Positions 1-64,000 of a stretch of DNA of 64,000 nucleotides are shown here, piece after piece. The stretch spans positions 2,432,001-2,496,000 of the forward strand of contig OZ245015.1 of the NCBI GenBank assembly GCA_965223705.1, read 5' to 3'. Numbering within the stretch: the first letter of the stretch is position 1; every line of letters starts with the position of its first letter. The notes beneath the pieces were generated by a model. It ran no database searches, was not told the DNA's origin, and saw nothing but the letters and a program-made list of their open reading frames with translations. Origin of the DNA: Myxococcota bacterium. GTDB lineage: Bacteria > Myxococcota_A > UBA9160 > UBA6930. The translations under genes and the position numbers were made by a program.

Positions 1-1133
1 ATCTCGTCCGCGATGGACTGCGGCGTTCCGACCATTTCGAGGGTTCCGAAGCTCCCTCCGACGCGCTGCGCGAGCTCGCGGACCGTCTTGCCGTGCCGCT
101 CGCTCAGCTCGACCAGCTTGGCCCGGGAGGAGCGGCTCGCATTCGATTCCGGGATCTCCGGCAACGGCGCATCGAGATCGAACCCCGAGGCGTCGTGTCC
201 GAGGAGCACGGAGAGCGTCGCGATGCCGCTATCCGGGTGCACGAGTCGATCGAGTTGCTCTTTCTTCGCCTGCGCTTCCGAAACCGAATCGCCGACAACG
301 ACGAAGCATCCGGGCAAGATCTTCAAGTGGTCGCGCTCTCTTCCCACGGCCTCGAGGCGCGCCTTCACGTCCGCGTAGTAGGCCTTCCCCGCCTCGAGCT
401 GGCTGCTCGAACCGAACACCACCTCCGCCGTCTCAGCGGCCAGCTGACGGCCGGCTTCGGATGCGCCCGCCTGGACGATGACGGGCCACCCCTGGATCGG
501 ACGAGCGACGTTGAGTGCACCGTGCACAGAAAAATGAGCACCCTCGTGATCCAACGGATGAAGCTTTTCCGGATCGAAGAAGATTCCGGAGTCTTGGTTT
601 CGAAGAAACGCGTCGTCCGCCCAGCTGTCCCAGAGGCCCGTGACAACGTCGAAGAACTCGCGCCCCCGCCGGTAGCGCTCGTCGTGTTCCAAATGTTCTT
701 TTCGGCCGAAGTTTCGCGCTTCATCGGGGTTCGCCGATGTGACGAGGTTCCACCCCGCGCGGCCACCGCTCAAGTGATCGAGCGACGCGAACTTGCGGGC
801 GATGTGATACGGATCGTTATACGTCGTCGATGCGGTCGCCAAGAGACCGATGTGCTCGGTCAGAGCGGCGAGCGCGGGTAGCAAGGTGAGCGGATCGAAG
901 GACGTCACCGTGGCACTGCGCTTGAGTGCCGCCATCGGCATGTTCATCAGCGCGAGGTGGTCCGCCAGAAAGATCGCATCGAAACACCCGCGCTCGAGGG
1001 TTTCCGCGAAACGCCGCTGATGGGCGAAGTTGAAATTCGCGTCGCTGAACGCGCCGGGGAAGCGCCAGCCGGCGGTGTGAATACTGGCGGGGCGGAGAAA
1101 TGCCCCGAGCTTGAGCTGTCGCCTCTCGCTCAT
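1..1133 (-). CDS. NtaA/DmoA-family (LLM) FMN-dependent monooxygenase, 3' end beyond the window edge
   Basis: Absent from the ORF track. Manual translation from ATG 1133 gives MSERRQLKLGAFLRPASIHTAGWR...FDAIFLADHL...ATASTTYNDPYHIARKFASLDHLSGGRAGWNLVTS, the NtaA/SnaA family pattern. Confidence 0.9.
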   Translation of the reverse strand, partial: MSERRQLKLGAFLRPASIHTAGWRFPGAFSDANFNFAHQRRFAETLERGCFDAIFLADHLALMNMPMAALKRSATVTSFDPLTLLPALAALTEHIGLLATASTTYNDPYHIARKFASLDHLSGGRAGWNLVTSANPDEARNFGRKEHLEHDERYRRGREFFDVVTGLWDSWADDAFLRNQDSGIFFDPEKLHPLDHEGAHFSVHGALNVARPIQGWPVIVQAGASEAGRQLAAETAEVVFGSSSQLEAGKAYYADVKARLEAVGRERDHLKILPGCFVVVGDSVSEAQAKKEQLDRLVHPDSGIATLSVLLGHDASGFDLDAPLPEIPESNASRSSRAKLVELSERHGKTVRELAQRVGGSFGTLEMVGTPQSIADE

Positions 1134-1175
1134 GGAAGCCAAGATAGGCGGATGCGCATGAAGTAGCATGCGCGG

Positions 1176-1649
1176 GTGAGCACCGAAGCTGGCGTCGGCG
1201 TTTTCCCCGTGGGTCACTGGCACGACGGCCCGGATGTCGTACCGATGGACTGGGATCGGCTCGAGCCGGGCGAGGTGTTGCCCACCGTGCCCTGGCGATT
1301 CGAGCCGTTTGAAAACGCGATCTTGTCCTTTTTCTCGGAGCTGCGGCATCCGCGCTACCTGACGGATCAGCCGGCGACGGCTCTTCCCGTCGTGGCGCTG
1401 TGGGCTTCGTTCAGCCATCTCGCCAGCCGCTATCGGTTGGGCCCGATCATCGACGTCGAGCACGCCTTCCGGTTTCACCGCCGTTTGATCCCCGGAGAGT
1501 CCACCGAGCTCTCCGGCGCGATCACGGACAAGTACGAACGGAAAGGCCGCTACTACATCGCCTGGCACACGCACTGCACCGGCGACCGCGACGATACGAT
1601 TTTCGATTTCGATCACACGGTGATCGATCTGCGCGAGCCGAGCTCATGA
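1176..1649 (+). CDS. Hotdog-fold MaoC-like dehydratase subunit
   Basis: HAFRFHRRLIPGE...ITDKYERKGRYY pattern; ATGA-coupled to the next gene. Confidence 0.65.
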   Translation: MSTEAGVGVFPVGHWHDGPDVVPMDWDRLEPGEVLPTVPWRFEPFENAILSFFSELRHPRYLTDQPATALPVVALWASFSHLASRYRLGPIIDVEHAFRFHRRLIPGESTELSGAITDKYERKGRYYIAWHTHCTGDRDDTIFDFDHTVIDLREPSS

Positions 1650-2029
1650 GTGACGGACGAGAATTGGTCACGCGCGAAATCGAATGCTTTCTCGGCTGGT
1701 CGCGGAGAAACGTCTATCCGCCGCACCCCAACATTCACACCGATCACGATTTCGCCCGGGCTCGCGGTTTCCCGGGCGCGATCATGTCTGCGTCCCAGGT
1801 GGTGCCGCACCTTCACGAAGCCCTGATCGACGCCGTGGGCGAGGCCGCCTTCTTCGGCGGCGGCACGCACCTTCGCTACAAGATGATCCGGCCGGTGGCC
1901 TCCGAGGGCCGGGCGACGGTGCGCGTCCTTGCCGGCGACGCGCCCGGCACCCTGGAGCTCCGCGTCGAAGACGAGAATGGCCAGATCTGTATCGTCGGCG
2001 AGGCGATCGTCGAGAACGAACCGGTCTAG
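1646..2029 (+). CDS. MaoC-family dehydratase
   Basis: NIHTDHDFARARGFPGAI motif; ATG 1646 overlaps the upstream stop (ATGA). Confidence 0.75.
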   Translation: MSDGRELVTREIECFLGWSRRNVYPPHPNIHTDHDFARARGFPGAIMSASQVVPHLHEALIDAVGEAAFFGGGTHLRYKMIRPVASEGRATVRVLAGDAPGTLELRVEDENGQICIVGEAIVENEPV

Positions 2030-2814
2030 CGACCTGTCCACGAGGGCTTGCGCTTCTCGACGAACGCCGCGATTCCCTCGCGCCCGTCCGCCGTACCCAT
2101 CGCCCGGGTGATGACGACACCTTCGAGCTCCCCCGCTTGCTCGAGCGGCGCGTCGTAGCCGGCGTAGATCAGGTTCTTCGCGTTCCCCAGCGCCCACGCC
2201 GGGCCGTCGGCGAGCTGTTGTGCGAGCGCCGCGGCAGCGCCATCGACCTCGGCGTCCGGTACCACGCGGTTCACGAGCCCCCAGGCTTCGGCCTCTTGCG
2301 CGGACAGCACCCGGTTGGTCAGGGTGAGGTCGAGCATGCGCCGAAGGCCGATGTGTCGCGCCAAGAAGTAGGTCGAGGTTCCGTCGGGCGTCACGCCAGC
2401 GCGGGTGTAGGCCATCGTGTATTTCGCGCTCTCGCCACTGACGACGAGATCAAACGAGCTCACGAGGGAGAGGCCCGCTCCGCCGGCGGCGCCGTTGACG
2501 CCCGCCACGAAGGGCTTGGGCATGCGGTTCATCTTGTAGATGGCGCCGTGGAAGTCCGTGAGCATATCGCTCGCCAACCGCGGCAGACCGTCGCCGGCGG
2601 CGTAGAATTCCTTGAGATCGCCTCCCGCCGAGAACACCTTCCCCTCGGCGGTCACGGAAGCAGCCCGCACATCGTCGTCCCATTCGATCTCGAGCATCAC
2701 CTGGCGGAGGTCGCGCGAAAACGCGGGGCTCACGGCGTTGGCGCCTTCCGGGCGGGCGAAGCGAACGTGTGCCACGCCGTCGCGAACTTCGTAGTGAATC
2801 GTGTCGAGCTCCAT
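2026..2814 (-). CDS. Enoyl-CoA hydratase/isomerase
   Basis: FSAGGDL, VNGAAGGAG and EGIAAFVEKR crotonase motifs. Confidence 0.92.
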   Translation of the reverse strand: MELDTIHYEVRDGVAHVRFARPEGANAVSPAFSRDLRQVMLEIEWDDDVRAASVTAEGKVFSAGGDLKEFYAAGDGLPRLASDMLTDFHGAIYKMNRMPKPFVAGVNGAAGGAGLSLVSSFDLVVSGESAKYTMAYTRAGVTPDGTSTYFLARHIGLRRMLDLTLTNRVLSAQEAEAWGLVNRVVPDAEVDGAAAALAQQLADGPAWALGNAKNLIYAGYDAPLEQAGELEGVVITRAMGTADGREGIAAFVEKRKPSWTGR

Positions 2815-2897
2815 AGCGGCTCCCTCGTTTGGTGTTCGGGTCGGGATTGAAGCACATTCCCGGAACGGCGGGCTCGCCGAGTTTCCGAGGAGATGTG

Positions 2898-3692
2898 ATG
2901 GACCCGATTGCCAAGATGAAAGAAGCCGCACGCGCGGGCTGGTCGAGCTTCGGCCCCTTCGAGATGACCACCGGCCTCGTCGCACCGAAACTCGTCACTT
3001 TCGCCGGGGTTCGGAGCGGCACGGACGTGCTCGACGCGGGCTGCGGCACGGGTGTCGTCGCCGTGACGGCTGCGCGCGTCGGGGCTCGGGTCAAGGGACT
3101 CGACCTCACTCCGCCCCTCATCAAACGCGCGCGGGAAAACGCCGAGATCGCGGAGCTCGAGATCGAGTTCACCGAAGGCGACGTCGAAGCGCTGCCCTAC
3201 CCCGACGCTTCCTTCGACATGGTCCTGAGCCAATTCGGCCACATGTTCGGCCCGCGCCCGGACGTGACGACGGCAGAACTCCTCCGCGTGCTCCGGCCCG
3301 GCGGCACCATCGCCTTCTCCACCTGGCCGCCTGACGTCTTTACCGGGCGGATGTTCGCGCTCCTCGGCCGCTACGGCCCACCGCCGCCCGAGGGCGCGAG
3401 CCCGCCGGTCCAGTGGGGCGATCCGAACATCGTCGCCGAGCGGTTGGGCGATCGCGTGCGCGATCTCGTGTTCGATCGCGCGCGATTGCGGCTACCTGGC
3501 CTCTCGCCACGGCACGTACGTGCGTTCTTCGAGCAGAACATCGGTCCGATCGAGATCCTGATGGCACAACTCGAAGCCACCCCCGAAAAGCTCGACGCGT
3601 TTCGTGCGGAGCTGTTGGCGCTGATCGAGCTCTATTTCGAAGACAACCGCGTTCGACAGGATTTCTTGATGACCCGCGCCGTGAAGCGCTGA
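2898..3692 (+). CDS. Class I SAM-dependent methyltransferase
   Basis: VLDAGCGTG, LPYPDASFD, RVLRPGG; GAGGAG SD upstream. Confidence 0.9.
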   Translation: MDPIAKMKEAARAGWSSFGPFEMTTGLVAPKLVTFAGVRSGTDVLDAGCGTGVVAVTAARVGARVKGLDLTPPLIKRARENAEIAELEIEFTEGDVEALPYPDASFDMVLSQFGHMFGPRPDVTTAELLRVLRPGGTIAFSTWPPDVFTGRMFALLGRYGPPPPEGASPPVQWGDPNIVAERLGDRVRDLVFDRARLRLPGLSPRHVRAFFEQNIGPIEILMAQLEATPEKLDAFRAELLALIELYFEDNRVRQDFLMTRAVKR

Positions 3693-3711
3693 TCCGCCCG
3701 CCGCGCGGGTG

Positions 3712-4524
3712 CTAGTCCGCGAAGGCGTTCGGGTAGAAGAGTTGCTCCCCGCCGACGCGAAACGCGGCGATGGCCGCCTGCCCGTCGGGACCGACCAGCC
3801 AGTCGATGAGCTGCTGGCCTTCGCTGGCCTTGACCCAGACGTGCCGCTCGGGATTCACCAGAATCACGCCGTAGGGGTTGAAGAGCTCCGGATCCCCCTC
3901 GAAGAGGATTTCGAAGTCCTGCTTGTTCTTGAAGCTCAGCCACGTACCGCGGTCGGTCAGCGCGTAGGCCTGCATGCCGATCGCCACATTGAGGGTGGCC
4001 CCCATCCCCGAGCCCGTCTCGCGGTACCAGGCACCGCTCGACGCTTCGGGATCGATGCCAGCCGCGGCCCAGAGCGCTTGTTCCTTGCGGTGGGTTCCGC
4101 TGTCGTCCCCGCGCGATGCGAACAGCGCTCGTGTCTCGGCAATTCGCCCGAGTGCCCGCTTCGCCGTGCTCGCTTCGCGAAGGCCCGCCGGGTCGCCCAC
4201 GGGACCGACGATGATGAAGTCGTTGTACATCACCGGGAAACGCTCCACACCGTGGCCCGCGGCGACGAACGCCTCCTCTGCGGAAAGCGCATGGACCAAC
4301 AGCACGTCGCCGTCGCCGCGCTCGCCGGCGCGAAGCGCTTCTCCCGTGCCCCGCGCGACGACACGGACTTCGATACCCGTCTTCTCGGTGAAGCGCGGCA
4401 ACAAGTCCGCGAGGAGGCCGGAGTTCTCGGTGGACGTGGTGCTGAGGAGGAGCAGCGGTTTCTCGGCGCCCCAACCGACTTGTGCGCAACATACGATTAG
4501 AACGGCCCACAGGATCGCTCTCAA
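3712..4524 (-). CDS. tupA: Tungstate ABC transporter substrate-binding protein
   Basis: Signal peptide; STTSTENSGLL, GTGEAL, SRGDDSGTH, GMGATL and LFNPY motifs typical of TupA. Confidence 0.88.
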   Translation of the reverse strand: MRAILWAVLIVCCAQVGWGAEKPLLLLSTTSTENSGLLADLLPRFTEKTGIEVRVVARGTGEALRAGERGDGDVLLVHALSAEEAFVAAGHGVERFPVMYNDFIIVGPVGDPAGLREASTAKRALGRIAETRALFASRGDDSGTHRKEQALWAAAGIDPEASSGAWYRETGSGMGATLNVAIGMQAYALTDRGTWLSFKNKQDFEILFEGDPELFNPYGVILVNPERHVWVKASEGQQLIDWLVGPDGQAAIAAFRVGGEQLFYPNAFAD

Positions 4525-5807
4525 AACGTCACCTCGATATCCGTTCGCAAGCGCACGCGGTCCGAGCGACTGGCGGCACCCGCCGGAAGGCCTGAGAAAA
4601 AAATCGGATCCGATTCGAGTTCGTCGGCGACGAAGAGTTCGAACTTCAGGTCGGTGTTGGGCAAGACGCGCTTCTTGCCGTAGAGGGCAACGCCATCCCG
4701 ATTTGTGAAGCCATCGAAAAGAACGCTGTCGCTGAAATTCGCCGGGAAGGCATTCGCTTCGAACTTCCAGTACGCGAGACCCAGCGACGCGATCTCGCTG
4801 GCGCGGCCGACCTCGATTCCCATTCCCAAGGCCTGGTCCTCCTCGCCCGCCCCGGCCACGCGGCGGGCGTCCAGGTTCCGTACGTACGTTCCGTAGAGCA
4901 CGAGAGGCCAGCGATCGATTCCGGTGTACCGACCGTAGAGTGAAGTCTCGAGCACTGTGATTTTGCTGCCGAGGCCGCCCACGAGGTTGCCATCGGACGT
5001 GTTCGCCGCAAAGAAACCGTCCTGCAACGACCGGAAGTTGTAGAACGTCCCGCGGCCTCCCCAGGCAAAGGTGTCGGTCAGCGCCGTTTCACCGCCCAAC
5101 TGGATGCCGAACATGTGAGGATCCCGGCCTCCCCCTTCTTCATCGATGATGAAGTAGCCGCCATTGGCGAAGAGGCTGGTGCGATCGTTCCGTTCCGTGA
5201 GGAAGCGAACGGCGACGCCCTCGGGTGCGATATCGGCATCCCAAAGGAAGTCCTTGCCGACGCTCCACCGAAACGGATTCGGGACTTTCCCGAAGAGTAC
5301 TCGGCTCTCGAGGTCACCGTTCTCGTGGCGGGCTTCGAGGAAGGCCTGACGCAAGAAGATGCCGTGGGCATCGAACTCTTGAGACCCGCCGCGTCCGCTG
5401 TCGCCCAAGGTCTGCGTCGCGCTGTTGTGATTCTCTCCGCTCGTCAGCAGGAAGCCGGCGGAGAGCCAATCGTTGACCTGGGCGCGTCCCTTGAGCCGGA
5501 GCCGATAGCGGAGGCGGTAGCGATCCCGCGCCGTTTCCCCGTCAGCGCCCCGGTCGTACCAAAAGGATTCGTGCCGGGCGCGGAAATCACCGGAGAACGA
5601 AAAGCGATCCCAGGGCGCCTGCTCGTCGGCTTCGTAGGCGGCGTTCTTCGCGCGCAGGGTCGCGTAGGCTTGATCGTCGATCAGACCTCGACTGCGGAGG
5701 ATTCCGAGCACGTCCTCGATGACCGGAGTATCCGAAGCCCTACCGGCGGCGGGCAGTGCCAGGCAGCCAAGGAGCAACCCCTGGACCACATAACGTCGCG
5801 AGCGCAT
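4521..5807 (-). CDS. Putative outer-membrane porin
   Basis: Signal peptide, SGDFRARHE...RYRLRYRLRL, WDADIAPEG, C-terminal Phe. Start is 5807 or 5819. Confidence 0.75.
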   Translation of the reverse strand: MRSRRYVVQGLLLGCLALPAAGRASDTPVIEDVLGILRSRGLIDDQAYATLRAKNAAYEADEQAPWDRFSFSGDFRARHESFWYDRGADGETARDRYRLRYRLRLKGRAQVNDWLSAGFLLTSGENHNSATQTLGDSGRGGSQEFDAHGIFLRQAFLEARHENGDLESRVLFGKVPNPFRWSVGKDFLWDADIAPEGVAVRFLTERNDRTSLFANGGYFIIDEEGGGRDPHMFGIQLGGETALTDTFAWGGRGTFYNFRSLQDGFFAANTSDGNLVGGLGSKITVLETSLYGRYTGIDRWPLVLYGTYVRNLDARRVAGAGEEDQALGMGIEVGRASEIASLGLAYWKFEANAFPANFSDSVLFDGFTNRDGVALYGKKRVLPNTDLKFELFVADELESDPIFFSGLPAGAASRSDRVRLRTDIEVTF

Positions 5808-5825
5808 AGGTTCCCCCATTCCATT

Positions 5826-5850
5826 CGTTATTCCCGTCGGGATATAACCG
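5826..5850. promoter_or_regulatory. Candidate ModE operator
   Basis: Imperfect inverted repeat CGTTATTCCCG-T-CGGGATATAACCG resembling the ModE box (CGnTATAT...ATATAnCG), directly upstream of porin-tupA. Confidence 0.6.
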
Positions 5851-5873
5851 GAGCAGAGGAAATACGTCAATTG

Positions 5874-6236
5874 CTACGGGGCACCCCGATTGCGCAAGAA
5901 CGCGAGATTTTTTGAGGTCGCCGCTCTGGCCTCTTCTTCGATCGCATGGAAACGCGCGATGAGTTCCCGTCCGAAGTCGGTCAGCAGGGCACCGCCACCG
6001 GAGCGTCCCCCCGTCGCAGCGGAGGTGACTGGCTCACGGAAGCAGCGGTTCAGGTCGTCGACCAGTTCCCAAGCGTGCCGATACGCCATCTGGAGTTCTC
6101 GGGCAGCTGCGGAAATCGAGCCGGTCTCCTCGATGGCTTCGAGGAGCTCGATCTTCCCCGGCCCGATCTTGTGACCGTCGACGTAGACCGTGACGCGAAG
6201 CCCCGTGTGCCCGCGTTTTGCGGAGCGGCGCGACAG
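5874..6236 (-). CDS. modE: ModE-type winged-helix regulator (N-terminal domain only), probable CTG start
   Basis: The frame stays open upstream of the track ORF: LRVTVYVDGHKIGPGKIELLEAIEETGSISAAARELQMAYRHAW...TGGRSGGGALLT. There is no ATG, GTG or TTG ahead of the conserved region. Confidence 0.8.
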   Translation of the reverse strand: MSRRSAKRGHTGLRVTVYVDGHKIGPGKIELLEAIEETGSISAAARELQMAYRHAWELVDDLNRCFREPVTSAATGGRSGGGALLTDFGRELIARFHAIEEEARAATSKNLAFLRNRGAP

Positions 6237-6239
6237 CGG

Positions 6240-6881
6240 CTAGCCGCTGAGCGCCTTGAGCGCCTCGGCTTGATCGGCGTCGACGCGTTTCGTGGACTCT
6301 CGAGCGTTCGTCGCCGCCAGGCTCTCCGCCAATCCCGGGACCTCAGCCACGAGATCCCAGCCGTAGATCGCTTGCCCAACCATGCCGGCGTAACCGAAGG
6401 TATTGTGCGCGACGATGTCCGCGTAGGTGAACTCACTACCGCAGAGGTACGGCCCGAACGTCGCGAGCTGCGCGACGGCGCCGAGCGCGTTTTCGATGAC
6501 AGGTCGCGCTTCTTCCACCGCAGCGTCGGACTTGGGACCTTTGAAAAACACGTGCCCGAAATGCCGACGAGCGCTCAGCTCGATGTAGAGCTCGAGCACT
6601 CGCGAGATCTCCCGGACCTTCGCTCGCGCGTATGGATCGCTCGGGAGCAAGGCAGGTTTCGGCAGGATCTCCTCGACGTACTCGAGGATCGCGCTCGTCT
6701 CGGAAAGCGGACCGTGTTCCGTCATCAGGAAAGGCACCTTCCCCATGGGTCCCTTCGCCTTGAACCCCGGCTCTTGACTCGGAGGGTTGGCGACCTCCTT
6801 GAAGTCGGCCCCTTTCTCGAGGAGCGCGTGCTTGACCATGTTGTAGTAGTTGCTGACCGGAATACCGTGTAGCTCGAGCAT
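6240..6881 (-). CDS. Glutathione S-transferase family protein
   Basis: SNYYNMVK, PMGKVPFL, LSETSAILEY, FTYADI. Confidence 0.92.
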   Translation of the reverse strand: MLELHGIPVSNYYNMVKHALLEKGADFKEVANPPSQEPGFKAKGPMGKVPFLMTEHGPLSETSAILEYVEEILPKPALLPSDPYARAKVREISRVLELYIELSARRHFGHVFFKGPKSDAAVEEARPVIENALGAVAQLATFGPYLCGSEFTYADIVAHNTFGYAGMVGQAIYGWDLVAEVPGLAESLAATNARESTKRVDADQAEALKALSG

Positions 6882-6991
6882 CGGGAGCCTCCTTCAGGGG
6901 AAGCCTACACCAACGGAGCGGTGCTCGGCTGGCCGCCGGTCGCACCTCCGGGTTACGGTGGTGGAGCACACGGCTTCCCGGGAGGACCTTC

Positions 6992-9088
6992 ATGCACTCT
7001 CTTTTCACTTGCTTCGCGCTGCTCATCGCCGCGACGCCCGGGTTTGCGGCGACCGTTGTCGACGACGCGGCGCTCGCCGACGATTCAGACGGCAAGCACT
7101 GGCTCAGCTACGGGCGCACCTACAGCGAGACCCGCTACAGCCCGCTTGACGCGATCAACACGGAAACGGTGCCTCGCCTCGGCATTTCCTGGTACCTCGA
7201 TCTGCCGAACGACCGCACGCTGACCTCGACACCGCTCGCCGTCGACGGCGTCCTCTACTTCACGGGGAGCTACAGCGTGACGCGCGCCGTCGATGCGCGG
7301 ACCGGGAAGATCCTCTGGGAATACGATCCGGAATCCATCGCACACGGCGGCGACAAACTGCGCATCATGTGGGACACGAGTCGTGGGCTCGCCTATTGGA
7401 AGGGCCACGTCATCATCGCCACGATCGACGGGCGGTTGGTCTCTCTCAACGCGAAGACCGGCGAGCGCGTCTGGGAGACCGTCACCGTCCCCGAGGACAA
7501 GGCGTACTACATCACGGGCGCACCCAAGGTGTTCCGCGACAAGGTGATCATCGGCAACGGCGGAACCGAGCAAGAGGCTGCGCGCGGTTACGTGGTCGCG
7601 TACGACGTGGCGACGGGCGAGGAAGCTTGGCGCTTCTACGTCGTGCCGGGGAACCCAGCCGACGGGTTCGAGAATGAAGCCATGGAGATGGCGGCGAAGA
7701 CCTGGACCGGGAGTTGGTGGGAGTTCGGCGGAGGCGGAAACGTCTGGAACGGAATCACTTACGATCCAGAGTTCAACCAAATCATCATGGGCACGGGCAA
7801 CGGATCGCCGTGGAACCGAAAGATCCGCAGCCCGGGCGGAGGCGACAACCTCTTCCTCTGCTCGCTCGTCGCCGTCGACGCGGACACGGGCGCGTACAAG
7901 TGGCACTACCAGACCGTTCCGGGAGAAACCTGGGACTACAACTCGAACATGGACATTTCGCTGACCGAGATCACCATCGGCGGCGAAGCGAAGAAGGTCC
8001 TCCTTCACGCGCCCAAGAACGGCTTCTTCTACGTCATCGATCGGCAAAACGGTTCGCTTCTTTCGGCGGAGAAAATCGGCAAGGCCACCTGGGCGAGCCA
8101 CATCGACATGGAGACCGGACGTCCGGTCGAAGTCGAAGGCTCCCGCTACGAGGACGGGGAAGAACTCGTCTGGCCGAGTCCTTTTGGCGTTCACAGCTGG
8201 CACGCGATGTCCTACAGCCCGAAGACCGGCCTGGCCTACATCCCGACCATCGAGATGCCGGCGGTCTTCACGGACAAGGGCATCGACCTCAAGGCCTGGC
8301 GCTCACCGAAATACCGCCTCCGCGCGGGTGTCGCCTTCGGGACCGAGGATTCCGATCCGGAGACGGGGCTCGCGAAGCTCCTCGCCTGGGACCCCGTCAA
8401 GCAAGAACGTGCGTGGGAAGTCGCGCTCCCCAAGAACTGGAACCCGGGCACGATGGCGACGGCCGGAAACCTCGTGTTCCAAGGGCGCGCGTCCGGAGAC
8501 TTCGTCGCGTACGACGCGAGAAGTGGCGAGGAGCTGTGGTCCACCCACCTGGGCCTCGGCATCTCGGCTCCGCCGATCACCTACGAGGTCGACGGCGTCC
8601 AATACGTCTCGCTCCTCGTGGGTTGGGGTGGCGCCGGTCTCAACACGGGCTCCCTGGCCGCGCAGCACGGCTGGGCCTACAAGAAGCATCCGCGCAGGCT
8701 ATTCACGTTCTCGCTCGACGGCGACGTGTCGCCGCCGCCTTCACCGCCTCCCTACTTCCCGAAGCCCGTCGACGTCGAAGACCTCGTGATCGACACCGAG
8801 CTCGCGGCGGTGGGCCAGCAGGCGTATGCAGAAGCGTGCTTGTGGTGTCACGGCGGTGCGACGGTATCCGGGGGGAACGGCCCCGATCTTCGCGAAGCGC
8901 CGACGGCTCTTGCGCTCGATACCTTCCGCGAAGTCGTCCTCAAGGGGCGCATTCCGCTCGGGATGCCCGCATTCCACGACTACCAGGAGCGAGAGATCGC
9001 AGGCCTGTTCCACTACATCCGGCAGCAGGCGAGAAAGTCGGTGGCCGCCGGCGTGCACGCGGCAGCAGCGGAGCGAGCCGCGCCCTAG
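6992..9088 (+). CDS. PQQ-dependent quinohemoprotein dehydrogenase (type II ADH-like)
   Basis: Signal peptide, WLSYGRTYSETRYSPL, Trp-docking repeats, GTGNGSPW, WHYQTVPGETWDY, C-terminal heme-binding CLWCH. Confidence 0.92.
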   Translation: MHSLFTCFALLIAATPGFAATVVDDAALADDSDGKHWLSYGRTYSETRYSPLDAINTETVPRLGISWYLDLPNDRTLTSTPLAVDGVLYFTGSYSVTRAVDARTGKILWEYDPESIAHGGDKLRIMWDTSRGLAYWKGHVIIATIDGRLVSLNAKTGERVWETVTVPEDKAYYITGAPKVFRDKVIIGNGGTEQEAARGYVVAYDVATGEEAWRFYVVPGNPADGFENEAMEMAAKTWTGSWWEFGGGGNVWNGITYDPEFNQIIMGTGNGSPWNRKIRSPGGGDNLFLCSLVAVDADTGAYKWHYQTVPGETWDYNSNMDISLTEITIGGEAKKVLLHAPKNGFFYVIDRQNGSLLSAEKIGKATWASHIDMETGRPVEVEGSRYEDGEELVWPSPFGVHSWHAMSYSPKTGLAYIPTIEMPAVFTDKGIDLKAWRSPKYRLRAGVAFGTEDSDPETGLAKLLAWDPVKQERAWEVALPKNWNPGTMATAGNLVFQGRASGDFVAYDARSGEELWSTHLGLGISAPPITYEVDGVQYVSLLVGWGGAGLNTGSLAAQHGWAYKKHPRRLFTFSLDGDVSPPPSPPPYFPKPVDVEDLVIDTELAAVGQQAYAEACLWCHGGATVSGGNGPDLREAPTALALDTFREVVLKGRIPLGMPAFHDYQEREIAGLFHYIRQQARKSVAAGVHAAAAERAAP

Positions 9089-10297
9089 CTATTCGAAGGC
9101 CCCCGCCTCCCTCACTGCGGCAATTCGGCGCTCGTCGTAGCCGAGCTCGCGAAGGACTTCTTCGTTGTGTTCCCCGACCGTCGGAGCGCGGCGAGAGGGA
9201 ACCTTGGGCTCGTCTTTCAGCCAGATCGGGCTGTTGACCACGCGAACGTTGTCGATCGAGTCGTGGGCGACGTCGATGAACACATCGTTCGCTTGCATCT
9301 GAGGATCTTCGACGGATTCCTCGGTCTTGCCCACGCCGCCGAACGTGATCTTGGCCTCGTCGAGGACTTTCTGCCAGAACGCGAAATCCCGCTTCGTGAA
9401 CTCTTCCTCGAGAATCGACGCCAACGCCTGTGCGTTCTCGAGAAGCGACGCGCGATCCTTGAAGCGAGGGTCCTCGGTGAGTTCGGCGCGGTCGATCGCC
9501 GCGGCGAGCCGGGGCCAGTCGCGCTCGGGCTGCAGCATGACCAGCAGGAAGAAGCGCCCATCGCGGGTGCTGTACTGATTGATGAGGGCGTTCGGCGGAT
9601 TATCTCGCCGTACGCCCTGGATCGGCGGGCAACCGGCCAAGATCGAAGAGATCGCGCACGCGTTCGACCACGCTCCGTTCGCGAGGAGCGAGCTCGAGAC
9701 CTTCGTGCCCTTTCCCGTCCGCTCTCTTCGCAGCAATGCGAGAAGCACGCCGCTGAACAGTGACATCGCGCTCGGGTGGTCGCCCATCCCCGGTGCCGGT
9801 AGCGCCGGCTCTCCGTCGGGCGTGCGAATGGCGTCCATCAGGCCCGTACGGGCCCAGTACGCCGTTGCGTCGAAGCCGGGACGATCGATTTCCGGACCGA
9901 TCTCGCCGTAGCCCGTCACTTGGGCATAGATCAGGCGATCGTTTTCCGGTGAGAGATCTTCGTAGCGGACTCGGAGTTTCTCGAGGACGCGCGGCGGAAA
10001 GTTCGTGACGAACACGTCGGCGCGGCGCACGAGATCGAGGAGCACTTCGCGCGCTTCGGGAACGAACATGTTGAGCGCCACGCCGCGCTTGTTTCGGTTG
10101 TCGAGCTGAAACATGTAGTCGAGCTCGTTGGGCTCGAAAGGCGGAACCTTGTGCGCGTGCCGGTACGGGTCGCCCATACCCGGTGTCTCGACCTTGATCA
10201 CGTCCGCTCCGTAGTCCGACATGACGGTGGTGCTCGCCGGTCCGAAGATAAAGGTCGCCATATCGATCACGCGAAGGCCGCTCAGAACGTGTTCCAC
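9089..10297 (-). CDS. Family III CoA-transferase (CaiB/BaiF)
   Basis: GADVIKVE, NRNKR, ADVFVTNF, APTVGEHN; GTG start after AGGAG. Confidence 0.92.
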   Translation of the reverse strand: MEHVLSGLRVIDMATFIFGPASTTVMSDYGADVIKVETPGMGDPYRHAHKVPPFEPNELDYMFQLDNRNKRGVALNMFVPEAREVLLDLVRRADVFVTNFPPRVLEKLRVRYEDLSPENDRLIYAQVTGYGEIGPEIDRPGFDATAYWARTGLMDAIRTPDGEPALPAPGMGDHPSAMSLFSGVLLALLRRERTGKGTKVSSSLLANGAWSNACAISSILAGCPPIQGVRRDNPPNALINQYSTRDGRFFLLVMLQPERDWPRLAAAIDRAELTEDPRFKDRASLLENAQALASILEEEFTKRDFAFWQKVLDEAKITFGGVGKTEESVEDPQMQANDVFIDVAHDSIDNVRVVNSPIWLKDEPKVPSRRAPTVGEHNEEVLRELGYDERRIAAVREAGAFE

Positions 10298-10299
10298 AG

Positions 10300-11010
10300 T
10301 CACTTCTCCTTCGTCAAAGACGGGCCGCCCGCGCGGCATTGAGGACGCTTCTCTTCGAGTCGATCAAACAGATACGACGCCGAGACCGAGTGCGCGATCA
10401 CGTGCCCGACTCCCGGTAGCACCCGAAGCCATACCGTCGCACCGATTTCGCGCAGGCGCTCCTCGGTCTCCCGCATGCGCGTGGCCCAGCGTGCGTCTTC
10501 TTCGCCGACGATCATGTCCACGGGAAGACCCCGAAGGCGCGAGAGGCGGTCGAAGTCGGCGCGGTTTCCCGGGAGCCCCGGCAAGACCAAGATCGAGCAG
10601 AAGAGCTCCGGATCGTTCTCGGCGACGCGAAACGCGGCGATTCCCCCGTTGCTGATACCCGCCACATGGAAGCGACCTGCCTCGATGCGGTATCGCCCCT
10701 TGAGCTCCGCGAGTAGGCTCGGAATCAGCTTTTCCGATCCGTCGAAGAAGAGCTTGCCTCCAGGCGCGACGGGGCTCGCCACGATCCAGCCGCGGCCCCG
10801 ACCGTGCCGCCAATAGGTACGGTCGGCAATCTCCACCATGGCGACGTCCTGAGGGCCCGGTGGGAGGGCGAGGAGAGCGGGATAAGCCTTTTCCGGGTCG
10901 AACGGTTCCGGAAGCGTCAGCAAGTACTCGAGCTCCGCCGTCTCCGCCGTGGCCCCGAGCGGAGCCCCGCACGCCAGAGCGACGAGCAACAACCGAAGAG
11001 CGATTCGCAA
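10300..11010 (-). CDS. Secreted alpha/beta hydrolase (esterase/peptidase-like)
   Basis: Signal peptide, GISNG nucleophile elbow, VGEED, PGVGH; TTG start after GGAGG. Confidence 0.75.
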   Translation of the reverse strand: MRIALRLLLVALACGAPLGATAETAELEYLLTLPEPFDPEKAYPALLALPPGPQDVAMVEIADRTYWRHGRGRGWIVASPVAPGGKLFFDGSEKLIPSLLAELKGRYRIEAGRFHVAGISNGGIAAFRVAENDPELFCSILVLPGLPGNRADFDRLSRLRGLPVDMIVGEEDARWATRMRETEERLREIGATVWLRVLPGVGHVIAHSVSASYLFDRLEEKRPQCRAGGPSLTKEK

Positions 11011-11050
11011 GCGGAGCCTCCAGCACAGCCCCGGAGGCTGTCGCGAGAGC

Positions 11051-13414
11051 CTAGGTTTGCGGGGTCGCGACGTCGACCGACGCTTTCTCCGGCAATGGAG
11101 CGAAGGCGCCCGCTCTCGTGCGGAACCGCGCCCCGACGAGGAGCAGGCTCGGGAGCAGCAGGAAGTCCGCAACGAGCGCTGCGCCGATGGTCATCGCCAT
11201 CAAGAGGCCGAAATGTGCGTTCGCTTGGAAGTCGGAACTCGCCAACACCGCGAAGCCCGCCAGGAGAATGAGTGACGATCGAGCGAGCGCGGGTCCGGCC
11301 TCGGTCAGGGCAAAGCGGATGGCGCGTTCCGGCGTCGCGCCGGCGCGGCGCTTGGAGACGTACCGAGACAGGAGGTGAACCGTGGCGTCGACGATCAGTC
11401 CCAGGCTCGCAGCGCTGACGACCGAAACCGCGAGGCCCACTTCCCGAAAGGTCAATCCCCAGACGCCGAAAGCAACCAACGAGGGCACGACGTTGGGAAC
11501 CAGACTGAGCACGCCGATCGATGCGTTGCGGAACGCCACGATCAATACGAGCGCAATTGCCACAAACGCGACGAGGGTGCCCACCGTCATCGCTTCGATG
11601 CTCCGCTTCGAGAGGTTCGCAAAGAGGAGCGCGATTCCGGTGCCTCGGACATGGGTCGCCGGCGGGCCGTTGGCCGCGAGCCACCCGGAAATTTCCGACT
11701 CGATGGCTCGCAGCTCCGTCGCCCGCGCACCGTTGACCGCGATCACGACCTGGGACGTGGAACGCTCCACGTCGAGCTGGTGATTGAGGTCCAGCCCGTA
11801 GGGCAGCGACATCTCGTAGAGCAGGAGATATTGCGCGATGAGCGCACGATCGTCGGGAATCGTTTCGAACGCGGTATCGCCGCCATGCAGGTCGCGGTGC
11901 AAGCGCTTGACGACGTCGGACCAGACGACGACGTGGGCGACGCCCTCGTGCCCGCGAAGCCACACCGCGAAGTGATCGAGAAAGCGCAGGTACTCGGGGT
12001 CGGCCACGGCTCCGCTCTGGCCGGCGGGAACGGCGTAGTGGATCGTGAAGAGCCCCGGCATCCGCTCGGCGGCGAAGTCGGTGTCGCGGCGAAACGGCGT
12101 CGATTCGTCGAACCACGTCGTGAACAGATCGTCGACGACGATCCGCGGGATCGCGAGCGCCGACACCGCGACGATCGCAACGCTGAGTCCCAAGGTGAGC
12201 GCCGGCCGCCCGATGAGACGGTTGATCGTCATTTCAAAGGTTGCGCTCCGCTCCCTTCTGCGGGTGTTTCCTTCGGGAACGGTCGCGAGCCACGCCGGCA
12301 GGAAAGACACCGACAGCAACCACGCCGCTCCGACGCCAAACGCCGTGATGAGGCCCAGGTCGATGTAAGGGGGCACACCGCTCGCCCGCAGCGCCACGAA
12401 CCCGATCAACGTCGTGAGACTCGTCAGGAAGAGCGGCCAACCGTTCGATCGGAGAGCCTCGGCGATCGAGGCCTCACGGCTCGCGCCGGCCCGTCGCCTC
12501 TTCCGGTACGCGACGACGAGATGGACACCATCTGCGACGGCGATGGTCAGAATCAATGTGGGGGCGTTCGCCGAAGGCGGAGTCATCGGGATGCCGAGCC
12601 AACCGGCGAGCCCGAGCGCGAACAGGCTGGCAGCCGCCGCAACGGTGAGGATCCCGACGGTCGCCCAGCCCGATCCCAAGCTCCACACCATCGCGAGGGC
12701 GAGCACGCCGAGCATCACCGGAAACAGGAACCCCAAATCGCGCTTCGCAGCGCGGTCCATGGCGTCGGCGAGCGGCGCGATCCCGGTCACACCCACCCGC
12801 AGGTCCGGCGATCGCGTCTCGAGCTCACGCGCCAGGCCCCGTGCAAACTCGGTCGTCGCGGTGGCTCCACTGCCGTCCTTGGGCAGACTCAAGGTCACGT
12901 GAACCGTCGCCGCTCGACCGTCCGCGGCGACGAGACGCCCCCGTACCTGAGGGTCGTTGAGGGCGATCGCGCGGATGCCCGGGATTTGGTCCGCGGCGAG
13001 CGAGCCCGACGGAACGAGGTCTTCGACAAACAAGTGGTCCCCGACCGCTCGTGTGTGCTGATAATTCGTCAGCGAATCGACACGCACCGCACCGGGGGTC
13101 TGCCAGCTCTCCTCAGTGAGCCATCGCAGCGCTTCGAGCTGTCCGGTTCTGAAGATCTCGCCCTGTGTCGGGGCAATGACGAACGCCAGGCTGTCGTTTG
13201 GCGTGAAGGTTCGCTCGAGTCGCAGGAACGCTTGCAGCTCGGAGCTCGCGGCGTCGAGGTGATACGTGTAGTCGGACGTAAACCGAAGCGAACCCAAGCC
13301 GGCGCTGCCCGCAGCCACCCAGAGGATCGTCAAGGCGAAGACGAGCCCGCGGTATCGAACGACGGCGTCGGCGAAAGCCACCCCGCGCAGCTTCTGAAAA
13401 GGGCCCTGTCGCAT
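11051..13414 (-). CDS. MMPL/RND-family membrane transporter
   Basis: Two repeats, AVADGVH and GLIVDATVH, LTSLTTLIGF. Start is 13414 (with SD) or 13465. Confidence 0.88.
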   Translation of the reverse strand: MRQGPFQKLRGVAFADAVVRYRGLVFALTILWVAAGSAGLGSLRFTSDYTYHLDAASSELQAFLRLERTFTPNDSLAFVIAPTQGEIFRTGQLEALRWLTEESWQTPGAVRVDSLTNYQHTRAVGDHLFVEDLVPSGSLAADQIPGIRAIALNDPQVRGRLVAADGRAATVHVTLSLPKDGSGATATTEFARGLARELETRSPDLRVGVTGIAPLADAMDRAAKRDLGFLFPVMLGVLALAMVWSLGSGWATVGILTVAAAASLFALGLAGWLGIPMTPPSANAPTLILTIAVADGVHLVVAYRKRRRAGASREASIAEALRSNGWPLFLTSLTTLIGFVALRASGVPPYIDLGLITAFGVGAAWLLSVSFLPAWLATVPEGNTRRRERSATFEMTINRLIGRPALTLGLSVAIVAVSALAIPRIVVDDLFTTWFDESTPFRRDTDFAAERMPGLFTIHYAVPAGQSGAVADPEYLRFLDHFAVWLRGHEGVAHVVVWSDVVKRLHRDLHGGDTAFETIPDDRALIAQYLLLYEMSLPYGLDLNHQLDVERSTSQVVIAVNGARATELRAIESEISGWLAANGPPATHVRGTGIALLFANLSKRSIEAMTVGTLVAFVAIALVLIVAFRNASIGVLSLVPNVVPSLVAFGVWGLTFREVGLAVSVVSAASLGLIVDATVHLLSRYVSKRRAGATPERAIRFALTEAGPALARSSLILLAGFAVLASSDFQANAHFGLLMAMTIGAALVADFLLLPSLLLVGARFRTRAGAFAPLPEKASVDVATPQT

Positions 13415-13534
13415 CGACTCCCCCAAGTCGCTGCGAAGTCTCACCGCTACGTCCGAAACGGACATCGGTGAAACCCCTGAGTTCCGCGGGGGGTTCCCTA
13501 GAGGGGTTGTCGGCCGAAGCGTGGGGCAGCTTGA

Positions 13535-14614
13535 CTAGACGCCTTCGAGAACCTTGACCCAGTCCTGGAGGACGTCTTCCTCGCCGGGATGGACGAGAAA
13601 CACGATCTGGTCGTAACCCATCCGTTTGAGTTCCTGAAAACGCTCGCGAAGCTCCGGAACCGTGGCGGTCATGGTCGTGCTGCGGATGAGATCTGCGGTG
13701 AGGAGGTGCCGCTCGTCATCGCGTACGAAGACGGCATGTCCGCGATGCATGCTGAGATAGCGGGCGTCCTCCGGCTCGTAGCTCCGGTAGAGGGCGCGGT
13801 AACCGGCCAGGGACGGATCTTCGTCCTCATCGATTCCGGAGGGATTGAGGCCCTTTTCTCCGAGGGTCAGGAATTCCGATTCCACGATACTGTGCATGAA
13901 GCACGCGGCGAGCGGCCCCCCGCGCGCGAGAGCTTTCGGGCTATCGGCGGGCTCGCCTTCGTCGAGCGGTGTTCCCGCCACCCAGAGCGCGGACCGACGG
14001 CCGGCATCGCCCCCGTCGGCCGCCTGCCACGCCGCGCGCATGTTTCGGATGTCCTCCGCCGCTGTCTCCATCTGGGTGTAGATGGCCATCCAGTTCGCTC
14101 CGAGCTCCGCGGTGAGCTCCATCATCTTGGGCCCCTGAGCCGCGATATAGGTCTCGATCGGATCTGTGGTGTTCACGAGATCCTTGTCGGGGTGGACGAA
14201 GCGGATCTTTCGCCGCCGACCTTCGAACTCCCACTCGACGGTTTCCCGGCGCAGCAAGGCGGCGATCGTCTCCATGTAGTTCCTGAGATCCGCGCGACGG
14301 ACCGGCGGATGACCCATGGCACGACGGCCGGAGAACCCCGTGCCGACGCCCAGGATGATCCGGCCCGGTGCCAGCCCGTTGAGCGTCGCGAAGCTGTTTG
14401 CGGTCTGCGGCGCGATCCGATTCGACGGAATCAGGACCCCGGTCCCGAGCTTGATGCGCGTCGTATTCGCAGCGGCGAGCGCCATCATCGCGATGGGGTC
14501 GGCCGCCACCATCTGGCTGTCCTCGAACCATGCCGTGCTAAAGCCCAGCTGCTCCGCGCGTACGGCGGTCTTCCAGCCTTCTACACCTTCGGCGATCGAT
14601 ACGCCCAGCTCCAT
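13535..14614 (-). CDS. LLM-class flavin/F420-dependent oxidoreductase
   Basis: AEQLGFSTAWFEDS, TTRIKLGTGV, APGRIILGVGTG, AAQGPK. Confidence 0.9.
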   Translation of the reverse strand: MELGVSIAEGVEGWKTAVRAEQLGFSTAWFEDSQMVAADPIAMMALAAANTTRIKLGTGVLIPSNRIAPQTANSFATLNGLAPGRIILGVGTGFSGRRAMGHPPVRRADLRNYMETIAALLRRETVEWEFEGRRRKIRFVHPDKDLVNTTDPIETYIAAQGPKMMELTAELGANWMAIYTQMETAAEDIRNMRAAWQAADGGDAGRRSALWVAGTPLDEGEPADSPKALARGGPLAACFMHSIVESEFLTLGEKGLNPSGIDEDEDPSLAGYRALYRSYEPEDARYLSMHRGHAVFVRDDERHLLTADLIRSTTMTATVPELRERFQELKRMGYDQIVFLVHPGEEDVLQDWVKVLEGV

Positions 14615-14701
14615 GACGTTCCTCCAACTGTGTTCCGACTCATACTACGCCAGCACGCCCGAGCTATGCTGGAGTCTCCAACCCGCGGAAAGGGGGGAGC
14701 G

Positions 14702-15877
14702 ATGGAGCCCTCGATCAGCGACGTCAATCTCTGGCGAACCGAGTCTCCCGGGACCGACGGCTGGACGCGAACGGCGCGGCCCGACGATCCCAACAAGTAT
14801 TTTTTGGTCTCGGCGGACACCCACGCGAACGAACCGCCGGACCTCTGGCTCACGCGCATGGACGCGTCGTACCGAGAACGCCTTCCCCGCATCGTCGAAC
14901 GCCCGGACGGCTTGGCGCAAGTCACGGAAGGGTTTGCCGCATTGCGGCTTCGGGACGTTCCACTCGATGGGGAAGATCTCGAACGCGGCCGCGCCGGTCG
15001 CACGGCCGAGGAGCGCATCGCCGATCACGACCGAGACGGGATCGACGTCGAAATCCTGTTCCCCAACAAAGGGATCTCCATGTGGGCGACGCCGGATCCA
15101 CAGTTCTCGGCGGCGATGTGCCGAGTCTGGAACGACTGGGCGCACGAGACCTTCGGCGCCCACCGCTCACGCATTTTGGCGATGGCTTGCGTCGCGACCG
15201 GCGACCTCGACAGTGCCCTCGCCGAGATCCAACGCGTTGCGAAGCTCGGCTTCCGCGGACTGACGATCCCGTGCACGCCGTTCTTCGGTCCCGCCGACCC
15301 GGACCGCGCGAACTACAACCGGCCCGAGTTCGATCGCCTTTGGGCGGCGGTACAAGACGTGGATCTGCCCGTGACCTTTCACATCGGAACGGGCCGCGAT
15401 CCACGCGGCGCACGCGGACACGGCGGGGCCATCATCAACTACGCGGTGCACGCGATGGGACCGGCGATGGAGCCTCTCGCGAACCTCTGCGCATCCGGCG
15501 TCCTCGACCGCTTCCCGAAACTCCGCTTCGCCACGATCGAGGCGGGAATCGGATGGGTCCCTTGGGCACTCGAAGCGATGGACGAGGCTTATCGGAAGCA
15601 TCACATGTGGGTTCGCCCAAAACTATCGATGCTGCCTAGCGAATACTTCCGCGCGCATGGCTTTGCGAGCTTTCAAGAAGACCCGGCCGGGCTCGACCTC
15701 GCGCGCAGCCACGACCTCATCGACAACTTCTTGTGGGCGAACGACTACCCGCACCACGAAGGCACCTGGCCGCACTCGGCCGCCGCCATCGAACGGACCA
15801 TGGGCGACCTCACCGACGCAGAGCGCGCCAAGATCCTCGGCGAGAACGCGTGTCGGCTGTGGAAGATCGAGCGCTAG
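14702..15877 (+). CDS. Amidohydrolase family 2 metalloprotein
   Basis: SADTHANE, PVTFHIG, IEAGIGW, WANDYPHHEGTWP. Confidence 0.9.
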   Translation: MEPSISDVNLWRTESPGTDGWTRTARPDDPNKYFLVSADTHANEPPDLWLTRMDASYRERLPRIVERPDGLAQVTEGFAALRLRDVPLDGEDLERGRAGRTAEERIADHDRDGIDVEILFPNKGISMWATPDPQFSAAMCRVWNDWAHETFGAHRSRILAMACVATGDLDSALAEIQRVAKLGFRGLTIPCTPFFGPADPDRANYNRPEFDRLWAAVQDVDLPVTFHIGTGRDPRGARGHGGAIINYAVHAMGPAMEPLANLCASGVLDRFPKLRFATIEAGIGWVPWALEAMDEAYRKHHMWVRPKLSMLPSEYFRAHGFASFQEDPAGLDLARSHDLIDNFLWANDYPHHEGTWPHSAAAIERTMGDLTDAERAKILGENACRLWKIER

Positions 15878-15880
15878 GAG

Positions 15881-15946
15881 GTCTCTACTCGGGGACCGAG
15901 GCAGGGCCGCGGGAGATGGGGGCACCGTGCGGGGACATCCTCGCGC
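15881..15946 (+). repeat. Truncated copy (left arm) of the palindromic element at 43458-43600
   Basis: Shares gtctct, gaccgaggc, gggccg, tgggggcaccgtgc and acatcctcgcgc colinearly with 43458-43524. Confidence 0.8.
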
Positions 15947-15955
15947 GAAGGCCCA

Positions 15956-17485
15956 CTAGGGGGCGTGGACGGCGCGCGCCCAATCGGGGACATCGCCCAG
16001 AGCGATTCCGAAGACCCACGGGACTACCGTGAACGCGATCAGCATCGTTAGGGCGATGCCCGCGAGGTTTGCCCCAATACCGGCGCGCATGAAGTCGCCA
16101 ATTCGCAGCTCGCCGCTTCCGAAAACGACGGCGTTGGGAGGTGTCGCGACGGGCATCATGAACGCGCAACTCGCCGCGAGCACGGTCGGGAAGACGAGCA
16201 GCAGGGGATTTTCGCCGAGGGCGTAACCGACCGCGCCGGCGATCGGCAGGAACGTCGCCGTCATCGCGGTGTTGCTCGTGACCTCGGTCAGAAAGACCAT
16301 CACCACGACCCCGGCGAGGATCACCGCCACGGTCGGCCACGCGGAGAGGAACGACGCCCCACTCCCGATCCACGCTGCGAGTCCGCTGCTCTTGATGCCC
16401 GACGCGAGAGACAATCCGCCACCGAAGAGCATCACAACCCCCCACGGAAGCTCCTTCGCCCAGTCGCCGTCGAGCGCGAAGATGCCCCGTCGCCAGTCGA
16501 CCGGAAGCACGAAGAGAAGCAGTGCTCCGAACAGCGCGACACTCGTGTCGTTGAGCGGCAACCCGGGAAACGCGGACTGGAGCAGCGGGCGGGTCACCCA
16601 CAAGAAAGCGGTGCAACCGACCACCGCCATCACCGTCCGCCCCCCCGCGCCCAGTGGGCCGAGGTCCCGGAGCTCACCCGCGATGGCGTCCGCCTGTCCC
16701 GCGAGCGGCTCGCGGGGAAGCGGATACGCCCAGTAGACCAGGATCGCCCAACAGGCGGGAAGCAAGAGCGCGATCGACGGGAGCCCGACCATCATCCAGT
16801 GGACGAAACCGATCTCGAAGCCGTAGGTCTCGCGCACAAAGCCGGCGAGCATCGCGTTGGGTGCGGTGCCGATCAGCGTTCCCATGCCGCCAATGGTCGC
16901 CGCGTACGCGATCCCGAGGAGCAGTGCGATCGTAAAGTTGCGCCCTTCCCGGCCCGGGTGTCCCGCGGCCCGAGCGCATCGCCGCACGAAATCGATCACC
17001 GACAGCGCGATCGGCAACATCATGACCGTCGTGGTCGTGTTGAACACCCACATGCTCGTGAGCGCCGTTGCCAGCATAAAACCCGCGACGATGTTCGCGG
17101 GTCGGGCCCCCATGCGCGCGACGATGTGGAGCGCGATGCGCTTGTGCAGGTTCCAGCGCTGCATACCGAGCGCGATGATGAACCCGCCTACCATCAACAG
17201 AATGACCGGGTTCGCGTAGGGCGTCGCAGTCTCGCGGATACTCATGACCCCGAGGACCGGGAACGCCACGAGCGGAACCAGGGCGGTCGCGGAGAGAGGA
17301 AGCGCTTCGCTGATCCACCACACGGCCATGAGAGCGACCACCGAAGCCGCATCCCACCCGGCCACGGACAAACCGTCCGGCGGGTCGATCGACTGACACA
17401 GGAGAAAGAGCGCCAGGCCCAGCGGGATCCCGACAAAACGTCGCACGGGTAGGACCGGCGTGGGCGAATCATCCAGGGTCGTCAT
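15956..17485 (-). CDS. DASS/SLC13 sodium:dicarboxylate or sulfate symporter
   Basis: IGGMGTLIGTAPN, TEVTSNTA, AFMMPVATPPNA. Confidence 0.92.
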   Translation of the reverse strand: MTTLDDSPTPVLPVRRFVGIPLGLALFLLCQSIDPPDGLSVAGWDAASVVALMAVWWISEALPLSATALVPLVAFPVLGVMSIRETATPYANPVILLMVGGFIIALGMQRWNLHKRIALHIVARMGARPANIVAGFMLATALTSMWVFNTTTTVMMLPIALSVIDFVRRCARAAGHPGREGRNFTIALLLGIAYAATIGGMGTLIGTAPNAMLAGFVRETYGFEIGFVHWMMVGLPSIALLLPACWAILVYWAYPLPREPLAGQADAIAGELRDLGPLGAGGRTVMAVVGCTAFLWVTRPLLQSAFPGLPLNDTSVALFGALLLFVLPVDWRRGIFALDGDWAKELPWGVVMLFGGGLSLASGIKSSGLAAWIGSGASFLSAWPTVAVILAGVVVMVFLTEVTSNTAMTATFLPIAGAVGYALGENPLLLVFPTVLAASCAFMMPVATPPNAVVFGSGELRIGDFMRAGIGANLAGIALTMLIAFTVVPWVFGIALGDVPDWARAVHAP

Positions 17486-17564
17486 TTCGAAAGCCTGAGC
17501 CTTGCTCTCCCGTCGCGCGAGGCGAGTCGGGAACGGTAACAAGGTATCCGCTACACACGTAGCG

Positions 17565-20500
17565 ATGGTCTCACCCGTCCCTGCAGACGCCGCGGATCAG
17601 CTCGCCGACGCCGCGGTCGAACGCGTCGTTCGGTGGCTCGAAGAAGGCGCATCCCAATCGCGCGCGGCGGACGGGCGGCGCAGCGCGCAACTCGCGAAGC
17701 TCGTGTCGGACCCCGAAGCGATGGCCTTTACGATGCGCTTTGTCGACCGGGTCGCGCGCCCGGAAAGCGACCGTGCAGCCGCGCATCAGCTCGAAGTCCT
17801 GACCCGCCGCCACGCGCCGCCCGCTTTCCTGGGAGCCCTCGATCGCGCGCTCTTGCGACTCGGCGGTTGGCTCGCCCCGTTCGTTCCGGACGTGGTTCTC
17901 CCAGCCGCCCGCCGGCGGATGCGATCGCTGGTGGGACACCTCGTCACGGACGCCGATCCCGAAGCCTTGGCACAGCATCTCCGGGCGCAACGAAACGCGG
18001 GCTTTGCCATCAACCTGAATCTCCTCGGTGAGGCAGTCCTCGGCGAGCGCGAAGCCGAACGGCGCTTCGGGCGGACTCTCGCGCTGATCCGAGATCCGTC
18101 CGTCGACTACGTCTCGGTCAAGATCTCAGCGATCACCGGGCGCATCAACCTGTGGGCCTACGACGACACGCTGGCGCGGGTCAGTGCGCGCCTTGCCGCG
18201 CTCTTCGATGCGGCGGGAGAATCTCCGGTGACGTTCGTCAATCTCGATATGGAGGAGTATCGGGACCTCGACCTCACCCTCGATGCCTTTACCCAGCTTC
18301 TCGACGAGCGTCCAAGGCTCTCTGCGGGCGTCGTGTTACAGGCGTACCTCCCCGACACCTTTCCGGCCCTGTGCCGCCTCGTCGCGTGGTCGACGAAACG
18401 AGCCGCGTCGGGTGGCGCCGACATCAAAGTGCGTCTGGTGAAAGGCGCCAACCTCGCGATGGAGCGCGTCGAAGCGGAGCTTCACGGTTGGGAGCAAGCG
18501 CCCTACGAAACCAAGCACGAGACCGACGCGAACTACAAGCGCTGCCTCGACTGGGTCTTGCAGCCCGAGCGACTTTCCGGGCTCTCGATCGGAATCGCGA
18601 GCCACAACTTGTTCGACGTCGCGTGGTCTCACGAGTTGGCCACCGCGCGCAAGGTCGCCGACCGGGTCGCCTTCGAGATGCTCCAGGGCATGGCACCCGC
18701 TGGAGCAGAAGCGGTTCGCCAGTCGACCGGGAGCATGCTGCTCTACACCCCGGTGGTCGCGCGCGACGATTTCGATGTGGCGATCAGCTACTTGTTCCGC
18801 CGCCTCGAAGAAAACGCTGCGGAACATCACTTTCTCCGGGCGGCGTTCTCACTCGAGCCCGGCACGCCAGCGTTTTGCGAAGAAGAGCGGCGTTTTCGAG
18901 CATCGCTCGCCGCTCGCAACGAGGTGGCCGACGAACCGCAGCGACGCGCTCGCCGCGAAGCGCCGGAACACGCGGGGTTCTACAACGCGCCCTCCGGCGA
19001 TTCCGCTCTCGCTGAGACGCGCGCTTGGGCGAAGAACGCGGTGGCGACCTTGCCCGTCTCGCTGACGGAACCCCTGATTCTCGAGGAATCCGAAGTGTCG
19101 CGCCGGCTCGAAAAAGCCCGCGAGGCAGGCCTCGCGTGGCGCGAGCGGACTCCCTCGCAGCGAGCGGACGTGCTCCGGGGAATCGCCTCGGGTTTCGAGG
19201 CAGCGCGCGGCGATCTGGCGTCGGTCTTGGTCCACGAAGCGGGCAAGACGATCGTCGAAGCGGATGCCGAGATCTGCGAGGCGATCGATTTCGCGCGTTA
19301 CTACGCGGAATCCGCGGAAGCGCTCGCGACGCGCGATCCGGCGCTCTCGTTTCGGCCGTTTGGGGTCGTCGCGGTCATTCCGCCGTGGAACTTTCCCGTC
19401 GCGATTCCCGCCGGCGGAGCCCTCGCCGCGTTGGCAGCGGGCAACGCGGTCGTTCTCAAACCCGCCCCCGAGACGCCCCGCTGTGCCCGACTCGTCGCGG
19501 AACTCTGTTGGAACAGCGGCGTGCCGGCGGATGCCCTCCAATACGTCCGCACCCCGGATGACGCTGTGGGTCGCTACCTGGTGACTCAGGTAGATGCCGT
19601 GATCCTGACGGGGAGCTTCGAGACAGCGGAGCTCTTTCGCTCCTGGAAGCCCGAGATGAGGCTTTTCGCGGAAACGAGTGGGAAGAACGCCATCGTGATC
19701 ACGCCGCACGCCGACCTCGATCAAGCGGTCGGCGACCTCGTGAGCAGCGCCTTCGGCCACGCGGGGCAGAAGTGCTCGGCTGCGAGCCTGGCCATCCTTG
19801 TCGGCGATGTCTTCACCTCAGAGCGGTTTCGGCGGCAGCTTCGCGATGCGACCGAAAGTCTTGTCGTCGGCCCCGCAGATCGCTTGGAGACCGATATGGG
19901 GGCGCTCTTACGCCCGCCGGAAGGGCCCCTGCGACGTGCCCTCACCGACCCCGAAGCGAATTGGTTCGTGCGACCCCGCGCGATCGGCGATGACGATCGC
20001 CTCTACACTCCCGGCGTTCTCGATTCCGTCGCGCCCGGTTCGTGGTTCCACTGCACCGAGTGCTTCGGGCCTGTGTTGGGCCTCATGGCCGCCCGAGACC
20101 TCGACCACGCCTTGGCGCTTCAGAACGCGACACCCTTCGGGTTGACGGGCGGCATCCAGAGTCTCGACCCGGACGAAGTCGACTACTGGCTCGACCGCGT
20201 CGAATGCGGCAACGCCTACGTCAATCGCGGGATCACCGGCGCCATCGTTCGGCGACAGCCCTTCGGTGGGTGGAAGCGTTCTTGTGTCGGCCCCGGTGCC
20301 AAAGCCGGTGGACCGAACTATGTGACGCAGCTCGGTGTCTCCGCCTCGACCGATGTGCCCGCGGGTCGCCGGCCTCCGTCCGACGAGATCGTGGATCTCG
20401 TCGAACTCCTCGGACGAGGCATGGACGAGACGGACGCGGCTTGGCTCCGCGAGGCGGCGGAACACGACGCGTATTGCCTCGCCGAGCATTACTCCCGCGA

Positions 20501-20945
20501 ACATGACCCCTCGGCACTCCGGGTCGAAGCGAACATCTTTCGCTACCGCCCTCACCCGGCCGTGGCCGTTCGCCTCGAAGCGAACGGCTCCCTTCGCGAT
20601 GCCGCACGCGTGCTGATCGCGGCTCACGCCTCGGGTGCAGGCCTCGATCTCAGCGCAGCGCCGGAATGCCTGCCGGCTTGGGGTGGCGCTCTCGGGTTCC
20701 AAGAAGAAGAGCTCGCCGAGCTTTTGGGACGCCTCGGGCCCGGCTCCCGACTTCGCGTCGTGGGAAGCATCGACAGCGCGGCGCGTGTGCGCGCACAGGC
20801 CGGGGAGATCGAAGTGCTCGACCGGGCGGTTACCGTCGCCGGCGAGCTCGAATTGCCGCTCTATCTACGCGAACAATCCGTGAGCCGCACGCTTCATCGG
20901 TACGGAAACCTTCTGAGCGAAGCGGCGGCGCGTCGCGAGCACTAA
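17565..20945 (+). CDS. putA: Bifunctional proline dehydrogenase / glutamate-5-semialdehyde dehydrogenase
   Basis: NLDMEEY, VRLVKGA, YLFRRLEEN, PPWNFP, ETSGKN, GQKCSA, QPFGG. Confidence 0.95.
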   Translation: MVSPVPADAADQLADAAVERVVRWLEEGASQSRAADGRRSAQLAKLVSDPEAMAFTMRFVDRVARPESDRAAAHQLEVLTRRHAPPAFLGALDRALLRLGGWLAPFVPDVVLPAARRRMRSLVGHLVTDADPEALAQHLRAQRNAGFAINLNLLGEAVLGEREAERRFGRTLALIRDPSVDYVSVKISAITGRINLWAYDDTLARVSARLAALFDAAGESPVTFVNLDMEEYRDLDLTLDAFTQLLDERPRLSAGVVLQAYLPDTFPALCRLVAWSTKRAASGGADIKVRLVKGANLAMERVEAELHGWEQAPYETKHETDANYKRCLDWVLQPERLSGLSIGIASHNLFDVAWSHELATARKVADRVAFEMLQGMAPAGAEAVRQSTGSMLLYTPVVARDDFDVAISYLFRRLEENAAEHHFLRAAFSLEPGTPAFCEEERRFRASLAARNEVADEPQRRARREAPEHAGFYNAPSGDSALAETRAWAKNAVATLPVSLTEPLILEESEVSRRLEKAREAGLAWRERTPSQRADVLRGIASGFEAARGDLASVLVHEAGKTIVEADAEICEAIDFARYYAESAEALATRDPALSFRPFGVVAVIPPWNFPVAIPAGGALAALAAGNAVVLKPAPETPRCARLVAELCWNSGVPADALQYVRTPDDAVGRYLVTQVDAVILTGSFETAELFRSWKPEMRLFAETSGKNAIVITPHADLDQAVGDLVSSAFGHAGQKCSAASLAILVGDVFTSERFRRQLRDATESLVVGPADRLETDMGALLRPPEGPLRRALTDPEANWFVRPRAIGDDDRLYTPGVLDSVAPGSWFHCTECFGPVLGLMAARDLDHALALQNATPFGLTGGIQSLDPDEVDYWLDRVECGNAYVNRGITGAIVRRQPFGGWKRSCVGPGAKAGGPNYVTQLGVSASTDVPAGRRPPSDEIVDLVELLGRGMDETDAAWLREAAEHDAYCLAEHYSREHDPSALRVEANIFRYRPHPAVAVRLEANGSLRDAARVLIAAHASGAGLDLSAAPECLPAWGGALGFQEEELAELLGRLGPGSRLRVVGSIDSAARVRAQAGEIEVLDRAVTVAGELELPLYLREQSVSRTLHRYGNLLSEAAARREH

Positions 20946-21859
20946 CTCGTCGCCTCTCCGGTGCGTCCTTCGAGTATTTCGGAGGCGCCGAGCGTGTGGA
21001 GCCGCTCGATGTCTTCCCGGTACTTGAGGAGACAACCGGCGGTGTCGAGCAGAACCTCGTCGCTCAGCTCATCGACCCCGAGCCCGAGGAGCGCACATCC
21101 CCAGTCGAGGGTCTCGGCGATGCCCGGACGCTTGTAGAAATCGACGCGACGCAACGTCTGCATCACTTCGGTGATTCGATCGGCCAAACGCGCCTCGAGG
21201 CCGGGGACGCGACGCAAAACGATTTCGCGTTCTTTTTCGCGCGACGGGTAGTCCATCCACAGGTAGAGGCAGCGCCGCTTCAGGGCGTCGTTCAATTCTC
21301 GCGTGCGATTCGACGTCAGAACCACGAACGGGCGCTTCTCCGCCCGAAACGTCCCGAGCTCGGGGACCGTAACTTGGAAATCCGACAGGACTTCGAGCAA
21401 GAAGGCTTCGAACTCTTCATCGGCGCGGTCGACTTCGTCAATGAGGAGGACCGCCGGTCGGGGGCCGTCGTGGCGTATCGCCTGAAGCAAGGGCCTGGCG
21501 AGGAGGAATTCGTCGCCGAACAGATCCCGTGACAGCGCTTCTCGCTGTTTCGGGTCGTCTTCCGCCAAGCGGATCGCCAGCATCTGCCGGGCGTAATTCC
21601 ACTCGTAGAGCGTCGAACTCGCGTCGAGCCCCTCGTAGCACTGAAGCCGGATGAGCGGCGAATCGAGGACCGCGGCCATCACCTTCGCGACCTCGGTCTT
21701 CCCGACTCCGGCCTCACCCTCGAGGAGGATCGGTTTCTCGAGATCGCGGGCGAGCTTGATCGTAAGCGCCAGTGAGCGCTCCGCGATATAGCGATGTTGC
21801 GCGAAAGCCGACTGCACCGAGTCGACAGAAGCGAACGCTTGTTGCCAGGGCTCATCCAC
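20942..21859 (-). CDS. MoxR-family AAA+ ATPase (CoxD-like)
   Basis: GEAGVGKT Walker A, RLQCYEG, LLIDEVDRAD, DALKRRC. Confidence 0.92.
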   Translation of the reverse strand: MDEPWQQAFASVDSVQSAFAQHRYIAERSLALTIKLARDLEKPILLEGEAGVGKTEVAKVMAAVLDSPLIRLQCYEGLDASSTLYEWNYARQMLAIRLAEDDPKQREALSRDLFGDEFLLARPLLQAIRHDGPRPAVLLIDEVDRADEEFEAFLLEVLSDFQVTVPELGTFRAEKRPFVVLTSNRTRELNDALKRRCLYLWMDYPSREKEREIVLRRVPGLEARLADRITEVMQTLRRVDFYKRPGIAETLDWGCALLGLGVDELSDEVLLDTAGCLLKYREDIERLHTLGASEILEGRTGEATS

Positions 21860-21896
21860 CGGAGTTCTCTTTCCTCGCGAGATCAGGAGTCGTAGC

Positions 21897-23147
21897 TCAG
21901 CGTTCTCCCCGGTGCAGCACCCCGCGCGACTCCAACTGCTGAACCTCCGCCTGCGGCATATCGAGCAGCTCGCCGAGGACGGCGCCGTTGTGTTCGCCGA
22001 GTAGCGGCGCGATCAAGTCGGCTTCTTCCGGAAACGCGGAGAACTTGAAGGGCACGCCGGGAATCGTGACCTCGCCGAGCACGGGGTCGGGCACGTCGCG
22101 GACCATCCGGCGCGCCAGAAAATGCGGGTGCCGCATCGTCTCCTGGATGCTCAGTACAGGCCCAGCCGGTACCCGATGCGCGGCGAGCGCCTCGAGCGCG
22201 GCTTCGTCCGAGGGAAAGCTCTGGAGCCAGCGCTCGACCTCGGGAACAAGCTCTTCGCGGCGTGCGGCCCGGGCCTCGGCCTTGGCGTAGTCGGGGTGGG
22301 TGGCGAGCTCGGGCCGGCCCATGGCGCGCGCCATTCCGGGCCACTGGCGATCGAGCACCAGAATGACGATGTACCCGTCCGGGCCGCGAAAGACGCCTTG
22401 TGGGCATGAGTGCGGGTGGTGGATCCCGGACCGCATCGGTTCGTAGCTGCCGCCGCTCGTCGCGTACATCTGAACCTCGAGCGACTGCATGTGGTAGAGC
22501 GAATCGACCATCGAGATGTCGACGAACTGCCCCTGCCCGGTGCGCTCGCGGTGGAGCAGCGCGTACCCCAGGGCTCCGAAAGCGGTCACGCCCGCGATCC
22601 CGTCGGCAAGGGCCACCCCGACGTAGCGAGGAGGCCCGTCCGGGTCGCCCGTCATGTGCATCACCCCTGCGTACGCCTGGCCGATGTAGTCGTATCCGGT
22701 CAGATGTGAGAGCGGTCCTTCGCGGCCGAACACGGAGACCGAGCACGCGATGATTCCCGGGTGAAGCGCGCGGAGTCCGTCGTAGTCGAGCCCGCGCTTG
22801 CTGAGGACTCCGGGGCCGTAGTTCTCGATCACCACATCGACCTTCGGTACCAATGCGCGGATCAATTCGACGCCTTCGTCACTGCGAAAGTCGACGCAGA
22901 GACTCTTCTTACCCCGGTTCTGCTGGATGTAGTACGCGCTGCGACCGTCCTTCACGAACGGGAGCGCGCGCGCTGGGTCCCCGTCGGTCGCTTGCTCCAC
23001 CTTGATCACTTCGGCCCCCAATTCGGCGAGGAGCCTCGTTGCCGTAGGGCCCGCGAGGTATTGCGTGAAGTCCAGAATCCGGGTTCCGGCCAGGAGCCCC
23101 TGGCCTTCGATCGCGTTGCCGTCCACGGCACGGTACCTACCATGCAT
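21897..23147 (-). CDS. Family III CoA-transferase (CaiB/BaiF)
   Basis: QYLAGP, GAEVIKVE, NRGKKS, APLLGEHN. The start may be GTG 23126. Confidence 0.92.
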   Translation of the reverse strand: MHGRYRAVDGNAIEGQGLLAGTRILDFTQYLAGPTATRLLAELGAEVIKVEQATDGDPARALPFVKDGRSAYYIQQNRGKKSLCVDFRSDEGVELIRALVPKVDVVIENYGPGVLSKRGLDYDGLRALHPGIIACSVSVFGREGPLSHLTGYDYIGQAYAGVMHMTGDPDGPPRYVGVALADGIAGVTAFGALGYALLHRERTGQGQFVDISMVDSLYHMQSLEVQMYATSGGSYEPMRSGIHHPHSCPQGVFRGPDGYIVILVLDRQWPGMARAMGRPELATHPDYAKAEARAARREELVPEVERWLQSFPSDEAALEALAAHRVPAGPVLSIQETMRHPHFLARRMVRDVPDPVLGEVTIPGVPFKFSAFPEEADLIAPLLGEHNGAVLGELLDMPQAEVQQLESRGVLHRGER

Positions 23148-23152
23148 GCGGG

Positions 23153-23980
23153 ATGGGGCTCAAGGCTTTCGATCGAAAGTTCGGAACAGAACTACTGCGC
23201 GAGCTACCCGCGGAGCCCGCGGTCTACTTGTTCAAAGATGAAGACGAGCGGGTTCTCTACGTCGGGCAGTCGAGCAACATCCGGCGGCGCTTGCGAGACT
23301 ACCGGAACGCGAGCCGGCGAAAAGCACACCGAAAGATGCGCGCCCTGGTCCGCGATGCGCACGCCATCGAGATCCGCTTGCAGCCGACCCAGCGCGACGC
23401 CCTCCTGCTCGAGAATGAGCTCATTCGCACGCTGCGCCCACCGCGGAACGTCGACGGAGCGTTCAGTTTCCTCTACCCGGCGCTCGGGACGGCTCGTTCG
23501 GAAGGTTGCGTGCTGATCTGCGTCACTCCAGAAATCGAACCCTTCGAGCGCTTCGACTTTCGTTGGTTCGGCAGCTTCCGCTCACGGGAGCGGACGCGAG
23601 CCGCGTTCTCGGCGCTCGTCCGGCTCGCCGAATGGCTCGGACACCCCGAGCCGCTCTCGCGTCTACCGGACCGGCCGCGCGTCCGCGGCTCGAGCCTTCG
23701 CGCGTTTCGTCGGCTCGAGACCTGGCGGGAGGACATGGACCACTTCCTCAGCGGCGAGGACAGCGGCCTCCCCCAGCGCATCGCCGAAGCCCTTCTCGCA
23801 AAACCCGATGCCCGTCTCGACGCGGCCAATGTCGGTGAGGATCTGCGCGAACTCGAATCTTTCTGGCATAGCGATATCGCACCGCTTCGCGGCGCGATGG
23901 TGACTACGGGACGGTCTCGCTCGTTTGTCCCGCAAGACGAACGGGACGCGCTGTTCATTTCGGCCCGAACCCGGACCTAG
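23153..23980 (+). CDS. GIY-YIG nuclease family protein (UvrC N-terminal-like)
   Basis: LPAEPAVYLF...LYVGQSSNIRRRL...ALLLENELI..P.N. Confidence 0.85.
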   Translation: MGLKAFDRKFGTELLRELPAEPAVYLFKDEDERVLYVGQSSNIRRRLRDYRNASRRKAHRKMRALVRDAHAIEIRLQPTQRDALLLENELIRTLRPPRNVDGAFSFLYPALGTARSEGCVLICVTPEIEPFERFDFRWFGSFRSRERTRAAFSALVRLAEWLGHPEPLSRLPDRPRVRGSSLRAFRRLETWREDMDHFLSGEDSGLPQRIAEALLAKPDARLDAANVGEDLRELESFWHSDIAPLRGAMVTTGRSRSFVPQDERDALFISARTRT

Positions 23981-23989
23981 AGCCTGGGG

Positions 23990-24418
23990 CTATTCCGGAA
24001 GCTCCTCTCCCGAGCCCCCCATCTCCGCCGGCACATCCTTTTGTTTGACGATCCCATCGTGGATCCGCAGGACCGTCTCTTCGTAGAAGACGTGCACGCC
24101 GGGCTGAAACGGGTAGTCCGGGATCACGGCTGCGTACACGTCGGTAAGCCCCATTCCGGGATGCTCCGTGAACACGTGGCCGCCGCAAGTCTTGCACCAC
24201 TTGCGCGCGCTGTTTTCGGTCTTGTTGTAGGTACCGATGTTCTCCGCACCCTTCGTCACCTGAACCGCATCCGGCGGCCAGAGCGTAAACGCATTCACCG
24301 GCCCGGCCGACCAATGACGGCACGATTCGCAGTGGCAGTAGCCCATCGCTGCCGGATCTCCGCTAACCGTGAGTTGAACGGCGCCGCAAAAGCAGCTGCC
24401 CTGGGTGGTCTTTGACAT
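23990..24418 (-). CDS. GFA/CENP-V family zinc protein
   Basis: GSCFCGAV, CHCESCR, CKTCG. Confidence 0.92.
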   Translation of the reverse strand: MSKTTQGSCFCGAVQLTVSGDPAAMGYCHCESCRHWSAGPVNAFTLWPPDAVQVTKGAENIGTYNKTENSARKWCKTCGGHVFTEHPGMGLTDVYAAVIPDYPFQPGVHVFYEETVLRIHDGIVKQKDVPAEMGGSGEELPE

Positions 24419-24487
24419 GTGCCCTCCTCTGGGGCTTCCAGTGTACCTCCGACGCGCCCGCCTGCGGCGAGTTCCGTCGGAGGGCCC

Positions 24488-25282
24488 TCACTTGGCCTCG
24501 GCCAACCGCTCGCGCACGCGATCGGGGCTATCGACGGTTCGACTCTCGTACAACCGTCGACCGACGAGCCGCAGGGTTTTCGCGATGGTCGGAAGCACGT
24601 CCATCTTGCTGTGGCCCACGCGCCCCGCGTACTCGAGCTCGATGGGAACCTCGCTCGCATCGACGCCGACGGCGCGCAAGCGCAGCAGCAAATCCATGAC
24701 CGCCTCGAAGCCCCGCGCATCGGTGAGCTCGCGGCCGAACGCCCGCTGGGCGCGCCGGAGCGTCGCTGCGCGGTAAGCGCGAAAGCAGCAGGTGTAGTCG
24801 TGGACCCCGGGAACGGGGAGGAGTCGGCGAAGCAGGACACGGGCGCCGTGGGAGAGCCCGGTCCGGAAGGGCGGAACTCCGGAAACGCGGGCGCCCGGCT
24901 GATAGCGGGAGGCGATCACGAGTTCTTTCCCGTCCTCGATTTTGGCGACTAGTTGGGGCAGGAGCCGCGGGGGATGGGTTCCGTCGGCATCGAGTGTGAC
25001 GATGACGTCGTCATCGTCACTCCCGCCCAAGATGTGCGCAAAACCGGTACAGAGCGCCGCGCCCAAGCCGCGGTTACGCCGGTGCCGCTCGACCTCGAAG
25101 AGCGCGTCGGGATGACGAGCCGCCTCTTCTCGCGCCACCGCGACCGTTGCATCGGTACTCCCGTCGTCGACGAGGAGGACGGCCGCGGGGCCTCCCATTT
25201 GGCGGAGCACCGCGAAGAGGTCCCGGAGCAGCGGTCCGATCACCGGCGCTTCGTTGTACGCGCACAAGAGGACGCGAATCAT
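24488..25282 (-). CDS. GT2 glycosyltransferase (polyprenol-phosphate-sugar synthase-like)
   Basis: AYNE, VDDGSTD, NRGLG, LDADGTH, ASRY; ATGA-coupled to the upstream gene. Confidence 0.9.
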   Translation of the reverse strand: MIRVLLCAYNEAPVIGPLLRDLFAVLRQMGGPAAVLLVDDGSTDATVAVAREEAARHPDALFEVERHRRNRGLGAALCTGFAHILGGSDDDDVIVTLDADGTHPPRLLPQLVAKIEDGKELVIASRYQPGARVSGVPPFRTGLSHGARVLLRRLLPVPGVHDYTCCFRAYRAATLRRAQRAFGRELTDARGFEAVMDLLLRLRAVGVDASEVPIELEYAGRVGHSKMDVLPTIAKTLRLVGRRLYESRTVDSPDRVRERLAEAK

Positions 25283-26649
25283 CCGGTGGCCTCGGCCGCG
25301 GCTGGAAGGCTCGCCACCCACTCCTCCACCAATTCGCAGCACGAGTTCCACGAATTGACGCGCGGGTAGAGTTGGGTCGTCGAGAGCGAATAGAGTCGCC
25401 CCGGGATGGCCTCAAAGGGCGGGCGGTTCGCCAGCGCCCCCCGTCGCCAGATCGGTTCGACGAACGGCGCGCGAAAAAGCCGCGCGGCCTTCACCTTGGG
25501 TTCGACGCGGGGATAGAGTCGCGAGAGATCCCGGCGGTAGGCGTCGAGCAGGGACGCGTCCGACCGCCTGTAGAACTCGCTATCGCGATGACAGTAGTTC
25601 ACGAAGTAGCTCACGTGGTTTCCGCGTGTGCGCTCGAGCGGGAGCAGGTTGGACATCTCCACGACCCCCTGAGCGGTCGCACCCGAGTCGACAAAGGGAG
25701 TCCAGTAGTTGTTCGACAGCGGGCGATCGAGGACCAGGACTCCGCAGATCACGCCCTGGTAGTCGAGATCCTGCCCGCGGAACGACGGTGCGATGGAAAG
25801 CCCGGCCGCGAGCTTTTGAAACAGCGGGAGCGGAGCCGTGCAGACCGCGAAATCGAAAGACGCCTCCGACCGATGATCGAACCGAATCGAGACGCTGTCG
25901 TCGCGCAGCGCAAAACCCTTCGCAGGGCTGCGGAACTCGATCGTTCCCCCGAGCTCCCGCAATCGCTTCTCGATCGCCTCGGTCAGGGAGCGGTATCCGC
26001 CGCGTAAGAAACCTTTTCGCTCGGGGCCCGTGTTCTTCTCGCGGTGGAGGCGACTCGTGACCCAGAGCGCGGGCACGGTGCGGGCAGCGTCGCCGAGCTT
26101 GGCGCGCAGGAGAGGCTCCCAGACGGTTCGGTAGGCCCGTTCACCGGCGAGACGACGAAGCCACGACTCTGCCGTGACGCCATCGAGGCTCGGGGACGTT
26201 CCCCGGAACCGCGCCCACAGCGCGAGCGCCGCCAGGCGCAACCGCTCGTCGAGCCGGAGCGGTGAAAAGCGCAGGAGGTCCCGCGGCGTGTTCAACGGAT
26301 AGAGCGCGCCCTCGACCATGAAACCCATGCGGGTCTCGCGCCAGGCCACGGAATTTTCGAGGCCGACGTCCGTGACGAGTTGTAGAAGCGCTGCATCGCT
26401 AGGGAGTAAACAGTGATAGAAGCGCTCGATTTCCAACGCTTTTTCTCTTGACCCACCCTCACCGTCCAGAGCGAGGGAGACCGCGTCCCCGAGGCCCCCC
26501 AGATGGTCAGAGGCTTCGAAGACGGTGACCTCGCAGCCCCGTTCGGCGAGTCGAAGCCCGGCCGCCAACCCGGTAATTCCAGCTCCGACGATGCCCGCAC
26601 GGGCAGGCCTATGGGCAGGGCGTTGCAAAATGGAACCGAGTTCTATCAT
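25279..26649 (-). CDS. FAD-dependent oxidoreductase (protoporphyrinogen oxidase-like)
   Basis: IVGAGITGLAA, FEASDHLGGL, ERFYH. Start uncertain. Confidence 0.85.
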   Translation of the reverse strand: MIELGSILQRPAHRPARAGIVGAGITGLAAGLRLAERGCEVTVFEASDHLGGLGDAVSLALDGEGGSREKALEIERFYHCLLPSDAALLQLVTDVGLENSVAWRETRMGFMVEGALYPLNTPRDLLRFSPLRLDERLRLAALALWARFRGTSPSLDGVTAESWLRRLAGERAYRTVWEPLLRAKLGDAARTVPALWVTSRLHREKNTGPERKGFLRGGYRSLTEAIEKRLRELGGTIEFRSPAKGFALRDDSVSIRFDHRSEASFDFAVCTAPLPLFQKLAAGLSIAPSFRGQDLDYQGVICGVLVLDRPLSNNYWTPFVDSGATAQGVVEMSNLLPLERTRGNHVSYFVNYCHRDSEFYRRSDASLLDAYRRDLSRLYPRVEPKVKAARLFRAPFVEPIWRRGALANRPPFEAIPGRLYSLSTTQLYPRVNSWNSCCELVEEWVASLPAAAEATG

Positions 26650-26686
26650 TTGGGTGATTAATATCACATGTTAACTTGGGTCCGCC

Positions 26687-27601
26687 GTGAGCCCCGAGAT
26701 CCTCGAGAATCTGCCCATCGCCACCGTGAGCGTCGACGTGGACCCGCTCGATATCCATCTCCGCGGGTACGGGGTCGATGGTTTGAAACCAGACACGCTC
26801 GCCTACGACACCGCCGTCCCGCGTCTGCTCGGACACTTCGCGGGCGCCGACATACGGGCCACGTTCTTCTTTGTCGCCCGCGACGCCAAACGTACGCGGG
26901 CGACGATCCGCCGGGTCGCGGACGCCGGCCACGAAATTGCCAGCCACTCGATGACGCACCCCGAACACTTGTCGGAGGTCCGACCGAAGGTGTTGCGGCG
27001 CGAACTGCGTGCCTCGCGCAAGCGCCTCGAGGACGTGGCCGGCAGATCGGTCGCGGGATTCCGCGCGCCCAATTGGGATCTCACCCCCGCGATTGCCGAA
27101 GCGCTTTCCGAGGCCGGCTACCGCTACGACGCGTCGGGTTACCCCACCCCGCTTCTCGCGGCGGCGCGGCTTCTCGTCGCAGCGAAATCCCGCCGCGTCC
27201 CCCACCGTCGCTCACTTTTTCCCGCAAACTGGCAGCGGCGTCCCCACCACTGGGAAATCGGTGGTTCCTCGCTCCGGCAGTTTCCGGTCACGGTGACACC
27301 GTGGTTGCGTTGGCCGGTCTACCACACAGCCGCTCTCCTCTTCGGCGGCGCCCGAACAGCTCGCCAGCTCGAGCAGATCGCCGAGGCCGGCGACACACTC
27401 TCCTATCCGCTCCACGCCGTCGATGTCCTCGGCTTGCAAGAGGACGGGATCGACGCTCGGCTCGCGCGCCACCCGGGCATGCGACGGCCGTTGGCCGAGA
27501 AACGCGGGCTGTTGGCGCGCATTCTCGAGATGATCGGCGAACGGTTCGAAACCCGGACTTTCATCGAGCGGCTCGACGAGGCCACCAGCGCCGCCGCCTG
27601 A
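26687..27601 (+). CDS. Polysaccharide deacetylase family protein
   Basis: SVDVD, ATFF, GHEIASHSMTH, GFRAP, YDAS. Confidence 0.88.
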   Translation: MSPEILENLPIATVSVDVDPLDIHLRGYGVDGLKPDTLAYDTAVPRLLGHFAGADIRATFFFVARDAKRTRATIRRVADAGHEIASHSMTHPEHLSEVRPKVLRRELRASRKRLEDVAGRSVAGFRAPNWDLTPAIAEALSEAGYRYDASGYPTPLLAAARLLVAAKSRRVPHRRSLFPANWQRRPHHWEIGGSSLRQFPVTVTPWLRWPVYHTAALLFGGARTARQLEQIAEAGDTLSYPLHAVDVLGLQEDGIDARLARHPGMRRPLAEKRGLLARILEMIGERFETRTFIERLDEATSAAA

Positions 27602-27636
27602 GCGGGTATGCTTCTTCTCGAACCGAAGGAGCACCT

Positions 27637-28623
27637 GTGGACCATTCAAAATTCGGCCTCTTCCTCGCCGGCGGCGACATCGAGCAAATCAAGCGCGACG
27701 CCCGGCTCGCAGAGACGTTGGGGTACTACTCGATCACCACCAACGATCACTTTTTCTCGCCGTTCGGCACAGCGGAGACGCCACAACTCGAGTGCTTCAC
27801 CTTGCTGACGGTGATCGCATCGGTGACCGAGCGTGTGCGCATCGGCCCCACGGTGGCGGCGGCTTCTTTCCGAACCCCGGCGATGCTGGCGAAGATCGCC
27901 AGCACTCTCGATGTCGCGAGCGGCGGACGTCTCGAGTTGGGACTCGGCTCGGGCTGGTTGCCCACCGAGTATCGCGCCCACGGCTACCCCTTCCCGAGCA
28001 CCCCCGAGCGCTTGGCCCAGCTCGCGGAAACCGTGCAGATCGTGAAGGCGATGTGGACGGAGGAAAAGCCTTCCTTCCGAGGCGAGTATTTCGAGATCGA
28101 TGGCGCGCTGAACCAGCCGCGCCCGCTGCAGCGCCCGCATCCACCGCTCATGCTCGGCGGGTCCGGAACCGGGCTCCTGCGTATCGCGGCGCAGCACGCG
28201 AATATCATCAATCTCATTCCGCCGACGGGCGACGGCAAGGACTTCCCGAACGACCCGCAAGCCACCCTTCGATTCGATACCGCGCGGATGAAGGAGCGCA
28301 TTGCGCGCCTGCGGGAGCTCACCGAGGAAGCGGGCCGCAAGCCCGACGAAATCGAACTCTCCGGGCTCGTCCTGTTGTGCGTCGGCAAGACCGAGGGGGA
28401 TGCGGCACCCAGAGAAGTGGCGACGAGTTTGGGATTCCCCGACTACGCCACGGCGCAACGGTCGCCGGTGGTCCTCCTCGGGACTCCCGCCGAGATCCGG
28501 GATCAGCTCGAGCAATACATCGGAGAGACCGGGGTCCGGTATACGATCGTGGCCGGCACGACGCCCGATTCCGCGCAGCGGTTCGGCGAAGAGGTACTGC
28601 CCGCGTTCTCCGGAGCGTCGTGA
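27637..28623 (+). CDS. LLM-class (probably F420-dependent) oxidoreductase
   Basis: NDHF, LAKIASTLDVASGGRLELGLGSGW, PRPLQRPHPPLMLGG; GTG start after AAGGAG. Confidence 0.9.
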   Translation: MDHSKFGLFLAGGDIEQIKRDARLAETLGYYSITTNDHFFSPFGTAETPQLECFTLLTVIASVTERVRIGPTVAAASFRTPAMLAKIASTLDVASGGRLELGLGSGWLPTEYRAHGYPFPSTPERLAQLAETVQIVKAMWTEEKPSFRGEYFEIDGALNQPRPLQRPHPPLMLGGSGTGLLRIAAQHANIINLIPPTGDGKDFPNDPQATLRFDTARMKERIARLRELTEEAGRKPDEIELSGLVLLCVGKTEGDAAPREVATSLGFPDYATAQRSPVVLLGTPAEIRDQLEQYIGETGVRYTIVAGTTPDSAQRFGEEVLPAFSGAS

Positions 28624-29033
28624 ACGCAGTCGCGGTCGCGCTCCTTGTATCGCTCGTCGCGTGTAGCCCGGATACGCCACCGCCGGCGATCGACTGGAGC
28701 GCCCACCACGCGACCGAAGCGGGGTTCTACCACGTGGTTCTGCGGCCGGTGGACGGCGAGACGCCTGTCGGGAAGATCCACGAGTGGGAGGTCACCGTCT
28801 ACGATCCAGACGGTGGACCCGTCGAGCCGCATTCTCTCTCCGTCGACGGCGGAATGCCCCAACACGGCCACGGGCTGGTGACCGCGCCACGCGTCACCAA
28901 GAAACTCGGACCGGGGAAGTTCCTGATCGAAGGCGTGAAGTTCCACATGCCGGGGCGTTGGGTGTTCAACCTGGGGATCTCGGGTCCGCTCGGCCGCGAC
29001 CTCCTGCGACTCGAGCTGGACGTCGGGCCCTGA
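28620..29033 (+). CDS. YtkA/FixH-like lipoprotein
   Basis: Lipobox LVAC; GGMPQHGHG and FHMPGRW motifs. Confidence 0.75.
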   Translation: MNAVAVALLVSLVACSPDTPPPAIDWSAHHATEAGFYHVVLRPVDGETPVGKIHEWEVTVYDPDGGPVEPHSLSVDGGMPQHGHGLVTAPRVTKKLGPGKFLIEGVKFHMPGRWVFNLGISGPLGRDLLRLELDVGP

Positions 29034-29084
29034 GGACGATCGATCGAGACCGCCGGCAAAACGGCAGGCCTCGCCCGAGACTTC

Positions 29085-30404
29085 TCAGGACTCGTCGTCT
29101 TCCGCGCCGCCCGCGAATACGAGCCTTCCGGCCGCGTCCTGGGCCTCGACGCGCGCTCGGACTTCCGGGCTGAGAGAAAGCGGGCGATCGTCGGGGAAAC
29201 GCCCTTCGAGCAGATCGGGGCGGAGGTGGAACTTCTCGGGATCCACCACGAGGGATTGACTGCGCGCGCCGTTTCGGAGCCAGCGGCGACGCATGAAGTC
29301 CGGATTGAAGAGTGTCTCGCGCTCAGCGTCCGTCCACGTTTGGAGCAGCATCGCATCGTGGCAGCTGTAGGTCACGAGATCGAGGCGTACGTCCCAGTAG
29401 ACACTGTGGGGGTTGGTGTATCCGAAGCCGTCGGGAAGGTCGAGGTTCTGACGCTCCCCCACGCGCACTTGGATCGTACGCAGAGCCCCGTCGGCATCGT
29501 ATTGTTCGATGCGCAGCGGGAAGAAGAAGTGCTGGTCGACCCAGTAGAGGATCCTGGCGATTTGGTACGTGGGCAGCCAATCTCCCCTCGGCACGGCTTC
29601 CACGACGAAGGTGTCGACCCCGCCGTCCGCGCGGTAGTGGGGATAGTCGTCACCCATCATTTGGATCTCGGCGGTGTTCTTCTCGAAGAAGCTCCCGTCG
29701 GCCCGCGAGAGTGTGATCGTCGGTCGCGTTTTTGGGAAACGCACCGTCCGGTCCAGGACATCCGTGCCGACGAGGCGCCATTCGAACTCCCAGGCTTCGA
29801 GGCCGACGATGTCGTCGAACGATTGAACGGAGTCGGGGAACTGCGAATCTCGGCGTGGCGGGGGCTGGCGGCGAACGCGACGAAGCGAGGGTGAGTAGAC
29901 GAAAAAGTCGAGCTTGGTCGGCTGCTCGGGGCCGGTCCGTTTGAGGTGCCAGACTTGTTGTACGCCTTCGTCCCGCGGCGGATACGTGTAGAAGTAGTTC
30001 CAGCGTTGGTAGGTGTCCCCGGGCTTGCTGTAGATGCGACCGGCCGCCCCACCCTCCCCGACGTCGTCGACCATACCGACCGTGATGCCCTCGGTCAGGT
30101 ATCCCTCTTTCGTGATCGAGCCGAACACGTCGGCGAGGGCGTGAGACCAGCTCGCGACGTGGTTGAAGTTCATCAGCCGGTAGCCCATCTCTTCCGCGTT
30201 GAACGGGGCCTGAAACGGGTACGCCTCCTCGGGGATGTACTCGATCTCGGCGTGCCGCGGACCCGGGCCCGAGAGGTCGGCACGTGCGAGCACGTCGGGG
30301 GGGAGGTCCTTCGCCAATCGCCACTCCGCGTCATCGCCCGTCGCCGCGGAAGAGAGCCCCAAGACGACGCCCACGAACACCAGCTGTCGCATACTAAAAC
30401 TCAT
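29085..30404 (-). CDS. DUF1329 / outer-membrane lipoprotein-sorting-like periplasmic protein
   Basis: Signal peptide; YSPSLRRVRR, SFDD, YWVDQ...YDADG; adjacent to a DUF1302-like gene. Confidence 0.75.
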   Translation of the reverse strand: MSFSMRQLVFVGVVLGLSSAATGDDAEWRLAKDLPPDVLARADLSGPGPRHAEIEYIPEEAYPFQAPFNAEEMGYRLMNFNHVASWSHALADVFGSITKEGYLTEGITVGMVDDVGEGGAAGRIYSKPGDTYQRWNYFYTYPPRDEGVQQVWHLKRTGPEQPTKLDFFVYSPSLRRVRRQPPPRRDSQFPDSVQSFDDIVGLEAWEFEWRLVGTDVLDRTVRFPKTRPTITLSRADGSFFEKNTAEIQMMGDDYPHYRADGGVDTFVVEAVPRGDWLPTYQIARILYWVDQHFFFPLRIEQYDADGALRTIQVRVGERQNLDLPDGFGYTNPHSVYWDVRLDLVTYSCHDAMLLQTWTDAERETLFNPDFMRRRWLRNGARSQSLVVDPEKFHLRPDLLEGRFPDDRPLSLSPEVRARVEAQDAAGRLVFAGGAEDDES

Positions 30405-31989
30405 AAGTCAGCTCGATCCCGATGTTGTCATACGTTCGGTACTGACCGAACAAGTCGTCGCTGTCACCGCCCGAATAGTCTGTGTAGATCAGTTTCCCCT
30501 CGATGTACTGGGAGAACTCGTACGCGACGATGTACTTCTGCTTGATACCTTGAAAATTCCGGCTCGGTTGACTGATGTAAGGCGTAATCGTGGCGCTCAC
30601 GCTCAGACGATCGCGCGTGAACCGAAAGGGACGCTCTAGAAACACCACCGGTGCCAAGGCCCACGCATCGCCGACCGCACCTCCGAAGCCGCCACCGAGA
30701 CTCGCCCGCCAGTCTTTCGTGTAGTAGAAGGAAGGTTGAAAAATCAGCGTGGTGTTGTGGGGAAACGCGAACTCGAACGCCACGGCGGCGCGGATCGTGT
30801 CGGTCTCTTTTAATCCGTCGACCGACGTTCCCGCCAGCGCGACGGTGCGTTCCTCGAAATCCGTGAACGGCACGTCTTTGCTGAGCAACGCCTCGACGCG
30901 AAGAACGACCGGCAGGGTCCCGATCGCGGGCACTCCGCTGAGTGTGCCCGAATAGTCCGACGTGAAGCCGAACTGGTGGATGCGACGGTGGCGGCGCTCG
31001 AGCAGCAGATGCGTGCCAGACGCGTCGGTGAAACGTCCCGTGATCGATTCCGACGGATTCTTGTCCCAGGCGTAGAAATAGATCAGCCCAAACGTCCAGG
31101 CGCCTACCGGCCAGTCGATGCGGAACGCGAGCTGGTGGTCGCCGAGGTCGTTCCAGTCCGGTCGGCTTCGGTTGTCGATCCGGTCGCCGCCGGCGTTCAC
31201 AAGGCCCGACAAGAGCGGATCGTCGTGCCGCGCCAGGTCATCCGCCGGAGGAATCAACGGTGAGAACCAGGGCGATCCGTAGGCCGGGTTCTCGTCTCGC
31301 TCGAACTCGGGGATCCACAGGAAGTTGAGCGACACCGGTCCGGCGTAGTAGGTGACGTTCGCCATCCACACCGGGATCCGACGCCGTTCATAGTCCGACG
31401 ACTCGAGTTGAACGGACTCGCGGTTGTCGATCGGGTTGATCACGTCGATGAACTGGCCGTCCATCTTTCCCCACGCGATCTGTTGCTTGCCGAGTACGAC
31501 GTCGAGCTTCAGCGTCCGGTAGGCGATGAACAGTTCCCGGACGATGTCCTTCGAGTCCTCGTATCCGCGGAATCGCTCGTCGACTTTCGGCGCGTAGAGG
31601 CCGTCGGCATCTTCGATGCTGTAGACAGGATCGTAGAGCCCATGAAAAATCCCGCTCAGTTGAAGGCTCTTCGAAACCTGATAACCGACTTCGAGCTCGA
31701 ACAGGTTCTGGAATTGAAGCAAGCGATAATCGCGCTCGCGAAAGCCGACATCGTCGCTCCCGTGGAGCAAAACGTCGGTGCCGAGCGTGTACGTACCGTT
31801 CAGCGATAGTCGCGGCACGCGGCGCTCGATCGGCCGGGTGAGGTAGCGACCACCGGGGTCGAAGACCGCGAGCTCGCGCTCGAACTGGGCCCATCGCTCC
31901 CCAAGACCCGCCGAGGCCATTTGCGGTCCGCTGACGACACTCCCGCAGATGGCCGTGAGCGTCACGAGCAATCGACACCGAACCTTCAT
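30394..31989 (-). CDS. DUF1302-like outer-membrane beta-barrel protein
   Basis: Signal peptide, LGKQQIAWGKMDG, DVINP, FGQY..YDN...LTYEF C-terminus. Confidence 0.75.
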   Translation of the reverse strand: MKVRCRLLVTLTAICGSVVSGPQMASAGLGERWAQFERELAVFDPGGRYLTRPIERRVPRLSLNGTYTLGTDVLLHGSDDVGFRERDYRLLQFQNLFELEVGYQVSKSLQLSGIFHGLYDPVYSIEDADGLYAPKVDERFRGYEDSKDIVRELFIAYRTLKLDVVLGKQQIAWGKMDGQFIDVINPIDNRESVQLESSDYERRRIPVWMANVTYYAGPVSLNFLWIPEFERDENPAYGSPWFSPLIPPADDLARHDDPLLSGLVNAGGDRIDNRSRPDWNDLGDHQLAFRIDWPVGAWTFGLIYFYAWDKNPSESITGRFTDASGTHLLLERRHRRIHQFGFTSDYSGTLSGVPAIGTLPVVLRVEALLSKDVPFTDFEERTVALAGTSVDGLKETDTIRAAVAFEFAFPHNTTLIFQPSFYYTKDWRASLGGGFGGAVGDAWALAPVVFLERPFRFTRDRLSVSATITPYISQPSRNFQGIKQKYIVAYEFSQYIEGKLIYTDYSGGDSDDLFGQYRTYDNIGIELTYEF

Positions 31990-32081
31990 CCGCCCTCCGC
32001 CCCCTTGCTATTCCCGGGGCCCGCGGAGTATGACAGACGTATAAATGGGTGGCTCACGGACGCGCTGCCCGGGAAGGCCGT

Positions 32082-34031
32082 ATGTACGATCGACTTTTCG
32101 AGCCGGGCAAGATCGGGAAGATGCGGCTCAAGAACCGAATCATCCGCGCACCGAATACGACCCTCTACGCGTCGCCCAAGGACGGTTCGGTCACGCAGCT
32201 CCTGCTCGACCACTACGCCGTTGAGGCCGCCGGTGGCTGCGGACTCTGCATGGTCGAAGCGTCGTCGGTCGACGTGAATTCGCGCCTCCAGTACGGCGAG
32301 CCCACCCTCGATTCCGACTACGCGCTGGGCGGCCTGTGGAATCTCGCAGAGACCATCAAGCTGAACGGCGCGAAGGCCGGGATCCAGCTGATACACGCCG
32401 GACGTCAGTGTCTCGTGCAAGAGAAGACGCCGGTCGCGCCGTCGCCCCGTCAAGACGGCTACTTCCGTGTCAAGCCTCGCGCTCTCGATGGAGCAGAAAT
32501 CGAGCGCATCCTCGATGCGTTCGCGGACGCGGTGGACCGAGCCAAACGCGCGGGCTTCGATTGCATCGAATACCACGGCGCCCACGGGTATCTGCCCGCG
32601 GAGTTCCTCTCCCGCGAAGCGAACCACCGAACCGACGATTGGGGCGGTTCCCTCGAGAACCGGGCCCGTTTCGGCCTCGAGCTGGTGCGTCGAACGCGCG
32701 AAAAGGTGGGCTCCGACTATCCGCTGATCTACCGCTTCAGTGCGGAAGACTATGTGGAGGACGGCGTCACACTCGATGAATCCATTCAGTTCGCGCAGTG
32801 GCTCGAAGAAGCGGGAGTCGACGCTCTCGACGTCTCGGCCGGAACCGGAGAGGTCTGGGAACACACCGTCGCCCCGACCCACTTTCCGTACGGCAACCTC
32901 GTCCACTTGGCGGAAGCCATCAAGAAAGAGGTAACGATCCCCGTGATCGCGGTGGGCGCGATCAACGAGCCCGCGCAAGCCGAGGAGATCCTCGCCGCGG
33001 GCAAGGCCGACTACGTGGCCCTGTGCCGAGCGATCACAGCGGACCCCGAGTGGCCCAAGAAAGCAGCACTCGGACGCGCGGACGAAATCCGGCCCTGTAT
33101 CCGCTGCAACGACTGCCTCGACACGATCTTGCCCGGAACGCCGATGCGTTGCCGCGTGAACTTTCTCGAAGGCCGCGAGTCGATGTACCAACTGAGGCAC
33201 GCACGCGAGCCGAAGAGGGTCGTCGTCGCGGGTGGCGGCGCGGCGGGAATGGAGGCTGCGCGAACGGCGTACTATCGGGGCCACGACGTCACGTTGATTG
33301 AGAGAGCACCTGAGCTCGGCGGATTGCTCATTCCGGCCTGCGTCATCCCGACCAAGGAAGACCTCAACAAGCTGTTCCAGTGGTACGTGCGCGAGATGAC
33401 GCGACTGCCGATTCGGGTCCTCACGGGCACGGAAGCCACTCCAGAGCTCGTGCGCGAGCTCGGCGCCGATGCGCTCATCGTCGCCACGGGTCACGGGGAC
33501 GTCGCCGCGAAACCGAAGGGCCTGCGGGGTCTCGAGCATCCGACCGTGATCACCGCGATGGACCTCCTGTCGGGCCGCGAAGAAATTCGCGACAGCATCG
33601 TCATCGGCGGCGGATTCATGGGATGTGACATCGCTCAACACATTGCCGGAACCGGTGCAAGAGTCACCATGTTGACCCGCTACGAACGGGGCCAGGTCGG
33701 CGGCACCGTCGGGTTCTTCACCCGGAACTCGCTCTTCGAACTGCTCGAGCGAATGGGCGTCGAGATCCGAGATCAGGTGGACTACCGGGAAGTCACGGAC
33801 GAAGGCGTTTGGGTGCTCACCCGAGACGGCGAGCGCGAGCTCATCCCCGGTGAGCGCGTGGTGCTCGCGAACGGATTCCGCGTCGATCTCGATCGACGCG
33901 CTCGCTGGGAAGGATGTGCCGACGAGGTGTATCAAGTCGGCAATTGCATCGACCCAGCGAACATTCACGGGACCACCCGCCAAGCCAACGCCGCGGTCTA
34001 TCGCATCGGCGCCGACGGAGCGATCTGCTGA
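32082..34031 (+). CDS. NADH:flavin oxidoreductase (OYE-like, with Fe-S and FAD domains)
   Basis: LKNRI, HGAHGYL, NHRTDDWGGSLENRARF, CIRCNDC...C, GGGAAG. Confidence 0.92.
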   Translation: MYDRLFEPGKIGKMRLKNRIIRAPNTTLYASPKDGSVTQLLLDHYAVEAAGGCGLCMVEASSVDVNSRLQYGEPTLDSDYALGGLWNLAETIKLNGAKAGIQLIHAGRQCLVQEKTPVAPSPRQDGYFRVKPRALDGAEIERILDAFADAVDRAKRAGFDCIEYHGAHGYLPAEFLSREANHRTDDWGGSLENRARFGLELVRRTREKVGSDYPLIYRFSAEDYVEDGVTLDESIQFAQWLEEAGVDALDVSAGTGEVWEHTVAPTHFPYGNLVHLAEAIKKEVTIPVIAVGAINEPAQAEEILAAGKADYVALCRAITADPEWPKKAALGRADEIRPCIRCNDCLDTILPGTPMRCRVNFLEGRESMYQLRHAREPKRVVVAGGGAAGMEAARTAYYRGHDVTLIERAPELGGLLIPACVIPTKEDLNKLFQWYVREMTRLPIRVLTGTEATPELVRELGADALIVATGHGDVAAKPKGLRGLEHPTVITAMDLLSGREEIRDSIVIGGGFMGCDIAQHIAGTGARVTMLTRYERGQVGGTVGFFTRNSLFELLERMGVEIRDQVDYREVTDEGVWVLTRDGERELIPGERVVLANGFRVDLDRRARWEGCADEVYQVGNCIDPANIHGTTRQANAAVYRIGADGAIC

Positions 34032-34039
34032 GGGAACCG

Positions 34040-35101
34040 TTGCCGATCGTCCGTCCCCACGAGGTCACCGCAGCCTGGCTGACCGGCGCGCTTCAGGCGA
34101 ATGAAATCGACTCGGAAGTCGTATCGTTCGAGGCCGAGACAGTCGGAACGGGTCAACTCGGAGAGACGCGACGCTTCTACTTGAACTACCGCGGACACCC
34201 TCCCGAAGGAGCCCCCGCTTCGGTCGTGGGCAAGTTCACGTCGGATAACCCCGTGGCTGCCGCAAGCGGCCGGGAAATGGGATTTTACCGCTCGGAGGTC
34301 ATGTTCTACCGCGAGCTCGCGCACCGCGCGAAAATCCGCACGCCCGATGTCTTTGTCGCGGAGCTCCACCCCGAAACGAACGAGTTCGTCCTGCTCCTCG
34401 AAGATCTCGCGCCCGCGGTACAGGGTGACCACATGAGCGGCTGCTCGGTCGCAGACGCCGCGGCGGCCCTCGAGGAAGCGGCGCGACTTCACGCGGCGTT
34501 CTGGAACGACCGTGTGCTCATGGAACAGCCCTGGCTCTACGTGCCCCAAGGCGCCCAAGGCTTTTACACGACCGAACTGATGGAGTCGTCGTGGAAGCAT
34601 TTCGAGGCGACCTACGCGCACCGCTTGGAGCCCGAAGTGATCGCTGTGTGCGATCGTTTCATCCGCCACCACGCCGCCTGGAACGCGCCCCGCGATTTCC
34701 CCAAGACCTTCTCCCACAACGATTTTCGGGTCGACAACATGCTCTTTGGCGGATCGCGTATCGCCGTCGTCGACTGGCAGACGAGTAACTTTCTCGGGGC
34801 CGGAATGGATGTGGCCTACTTCCTCGGTGGGGCGTTCGACCGGGAGACCCGGCGCGAAGTGGAAGTCTCCCTCCTCGGCGCTTACCACGAAGCGCTCGGT
34901 CGAGAAGGCGTTCGCGACTACGCCTTTGATCAATTGATGGCCGACTACCGCCACTACGCTTTTGCGGTTCTCGCCGTTGCGATCGCCGCGACGGTGATCG
35001 TCAAGCAAACCGAGCGAGGCGACCGGCTCTTCATGAAGATGGTGACCGACGGAGCCCACCAGATTCTCGACAACGACGCCCTCGACGTCCTTCCGGCGTA
35101 A
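34040..35101 (+). CDS. Phosphotransferase (APH/ecdysteroid kinase-like)
   Basis: LLLEDL, HNDFRVDN, VVDWQ; TTG start. Confidence 0.85.
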   Translation: MPIVRPHEVTAAWLTGALQANEIDSEVVSFEAETVGTGQLGETRRFYLNYRGHPPEGAPASVVGKFTSDNPVAAASGREMGFYRSEVMFYRELAHRAKIRTPDVFVAELHPETNEFVLLLEDLAPAVQGDHMSGCSVADAAAALEEAARLHAAFWNDRVLMEQPWLYVPQGAQGFYTTELMESSWKHFEATYAHRLEPEVIAVCDRFIRHHAAWNAPRDFPKTFSHNDFRVDNMLFGGSRIAVVDWQTSNFLGAGMDVAYFLGGAFDRETRREVEVSLLGAYHEALGREGVRDYAFDQLMADYRHYAFAVLAVAIAATVIVKQTERGDRLFMKMVTDGAHQILDNDALDVLPA

Positions 35102-35105
35102 CCTC

Positions 35106-35777
35106 ATGGAACTCGCGAAACCCCACCTCGATCTGGGCCTCTTCACGACCGAAATCGCGGCGCACAGAAGCTTCTGGTCGGACCGCGTCGGACTCCGACT
35201 CGATCACGAGCTCGCGATGGACAACGGATGGGTGCAGCACCGCTACGACGCTCACGGATCCGTGATCAAGGTCAATCACGTCACCCGGGAGCTGCCCGAT
35301 TCGCGGCCCTCGGGCTACGCCGCCCTTCACCTCGTTTCAGAGACGCCGGAATCCCACGTACATCCCGGAGGCGACCGCATCGAATGCGTTCGCGCCGGAC
35401 AAAACGGCCTGGTCGGGATCGGGGTCTCCGTTCGTTCCCCCGAACCCGCTCGACTGATGGACTTCTACCTCGGGGCGATGGAATTCGAAGAAGTCGGACC
35501 GCTGACCGCTCGCTGCGGAGACTCCATGCTGTTTGTCGAACATGGCGACATATGCGCGCCGCAGAAGGACTTCATCGCCCCGAACTTCCGCTATCTCACC
35601 GTTCAGATCTTCGATGCCGACGAAGCTTGCGATGGAGTGGTTCGCCGCGGAGGCACCTTGGGGCGAGCGCCGGTGAGCTTTCGCAACGTCGCGCGGTACG
35701 GTTTCGTCTGCGACCCCGACGGAAACTGGATCGAACTCTCGGCACGGACTTCCCTCACCGGCGTCGCTCCCAAGTAG
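35106..35777 (+). CDS. VOC/glyoxalase family protein
   Basis: Two betaalphabetabetabeta modules; DPDGNWIEL. Confidence 0.85.
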   Translation: MELAKPHLDLGLFTTEIAAHRSFWSDRVGLRLDHELAMDNGWVQHRYDAHGSVIKVNHVTRELPDSRPSGYAALHLVSETPESHVHPGGDRIECVRAGQNGLVGIGVSVRSPEPARLMDFYLGAMEFEEVGPLTARCGDSMLFVEHGDICAPQKDFIAPNFRYLTVQIFDADEACDGVVRRGGTLGRAPVSFRNVARYGFVCDPDGNWIELSARTSLTGVAPK

Positions 35778-35787
35778 CGGTGCGTCC

Positions 35788-36546
35788 CTAGCCCCGCCCG
35801 ATGTAAGGCATCTTCGTCGCGGTGAGCGTCATGAACTGGACGTTGGCGTCGAGGGGTAAGCGCGCCATGGCCAGTACGGCGTCGGCTACGTGCGCTACGT
35901 CGAAAGTGGGTTCGCTGGCGATGCGGCCGTTCGCTTGTGCGATCCCCTCGGCCATGGGCCGGGTCAAGTCGGTTTCGGCATTACCGATATCGATCTGACC
36001 GCAGGCGATGTCGTAGGCGCGTCCGTCGAGAGCCGTCGAGCGCGTGAGGCCGGTCATGCCGTGTTTCGTGGCCGTGTACGGTGCGGAGTTCGGGCGCGGC
36101 ACGTGTGCCGAGATCGATCCGTTGTTGATGATGCGTCCGCCGCGAGGCTCCTGCCGCTTCATGATCCGAAACGCTTCCTGGGTACACAAGAAGGCGCCTG
36201 TCAGGTTCGTCGCCACGACGCGTTGCCACTGATCGAAGCGGAGCTCTTCGAGCGGCACCGGAGGCGCCCCGACTCCCGCGTTGTTGAACAGCAGGTCCAG
36301 CCGACCAAAGGCCGCGACGGTGGCGCGAAAGAGCGCTGCCACGGCATCCGGATCCGCGACGTCCGTCGGCACGGTCAGCAAGCGATCGCGGCCTTCCCGG
36401 GCTTCGGCCGCGGTCTCTTGGAGCTTCGCTTCGTCGCGCCCCGCGATCGCCACCGAATAGCCCTCTGCGAGGAGCGCGAGCGCGCAACTCCGACCGATTC
36501 CGCGCCCGCCCCCGGTCACGATCGCCACACGCGGGTTCGCAGGCAC
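35788..36546 (-). CDS. Short-chain dehydrogenase/reductase
   Basis: [17 protein letters not shown]. Confidence 0.93.
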
Positions 36547-36741
36547 CTACACACCCTCCGGGATACCGAGACCGCTCGCCGCGCAGTGCTCGCGGATCTT
36601 GGCGCGGGTTTCGGACATTTCGCGGTTGCATTCGATAACGCCCTCGAGCATGTCATCCCGCTCGTAGGCCTCGCGCTCGCGCTCTTGTCGGGCGAGCTCT
36701 CCCAGCAGTGCGTCGAGCGTGGTTTTCGGGTCGTCTCCCAT
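36547..36741 (-). CDS. Small hypothetical helical protein (64 aa)
   Basis: Fills the gap and abuts the SDR start; TACCGT -10-like box 6 nt before the ATG. Confidence 0.6.
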   Translation of the reverse strand: MGDDPKTTLDALLGELARQEREREAYERDDMLEGVIECNREMSETRAKIREHCAASGLGIPEGV

Positions 36742-36796
36742 CGTGCGACGGTAGCCGAGGATTGACGGTCCGAGAGCCGGCCGGTAACGAGCGCCC

Positions 36797-37519
36797 ATGG
36801 GAAGGATCCGCCGGCGCCGGTATGCGACCCGCCGCCGCCCGCGAAAACGCGCTCGCCCCCTCCTCCGCGGGGTCGCCCTCGCGCTCGCGGCGATTCTCAC
36901 CGGGACGCTCCTCTGCGTGACACCGTGGGCATTCGTCGACCCACCGACCACCGCGTTCATGGTTCGCTCGCGGCTCGAGACCGGCGTCTGGCCGGAGCAG
37001 CGTTGGGTGCCGCTGCGCGTCGTTGCGGACGCCGTCGTCGTCTGTGCCCTGGCCGCCGAAGATCAGAAGTTCGCGCTTCACCACGGATTCGATTTTGAAT
37101 CGATCCAAAAGGTCTTGTCGGAAGACGGGCGGCGGCGCGGCGCGAGCACGATCACCCAACAAACCGTCAAGAATCTTTACCTCTGGCCCGGAAGAAGCTG
37201 GTTGCGCAAGGGCTTAGAGGCGTATCTGACGGTGTTTGTCGAACTGTTGTGGCCCAAACGGAGGATCCTCGAGGTGTATCTCAATGTGGCCCAATTCGGG
37301 CCGGGCCTCTTCGGCGTCGGTGCGGCGAGCCAGAGGTTCTTCCAGAAACCGCCCCATGCGCTGGATTTCAATGACGCGGCACTCCTCGTTGCGGTTCTTC
37401 CGAACCCGGAGGCTCGGTCTCCGACCCGACCGACAGAAGCGCTTCTGGAACGCGCGGCGGCAATTCGGCGCGCAGCGCGAACGCTCGGGCCGGCGTACCT
37501 CTCCGAGGTCCTTCGGTAG
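36797..37519 (+). CDS. mtgA: Monofunctional peptidoglycan transglycosylase
   Basis: EDQKF..HHGFD, RGASTITQQTVKNL, RKGLE, KRRILEVYLN. Confidence 0.93.
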   Translation: MGRIRRRRYATRRRPRKRARPLLRGVALALAAILTGTLLCVTPWAFVDPPTTAFMVRSRLETGVWPEQRWVPLRVVADAVVVCALAAEDQKFALHHGFDFESIQKVLSEDGRRRGASTITQQTVKNLYLWPGRSWLRKGLEAYLTVFVELLWPKRRILEVYLNVAQFGPGLFGVGAASQRFFQKPPHALDFNDAALLVAVLPNPEARSPTRPTEALLERAAAIRRAARTLGPAYLSEVLR

Positions 37520-37594
37520 CCCACTTGTGGTAGCTTCACGGTGTGCAACATCCCGTCTTTGAACGGGAATTGAGACCGAAAACAGAGAGGCGCG

Positions 37595-39664
37595 ATGCAG
37601 TACATCCTCGGCGTCGATATCGGTGGGACCTTCACCGACTTCTCCCTGATCGACGGCAACGGCGAGATCACGCTCTGGAAAGAAGCCACCACCCCGCGCG
37701 ACCCCGCCGAGGCGGTTCAGCGGGGAATCCGCAACCTCGCGGAGGCCACGGGCGTACCCCTCGAAACGTTCCTCGGTCGCCTCGACCTATTCGTTCACGG
37801 GCAGACGATCGCGACGAACACCGTCATCCAACGCAACGGGCCGAAGACCGCGCTGATCTGCACCGAAGGCTTTCGGGACATCCTGCACTTTCGCGACGGC
37901 TTCAAACCCGACCGGTACAACATCCAGCTGAAACCCCCGGAGGATTTCGTCCCTCGGTACCTGCGCGTCCCGGTGACCGAGCGGATCAACTACCGCGGCG
38001 ACGTAACCATTCCCCTCGACGAAGCGTCGGTCCGAGCCGCGGCGGCGAGACTCTGCGAAGCCGGCGTCGAATCCGTCGCCGTCGCGCTGCTCTGGTCGAT
38101 CATGAATGACGATCACGAGCGGCGCGTGAAAGCGATCCTCGAGGAAGAGCTCCCAGGCGTCCCGGTCGTCTTGAGCTGCGACGTGCTCCCGATGATTCGC
38201 GAATGGGAACGAACCACCTGCACGGTGTTGTCCGCCTACGTCTTGCCCGGCATCTCGACCTATACCGTCGAGCTCGAAAAGTTCCTGGCGAGCCATGGGT
38301 TTCCCCATCCGCTGCTGATCATGCAGCTGAACGGCGGCGCCTCGACGGTGCCGAAAGTCCTTCACCGGCCGATCTATTCGTTGGCTTCCGGCCCGGCAGC
38401 GGCGCCCATGGCCGGACTCCACTGCTCGGAACGCATCGGAATCTCCGACGTGATCACCGTCGACATGGGCGGTACGAGCTTCGACGTTTCGATGGTCCAC
38501 GACGGCTCTCCGCAACTGACGCGCGAGCTTCGTGTCCACGAGATGCCCGTCGGTGTCGCGGCGGTCGATGTCCACTCCGTCGGCGCGGGCGGTGGCAGCA
38601 TCGCCTGGATCGACAAGGGCGGAGCGCTCCAGGTCGGCCCGCAAAGCGCCGGGGCGGAGCCGGGCCCGGCCTGTTACGGCCAGGGAGGCGCCGAGCCGAC
38701 CTGCACGGACGCGAACGTGGTCCTCGGCTACATCAACCCGGATTTCTTCCTCGGCGGCCGGCGGGAGATCGATACCCAGCTGTCCGAGAACGCGATCCGA
38801 GAACACATCGCGGATCCTCTCGAGCTGTCGGTACCCGAAGCCGCGCACGGCATCTTCCGCATCATCAACCACAACATGGTCGACGCGATCCGCGTCGTCT
38901 CCATCGAGCGCGGGATCGACCCGCGCAATTTCGCACTGGTGGTCGGCGGCGGGGCCGGCGCGATTCACGCCGGGATGCTCGGCCGAGCCCTGGGAATGAA
39001 ACGGGCGATCGTCCCGCGTTACGGGGGCGTTTTCTGCTCTTTCGGCATGATCGTCTCGGACGTCCGCCACGATCACATGCAAGCCCAGGCGATCAACACC
39101 GATCGCTTCGACCTCGGCCTCGCCAACCGGGTCATCCGGGATCTCGAAGAAAAGGCGATGAACGAGATGGTCGAAGAGGGCTTCCCGGAAGGCACGGTCA
39201 CTTTGACCCGCTACGCCGACGCGAAGTACCCGGCCCAAATTCACGAGCTGACGATCCCCATCGAAAGCACGGAAGAACTGACAGAAGCCGACGTCCAGAA
39301 AATCGAGGCGACGTTCCACGACCTCCACGAACGCATGTTCAGCTACAGCGTTCGCGAGAGTTCCGTCGACCTCTTCCATTGGCGCGTGGTGGCGACGCGG
39401 AAAGTCGAACATCCCACCGTGCCGAACCTGCAGCGCACGACACAGTCGGAGAGCATCGCGAAGAAGGGAACCCGCGAGGTCTACTTCGGCGATATCAACT
39501 CGTACCGCAAAACCGACATCTACGACGGAGATGCCCTCGAATACGGCATGACGGTGACCGGGCCGGCGGTGGTGGAGCAGGCGACGACCACGGTTGTCGT
39601 TTTCCAGGGACAACGTCTAGAAGTGAACGAGTTCGGCGACTTCGTCCTCGAACTCGAAGCCTAG
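37595..39664 (+). CDS. Hydantoinase/oxoprolinase subunit A
   Basis: DIGGTFTD, SGPAA, DMGGTSFD, GAGGGSIA, SAGAEPGPACY. Confidence 0.94.
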   Translation: MQYILGVDIGGTFTDFSLIDGNGEITLWKEATTPRDPAEAVQRGIRNLAEATGVPLETFLGRLDLFVHGQTIATNTVIQRNGPKTALICTEGFRDILHFRDGFKPDRYNIQLKPPEDFVPRYLRVPVTERINYRGDVTIPLDEASVRAAAARLCEAGVESVAVALLWSIMNDDHERRVKAILEEELPGVPVVLSCDVLPMIREWERTTCTVLSAYVLPGISTYTVELEKFLASHGFPHPLLIMQLNGGASTVPKVLHRPIYSLASGPAAAPMAGLHCSERIGISDVITVDMGGTSFDVSMVHDGSPQLTRELRVHEMPVGVAAVDVHSVGAGGGSIAWIDKGGALQVGPQSAGAEPGPACYGQGGAEPTCTDANVVLGYINPDFFLGGRREIDTQLSENAIREHIADPLELSVPEAAHGIFRIINHNMVDAIRVVSIERGIDPRNFALVVGGGAGAIHAGMLGRALGMKRAIVPRYGGVFCSFGMIVSDVRHDHMQAQAINTDRFDLGLANRVIRDLEEKAMNEMVEEGFPEGTVTLTRYADAKYPAQIHELTIPIESTEELTEADVQKIEATFHDLHERMFSYSVRESSVDLFHWRVVATRKVEHPTVPNLQRTTQSESIAKKGTREVYFGDINSYRKTDIYDGDALEYGMTVTGPAVVEQATTTVVVFQGQRLEVNEFGDFVLELEA

Positions 39665-39674
39665 GAGGACCGCG

Positions 39675-41576
39675 ATGAGCACCCCGAACCTCGACACGCG
39701 CGCCCAAGAGCTGGCCGCCGCGACCGACAAGGACATCGATCCGATCACCTTCTCAGTGATCTTGAATCGGTTCAACACCATCGCGCGGGAGATGACGCTC
39801 ACGCTCGAATACACGTCGTGGACCTCCATCTTGGCGTTGGCCCGCGACTTCTCCTGCGCGATCTACGACGCGAAGGCGCGCCAGGTGTGCATGATGGACG
39901 CACTGCCGATCCACACGAACTCCCTCCACGTGATTCTCGGATCGATGGTGAAGGCCTTCGAAGGCCAGGTCTACGAGGGCGACGTCATCGTCAGCAACGA
40001 TCCCTACAGCGGCAACACGCACGTGGGCGACTTCGTGACCGCATGTCCGGTGTTCCACGAGGGGAAGCACCTCTTCTGGGCCGTGACAAAAGGCCATCAG
40101 CTCGATTGCGGCGCGTACGAGGCGACAAGCGTGGCGCCCAGCGCCAAGAACGTGTGGCAAGAAGCGCTCCAGCTCCCGCCCATCAAATTCTACGAGAAGG
40201 GCAAGCCGCGTCAGGACGTGATCAACATGTACCTCGCGAACGTCCGCTACAAGGACATGCTCTACGGCGATCTGATGGCACAACTGGGTTCGATCTGGAC
40301 CGGCGCGCGACGCATGGTGGAGTTGGTCGAGGAATACGGCGCGGACGATCTCTCCCGCTACGTCGAAGCGATCCTCGATTACGCCGACCGTCGCACGAGC
40401 GACCAGATCAAGGCCATGCCCGACGGAAGTTACGTCGGCGAGTCGTGGATCGACACGGACGGCAGCGGCAACACGAACCTCCTCGTGCGCGCGGAGGTCA
40501 CGATCAAGGACGATCACGTGCACGTCGACTTCGCGGGCAGTGCGCCCCAGGGCGACGGCGGAACCAACGGCACACAAGGCGTGATGGAGGCGTCCGCAGG
40601 CATCCCGCTGCTGTGCGCCATCGACGCGGACATCCCCCACAACGACGGTTGTCTCCGCCATATCACGACCGATGCGCCTGAGGGGTCGATCGTAAAGGCG
40701 AAGTACCCCGCGGCGACCGCGATGGCGACGCTGTGCCCGGCGGGCCAGGAGCAAGAGGCTGTCTGGAAGGCGCTCGCCCAAGCGGTCCCGGATCGCACGT
40801 CCGCCGGCTACGGCGGCTTCCACTGCGTCCCCTCGATCAGCGGCGTCGACCATCGCGGCGAAGAGGACGCGGAATGGGCGGCGATGTTCTTCAACGGCGG
40901 CTCCGCAGGCGGGGCGTCAAAGAACGCCGACGGCTGGCCGCTCATCATGACGTCTTCGGGAATGGGAGGCTTAAAGATCCTTTCCACGGAGATGTGCGAG
41001 CTGCTCTACCCCTTCATGATCGACCGCCACGAAATCGAGCGCGATTCGATGGGTCATGGTGCGACCATGGGCGGAGCGGGCATCAACATCGTGGTACGCC
41101 CCTACGGCGGGCCGATGGATTGCCACGCGACGGGCGACGGCGCGTCGAACCCGCCCTTCGGCTTGTTCGGCGGCACGCCGGGGATCGGCGGCGGCAACTA
41201 CCGCGAAGATCTGGCGACGGGCCACCGCACGTACTGCTCGAGCAAGGGCTACTTGAAGATCGAGGAAGGTCAAACCTGGGTCGGCGTATCGTCCGGAGGC
41301 GGTGGCTACGGCGATCCGCTGACACGTCCCGCGGAGAAGGTTGCCGAGCACGTCCGCGACGAAATCATCTCGCTCGAAACGGCGCGGGATATCTACGGCG
41401 TCGAGCTCGACCCCGAGACCTTCGAAGTTTTCGCCGCGGCGACGGAAGCGCGCCGCGCGAAGCTAGCGGCCGAGCGGGGTGAGGTTCCGCACCTCCAGCC
41501 GACGGAGCCCGACGCGGCGACCTGGCTCGCAGGCCACATGCGAGAAGGCGACGAGTACTTGATCGATCCTCAGTAG
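39675..41576 (+). CDS. Hydantoinase/oxoprolinase subunit B
   Basis: RDFSCAI, NDPYSGNTHVGD, HQLDCG, GGGGYGDP. Confidence 0.94.
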   Translation: MSTPNLDTRAQELAAATDKDIDPITFSVILNRFNTIAREMTLTLEYTSWTSILALARDFSCAIYDAKARQVCMMDALPIHTNSLHVILGSMVKAFEGQVYEGDVIVSNDPYSGNTHVGDFVTACPVFHEGKHLFWAVTKGHQLDCGAYEATSVAPSAKNVWQEALQLPPIKFYEKGKPRQDVINMYLANVRYKDMLYGDLMAQLGSIWTGARRMVELVEEYGADDLSRYVEAILDYADRRTSDQIKAMPDGSYVGESWIDTDGSGNTNLLVRAEVTIKDDHVHVDFAGSAPQGDGGTNGTQGVMEASAGIPLLCAIDADIPHNDGCLRHITTDAPEGSIVKAKYPAATAMATLCPAGQEQEAVWKALAQAVPDRTSAGYGGFHCVPSISGVDHRGEEDAEWAAMFFNGGSAGGASKNADGWPLIMTSSGMGGLKILSTEMCELLYPFMIDRHEIERDSMGHGATMGGAGINIVVRPYGGPMDCHATGDGASNPPFGLFGGTPGIGGGNYREDLATGHRTYCSSKGYLKIEEGQTWVGVSSGGGGYGDPLTRPAEKVAEHVRDEIISLETARDIYGVELDPETFEVFAAATEARRAKLAAERGEVPHLQPTEPDAATWLAGHMREGDEYLIDPQ

Positions 41577-41583
41577 GAGACCC

Positions 41584-42027
41584 ATGTCGGACATCGATAC
41601 TGCGCTCACCGAACTCCTCGACCGGGAGGCCATCCGCGACCTCCCCGTCCGCTACTGCGACTGCGTGTGGCAGGGAGACATCTCGCGGCTGGTCGATCTC
41701 TTCGCCGAGGATGGATCGTTCATCATCAAGCTCAGCGGTAAAGAAGTGCGCGCCGACGGACGCCAGGCACTCCTCGAGTTCTACAAAGAAGGCACCGCGC
41801 ATCTCCCGCGGCCGTACATCCACAACCACGTCGTCGACTTGATCGACGCCGGGCGCGCCGAGGGGCGCTGTTACCTCGATCTCCGGAGCGCAAAAAGCAA
41901 CATGGAGTGGATCGGGGCTGGTTACTACAACGACCGCTACGTGAAGACCGACGCGGGTTGGCGGTTTGCCAGCCGCGAATTCAACGTGTTGCGGATCGAC
42001 GAGGGCCCGGGCTCCGACGACTATTGA
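41584..42027 (+). CDS. NTF2/SnoaL-like protein
   Basis: LLDREAIRDL..RYC...LFAEDG...GYYNDRY...WRF. Confidence 0.88.
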   Translation: MSDIDTALTELLDREAIRDLPVRYCDCVWQGDISRLVDLFAEDGSFIIKLSGKEVRADGRQALLEFYKEGTAHLPRPYIHNHVVDLIDAGRAEGRCYLDLRSAKSNMEWIGAGYYNDRYVKTDAGWRFASREFNVLRIDEGPGSDDY

Positions 42028-43454
42028 CCGTTCTGCCGCTCGACGCCGACGCGACGGAGCTCGCCGAACACGTGAGGCGCGGCGACGTGCAGCCCGTGGA
42101 GCTCGTCGACGAGGCGATCCGTCGTTGCGAAAGCCTGAACGGCCAGCTGAATGCCGTCATCACGCGGATGTTCGAGAGGGCCCGATCCGAGGCCTGCGCC
42201 CCCACCCAGACGGGGCCCTTTGCCGGCGTCCCGTTCCTCATGAAGGACTTTGTCGCCGAAGTCGCAGGCGTGCCGTTTACCGAAGGCAGCGCGTTCCTTG
42301 CGGGCTACATCCCGGAGGAGGACTCCGAACTCGCGACGCGTTTCCGACGTGCCGGGCTGATTACGATCGGAAAGACGAACCTTCCGGAGTTCGCCATCGG
42401 AACCACCACGGAGCCGCGCCTGTTCGGTCCGACCCGCAATCCCTGGGACCTCGAGAGGACACCGGGCGGTTCGAGTGGCGGCGCCGCAGCCGCCGTTGCG
42501 GCGGGTATCGTTCCGGTCGCGCACGCCAACGACGTCGGCGGATCGATCCGCATTCCCGCTTCCTGTTGTGGCCTCGTCGGGTTGAAACCCTCGAGGGGAC
42601 GGACCACCGTAGGGCCGCTCTACGGCGACATCATGGGCGGACTTTTCGTCGAACACGCCCTGACGCGCTCGGTTCGCGATACGGCGGGCCTGCTCGACGC
42701 CGTCGGCGGGCCGGCACCTGGAGATCCGTACGTCGCTCCGCCTCCCGAGCGGCCCTATGCACAGGAAGTCGGTCGCGATCCCGGCACACTTCGCATCGGA
42801 TTTTCCACGGAGACACCCCTCGGCGATCCGCTCCACCCGGAATGTCGCAACGCGATCGTCGAGACGGCGAAGCTTCTCGAATCCCTCGGGCATGAGGTCG
42901 AAGAAGGAGCACCGTCCTTCGATGCCATGGAATTGTGGCAGCCCTACACCACCCTCCTCGCGGCGGGGATCGGCTGGGCGATCGCCGACTGGTCGCGACG
43001 CCTCGGGCGCGAAGCGACGGCCGAGGTTCTAGAGCCGTTCGTTTGGGCGTTTGCCGAACGCGGGCGTAGCGTATCGGCCCCCGAATACCTGATGGCGGTG
43101 CAGGACGTTCAGCGTCAAGTCCGCGAAATGGCGCGTTTCTTCGAAGACCGCGACGTGTGGCTGACGACGACGCTCGGCGAGCCCCCGGTGCCCCTCGGAA
43201 CGCTCGTCTACCGCGACGATCCATTCGAGCTCAGGCGCCGCACGGCGAAGTTCTCGCCTTACACGTACCTGAGTAATGCGAGCGGTCAGCCCGCGATCTC
43301 GCTGCCCCTCGCCTGGAGCGAGGCGGGCCTCCCGATCGGGCTCCACTTTACGGCGCGCTACGGCGACGAAGCCACGTTGTTGCGCCTCGCGAGTCAGCTC
43401 GAAACCGAACGGCCCTGGGCGTCGCGCCGCCCGCCGATTTGCGCGGAGAGTTAA
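42024..43454 (+). CDS. Amidase signature family enzyme
   Basis: [27 protein letters not shown] coupling to the upstream gene. Confidence 0.93.
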
Positions 43455-43457
43455 CGA

Positions 43458-43600
43458 GTCTCTGCGCGGTAGACCGAGGCTGGGCCGGGGCAGGTGGGGG
43501 CACCGTGCTCAAACATCCTCGCGCCGACGGGATGCCGAGATTCTTCGCGCGCCTCGTCGGCGCTGCGGAACTGCGCGCGGTACCCCCACCTGCCCCGGCC
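43458..43600. repeat. Nested palindromic extragenic element (REP/MITE-like)
   Basis: 26-nt arms 43483-43508 and 43575-43600 (one mismatch, one G-T pair) enclose an inner 9-bp stem 43521-43529/43555-43563. A partial second copy lies at 15881-15946. Confidence 0.85.
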
Positions 43601-43631
43601 TCGCGGCGCTCAGCCCAACGCTCACCAGAAG

Positions 43632-44879
43632 CTATGCCGGAGCGAGTGCGGCGTTCTCGCGCAAACGACGTAGATTGAGGAACCCGACGATCAGCAGGTT
43701 TCCGATGTTCGCTGCAACGCCCCACGCGAATCCCAGCGAATAGCTGTTGGTCTCGGCGAAGACCCGGCCCGCGATTTCGGGGCCGAGGGCCATCCCGATC
43801 GAGCCGAACAGGACGATCATGCCGACCCGTGGGCCGAGGCCCTCGAGCGGTAGGTGCGTGCGGAGGATGACCGGGTAGCACGGAAGGATTCCGCCAAAGC
43901 CGAGACCGAAGAAAATTGCGACGGCGTACAAGCCCGGGAAGCTCGAGGTCGCGGCCATCGCGGCCAACGCCGTGGCCTGGGTCGCGGATGTGACGAAGAG
44001 GGTCGGCAGGCCGCCGATCCGATCGCACACGAACCCCCAGCTGATGCGGCTCACGATCGATGTCGCCATCAGGACGCCCAGAATGGAAGCGCCCTCCCCC
44101 AGCGAGAAGCCCCGTTCGACCACGTATTTCGGCAGATGAACGAGCGGCATCGACATCGCGATGCAGCAACCGACCACCGCGGTACAGAGCATGGCCGTGA
44201 CGACGTTCGGTGAAAGCCCCAGCCCCGGATACGTCGCGGGCTGTGCTCCGTTCTCGGGGAGGACCGCTTCGTGCACAGGTGCCGGGCGGCGGAACACCAA
44301 GGCGACCGGGAGCATCACCACGAGCGCGAAAATCGCGTAGCCTTGGTACGTCGCGTGCCAGCCGTAGTTTGTAATCGACGTGTGGAAGACGACGGGCCAG
44401 ATCGCGCCGCCGAGCGCTTGGCCGCTTCCCACAAGGGAAACCGCGACCCCGCGGCGCCGTTCAAACCAATGCGTCGCGGCCGTGAACAGGGGTGTTACGA
44501 ACGCCGCGTTCCCCAGCAGTCCGAAGAGCACGAGATACACCCCGACGATCAGCGGGAAGGACTCGACCCGAGCGATGATCCAGGCTCCCGCCGCCAGCGA
44601 CAGCACCGCCAGTACCGCGGGCCGGAACGTTCCGAACCGGTCGGCGTACCAGCCCATCGCGATCCCGCCGATCCCCATGCCGAGCATGGCGGCACCGTAC
44701 GGGATCGCCGCGGAGCCTACGTCGACACCGAGTTCTGCCGCCCGTGGAACGATCGCGATCGCGACCAGGAAGTAGGTGCCGGAGCCCGCCGCAGCTAGGA
44801 ACAGGGAAGCGAAGGCGACCGCCCACGCGTAGGGCGAATCGACCTGGCCCTTGCGTCGAACGGAATCCGGCTCAGCCAT
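43632..44879 (-). CDS. MFS transporter
   Basis: About 12 hydrophobic segments; GWYADRFG, WFERRRG, GFVCDRIG. Confidence 0.92.
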   Translation of the reverse strand: MAEPDSVRRKGQVDSPYAWAVAFASLFLAAAGSGTYFLVAIAIVPRAAELGVDVGSAAIPYGAAMLGMGIGGIAMGWYADRFGTFRPAVLAVLSLAAGAWIIARVESFPLIVGVYLVLFGLLGNAAFVTPLFTAATHWFERRRGVAVSLVGSGQALGGAIWPVVFHTSITNYGWHATYQGYAIFALVVMLPVALVFRRPAPVHEAVLPENGAQPATYPGLGLSPNVVTAMLCTAVVGCCIAMSMPLVHLPKYVVERGFSLGEGASILGVLMATSIVSRISWGFVCDRIGGLPTLFVTSATQATALAAMAATSSFPGLYAVAIFFGLGFGGILPCYPVILRTHLPLEGLGPRVGMIVLFGSIGMALGPEIAGRVFAETNSYSLGFAWGVAANIGNLLIVGFLNLRRLRENAALAPA

Positions 44880-44925
44880 CGAGCCGCAGAGCGTACCACG
44901 CGGCGGGCCGAGTGCGCGGCGTCGA

Positions 44926-45363
44926 TCAGATGCCTTGCCAGACCTCTTCCACGTGGATACGCGTCAGATGGATCCGGCGGATCTTCCAGACCCCGTCTTC
45001 TTTTGCGTACTCCTCGTGGTAGTGCCCCCACCCTTTGAAGGTGCACTGGGGCAGCAGCAGATAGTCGTGCATCGCCCAGATCCCCTTCGCGGTGGTGTCG
45101 CTCGTGATCTCGAGCTCGGGCATGAAGCCCTGGTGAATCGAGAGAATGTTCTCGCTGAGAAGGCCCGAAACGCCTTCCACCAGCGACTTCTTTCCGTCGC
45201 AGGAGAACTGCGTCGGATCGTCGTCCTTGCTGACGCGGGGCGGCCCGTCGTAGGTCGCCTTCACGTCGTCCGTAAAGCAGTGCTGCCAGTCGGCCCACTG
45301 CTTGGTGTCCATCAAGCGGAAGTACCGCGCCTTCAGCTGGCGGATCGCCTCGAGATCATCCAT
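44926..45363 (-). CDS. NTF2/SnoaL-like protein (BaiE-like)
   Basis: IRQLKARYFR..D, HQGFMPE, GIWAM, GHYHEEY. Confidence 0.88.
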   Translation of the reverse strand: MDDLEAIRQLKARYFRLMDTKQWADWQHCFTDDVKATYDGPPRVSKDDDPTQFSCDGKKSLVEGVSGLLSENILSIHQGFMPELEITSDTTAKGIWAMHDYLLLPQCTFKGWGHYHEEYAKEDGVWKIRRIHLTRIHVEEVWQGI

Positions 45364-45396
45364 TGCATGCTCCTTGTCGCAGGGATTTCGCCAATT

Positions 45397-46290
45397 CTAC
45401 CTCGCCGAAGCTCCGCGCAGGAACTCCGGACGGTTGACCAGCATCAAGCCCAGGACGACGAGACCGCCGCCCAGGAGGATTGCCGGCCGTAACGCCTCCC
45501 CGAGAAACACCGCGGCGGAGATGAGCCCGTAGATGGGAACGAGGTTGATATAGAGCGCTGTACCGACGCCCCCGATCTCGACGACCGCTTCGTAGTACCA
45601 GAGGAAGCCCAGCGCCGAGCCGATGAACCCCAGGAGAAACATCAGTCCGAGAGCGCGCGGGTCGGTGGCCAGCGCCCAGCTCGCGGCCGGGTTCTCGAAC
45701 ACAAACGGGAGGAGCAGCGCGCTGCCCACCCAAATGGCGACGGAGGTCACGAGCAGCGGCGAATAGACCTCGAGCAGTTTCCCGCCCAGGACGGAGTACG
45801 CGGCCCAGGACAGGGCGCTCAGGAAGATCAGCGCCTCGCCCCAGCCGACCCCGATCGCGAGGAGCTGGGTCGGGGACCCGTCGGCGAGGACGTAGGCCGT
45901 CCCGAGGAACCCCAACAACACGCCGACCATCGCCAGCCGGTCGGGCCGCTGACGATGAACGATCGCTTCGAGCACGAGCACCATCGCGGCGATCAAGCCG
46001 AGAATGATCGACGTCGTCATCGCGTCGGTGGATTCGAGCCCCTTAAACATCAGGCCGTTGTGAAGCAGCATGCCCGTCGCGCCCAGGGCGAGGAAGCGGC
46101 CCCAGTATTTCCTCGGAATCGGCTCGAATCCTCGGGTCGCTCGCAAGAAGAAGAAAAGCAACAGGCCCGCGATCGCGAAGCGGCCGAAGACCGCGACGAA
46201 GGGAACCTGGAACTCGGATAGGACCCGACCGATGGTGGGCGTCGTCCCCCAGAACACGGTGGCCAGCGACATCTTCAGGTGGACCGACAT
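45397..46290 (-). CDS. DMT/EamA family transporter
   Basis: FWG, two EamA repeats, NLVP..G...FLGE. Confidence 0.9.
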   Translation of the reverse strand: MSVHLKMSLATVFWGTTPTIGRVLSEFQVPFVAVFGRFAIAGLLLFFFLRATRGFEPIPRKYWGRFLALGATGMLLHNGLMFKGLESTDAMTTSIILGLIAAMVLVLEAIVHRQRPDRLAMVGVLLGFLGTAYVLADGSPTQLLAIGVGWGEALIFLSALSWAAYSVLGGKLLEVYSPLLVTSVAIWVGSALLLPFVFENPAASWALATDPRALGLMFLLGFIGSALGFLWYYEAVVEIGGVGTALYINLVPIYGLISAAVFLGEALRPAILLGGGLVVLGLMLVNRPEFLRGASAR

Positions 46291-46351
46291 CGGGAGAGAA
46301 TGCCAGATCGAATGCGCCGCGGGCGACCGCCGAAAGGTCTATCTTCACCTT

Positions 46352-47536
46352 ATGCTGACCGAGAGACAACGGGCGGACTACGAGCGCGATGGCTTCCTGG
46401 TCATCCGCGACTGCTTTGACGACGGCGAGATTCGACGTTTCGAAAACGCGTACGTGAAGCAACCCCCGCACAGCGTCCTGCCGGCGGGGCGCACCTATCC
46501 CGAGCCCGGTCGCTACACCCTGGCCCACTCCTGCATGGCCGATCCCGACCTCGCGGCAGTGGCCGAGCACCCCGGCGTCCTCACGCCGGTCCGCGAACTC
46601 CTCGGGGACGACCCCATCCTGACCGCGTTCGTCGTCTACGATCGGACGCCGGACGGTCCCGGCCTTCCCCGGCACAACGATTACAAACGCTGGCGGCCCG
46701 TGGGGTCGTCGATGCACTGGCTCTTCACCATCGTTCCGTTCACCGATTACGACGAGGAGATCGGCCCCCTGTTCGTCTCCCCGGGGTCCCATCGACTGGA
46801 CCGTGTGCGAGACATCGGGGAGCGCGTGCTCCACGTCGACCCCGCTGTGCTGCCGGAGCCCGACAGCTTCGTCGATCCCGAGCTCGGTCGAGGCGACCTC
46901 CTGTTGATGAACATGCACTTGTGGCACAAGGCCGGCCGCAACCGCTCGAAGCGCACGCGAGCGGGCTTCTTCAACAAGTACGCCGCGAAGCGCTACCCGC
47001 CGGCGACGGGTTACTACGTCTTCAACGACGCGGCATACGAGGCCTTGTCCGAAGCGGGGCGCGACGTGATCGCTGTCCACAGCGATCGCCCCGTGTCGCG
47101 GACCCGGATGCTTCTCGAACGATCGGGGCCGAACGGTCCGGAGTTCTTGACGCTGCGAGACGATGCCGGCCGACTCACCCTTCCGGGTGGGCCGACCTTT
47201 CTCGAAGAGGCGATCCCCGATTGGGACTACGGCAACTACATCGCGCCGCTCCACGCCGCGATGCGCGAGCAGTTGCAGATCGAGACCCCGTGGGCCACCT
47301 ACGTCGGAGACTACGGAGAGGGCGAGGAGCTGACACGCCTCTACGCGTACCCGATGAACGAGAACGGGTTCCCCGTACCCTTCCCGGGCGAGTGGCTCAC
47401 GGCCGACGACGTGCGGAGCGGGAAGCTCGAGCTCGCCTACCTGCCTGCAGCCCTCGAGGATTGGCAGGCGCCGGATGTCGTGCGCGGCAAGGGCGTATCG
47501 CAGGCGCAGGCGCGGATCGACCAGTACGCCTACTGA
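46352..47536 (+). CDS. PhyH-family Fe(II)/2-oxoglutarate dioxygenase with an extra C-terminal domain
   Basis: YERDGFL, HND (HxD), PGSH, LWH...NRS..TR. Confidence 0.85.
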   Translation: MLTERQRADYERDGFLVIRDCFDDGEIRRFENAYVKQPPHSVLPAGRTYPEPGRYTLAHSCMADPDLAAVAEHPGVLTPVRELLGDDPILTAFVVYDRTPDGPGLPRHNDYKRWRPVGSSMHWLFTIVPFTDYDEEIGPLFVSPGSHRLDRVRDIGERVLHVDPAVLPEPDSFVDPELGRGDLLLMNMHLWHKAGRNRSKRTRAGFFNKYAAKRYPPATGYYVFNDAAYEALSEAGRDVIAVHSDRPVSRTRMLLERSGPNGPEFLTLRDDAGRLTLPGGPTFLEEAIPDWDYGNYIAPLHAAMREQLQIETPWATYVGDYGEGEELTRLYAYPMNENGFPVPFPGEWLTADDVRSGKLELAYLPAALEDWQAPDVVRGKGVSQAQARIDQYAY

Positions 47537-47557
47537 TCGACCCGCACGGAGCGGCGC

Positions 47558-48598
47558 TTATTTGCGGAACGCGGGAATCACGTCCTTCGCAAAAACTTCC
47601 ATGCTGCTGCGGATGTGGTGCGGCGCAAGGCCCGAAAGCGCCATGCCGCACACCAGGTGCGTAACGCGCCCCCGGCTCACGTAGTCCTCGATCATCCCGC
47701 GGGCGTCCTCGGGAGTGCCGACGATGGCGGGCTCTCCGAAGACGTCGAAGGACTGCTTCGCGATGATCTCCTCGACGGAGGGAATCCCCTGGGTCGCCTG
47801 ATCGTCACCGGGTTTGTCGTTCGCCTCGGCAAACCATTCCGCGTAGCGCGACGCGGTGTAGTGCAGCGACTGCGCCGCCGTCTCCCAGGCCTGGTCGCGA
47901 CTTTGCGCGACGTGGACCCAGCGCAACTGCGCGGTGTTGTACTCCTCTGGGTTACGGCCCGCTTCGACCAGGCACTTGTCGTAGAACTCGACGAGATCCG
48001 GCGGACCGACCACCTGGAAGTGAAAGCCCATCTTCGCGGCCCGCTCGATCGCTTTCGGCGCGATGGCGCCGAGCCAGATGGGCGGATGCGGCTTTTGCAG
48101 TGCAGGCGGGACGATCTGAATGTCTTTCAGCTGACTGAACTCGCCGTCGAACGTGACGGATTCATCGCTGAGCAGGCGCTGGATCAGTGCGATGCCTTCT
48201 TGCAGACGCTTGCCCCGCGTCGTGTGGGAAATGCCCTGATCGGAGAACTCCTTGCGCCGATAGCCCAGACCGACACCCAGGTCGAAGCGCCCCTGGGAAA
48301 TGAGATCCACCGTCGCCGTGTCTTCGGCGATCCGCACCGGATTGTGGAGAGGCAACAGGACCAAGAATGTCCCGATGCGGATCCGGGTCGTCCGCGCAGC
48401 GACGGCGGCGCCGATCGGCAGCAGCGAAGGCGAGTAACCGTCGTCGACGAAGTGATGCTCGGTCAGCCAAGCGTTGTCGTAACCCATGCCCTCGGAGTCG
48501 ACGATTAAGTCGAGGTGGGTCCGATACAGATCTTCCCAAGGGACACGATTGAATTCTGGGTTGCGGAAAGGCCATAAAATGCCGAATCGAAGATTCAT
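47558..48598 (-). CDS. LLM-class flavin-dependent oxidoreductase
   Basis: WLTEHHF, TTRIRIGT, AEDTATVDLISQGRFDLGVGLGY. Confidence 0.92.
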   Translation of the reverse strand: MNLRFGILWPFRNPEFNRVPWEDLYRTHLDLIVDSEGMGYDNAWLTEHHFVDDGYSPSLLPIGAAVAARTTRIRIGTFLVLLPLHNPVRIAEDTATVDLISQGRFDLGVGLGYRRKEFSDQGISHTTRGKRLQEGIALIQRLLSDESVTFDGEFSQLKDIQIVPPALQKPHPPIWLGAIAPKAIERAAKMGFHFQVVGPPDLVEFYDKCLVEAGRNPEEYNTAQLRWVHVAQSRDQAWETAAQSLHYTASRYAEWFAEANDKPGDDQATQGIPSVEEIIAKQSFDVFGEPAIVGTPEDARGMIEDYVSRGRVTHLVCGMALSGLAPHHIRSSMEVFAKDVIPAFRK

Positions 48599-48641
48599 TG
48601 ACGTTCCTTCTCTCGAAATCGCTCGAAGCTACTGCTCGAAA

Positions 48642-49868
48642 TCACTTGAACTGTAGATAGGGGCTCGGATCGCTCGCTGCGGTCTCGGTCAATAGTACCT
48701 CGGGTCGTCGATAGCGCGCAGCCGTGGCTCGGCGGGCGGGGTCGTCGGATTCCGGGCCGATCGGTGCGCCGAGATCGCGGCTCCAGGCGACAAGCGCCCG
48801 GCCGAACGCCAGACGCCGCCGCTCCCACTGATCGAGTGCGTGCGGGTCCCCGCGGTCGGTCGCGTCGAGAGCATCGGCCAGGGTGACCGCGTCTTCGGCA
48901 GCCTTGGACACGCCCATCCCGACATGCGGCCTCGCGGTCGCCGCCGCATCGCCGACCAGCGCGATCCGTCCTGCGACGAGGCGCTCGCTCGCGAAGTCGT
49001 AGATCGGCTGCAGGAACGGCGCTTCGGTGGCCTCGATCACCGCCTGGATCTGGGGAGCGAGAAGAGATGCCGCCGACTCGCGCATCCGCGCCCGGAGTTC
49101 CGGGCGTATGCGGTCGTGGGGAATGCCGTTCGGATAATGCGTTCCCTCCGCGTCCGTCAGGTGATCGCGCAACTCGTCTTCGTCAGCTCGCCGGTACCAC
49201 GCCCAATTGAACCTCCGCTTGCCGGCCTCGAGCCGATCGTCGCGACCCGCGACGAAGTAGCCCAGCCAATGTCCTCCCGGTGCCGCACCGAAACCCATGC
49301 GATGGGAGAGTTCCGCCCGTACATCGGCCGGGATAAGCGATTCGTCGATGAGCCCGCGCCAGATGAAGTAGCCCGCGTAGGTCTCGTCGGTCCCCGGAAA
49401 CGCGACGGCCCGCACGCGCGAGCGCATCCCATCGGCGCCGACGAGCCAATCGAACTTCGCAGTCTCTCCGTCGGAGAATCGCGCCTCGACCTCTTCTCCC
49501 GCGATCGAGATCGCTTCGAGTCGCTTCGCGTTGTGGTAATCGGCTTCGGGCAAGCCCGCTCGCAAGCTGCGGTAGATGTGGCCCCAGCTCGTCATCCACT
49601 GCGGCTCCGCGCGGCGTGCGGCGAGCTTCCCGCTCGGGTCAAAGAGGACCCGTTCTCGGCAATGCACGCCGGGTCCCTGGCGTAGCGCAACCCCCGTCTG
49701 GGCAACGGCGTCGTGCAGTGCCGCGTGCGTCGTCAGGCCCGCGCCGCGATCGGCGAGCTCCGTCGCGCGCTCGTAGACCGAAACCCGGAAGCCGCGGCGG
49801 CGGAGCGCCAATGCGGCGAAGAGCCCCGCGATCGATCCGCCGATCACGGCGACACGCGGTCGACTCAC
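48642..49868 (-). CDS. FAD-dependent aromatic-ring monooxygenase (DhpH-like)
   Basis: GGSIAG, GADG..S.VR, GDAAATARPHVGMG. Confidence 0.85.
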   Translation of the reverse strand: MSRPRVAVIGGSIAGLFAALALRRRGFRVSVYERATELADRGAGLTTHAALHDAVAQTGVALRQGPGVHCRERVLFDPSGKLAARRAEPQWMTSWGHIYRSLRAGLPEADYHNAKRLEAISIAGEEVEARFSDGETAKFDWLVGADGMRSRVRAVAFPGTDETYAGYFIWRGLIDESLIPADVRAELSHRMGFGAAPGGHWLGYFVAGRDDRLEAGKRRFNWAWYRRADEDELRDHLTDAEGTHYPNGIPHDRIRPELRARMRESAASLLAPQIQAVIEATEAPFLQPIYDFASERLVAGRIALVGDAAATARPHVGMGVSKAAEDAVTLADALDATDRGDPHALDQWERRRLAFGRALVAWSRDLGAPIGPESDDPARRATAARYRRPEVLLTETAASDPSPYLQFK

Positions 49869-50686
49869 GCGCCGGGCGTCAGTTTTTCGGCGGACACGAC
49901 GAACGCGTTGAGCGGAACGCGCCAGACGTCGCCGTCGCGGTAGGGCTCCATCAGCTCATCCATGCCGGCCCGGATCGCCTTTTGCGCGGCTTCGGTTTGC
50001 GCCTCGTACAACGCGCGTGTCCGCACGGCGGCGCGACGGACGAAATCGACGATCGCGGCCCCTCCGCGGTCCGTCACCACCGGTAGGGCGACATCGCAGC
50101 GGGTTCCCTTCGAAAACCCGGCGCCTTCGAGGAGCGCGTCGCACACGACCTGATCGGCCCAGCGGAACATATCCGGCCCCTCGGGCAACGGGACGCCGAG
50201 ATCGCCGTGCTTGGAAATCGCTCCGACGACGACACCGAAAAAGGGGTTGTTTGCCGGCGGATACCACGAAGCGAATGCCAGACGGCCGCCGGGACGGAGC
50301 ACGCGATGCGCTTCCCGAGCAAACGCGGCGTGGTCCGCGAAGTGCGGCATTCCGAAGGCAGACACCACGGCGTCGAAGCTCGCGTCGGGCAACCCCAGGT
50401 CCTCCGCCATACCCTGTCGAAACGCGACGGCGGGAAACCGCTCGCGCGCTCCGGCGAGCATCGCTTCCGCGATGTCGAGTCCGACCGAACGCGCACCTCG
50501 TTCCGCCGCAGCCGCGGCGACCCACCCGGGCCCGGTAGCGACATCGAGCAGATCCACGCCGCTCTCGACACGCGCGGCATCGAGCAACGGTCCCGCGATC
50601 TCGCTGGTCACGCCCGTCGTGGTATCGGCGTACGTGCCCGCCACGCGTTCCCAACCGTCTCGTTCGAATTCTAGAAAGTCGTTCAT
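49865..50686 (-). CDS. Class I SAM-dependent methyltransferase
   Basis: LDVATGPG, DASFD, RVLRPGG. Confidence 0.9.
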   Translation of the reverse strand: MNDFLEFERDGWERVAGTYADTTTGVTSEIAGPLLDAARVESGVDLLDVATGPGWVAAAAAERGARSVGLDIAEAMLAGARERFPAVAFRQGMAEDLGLPDASFDAVVSAFGMPHFADHAAFAREAHRVLRPGGRLAFASWYPPANNPFFGVVVGAISKHGDLGVPLPEGPDMFRWADQVVCDALLEGAGFSKGTRCDVALPVVTDRGGAAIVDFVRRAAVRTRALYEAQTEAAQKAIRAGMDELMEPYRDGDVWRVPLNAFVVSAEKLTPGA

Positions 50687-50703
50687 GGTTCAGTGCCCCT
50701 TGG

Positions 50704-51129
50704 CTATTTCCAACCGATCGGCTGCAATCCCTGCTCTCGCAAGCACGCTTCGACGTAAGCTCGAAACGTCGGATCGCCCTCCCCGGACTCCGCCGCTCCC
50801 TCGACAGCGCCCGATCCACCTCCGGTGACCGCACCCGCGGCGGCGCCGCGTCCCGGTGAGCCGAAGATGGCGCCGACGGCGCCCCCGAGGACGGCGCCGA
50901 CCACTGCACCGGCCGTTCCTTTCTTGGCCGCGCCGCGTCCGCGAGAATCCGCTAGATCGGCCTGATAGGCGCGGTCGAGACAATAATCGACCACTTCTTG
51001 CGCCGCGGGTTCACCCATATCGCGATGAACATCGTTCGGATAGAGGACCGGGCGTTTCGCACCGCAGCCGACCAGCGCGGTCAGCAGAACGGTTGCGTAC
51101 AGACAAGGTGTGCGGCGTTTCGGTCGCAT
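50704..51129 (-). CDS. Glycine-zipper lipoprotein
   Basis: Lipobox LVGC, GAxxG repeats, paired Cys. Confidence 0.8.
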   Translation of the reverse strand: MRPKRRTPCLYATVLLTALVGCGAKRPVLYPNDVHRDMGEPAAQEVVDYCLDRAYQADLADSRGRGAAKKGTAGAVVGAVLGGAVGAIFGSPGRGAAAGAVTGGGSGAVEGAAESGEGDPTFRAYVEACLREQGLQPIGWK

Positions 51130-51207
51130 CGTCCGCCGGCAATGCTAGAGGACCGGCCCCGCGACGCCACAATCACTGGGGTCGTGGTAGGCTCACCCAG
51201 ACCCACG

Positions 51208-52566
51208 ATGCCCGCCTCAGATCGCATCCTCCTGAACGGTTTCTCGATGAACTGCGTGTCCCATATCCAGCAGGGGCTGTGGGTCCGCGACGATACACGC
51301 CAGCTCGAATACACGAGTCTCGATCCTTGGGTTGAACTCGCGCAAATCCTCGAACGCGGCTTTTTCGACGCCCTCTTCCTCGCGGACGTCATCGGCGTGT
51401 ACGACACCTACCGCGGCAGCGGGGATACGTCGATCGCCGAGGGCATGCAGATTCCCGTGAACGACCCCTCGTTGCTGATCCCGGCCATGGCCTACGCCAC
51501 GGAGCACCTGGGGTTCGCGTTCACGAGTTCGGTTCTGCAAGCGCACCCCTTCGCTTTCTCGCGGAACATCTCGACCCTCGATCACCTCACGGACGGGCGC
51601 GTCGCATGGAACATCGTGACCTCCTACCTCCCGAATGCGGGTGCCAGCCTCGGTTTGGGCGGCCTGCCCGCTCACGCCGAACGCTACGAACGCGCGGATG
51701 AATACCTGGAGGTCGCGTACAAGTTGTGGGAGGGCAGCTGGGAGGAAGATGCCGTCCTTCGCGATCGCACGCGCGGCCGATACGCGGATCCGGCCAAGGT
51801 CCATCCCATCCACCACAAAGGAAGGTTCTATGAGTGCCAGGGGCCGCATCTCTGCGAGCCGTCGCCCCAGCGAACGCCTTTGTTGTTCCAAGCGGGTTCT
51901 TCCGAAGAAGGCCGTTCGTTTGCCGCCAAGCACGCGGAATGCGTCTTTATCGTCACGTCTCGGCGGAACCTCCGCGGCGCCGCGAGCATCGTCGACGACG
52001 TGCGAAAACGCGCCGTTCGCTACGGCCGAGATCCCGACGACCTGCGCTTCTATCAAGGGCTCTCCCCGGTGGTCGGGGGGACCGAAGCGGAGGCCCGAGC
52101 CAAGCGAGCGGACTATCTCGAGCAGCTGAGCAGCGAAGCCGCCCTGGCGCACCTTTCCGGGAGCCTCGGCGTCGATCTCGGCAACATGGATCCCGACCGC
52201 CCGCTCGAGACCTTCGACAGCCAAGCCATGCGGGGTGTCGTGAAGTCCCTGATCGACGGCGCGCCCGATCGCACGCAGACTTTTCGCGATCTCGCCCGCG
52301 GCCAAATGGCCGGCCAGTTTCTCGCCGGAACACCGGAGCAGATCGCGGACACCATGGAGTCGTTTCGAGACGCCGGCGTCGATGGCTTCAACTTGGTCTA
52401 TGCGGTCACACCGGGAAGCTTCGTCGATTTCGTCGACGGCGTGGTGCCCGTGCTCCAGGCGCGAGGCCTCGTCCAGCGGGAGTACACGCCAGGCCCGTTG
52501 CGCCAGAAGATCTTCGGGGACCCGAGGCTCCCCGACCGCCATCCGGGTGCGAAGTACCGCCGCTAG
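51208..52566 (+). CDS. NtaA/DszA-family FMN-dependent monooxygenase
   Basis: FDALFLADV, STLDHLTDGRVAWNIVTS, PSPQRTP..FQAGSS. Confidence 0.92.
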   Translation: MPASDRILLNGFSMNCVSHIQQGLWVRDDTRQLEYTSLDPWVELAQILERGFFDALFLADVIGVYDTYRGSGDTSIAEGMQIPVNDPSLLIPAMAYATEHLGFAFTSSVLQAHPFAFSRNISTLDHLTDGRVAWNIVTSYLPNAGASLGLGGLPAHAERYERADEYLEVAYKLWEGSWEEDAVLRDRTRGRYADPAKVHPIHHKGRFYECQGPHLCEPSPQRTPLLFQAGSSEEGRSFAAKHAECVFIVTSRRNLRGAASIVDDVRKRAVRYGRDPDDLRFYQGLSPVVGGTEAEARAKRADYLEQLSSEAALAHLSGSLGVDLGNMDPDRPLETFDSQAMRGVVKSLIDGAPDRTQTFRDLARGQMAGQFLAGTPEQIADTMESFRDAGVDGFNLVYAVTPGSFVDFVDGVVPVLQARGLVQREYTPGPLRQKIFGDPRLPDRHPGAKYRR

Positions 52567-53318
52567 GGCTTCTCGGGTTTGACCCAGCGGTGGACGAACG
52601 CGTCCGTCGGAATTTCCATCTTGAAGAAAGGCGCGTCTTTCGGATCTTCGGCATTGCGCATGAAGTCGTCCGTCGCCGCGAGCCGAAAGCCTGCGGCTTC
52701 GAAGTCGGCCTTCACGAGATCCTCATCGATGCGGTGCAGGGAATCGGCCGCCTCGCGCAATGGCGCGCCGGACTTTGCGGCGTGGTCGACGACAATGACG
52801 GCGCCGCCCGGGCGAAGCGCTTCGAAGAACTGCTTCGCCAACGCCCGTGGCTCGACGTCGTAAAGAATCGCGTCGTGGTAGAAGAAGATGATCGTGATGA
52901 GATCGAGATCGCGCGCTTCGGGTGGAAGGGGCTCGTCGAGTTTGCGGTCGACCCGGACGACGTTTCGATTGACGGGCCTCGCGAGGCGCGCCGGCCACGT
53001 CTCACCGACGTATTTCTCGATCGTACGGGGTGTATTGTGCCCGAAGACCGTCCCGGACTGTCCAACGGCACGCGCCAGCAACTCGCTGGTGTAGCCGCTA
53101 CCCGCCCCGATATCGGCGACGCGGTCGCCGAGCGAAACGCCTGCGAAAGCGAGAAACGCGGCCGGCTGCCGGCGCTCGTCCTTGGCGCGGTCGTCGTCTG
53201 TGCGGTCCGGAGAGGCCGCGACGAGCTTCGCCGCCTCGTCTCCCAGGGCGTGCGCGGTCGTCCCAATCGTCGCCGCGAGCGCTATCAGGCCGATACAAAA
53301 GAGGTGGGTTCGCGTCAT
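52563..53318 (-). CDS. Secreted class I SAM-dependent methyltransferase-like protein
   Basis: Signal peptide, D..R.P, DIGAGSGY, LRPGG..VVDH, HRID. Confidence 0.85.
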   Translation of the reverse strand: MTRTHLFCIGLIALAATIGTTAHALGDEAAKLVAASPDRTDDDRAKDERRQPAAFLAFAGVSLGDRVADIGAGSGYTSELLARAVGQSGTVFGHNTPRTIEKYVGETWPARLARPVNRNVVRVDRKLDEPLPPEARDLDLITIIFFYHDAILYDVEPRALAKQFFEALRPGGAVIVVDHAAKSGAPLREAADSLHRIDEDLVKADFEAAGFRLAATDDFMRNAEDPKDAPFFKMEIPTDAFVHRWVKPEKP

Positions 53319-53410
53319 CGTGTCGAGTCTCTCCTCGACGGCGCATGATAGACCGTCTCCCACAGGCACGTGCGACACTGTGATAGAAATTCATCGGAGG
53401 CGTTGCACAG

Positions 53411-54514
53411 ATGGAGCGCACGCGAGAAATCGCCATCGACTCGGCCTGTCGAGGCCAACTGCACGTACCCCCGGCTGGCGCCGGCCCCGGGCTCCTCGTC
53501 GTCTATCCGGAGGCAAGCACCGCAGCCGCCGAGCCCTTCGCCGCACGGTTTGCCGACGAGGGCTACGTGGCCCTCTCCGTAGCAGCCCCGGATGATTCGG
53601 CGACAGAAGCCGCTTTTCGCGCGCTCGCGAAAGAAGCCAGCACCGAATCGGGGATGGGTCTTTTGGGTTTCGGAGAAGCGGGGCTCGCCGCGTGCCTCGA
53701 CGCGACGGACTGCGCGTGCGCTGTGCTGTTCGACGTGATGCCTTCCGAGAGCTCGGCGAGCGCGCTCAAGGCACGCCCCTTCCCAGTGCTGCTCCACTTG
53801 GTCGGCGAAGCACCTTCGGTCCAGGAAACATGTGCCGCCCTGTCGGAGCAGAGCCTCCGAGCCGCCGCCTATCCGGGGTGCCGACCCGGATTTTTCCTCC
53901 CCGACTCCGCGGAGCACGACCGGCCCGGTGCCATGATGGCGCACTCTCGCAGCCTCGCGGTGCTGCGCCGGCACTTAGGCCCGGAATACGATCTCGAGGC
54001 GCTCTGGGACGCCCACACCTACCACGAGTTCGCCACGCGCGATGTCGACGCGACGATGAAGACGATGGTCGACGAGCCCTACGTGAATCACATCCCGACC
54101 ATGACCGGCGGTGTCGGAGGCGCGCAGCTCCGGCACTTCTACGAGCATCATTTTGTCTTCGCAAATCCCGAAGACACGCAGCTCATCCCAGTCTCTCGAA
54201 CAATCGGCGTCGATCGCGTGGTCGACGAGATGTTGTTCTGCTTCACGCACACCCGGGAGATCCCCTGGATGATTCCGGGAATCGCTCCCACCGGGAAGTA
54301 CGTGGAGATTCCCCTCGTCGCCATCGTCAACTTCCGGGGCGACAAGCTCTACCACGAGCACATCTACTGGGATCAAGCCTCGGTCCTGACACAGCTCGGC
54401 CTACTCGACCCGAAGAACCTTCCCGTTGCCGGCGTCGAGGTCGCAAGAAAACTCGTCGACGAAACGCTGCCGTCGAATGCGCTGATGGGCGACAGCTGGA
54501 AGGGCCCGGGCTAG
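53411..54514 (+). CDS. Degenerate dienelactone-hydrolase domain fused to a SnoaL-like domain
   Basis: C-terminal LWDAH...EF, PYVNHIPTMTGG, HEHIYWDQAS; DLH-like N-terminal half. Confidence 0.8.
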   Translation: MERTREIAIDSACRGQLHVPPAGAGPGLLVVYPEASTAAAEPFAARFADEGYVALSVAAPDDSATEAAFRALAKEASTESGMGLLGFGEAGLAACLDATDCACAVLFDVMPSESSASALKARPFPVLLHLVGEAPSVQETCAALSEQSLRAAAYPGCRPGFFLPDSAEHDRPGAMMAHSRSLAVLRRHLGPEYDLEALWDAHTYHEFATRDVDATMKTMVDEPYVNHIPTMTGGVGGAQLRHFYEHHFVFANPEDTQLIPVSRTIGVDRVVDEMLFCFTHTREIPWMIPGIAPTGKYVEIPLVAIVNFRGDKLYHEHIYWDQASVLTQLGLLDPKNLPVAGVEVARKLVDETLPSNALMGDSWKGPG

Positions 54515-54561
54515 AGGGAAGGAGAACGCGGCCCGACCTCGATCCGCGCTCTACCTCGTCG

Positions 54562-55869
54562 CTAGGGGAAGACACCCCGAGAGCGCTTCGCCTCGGCCAC
54601 TTTCCCGATGCCGTTCATCAACGCTGCGGTTCGCAGGTCGACGCTTTCGCGCTCGGCGCTGTCATACACCTCGCGGAACGCGCGGGACATGATTTCGGAC
54701 AAACGCGTGTTGACTTCGTCCTCGGTCCAGAACAGGCGTTGGGAATCCTGAACCCACTCGAAATACGAGACGGTCACGCCGCCGGCATTCGCGAGAATGT
54801 CGGGAACGACGCAAATCCCGCGTTCCCGCAGAATCGCGTCGGCCTCGAGCGTCGTGGGACCGTTCGCTCCCTCGACGACGAGCCGGCAATCGATTCGATG
54901 CGCGTTCTGTTCCGTGATCTGTTGTTGAATCGCCGCCGGAATCAGTATCTCGCACGGAACCTCGAGAACGTCCGCGGGCGCACAGCGGTCACCGCCTTCG
55001 AAACCCTCGATCAGGCCCGACCCGGCGACCCATTCGTCGAGAGCCACGAGATCGATACCCGAAGGATTGATGAGACCGCTGCGCACATCCGACACTGCGA
55101 CGATTTTGCAGCCCACCGCTGCCGCGGCGCGTGCGGCAGCCGCTCCGACCTGTCCGTAGCCTTGTATCGCGACCCGGGCGCCCTCGAGAGGGATGCCACT
55201 GCGCTCCGCCGCCTCGCGCGCACAGATGAAGACGCCGCGCCCCGTCGCTTCTTTCCGTCCGAGGGACCCCCCGAGATGCACCGGCTTTCCCGTGACGACC
55301 GCCGGCACCGTGTAGCCCTTGTGCTGGGAGTACGTGTCCATGATCCAGGCCATCACGCGCTCGCTCGTTCCAAGATCCGGCGCGGGGATGTCGCGGTCGG
55401 GTCCGATGGTGTCGATGATTTCCATGGTGTAGCGGCGCGTGACGCGCTGTAGTTCGGCGCGCGAAAGATTCGAAGGGTCGATCCGGACACCGCCCTTCGC
55501 GCCGCCGAACGGGACGCCGATGATCGCGCACTTCCACGACATCCACATTGCGAGCGCCGTCACTTCGCCCATGTTGACGTCTTCGTCGAAGCGAATGCCG
55601 CCCTTGGTCGGACCCATCGTCAGCAGGTGTTGGACGCGATAGCCGAAAACCGTTTCGACGGTTCGGTAGTCGTCGCGACGGAACGGAAACGAAACGACCT
55701 GGGCGCGTTGCGGTGTTCGAAGCCGCTCCCAGACATTCGCGTCGAGCCCCATGTGATGGGCCGTGCGATCGAGTTGAGCCACGGCCATGCGATACATGGG
55801 CGTGTCCCACTCGAGGGTCGACTCGACGTCGACGAGTTCCTTCTCTTCGGCTTTTAGCGCTGCGCTCAC
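54562..55869 (-). CDS. gdhA: Glutamate dehydrogenase (Glu/Leu/Phe/Val family)
   Basis: GPTKGGIR, GGAKGG, DIPAPD, EATGRG, EGANGPT, NAGGVTVSYFEW. Confidence 0.93.
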   Translation of the reverse strand: MSAALKAEEKELVDVESTLEWDTPMYRMAVAQLDRTAHHMGLDANVWERLRTPQRAQVVSFPFRRDDYRTVETVFGYRVQHLLTMGPTKGGIRFDEDVNMGEVTALAMWMSWKCAIIGVPFGGAKGGVRIDPSNLSRAELQRVTRRYTMEIIDTIGPDRDIPAPDLGTSERVMAWIMDTYSQHKGYTVPAVVTGKPVHLGGSLGRKEATGRGVFICAREAAERSGIPLEGARVAIQGYGQVGAAAARAAAAVGCKIVAVSDVRSGLINPSGIDLVALDEWVAGSGLIEGFEGGDRCAPADVLEVPCEILIPAAIQQQITEQNAHRIDCRLVVEGANGPTTLEADAILRERGICVVPDILANAGGVTVSYFEWVQDSQRLFWTEDEVNTRLSEIMSRAFREVYDSAERESVDLRTAALMNGIGKVAEAKRSRGVFP

Positions 55870-55940
55870 GGGGGCCGCCTCCTCCGGGGCCTATCGACCC
55901 TACGCCGGCGGAAATGGAGCCCGAAAAGCCCGGATCGACT

Positions 55941-56825
55941 CTAGAAGTCGTAGAGGAGGTTTGCGAAATAGCGGAAATCGTTCTTGTCGGTGGGGCGCTG
56001 GCTCGTCGAGTCGTATTCGTTCTCGAAGCCGAGCTTCACCTTCCAGGATTCGGTGCCCTCGAGATCCGCCTCCCAAGCGAGGCCCGTCAGGTTCCGGTAG
56101 TCCCCGGCCTTCTCGAGGCTCGGGAACACGGTGTTGTAGAAGGACAATGCGTGGCCCTGGGAGAAATTCCACAGCACCTCGACGCCGATCAGCCACTCCG
56201 GAACCAGGTCGTGATCGCTTCCCGGCCCGCTCGTGCGCGTCAACTGGAGGCCCGTGCGTCCCCGTACGTTCCACCGCTCGTCGTCGAGGAACTGGTAGCC
56301 GGGACCGCCGCCCACGCTGTAGCGGTGGTTCCAGGCTTCGAAGGAATCGCGTTCGTACTTGCCCGAGGCGAAAGCGAACCACGGGCTACCGGGGAAGAGC
56401 CAGTCCCGCGTGAGCTGGGCGGTGGTCTGGTTCGCGTCGGTCTCTCCGTCGTTGTCCGATCGGAGGTAGTGGGCGTCGAAGAGCCAGCGCCGGTCCTCGT
56501 TCTCGTGGCCGAGATGGAGGCCCGCGTTGATGTTCAATGTATCGCTGTTGCCCTCGGCTCCGATGACGCCGAATTCGAGGGTGCGGTCCCACCCGACGAG
56601 AACACGCGAGCCGAACACGCCGCGCGGGGGCGGAGGCGGCGGCTCGATCTGAATGTCGCGCATCGGGATCGTGAGCCTCCCCAGGACGTCGTGGACCAGC
56701 ACGATTCGATCGTCGTCTCGCTCGATGATCGCGCCCTGGAGCGAATCTCCGTTGGTCAACGTCACCGACTCGCCCGCCGCCACCTGCGCCATCGCGAGCA
56801 CCACCAAAATGCAAAGCCTTTTCAC
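55941..56825 (-). CDS. DUF481-like outer-membrane beta-barrel protein
   Basis: Signal peptide, L.NGD...G, GNSDT, G.GPGYQF, terminal YDF. Confidence 0.8.
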   Translation of the reverse strand: MKRLCILVVLAMAQVAAGESVTLTNGDSLQGAIIERDDDRIVLVHDVLGRLTIPMRDIQIEPPPPPPRGVFGSRVLVGWDRTLEFGVIGAEGNSDTLNINAGLHLGHENEDRRWLFDAHYLRSDNDGETDANQTTAQLTRDWLFPGSPWFAFASGKYERDSFEAWNHRYSVGGGPGYQFLDDERWNVRGRTGLQLTRTSGPGSDHDLVPEWLIGVEVLWNFSQGHALSFYNTVFPSLEKAGDYRNLTGLAWEADLEGTESWKVKLGFENEYDSTSQRPTDKNDFRYFANLLYDF

Positions 56826-56899
56826 CCGACCCTCCTCCGTGGTCGGGGGATCTAGCGGATTCTCAACAAGGTTGCCGTGTGGAGTAAAAAGGCCGCGGT

Positions 56900-59353
56900 T
56901 TAAACCCGGATCCTCTCGTTGCGCGGATCGTACATCGGGCGCAGCGAGGCGCGCGCCGCGAACCGACGATGTTCGACGTCGATTTCGAAGCGACCGCTCT
57001 CGAGGAACGCGCGATCGACGCCACCGTCGTGGCGCACGTAGCCGAGGGCCATGGCGGCACCGAGGGTGTGTCCGTACCCAGCAGAGCTCGTCAAGCCGAC
57101 CAGTTCGCCGTCGCGAAGAATCGGCTCATTGTGAAACAGCTGCGGTTCGGGATCCTCGAGGAGAAACTGGACCAAACGGCGTGTCAAGGGCTTTCCCCGC
57201 TTCTCGAGCAAGGCGTCTCGCCCGATAAACCCGCCGGGCTTGTCCCAAGCGCACGTGAACGCCAGGCCGGATTCGAGTGGTGTGTCTTCGGGCCCAATGT
57301 CGTGCGCCCACTCTCGATAGCCCTTCTCGATGCGCAGCGAGTTCAGCGCGTGGTATCCACAGTGCTTTAGGTCGAAGGCGCGTCCCTCCTCGACGAGCCG
57401 GTCGTAGACGGGCAGCGCGTACTCGGTGGGAACGTAGAGCTCGAACCCGAGCTCTCCGGTGTACGAGACACGCATGGCGGTGAGGCGTTGGTAGCCGACC
57501 TCGAGTTCGCGCCACGTCCCGAACGGGAAGACGGAATCGTCCAGCGGATCTCGCGTCAAACGGGCGAGCAGATCTCGAGATTTCGGGCCCTGTAGATTCA
57601 GCATCACGTAAGCGGTGGTCACATCCGTCGTGACGCAGCGCTGCTCTTTGGGCAAGTGACGCCGGAGCCACGCGTCGACGTGCGTGTGAGTGAACGCAGG
57701 AGTCACGATGAGGAACGCGTCCTCGGCCATGCGCGAGATCGTTACGTCCGCCTCGATCCCGCCCCGCTCGTTCAGGAACTGGGTGTAGACCAAGTCTCCG
57801 ACCGGCATGTCGAGATCGGCGGTCGCGAGCCGATTCAAGCCCGCCAGCGCGTCGGCCCCCTGGACGAGGATTTTTGAAAAGGACGTCTGTTCGAACACGC
57901 CGACGCCTTCGCGGACGGCGCGATGCTCTTCGGCACTTCGATGAAACCAGTTCGTCTTGCCCCAGCCGTATTCGTATTCCGCCGACTCCCCGGCCTCGGC
58001 GTACCAGTTCGGCCGCTCCCACCCCGCTGATTCGCCGAAGCACGCCCCCACGGCCGCCACGCGGTCGTGAAGAATCGACTTCTTGACGTTCCGCGCCGTC
58101 TCCCATTGGCGCGCCGGCCAGTGGTGTTGGTACGCGATCCCCAGGGATTCGACGATACGGTCGCTCAGGTAGGCGAGGTTGTTGCGGAAGGGATGCATCC
58201 GTTGAAGATCGACATCCCAAACTTCCATCGGCGGATGTCCGTCGACGATCCAGTGCGCCATCACATGGCCAACGCCGCCGCCGGACAGAATTCCCAGCGA
58301 ATTGAAGCCCGCCGCCACAAAGAAGTTGTCGAGGTTGGGCGCTTCGCCCATCAGGTAGTTGTGATCCGGTGTAAACGACTCGGGACCGCAGAAGAACTGG
58401 CGGATCCCGACATCGTAGAGCGCGGGAATTCTCGCCATGGCCTTTTCGATGTACGGCTCCATGCGCTCCCAATCGGGCGACAGCTCGTCGAAACAGAACG
58501 CGTCCGGGATACCGTCGACGCCCCAGGTCGCGGCGACCGGCTCGAAGAAGCCGAGCAGGATCTTGCCCCCGGCTTCCTCTCGTGCGTAAGCGGATTTTTC
58601 GGGGTTGCGAAGGATCGGGAGCATGTTGTGCACGCCCTCGATCGGTTCGGATATGAGGTAGTAGTGTTCGGCGGCCTGGAGCGGCACGTCGACGCCGGCC
58701 ATCTTGCCGATCTCCCGTCCCCACATTCCCCCGCAGTTGACCACGTACTCCGAGAGAATGCGCCCGCGTTCGGTCTCGACGCCGACGGCGCGACCGTCTT
58801 GGGTCAGCACGCCGGTTACCGCGGTGTCCTCGAAGAGGAGCGCGCCTTTTTGGGAAGCTCCCTTCATCAAGGCCTGGGTGACGTCCGTCGGGTTCGCCCG
58901 ACCGTCCTTCGGGAAATAGAAGCCAGCCTCGACGTCGGAGACGTCCGCGAGGGGCCACATCTCCTTCATCTGCGCGGCGCTGATCTCTTCGTTCTCGACC
59001 CCGAAAACCCGCGCCAGTGCGGTGCCACGTCGCATCTCGCGAACCTTTTCCGGGCTCTCGGCGATTTGAATCGAGCCGCAGCGCAGAAACCCGGTGGCCT
59101 GCCCGGTCTCCTGCTCCAGTCGGTCGTAGAGATCTTGGGTGTACTTCGCGAGCCAAGTCTGGCTCTCGGAATCGCGCAGGGTCGTCAGCAGGCCGGCGGC
59201 ATGCCACGTGGTTCCGCTCGTGAGCTTCTTGCGCTCGAGCACGACCACTTCCTGGACCCCCAACCGGGTCAGGTGGTAAGCGACGGAGGCGCCGATGACA
59301 CCCCCTCCGATGACGACGACGTGGGCGTGGCTGGGAAGTTCTCGATCGGCCAA
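56900..59353 (-). CDS. GcvT-family FAD oxidoreductase (dimethylglycine/sarcosine dehydrogenase-like)
   Basis: IGGGVIG, SGTTWHAAG, GPESFTPD, GWERP.W, GELGFELY, LRIEKGY. Confidence 0.93.
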   Translation of the reverse strand: MADRELPSHAHVVVIGGGVIGASVAYHLTRLGVQEVVVLERKKLTSGTTWHAAGLLTTLRDSESQTWLAKYTQDLYDRLEQETGQATGFLRCGSIQIAESPEKVREMRRGTALARVFGVENEEISAAQMKEMWPLADVSDVEAGFYFPKDGRANPTDVTQALMKGASQKGALLFEDTAVTGVLTQDGRAVGVETERGRILSEYVVNCGGMWGREIGKMAGVDVPLQAAEHYYLISEPIEGVHNMLPILRNPEKSAYAREEAGGKILLGFFEPVAATWGVDGIPDAFCFDELSPDWERMEPYIEKAMARIPALYDVGIRQFFCGPESFTPDHNYLMGEAPNLDNFFVAAGFNSLGILSGGGVGHVMAHWIVDGHPPMEVWDVDLQRMHPFRNNLAYLSDRIVESLGIAYQHHWPARQWETARNVKKSILHDRVAAVGACFGESAGWERPNWYAEAGESAEYEYGWGKTNWFHRSAEEHRAVREGVGVFEQTSFSKILVQGADALAGLNRLATADLDMPVGDLVYTQFLNERGGIEADVTISRMAEDAFLIVTPAFTHTHVDAWLRRHLPKEQRCVTTDVTTAYVMLNLQGPKSRDLLARLTRDPLDDSVFPFGTWRELEVGYQRLTAMRVSYTGELGFELYVPTEYALPVYDRLVEEGRAFDLKHCGYHALNSLRIEKGYREWAHDIGPEDTPLESGLAFTCAWDKPGGFIGRDALLEKRGKPLTRRLVQFLLEDPEPQLFHNEPILRDGELVGLTSSAGYGHTLGAAMALGYVRHDGGVDRAFLESGRFEIDVEHRRFAARASLRPMYDPRNERIRV

Positions 59354-59424
59354 ACGGGTCTCCTCGCGAACGAGACGATCGCTCCGTCCCGTTCGGAGCC
59401 CATGGTAACCCGGTGGGGGTTGGC

Positions 59425-59691
59425 TTAGCTGACCGCGGAAGCGTCCTCGGATTGCTTGGGAAGCGTGTAGCCCTCTTTACGACCGAGCTCGCGCAGCTCG
59501 GCCAAGAGTCGAACCGACAGGTGCTGCATGGCTTCGAGGCGCTTCTTCCCGGTCATGAAAGACGTCTCGCAAGCGTCGGTTTCAATGCACAGAGCGCAGA
59601 ACGGAAGGCGATCTTGCTTGCGAATGCCCGGATAGATCTCGAGCAGTCGATCGGTCTTCGTTCCACAGAAAGCACAGGTATCGGATCGCAT
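59425..59691 (-). CDS. Small hypothetical protein with a CxxC...CxxC zinc-ribbon-like motif
   Basis: CAFC and CALC; GAGGGAG SD. Confidence 0.65.
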   Translation of the reverse strand: MRSDTCAFCGTKTDRLLEIYPGIRKQDRLPFCALCIETDACETSFMTGKKRLEAMQHLSVRLLAELRELGRKEGYTLPKQSEDASAVS

Positions 59692-59749
59692 GGCGTATCT
59701 CCCTCGTCTCAGGGAGTGCCCAAACGGCGCCTCTTCGTGACGAAAACCG

Positions 59750-60838
59750 TCAGTTTTTCAGAGAGTTTCTGGCCGATGGAAAGGAATTGATTCCCAGTTG
59801 CTCCCGGAAGTCCTCGCTGTCGCGTATGAACTGCTCCTCGAGGGGAATTCCTAGAGCGTTGGCGATCCGGTCGTTCTTGCTGAAGTTCGCTGCGATGATC
59901 GCCGCCGAGACGAGGCCTTCGGGCGAGACTTCTGCCGCGACGCGCCGCCGCGCCTCCTCGAGGTCCCCTTCCGTCGCGGATCCGATCAACGCGTCGGCGA
60001 ACTGAAGGAGAGCCTCTCCCTGGGGGACGCCGATCGGCTTCTTCGAGTCGACGAGCCCCGCGAGGTCCACGTCGTACGACTCGGACTTGGCGCTCTCACG
60101 GAGCACCACCGCGTGGGAAGTCGTTCAGTAGAAGCATTCGTTCAGCGCCGACACCCTCCCGGCGACCAGCTCGACTTGCGATCGGGAGAGACCGGGACAG
60201 TGGGAATAGGAGAAATCGAAGAAGAACTCGAGCGGCAAGTACTGCGCGTCGCCCAGCGCCATGTTCCGCCTGGCCTCGTCGGGCGCGAGGCTCAGCGCGC
60301 GGTAGATGAACGGTTGCATGGCGTCGCCATAGATGGCTCGTCCTTCATCCCCGCCCCGCCGACCGCAGGGAATGCTCGGTACGAACGCCCCTTCGTCGAT
60401 CGCCTTCTCCGGGCGCCGACCCGCGGGTTTTCCCGCCGACGCCTCGGGAAGGGAGACGCTCGGGACACCGATGCCCCGTGCGAACACATCGTGATTCACG
60501 ATGCGGGACACGACGCCGACGACCTCGACGCAGGCGGCGTCGCCGATCTCGGCCAACACGGGCTCGATGCGCTTGTCGTCGAGCTCCTGTGGACGCGCGG
60601 CGACATCGTGGACCCACGCCCGAACCGTATCGGACAGTCGACCGGCGGGTGGCGTTTCATCGCTCCCGGCGGATGAGAACCCCGCCGCGCACCGGGCGGC
60701 GCGGGCTTCGAGTGCGATCGCGCGGCGATCCGCACCGTCCCAGTATTCACCGGCCCGCGTGCACGCTTCGAGATCATCGCCGTGCAAGCGGATCAGCGGA
60801 GCGGGAACGGGCAGCAGTGCGTCGCTGTAGACACGCAT
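59750..60838 (-). CDS. AhpD/CMD-like protein, candidate selenoprotein (Sec238, CxxU)
   Basis: ORFs 60125-60838 and 59750-60109 are in frame. Reading through TGA 60127-60125 gives QVELVAGRVSALNECFY-U-TTSH, matching the AhpD E-x-C-x-Y-C-xxx-H motif. Confidence 0.88.
60097..60115 (-). promoter_or_regulatory. Candidate bacterial SECIS of the AhpD-like gene
   Basis: CACGCGG-TGGTG-CTCCGTG imperfect hairpin starting 9 nt after the UGA, with a G-rich loop. Confidence 0.6.
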
Positions 60839-60865
60839 CGTCAGCTCCTCAGTTGCCGAGCGGCG

Positions 60866-60875
60866 ATGCTACCAT
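60866..60875. promoter_or_regulatory. Overlapping bidirectional extended -10 elements
   Basis: Plus strand TGcTACCAT and minus strand TGgTAGCAT lie on the same bases, with an SD downstream on each side. Confidence 0.55.
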
Positions 60876-60903
60876 GCTGCCGGGGTACGTCTCGGAGGTT
60901 CCC

Positions 60904-62070
60904 ATGACGACGGTGTTATTCGACGATCGCGCGACCGAAACGAGCGCGGCGACGACGCGCGGCGACGCTTGCTGGGTCGTTGCGCGTGAGCTCCCGGACC
61001 TCACCGGCTGGGAGCACAAACCCGAAGGCGTGTGCCGCGACGAGATGTGCGTCCCGGTCCCTTCGGGCGCGTCGTGGCTCGACGGCGACCTCTTCAACCT
61101 CCATGCATTCGCCGCGCATCGCGGACAGGCGGCAGCGTACGATTCGGCCACCGACACGTGGTCCTTCGGCCCCCCCTCGGGCTCGATGCTCCGGACGGGG
61201 TTCGCCCCGGACTTCGAGTTGCCCGACTTCGACGGAAAACTCCACCGGCTGTCCAACTACCGGGGCAAGAAAGTCCTTCTGATGACGTGGGCCAGCTGGT
61301 GAGGCTGCCGTTACGACCTGCCGGTCTGGCAGGTTCTTCAAGACGAAATGGCCGATCGCGGGTTCACCGTTGTCGCCGTCGCCCTCGATACGGCCGGCGC
61401 GAAAGCAGCGCAATCGTTCGCTTCTGCCACCGACGCGGCCGACGTGCCGCCGCCGATTCGCGCGATCATGGGTTGGAGCGACGAGCTCTGGGACGCCGCA
61501 CGTCGTCCGACCTACCCGAGCTTGCTCGATACGCGGCACCTCGTTGCGCAGCGTTACGACATCACCAACGTTCCGTCCGCGACGTGGATCGATGAAGAGG
61601 GGCGTATCGTGCGTCCGCCCGAAAGTGCCGGTTCCCACGACGTCGTGCGGCACATCGACATCGAGACTTTTGAAGTTCCGCCCGACGTCGTCGAGCGGGG
61701 CCGCGAAGTACGCGCGCGCTACCTCGATGCCGTTCGCGACTGGATCCTCCTCGGGCCGAATAGCCGCTTCGCCCTGACCCCGGAGGAAGTGCAAGCGAGG
61801 CTTTCCGACGTGTCTCCCGAGGCGTCTCTCGCGGCTGCGAACTTCAGCTTGGGCTCCCATCTCTACGAGCTCGGTCATGCCGACGCGGCCAAGGCGTATC
61901 TCGAGGAAGCGGTTCGACTGCGTCCCGAGGCGTGGACCCACCTGCGCCAGAAAATCGCCGTTGCGAACGACGCGGCGGTCGGTGAGATCGCGGCCGATCC
62001 CGAGTACTGGCGCGCCGTACACGCGCTGGGCGATACGCCGTACTACCCGCCCATCGATATGCCGGAGTGA
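60904..62070 (+). CDS. Thioredoxin-fold AhpC/TlpA-like redoxin with TPR-like C-terminus, candidate selenoprotein (Sec133, UGC motif)
   Basis: APDFELPDFDGKLHRLSNYRGKKVLLMTWASW-TGA-GCRYDLPVWQ continues in frame into ORF 61348-62070 (GFTVVAVALD, ITNVP..TWIDEEGRIV); GGAGG SD. Confidence 0.92.
61315..61335 (+). promoter_or_regulatory. Candidate bacterial SECIS of the redoxin gene
   Basis: GACCTGCC-GGTCT-GGCAGGTT 8-bp stem 12 nt after the UGA; GGUCU loop resembles the E. coli fdhF SECIS apex. Confidence 0.85.
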
Positions 62071-63122
62071 CGCGCGGGGAGGTGTTGCCGCGCGTCGCTG
62101 TGATTCCCGGCGACGACGCCGCCCCGGAAGCCATGGAAGCCGCGATGCGGGTTCTCGAGGCGCTGGCACCGCCCGTCACATGGGAACGTCTGCCGGCGGG
62201 CGCCGAGCTCGGCGCGATGCCCGAAGCCTCGCGTGCGGCGTTCGTGGAAGAGCGCATCGATGCCGCGGATTCGGTTCTCTTTGGCGCGACCAACGGAACG
62301 ACTCCCGGCATCGTTCATATGCGCTGGGGCCGGCAGACTTTCGCGAACGTCCGACCGATTCGTTGGCGCCCCGGGTTTCGCTCCCCCTTGGCGGCGCCCG
62401 AATCCATGGACTACGTCATCGTCCGGGAGAACCTCGAGGACCTGTACGTCGGGGTGATGGGGGATCTCGCCGATCTCGTCGAGGCCGGTCTGACGAACCC
62501 GCGCTCCCGCGTCCCGAAATCGAGCGACGGGCGCTATGCCGCGAAGGTCATCACACGAGAGGGCACGGAGCGCGTCGCGCGTTTCTCGTGCGAGCTCGCG
62601 ATGCGTCGGCGCGGAAAGCTCACCGTGTCGGCAAAGACGAACATGCTGCCCGCCACGGATCGCTTCTTCTGCCGCATCGTGCGCGAAGTGGCTTCGGGGT
62701 ATCCCGAACTCGAGTTCGAGGAATTCATCGTCGACGACATGGCGAGCCGGTTGATCCAGAACCCGGGCGCACTCGACGTCCTGCTACTGCCGAACCTCTA
62801 CGGGGATATCCTGTCGGACGAGGCTGCGGCCACACTGGGAGGCCTCGGCCTCGCGCCCTCGGGTTGCTTCGGTGCCGACTTCGCGTATTTCGAACCGTCT
62901 CACGGAACTGCGCCCGACCTCGCGGGCACCGGCATGATCAACCCGACGGCCATGCTCCTCTCGGCCGCGATGCTCCTCGAACACCTCGGCTTGCCGGGCG
63001 ACGCCCTTCGCCTCGACGAAGCCGTCGGACGGGTCTACGCCGAAGGCAGGAGCCTCACCCGAGACCAGGGCGGCACCGCGGGCGCCGCCGCGTTCGCCGA
63101 GGCCGTGTGCGACGTGCTCTAG
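62067..63122 (+). CDS. Isocitrate/isopropylmalate dehydrogenase family protein
   Basis: FANVRP, VRENLEDLY, NLYGDILSD, EPSHGTAPD, INP.A.LLS; GTGA-coupled to the redoxin gene. Confidence 0.9.
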   Translation: MTRGEVLPRVAVIPGDDAAPEAMEAAMRVLEALAPPVTWERLPAGAELGAMPEASRAAFVEERIDAADSVLFGATNGTTPGIVHMRWGRQTFANVRPIRWRPGFRSPLAAPESMDYVIVRENLEDLYVGVMGDLADLVEAGLTNPRSRVPKSSDGRYAAKVITREGTERVARFSCELAMRRRGKLTVSAKTNMLPATDRFFCRIVREVASGYPELEFEEFIVDDMASRLIQNPGALDVLLLPNLYGDILSDEAAATLGGLGLAPSGCFGADFAYFEPSHGTAPDLAGTGMINPTAMLLSAAMLLEHLGLPGDALRLDEAVGRVYAEGRSLTRDQGGTAGAAAFAEAVCDVL

Positions 63123-63250
63123 GTGATACGCTTCGCGACCCAACCCGGAGGAAACTGAGTGGCAGCGGCAATGCCGGCGGGGAATCCGATCGAGGTCGCC
63201 TGCGGGAATTCACAGCCCCCGACCGCGCGGCGATGAAGAACGGGTAAGGC

Positions 63251-64000
63251 ATGGGAGAGTTCGCGGGACGCCGCGTCCTCATCACGGGATCGACCCGCGG
63301 AATCGGCAACGCCCTCGCTCGACACTTCATCCGCGAAGGGGCGAGCGTGGCCGTCCACGGTCGGCGCGCGGACACCGTCGAACAGGCGATGACCGAACTG
63401 GGCGCGACCTGCGGCGCTCACGGTGATCTCCAGTCTGCCGACGGATGCGCGTCGGTGGTCGCGGACGCACTTCGCGGACTGGGCGGCCTCGACACCCTCA
63501 TCAACAACGCCGGCGTGTTTCCCATCGCGAGCGTCGAGGACACCGACGAGGCGACTTGGGACGAGGCGATGGCCGCCAACGTCAAGAGCGCGTTTTTCGC
63601 GACCCGGGCCGCGCTCCCCGCGCTGCGCGAACGCGGGGGAGTGGTCATCAACCACGCTTCCATCGCGGGACTCATCGGGTTGTCAAACGTCGCCGCGTAC
63701 TGCGCTTCAAAGGGCGCCGTCGTCAATTTGACACGCGCTCTCGCCATGGAACTCGCGCCAGAAGTCCGCGTGAACTGCGTGTGTCCGACCACCGTCGACA
63801 ACGAGATGGGCTGGACCGGCTTTCGGCGGTCCGAGGATCCCGAGGCCGCCTACGCAGCGTTCGCCGAAGGGGCGAAGCTCAAACGCTTGGCCACCGAAGC
63901 GGACGTGGTCGAGGCGATCGCGTTTCTCGCGTCGCCCCGCGCGGCGTTCATGAACGGCGTGGCCCTACCTGTCGACGGCGGTAAATCCGCCGGGGCTTGA
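63251..64000 (+). CDS. Short-chain dehydrogenase/reductase
   Basis: TGSTRGIG, NNAG, YCASK, VDGG. Confidence 0.93.
   Translation: MGEFAGRRVLITGSTRGIGNALARHFIREGASVAVHGRRADTVEQAMTELGATCGAHGDLQSADGCASVVADALRGLGGLDTLINNAGVFPIASVEDTDEATWDEAMAANVKSAFFATRAALPALRERGGVVINHASIAGLIGLSNVAAYCASKGAVVNLTRALAMELAPEVRVNCVCPTTVDNEMGWTGFRRSEDPEAAYAAFAEGAKLKRLATEADVVEAIAFLASPRAAFMNGVALPVDGGKSAGA

Follow-up and report, generated by a model that had tools for sequence, protein, structure and literature searches.

Two head-to-head genes with in-frame TGA codons in a Myxococcota genome: probable selenoprotein genes of two catalogued families

We have examined a 64,000-nt stretch of the genome of a Myxococcota bacterium (contig OZ245015.1; this whole stretch is called the window here, and positions are numbered from its first letter), and conclude, with a probability of about 0.8, that it carries a head-to-head pair of intact selenoprotein genes that belong to catalogued families and encode separate enzymes that possibly share a regulatory region. 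The UGA in each gene would be read as selenocysteine (Sec) by SelB and tRNA-Sec, guided by a hairpin located a few codons downstream. The product of the reverse-strand gene (gene A) would be a cytoplasmic, two-lobed protein of AhpD fold, with C-x-x-U where relatives have C-x-x-C. That of the forward-strand gene (gene B) would be a cytoplasmic protein of three domains, with U-G-C in a ResA/TlpA-type fold where relatives have C-G-C. Each is most likely a thiol/selenol-disulfide oxidoreductase, in which Sec would attack and the nearby Cys would resolve. We infer these catalytic roles and any co-regulation of the genes; the cytoplasmic location is likewise a prediction from the protein sequences, in which no signal peptide was seen by eye.

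Translation with table 11 divides the region into four open reading frames, two on the reverse strand (59750..60109, 119 aa, and 60125..60838, 237 aa) and two on the forward strand (one that ends at 61302, and 61348..62070, 240 aa). When TGA is read through, the four fragments merge into two divergent genes with one in-frame TGA apiece. Gene A (59750..60838, reverse strand) specifies 362 aa, with its TGA at 60125..60127 corresponding to U238 in the sequence NECFYUT; gene B (60904..62070, forward strand) specifies 388 aa, with its TGA at 61300..61302 corresponding to U133 in WASWUGC. The two start codons are separated by a divergent intergenic region of 65 bp (60839..60903), where Shine-Dalgarno-like elements can be read from the sequence for gene A (GAGGAG, 60845-60850, reverse strand) and for gene B (GGAGG, 60894-60898, forward strand). 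The N-termini of homologues agree with the chosen starts of both genes. A scan of positions 59300-63300 for sigma-70-like promoters found none, against 0.3 expected, and is uninformative for this organism. The readthrough translation bears out the initial annotation, which had proposed that the four fragments are pieces of two divergent genes, 65 bp from one another and interrupted once each by an in-frame TGA, and that standard gene calling would split both. Such splitting is evident in the table 11 frames and also in the protein database, from which 12 of 12 aligned homologues of A end at ...NECFY; hundreds of such halves of A- and B-type genes, cut at the TGA, are present in public protein collections.

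Gene A specifies an AhpD-related selenoprotein of the NF041238 family (AhpD_rel_CFYUT, 'alkylhydroperoxidase-related (seleno)protein'). The NF041238 model scored 302.8 bits on the protein against a cut-off of 175, with residues 16-354 aligned to profile positions 6-356 of 357, and a six-frame search with the same model returned A at 294.1 bits. A 2026 review equates this family with the "hypothetical protein 1" reported in 2005 from the Sargasso Sea. A shares with its members the full profile, the C-F-Y-U-T motif (in NECFYUTTSH) and the in-frame TGA, but is divergent from them: in 193 genomes of the order to which it belongs, the nearest relative reaches only 44% identity, and it falls into a lower-scoring subgroup (294 bits, compared with 410-485 for most others). 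A scan of the genome contigs with P0001 alone gave 85 pattern stretches and no relatives.

The redox centre of A is C235-F-Y-U238, and the Pfam CMD model matches residues 215-250 (24.4 bits). The AF2 model of the protein (pLDDT 94.2) has a two-lobed, all-helical AhpD-type fold, for which Foldseek returned the AhpD-core structure 2prr at E 6e-5, as well as 6k40, and matched Sestrin2 over the whole length. In these respects A is AhpD-like with a CxxU centre, as had been proposed. It is not a true AhpD, however, since the model for AhpD proper (TIGR00777) scored 16.7 against a cut-off of 191.95. In Mycobacterium tuberculosis, the CxxC of AhpD reduces the peroxiredoxin AhpC. A resembles that AhpD in its AhpD-core fold (2prr, 6k40) and in having a C-x-x-[C/U] centre within a CMD domain, yet it is twice as long, comprises two lobes and falls outside TIGR00777; also, its neighbour B is not a peroxiredoxin.

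Gene B specifies a three-domain selenoprotein. Its N-terminal domain is beta-rich and contains invariant C44 and C49; the middle domain, from about residue 93 to 288, has a ResA/TlpA-type thioredoxin fold with the sequence W-A-S-W-U133-G-C135; and the C-terminal domain is helical and TPR-like. Pfam models for AhpC-TSA (PF00578; 56.3 bits, cut-off 26) and Redoxin (48.5 bits) matched the protein, in keeping, together with WASWUGC, with the proposal that B is a redoxin with UGC. For the AF2 model (pLDDT 87.3), Foldseek returned ResA at E 7.8e-10, and VIA-align returned 3gl3_A (Z 17.0, rmsd 2.0, 139 aligned) and ResA 2f9s_A (Z 15.8). These structural matches cover residues 93-288 only, and the N- and C-terminal domains are unmatched. 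B thus shares with ResA, TlpA and DsbE(CcmG) (1su9, 2f9s, 3gl3, 1jfu) the fold and an active site at the same W-x-x-W-C position, but differs from them in having U-G-C, with one residue between the pair, in place of C-x-x-C, and in its extra N- and C-terminal domains and the lack, by eye, of a membrane anchor or signal peptide. ResA and TlpA HMMs scored far under their cut-offs (56.3 against 170 and 54.1 against 230, respectively). Peroxiredoxin models of the PrxQ/BCP type did likewise (NF053650, 20.1 against 260; PRK09437, 15.3 against 140), and Pfam GSHPx scored 23.2 against 27 bits over residues 104-160; the ...ASxUG... sequence of B is one that we take to resemble GPx active sites. By these observations, B is a ResA/TlpA-type oxidoreductase and not a peroxiredoxin.

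The NF041054 model (WAxxUGC_long) scored 292.9 on B, with U scored as C and the match in two stretches, against a cut-off of 300. Because this is 7 bits below the cut-off, we place B, which has the W-A-x-x-U-G-C motif (in TWASWUGCR), in the wider UGC-containing Prx/TlpA-like family, where it forms a subgroup sister to the NF041054 equivalog. B and three aligned Cys forms have in common an insertion of some 25 residues that follows the active-site helix (alignment A1, examined by eye), which would explain why the match is split. The designation 'WAxxUGC' did not occur in the literature searched. A family termed 'Prx-like (UGC-containing)', defined by a pfam00578 domain and a U-G-C motif, both of which B has, is entered in Table 2 of the 2008 GOS survey (PMC2398784) with 46 sequences and 855 Cys homologues; B agrees with it in motif, in its architecture of three domains and in having a CUGCC...GGCAG hairpin after the TGA. 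Neither A nor B, then, represents a new protein family, as both have been catalogued previously as selenoproteins, and Table 2 of that survey confirms the statement of the initial annotation that the two motif types had been reported separately from metagenomes.

The initial annotation had gone further, to suggest that the pair constitutes a co-regulated, Se-dependent module for peroxide or thiol reduction. In such a dedicated relay of two selenoproteins, the C-x-x-U protein would give electrons to, or take them from, the U-G-C redoxin, which would then reduce a peroxide or a disulfide. The two genes do lie head to head and 65 bp apart, the same pairing is apparently present on two contigs from the closest relatives, and in both products Sec takes the place of the nucleophile in a dithiol-type motif; as A and B would both be redox proteins with Sec at the attacking position, direct exchange between them is chemically plausible. 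There is also a precedent of sorts in the 2008 GOS survey, where the part concerned with gene neighbours describes one read bearing adjacent Prx-like 1 and AhpD-like 2 selenoprotein genes (PMC2398784), and the 2026 review repeats that genes so placed may serve a shared redox process. Against these considerations, the protein models do not place B among peroxiredoxins or A within AhpD proper, so that homology does not carry the AhpD-AhpC precedent over to this pair.

Observations on gene neighbourhoods also argue against a relay. In loci of other genomes anchored on A, most of which, like those anchored on B, have at least 500 bp upstream, a B-like gene was beside A in 0 of 30, 0 of 29 and 0 of 80 cases in three sets (0/139 in total); conversely, loci of other genomes anchored on B had an A-like neighbour in 0 of 29 and 0 of 80 cases (0/109 in total). 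In species-representative genomes, the three orthologues nearest to B (58-59% identity) are preceded by different DNA, and none of the neighbours of the pair in the window (a DMGDH-like gene, an 88-aa ORF and Iso_dh) was matched beside B orthologues L044-L072. By our own comparison of lists, the two families co-occur loosely in the sampled class, with 24 genomes having both, 21 having A only and 8 having B only. The genome also contains a second A paralogue, and this has no thioredoxin-fold neighbour, as judged by eye from neighbour names. A conserved module is thus not supported, and we regard an A-B relay as rather unlikely. The default view is therefore that A and B, whose adjacency is confined to a narrow lineage, are two separate redox enzymes and not an obligate couple.

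When ORFs of at least 80 aa (without readthrough of TGA) around A-family genes were compared, no conserved neighbour emerged; the largest cluster comprised 14 of the 139 loci, and by eye it looks like spurious GC-rich ORFs. A GST-like gene occurs near A-family members in 13 of the 139 loci.

Apart from the window, the pair apparently occurs on just two short contigs, from the closest metagenomic relatives, where its orientation and spacing are presumed. The closest relatives of A (P0005, 58% identity, and P0006, 62%) and of B (P0125, 72%; P0131, 73%; and P0401, 59%, an N-terminal piece) are on contigs of identical size, 3811 bp in ENA and 8729 bp in NCBI, and the two NCBI proteins of the pair have consecutive accessions (NNL84248.1 and NNL84249.1). 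P0005, P0401 and P0125 are assigned to the 3811-bp ENA contig. The arrangement would thus have persisted as the A sequences drifted to about 60% identity, which speaks to some extent for selection to keep the genes adjacent. Adjacency is a feature of this one narrow lineage alone, labelled Myxococcota, and neither family as a whole has it. A couple restricted to this lineage, in which A would serve as the private reductase (or oxidase) of B through an intermolecular Se-S or Se-Se bond and both genes would be governed by the one 65-bp control region, seems to us unlikely; it would be a two-selenoprotein relay of a kind that is not known to have been characterised.

Neighbouring Prx-like and AhpD-like selenoprotein genes have been remarked upon before, in 2008 (the GOS survey, PMC2398784) and again in the 2026 review, as far as the relevant sections of these sources go. 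A side-by-side pair of thiol-oxidoreductase-type selenoprotein genes that has been described earlier occurs, like A-B, in a small phylogenetic group; A-B differs from it in belonging to other families (NF041238-type and UGC-type) and in being divergent and not in one operon. The main value of the present observations lies in correction of annotation, since automated gene prediction splits both genes at the TGA. Their biological value is modest. Both families are abundant in ocean and soil metagenomes. The lineage that keeps A and B side by side nevertheless offers a concrete and cheap hypothesis for the bench, namely electron exchange between A and B. If the couple is real, it would be one more small example beside the selenoprotein operons already on record (grdAB, prdBC and the Prx/SelW pairs of the GOS survey), and even then it would not change the understanding of selenocysteine decoding or of AhpD/TlpA chemistry.

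Both TGA codons almost certainly encode selenocysteine, to judge from the genome and from homologues. The machinery for Sec insertion was found in the same genome, as selA (426.7 bits), selB (320.7 bits, cut-off 242.25), selD (269.6 bits, cut-off 125) and tRNA-SeC(tca). A filter for TGA and GC3, applied to estimate the size of the selenoproteome, gave 202 candidates, which were mostly noise and did not include gene B. At the Sec position of A, a stop codon is kept in 113 of 113, 61 of 62 and 80 of 80 members of three sets of relatives; the lone exception is a fragment that we judged to stop short of the position, because it spans profile positions 1-157 only. At that of B, TGA is present in 50 of 51 rows, 30 of 30 and 80 of 80 relatives, with the one exception being the C-terminal half of the window's own gene B. 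One relative of B, from the same order, has TGC instead of TGA. The residue aligned with the Sec position is Cys in 28 of 30 full-length distant homologues of A (Gly in the other 2) and in all 12 full-length homologues of B, so that alternation of Cys and TGA is seen in both families and the TGA of each gene falls, as had been claimed, at the position of a Cys, presumably the catalytic one. Both genes, also, have conserved coding sequence on either side of the TGA.

These observations bear on the view that the TGAs are true stops and that the locus consists of four small genes or two decayed pseudogenes. Table 11 does give four ORFs, and public gene callers have entered the pieces as separate proteins. 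Yet the family HMMs run across the TGA, which is found at precisely the same codon in hundreds of relatives from different phyla with both flanks conserved, Cys homologues exist and the genome has the full Sec machinery; we consider true stops very improbable. Least probable of all is that an error of sequencing or assembly turned TGC or TGT into TGA, in favour of which we found nothing. Contigs from the run of a second sample (X3) cover both codons and have TGA there, with 0 and 1 differences in the two comparisons, the latter at 61371, and the same codon is TGA in the close and distant relatives examined.

A hairpin after each TGA, as had been noted at the outset, was found by folding, with an 8-bp stem in both cases. 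The SECIS-like hairpin of gene A (60088..60108, reverse strand) has the loop CGUGA and a stem that begins 16 nt past the UGA; that of gene B (61315..61335, forward strand) has the loop GGUCU and a stem that begins 12 nt past the UGA. Bacterial SECIS elements are recognized as a hairpin shortly after the UGA with G or U in the apical loop, and both hairpins have these generic features. In this genome of 64.7% G+C, the folding energy alone is within chance for either hairpin (A, z -1.31, with 20 of 200 shuffles as good; B, z -1.00, with 26 of 200). A scan of positions 59700-62100 with Rfam, which is without a model for such a hairpin, gave matches at chance level only (CRISPR-DR29, E 0.52; veev_FSE, E 6.3).

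We judged conservation of the A hairpin by pair counts over 120 distinct sequences of the A family, in preference to RNAalifold, which retained 5 pairs at a weak energy of -1.06 kcal/mol. By this measure the helix is 84.0% paired, compared with 76.2% in shuffles (0 of 500 reached the observed value) and at most 57.5% when the partner strand is slid, and 5 of the 8 pairs change on both sides, so that the helix shows covariation. For B, the hairpin core CTG[CT]C-N4-6-GGCAG is present in 74 of 80 relatives; it is made of codons for the conserved L-P-x-W-Q and persists in the TGC form too, so that its conservation is not independent evidence. In one relative (L212), a synonymous double change, TTG...CAA, preserves one pair of the B stem.

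Under the standard bacterial code, the region from 59750 to 62070 is read as four ORF fragments, which fuse into two genes when TGA is read through. Gene A (60838..59750, minus strand), for an AhpD-related C-x-x-U protein, has a readthrough translation of 362 residues with its in-frame TGA at 60127..60125 (U238, motif N-E-C-F-Y-U-T), and gene B (60904..62070, plus strand), for a U-G-C redoxin, has one of 388 residues with its TGA at 61300-61302 (U133, motif W-A-S-W-U-G-C). Between the two start codons lie 65 bp (60839-60903); a Shine-Dalgarno-like site can be read from the sequence upstream of each, and both starts match the N-termini of homologues in alignments. The initial annotation had described two divergent genes 65 bp apart, each with one in-frame TGA, and every checkable detail of that description was correct.

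We conclude with high confidence that both TGAs are selenocysteine codons, a reading that the initial annotation had put forward and that is supported by the decoding machinery, by conservation of the TGAs and by Cys-containing homologues. The genome (4.56 Mb in 2 contigs, 95% complete) carries the whole Sec decoding apparatus, for which a search had been proposed: selA (426.7 bits), selD (269.6 bits; cut-off 125), selB (320.7 bits; cut-off 242.25) and, among 50 tRNAs, one tRNA-SeC with anticodon tca. In gene A, TGA occupied exactly the same codon in 113/113 matches from 193 genomes of the same order, and was kept in 80/80 metagenome loci and in 61 of the 62 above-cut-off matches from a 401-genome phylum sample, the exception being a fragment that covers profile positions 1-157 only and was judged to end before the Sec position. 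For gene B, the TGA was kept in 30/30 order loci and in 80/80 genome loci (labelled Myxococcota, Binataceae, Gammaproteobacteria, Burkholderiales, Actinomycetota, Rokubacteria and others). It was also present in 50 of the 51 rows from the phylum search, and the one without it represents the C-terminal half of the gene in the window itself. Relatives of A in the public protein collection all end at the TGA codon, with lengths of 205-258 residues and query coverage of at most 65% among the at least 120 matches listed, and ...NECFY is the C-terminus of all 12 that we aligned from these. As had been proposed, each TGA lines up with a probably catalytic Cys of homologues. Among 30 full-length homologues of A, picked by eye from at least 150 matches listed in an exhaustive search as crossing residue 238 and being near full length, the site is C-x-x-C in 28 and has Gly in 2, and W-A/G-S-W/Y/F-C-G/A-C is found in 12/12 homologues of B, taken from the full-coverage ones among at least 120 matches listed. 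Assembly error at the TGAs is ruled out, since contigs from a second sample's run show both of them. Most likely, to judge from the machinery and the conservation, SelB and tRNA-Sec would decode each UGA with the aid of the downstream hairpin.

The selD and selB matches lie outside the window, about 2 kb apart (contig C1 of this genome, G000:C1:22501-23403 and C1:25684-27564). The open frame around the selD match has 736 residues, far more than a plain SelD, which suggests a SelD fusion protein, for example Ndh-SelD; such fusions are mentioned in a passage of the 2008 metagenome selenoprotein survey (PMC2398784).

A hairpin had been described after each TGA, and we found an 8-bp stem in both genes: that of A (60108..60088, minus strand; loop CGUGA) begins 16 nt after the UGA and that of B (61315-61335, plus strand; loop GGUCU) 12 nt after it. 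Folding energy alone was unremarkable in this G+C-rich DNA (z of -1.31 for A and -1.00 for B), and an Rfam scan gave no matching model for the hairpins. When 125 sequences, 120 of them distinct, were aligned without gaps, the A helix sat at a fixed distance from the TGA; 84.0% of cells were paired, as against 76.2% in shuffles, none of 500 reaching 84.0%, and at most 57.5% were paired when the partner was slid. Both sides change in 5 of the 8 pairs, and the covariation score was 0.263 vs 0.152. RNAalifold was less generous (5 pairs, -1.06 kcal/mol), and amino-acid constraints contribute to the conservation of pairing because the region is coding. The stretch 60091-60174 (about 80 nt, with the TGA and hairpin of A) is the sole one matched at 80% or more by many contigs from other organisms or paralogues, and the listed differences spare the TGA; that these foreign contigs match just this stretch is a sign of nucleotide-level constraint.

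The B stem consists of codons for the conserved L-P-x-W-Q and was present, by a strict pattern, in 74 of 80 relatives; it fits a SECIS and is not independent evidence for one. In one locus (L212), a synonymous double change keeps one pair of the stem. Another locus, L183 (G412:C101), is the only B relative of the order with no in-frame stop in the match across the active site: at locus position 1098 (minus strand) it reads TGC (Cys) in place of TGA, and the hairpin persists as CTGCC-GGCGT-GGCAG. Sec may recently have been replaced by Cys here, or else the hairpin simply comes with the L-P-x-W-Q codons as a by-product.

Gene A belongs to NCBIfam NF041238, 'alkylhydroperoxidase-related (seleno)protein', whose whole profile it covers (302.8 bits; cut-off 175); in Pfam, just a brief CMD segment around the motif was recognized. 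It is not AhpD proper (TIGR00777, 16.7 vs a cut-off of 191.95). The AF2 model (pLDDT 94.2, pTM 0.94) is all-helical with two lobes; Foldseek related one lobe to the AhpD-core proteins 2prr (E 6e-5) and 6k40, and the whole length, at lower confidence, to Sestrin2. The protein would be a dithiol-type oxidoreductase in which Sec takes the place of the second, attacking Cys of C-x-x-C and is most likely itself the attacking residue; in M. tuberculosis AhpD, the Cys at the corresponding position acts as the nucleophile. The best relative in the 193 order genomes is 44% identical, so that no close orthologue is found there. A second NF041238 copy, 39% identical to A and with one in-frame TGA, lies outside the window (G000:C1:2351541-2352566; L184:4518-5585, plus strand) near methyltransferase-like, DJ-1/PfpI-like and GST-like genes and a Sel1-repeat protein, as named by eye. 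Further CMD-type selenoprotein genes are likely at two shorter AhpD/CMD-like matches outside the window that each contain a single in-frame TGA: C1:1293477-1293887 (NF041238 score 43.8 bits), which reads ...ADCHYUTDGH... with a C-x-x-U motif, and C1:3328058-3328603 (65.6 bits). Locus L023 of another genome (G158:C80:59624-63673) carries a convergent pair of NF041238-family genes on opposite strands, with a TGA in each and about 1 kb between them.

Gene B matches NF041054, 'ResA-like WAxxUGC motif-containing protein', in two stretches (292.9 bits, 7 below the cut-off). Its AF2 model (pLDDT 87.3) has a beta-rich N-terminal domain with invariant C44 and C49, a thioredoxin fold (residues 93-288) closest to DsbE, ResA and TlpA, and a helical TPR-like tail. 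The best structural matches were 3gl3_A (Z 17.0, rmsd 2.0, 139 aligned) and a ResA structure (Z 15.8), with peroxiredoxin structures next (Z 13-11). Profile models placed B far below the cut-offs for peroxiredoxins and just below that for glutathione peroxidase. B, too, would be a dithiol-type oxidoreductase, with Sec replacing the attacking Cys, the first of the W-C-G-C site, and most likely acting as the attacking residue. With just one residue separating U from C, the Se-S ring of B would be strained; by analogy with C-x-C motifs, one may speculate that its centre is more oxidising and isomerase-like. An insertion of about 25 residues (B residues ~176-201, window ~61429-61506), which contains DVPPPIRAIMGWSDELW, is the probable reason why the NF041054 match falls into two stretches; by eye, it is common to B and three Cys forms (P0126, P0127 and P0129), and the other aligned family members are without it.

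The initial annotation had joined A and B in a possible all-selenium redox relay, and as a general unit this was not supported: partners were adjacent in 0/139 A-anchored and 0/109 B-anchored loci. No B-like gene was found beside A-family genes in 30 phylum, 29 order (some genomes being common to these two sets) or 80 metagenome loci, of which 30, 27 and 60 extended at least 500 bp upstream of the anchor; likewise, no A-like gene was found beside B-family genes in 29 order loci or in the 4-kb flanks of 80 genome loci (27 and 76 with such upstream sequence). The families are at least 12.6 kb apart in every genome of the phylum searches except the window's own. Upstream of the 3 closest B orthologues (58-59% identity) the DNA is unrelated, and the window's other neighbours were not found beside these genes; the second NF041238 copy has no thioredoxin-fold neighbour by names judged by eye. 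Genome-level co-occurrence is loose in the sampled class, where both families are present in 24 genomes, A alone in 21 and B alone in 8; counts from related genomes are not independent of one another. One observation speaks for the pair: the closest relatives of A and B among the matches listed are on contigs of equal size. A 3811-bp ENA contig size is shared by an A N-terminal piece (P0005, 58%) and B N- and C-terminal pieces (P0401, 59%; P0125, 72%), and an 8729-bp NCBI contig size, labelled Myxococcales bacterium, by P0006 (62%, A) and P0131 (73%, B), whose accession numbers are consecutive (NNL84249.1 and NNL84248.1). Synteny was not conserved at large in the loci examined, and from these equal sizes and consecutive accessions the pair seems to be kept in a narrow clade and nowhere else. 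We consider a lineage-specific all-selenium relay unlikely. In an organism rich in selenoproteins, two genes of this type may also end up adjacent by chance.

Both families are already catalogued, so that A and B are new members of known families, and the finding is chiefly an annotation correction, plus one cheap bench hypothesis. A passage in a 2026 selenoprotein review reiterates that colocation of Prx-like and AhpD-like selenoprotein genes, as remarked on in the 2008 survey, may mean a common redox process. In a search of main texts on bacterial AhpD-like selenoproteins we found no text on the A-B pair, nor did the term 'WAxxUGC' occur in the literature searched.

No sigma-70-like promoter consensus was found around the pair, a result that is uninformative for this organism; A and B may be regulated jointly from the 65 bp between them. 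Downstream of B, an isocitrate/isopropylmalate-dehydrogenase-family gene (62067-63122, plus strand; Iso_dh, 246.2 bits), absent beside the B orthologues examined, has a candidate GTG start that overlaps the B stop codon (GTGA), which suggests one transcript for both. Downstream of A by 58 bp, on the same strand, is an 88-residue ORF (59425-59691, minus strand), which matched nothing in a Pfam search. It contains C-x-x-C twice (C6/C9 and C32/C35) and could share a transcript with A.
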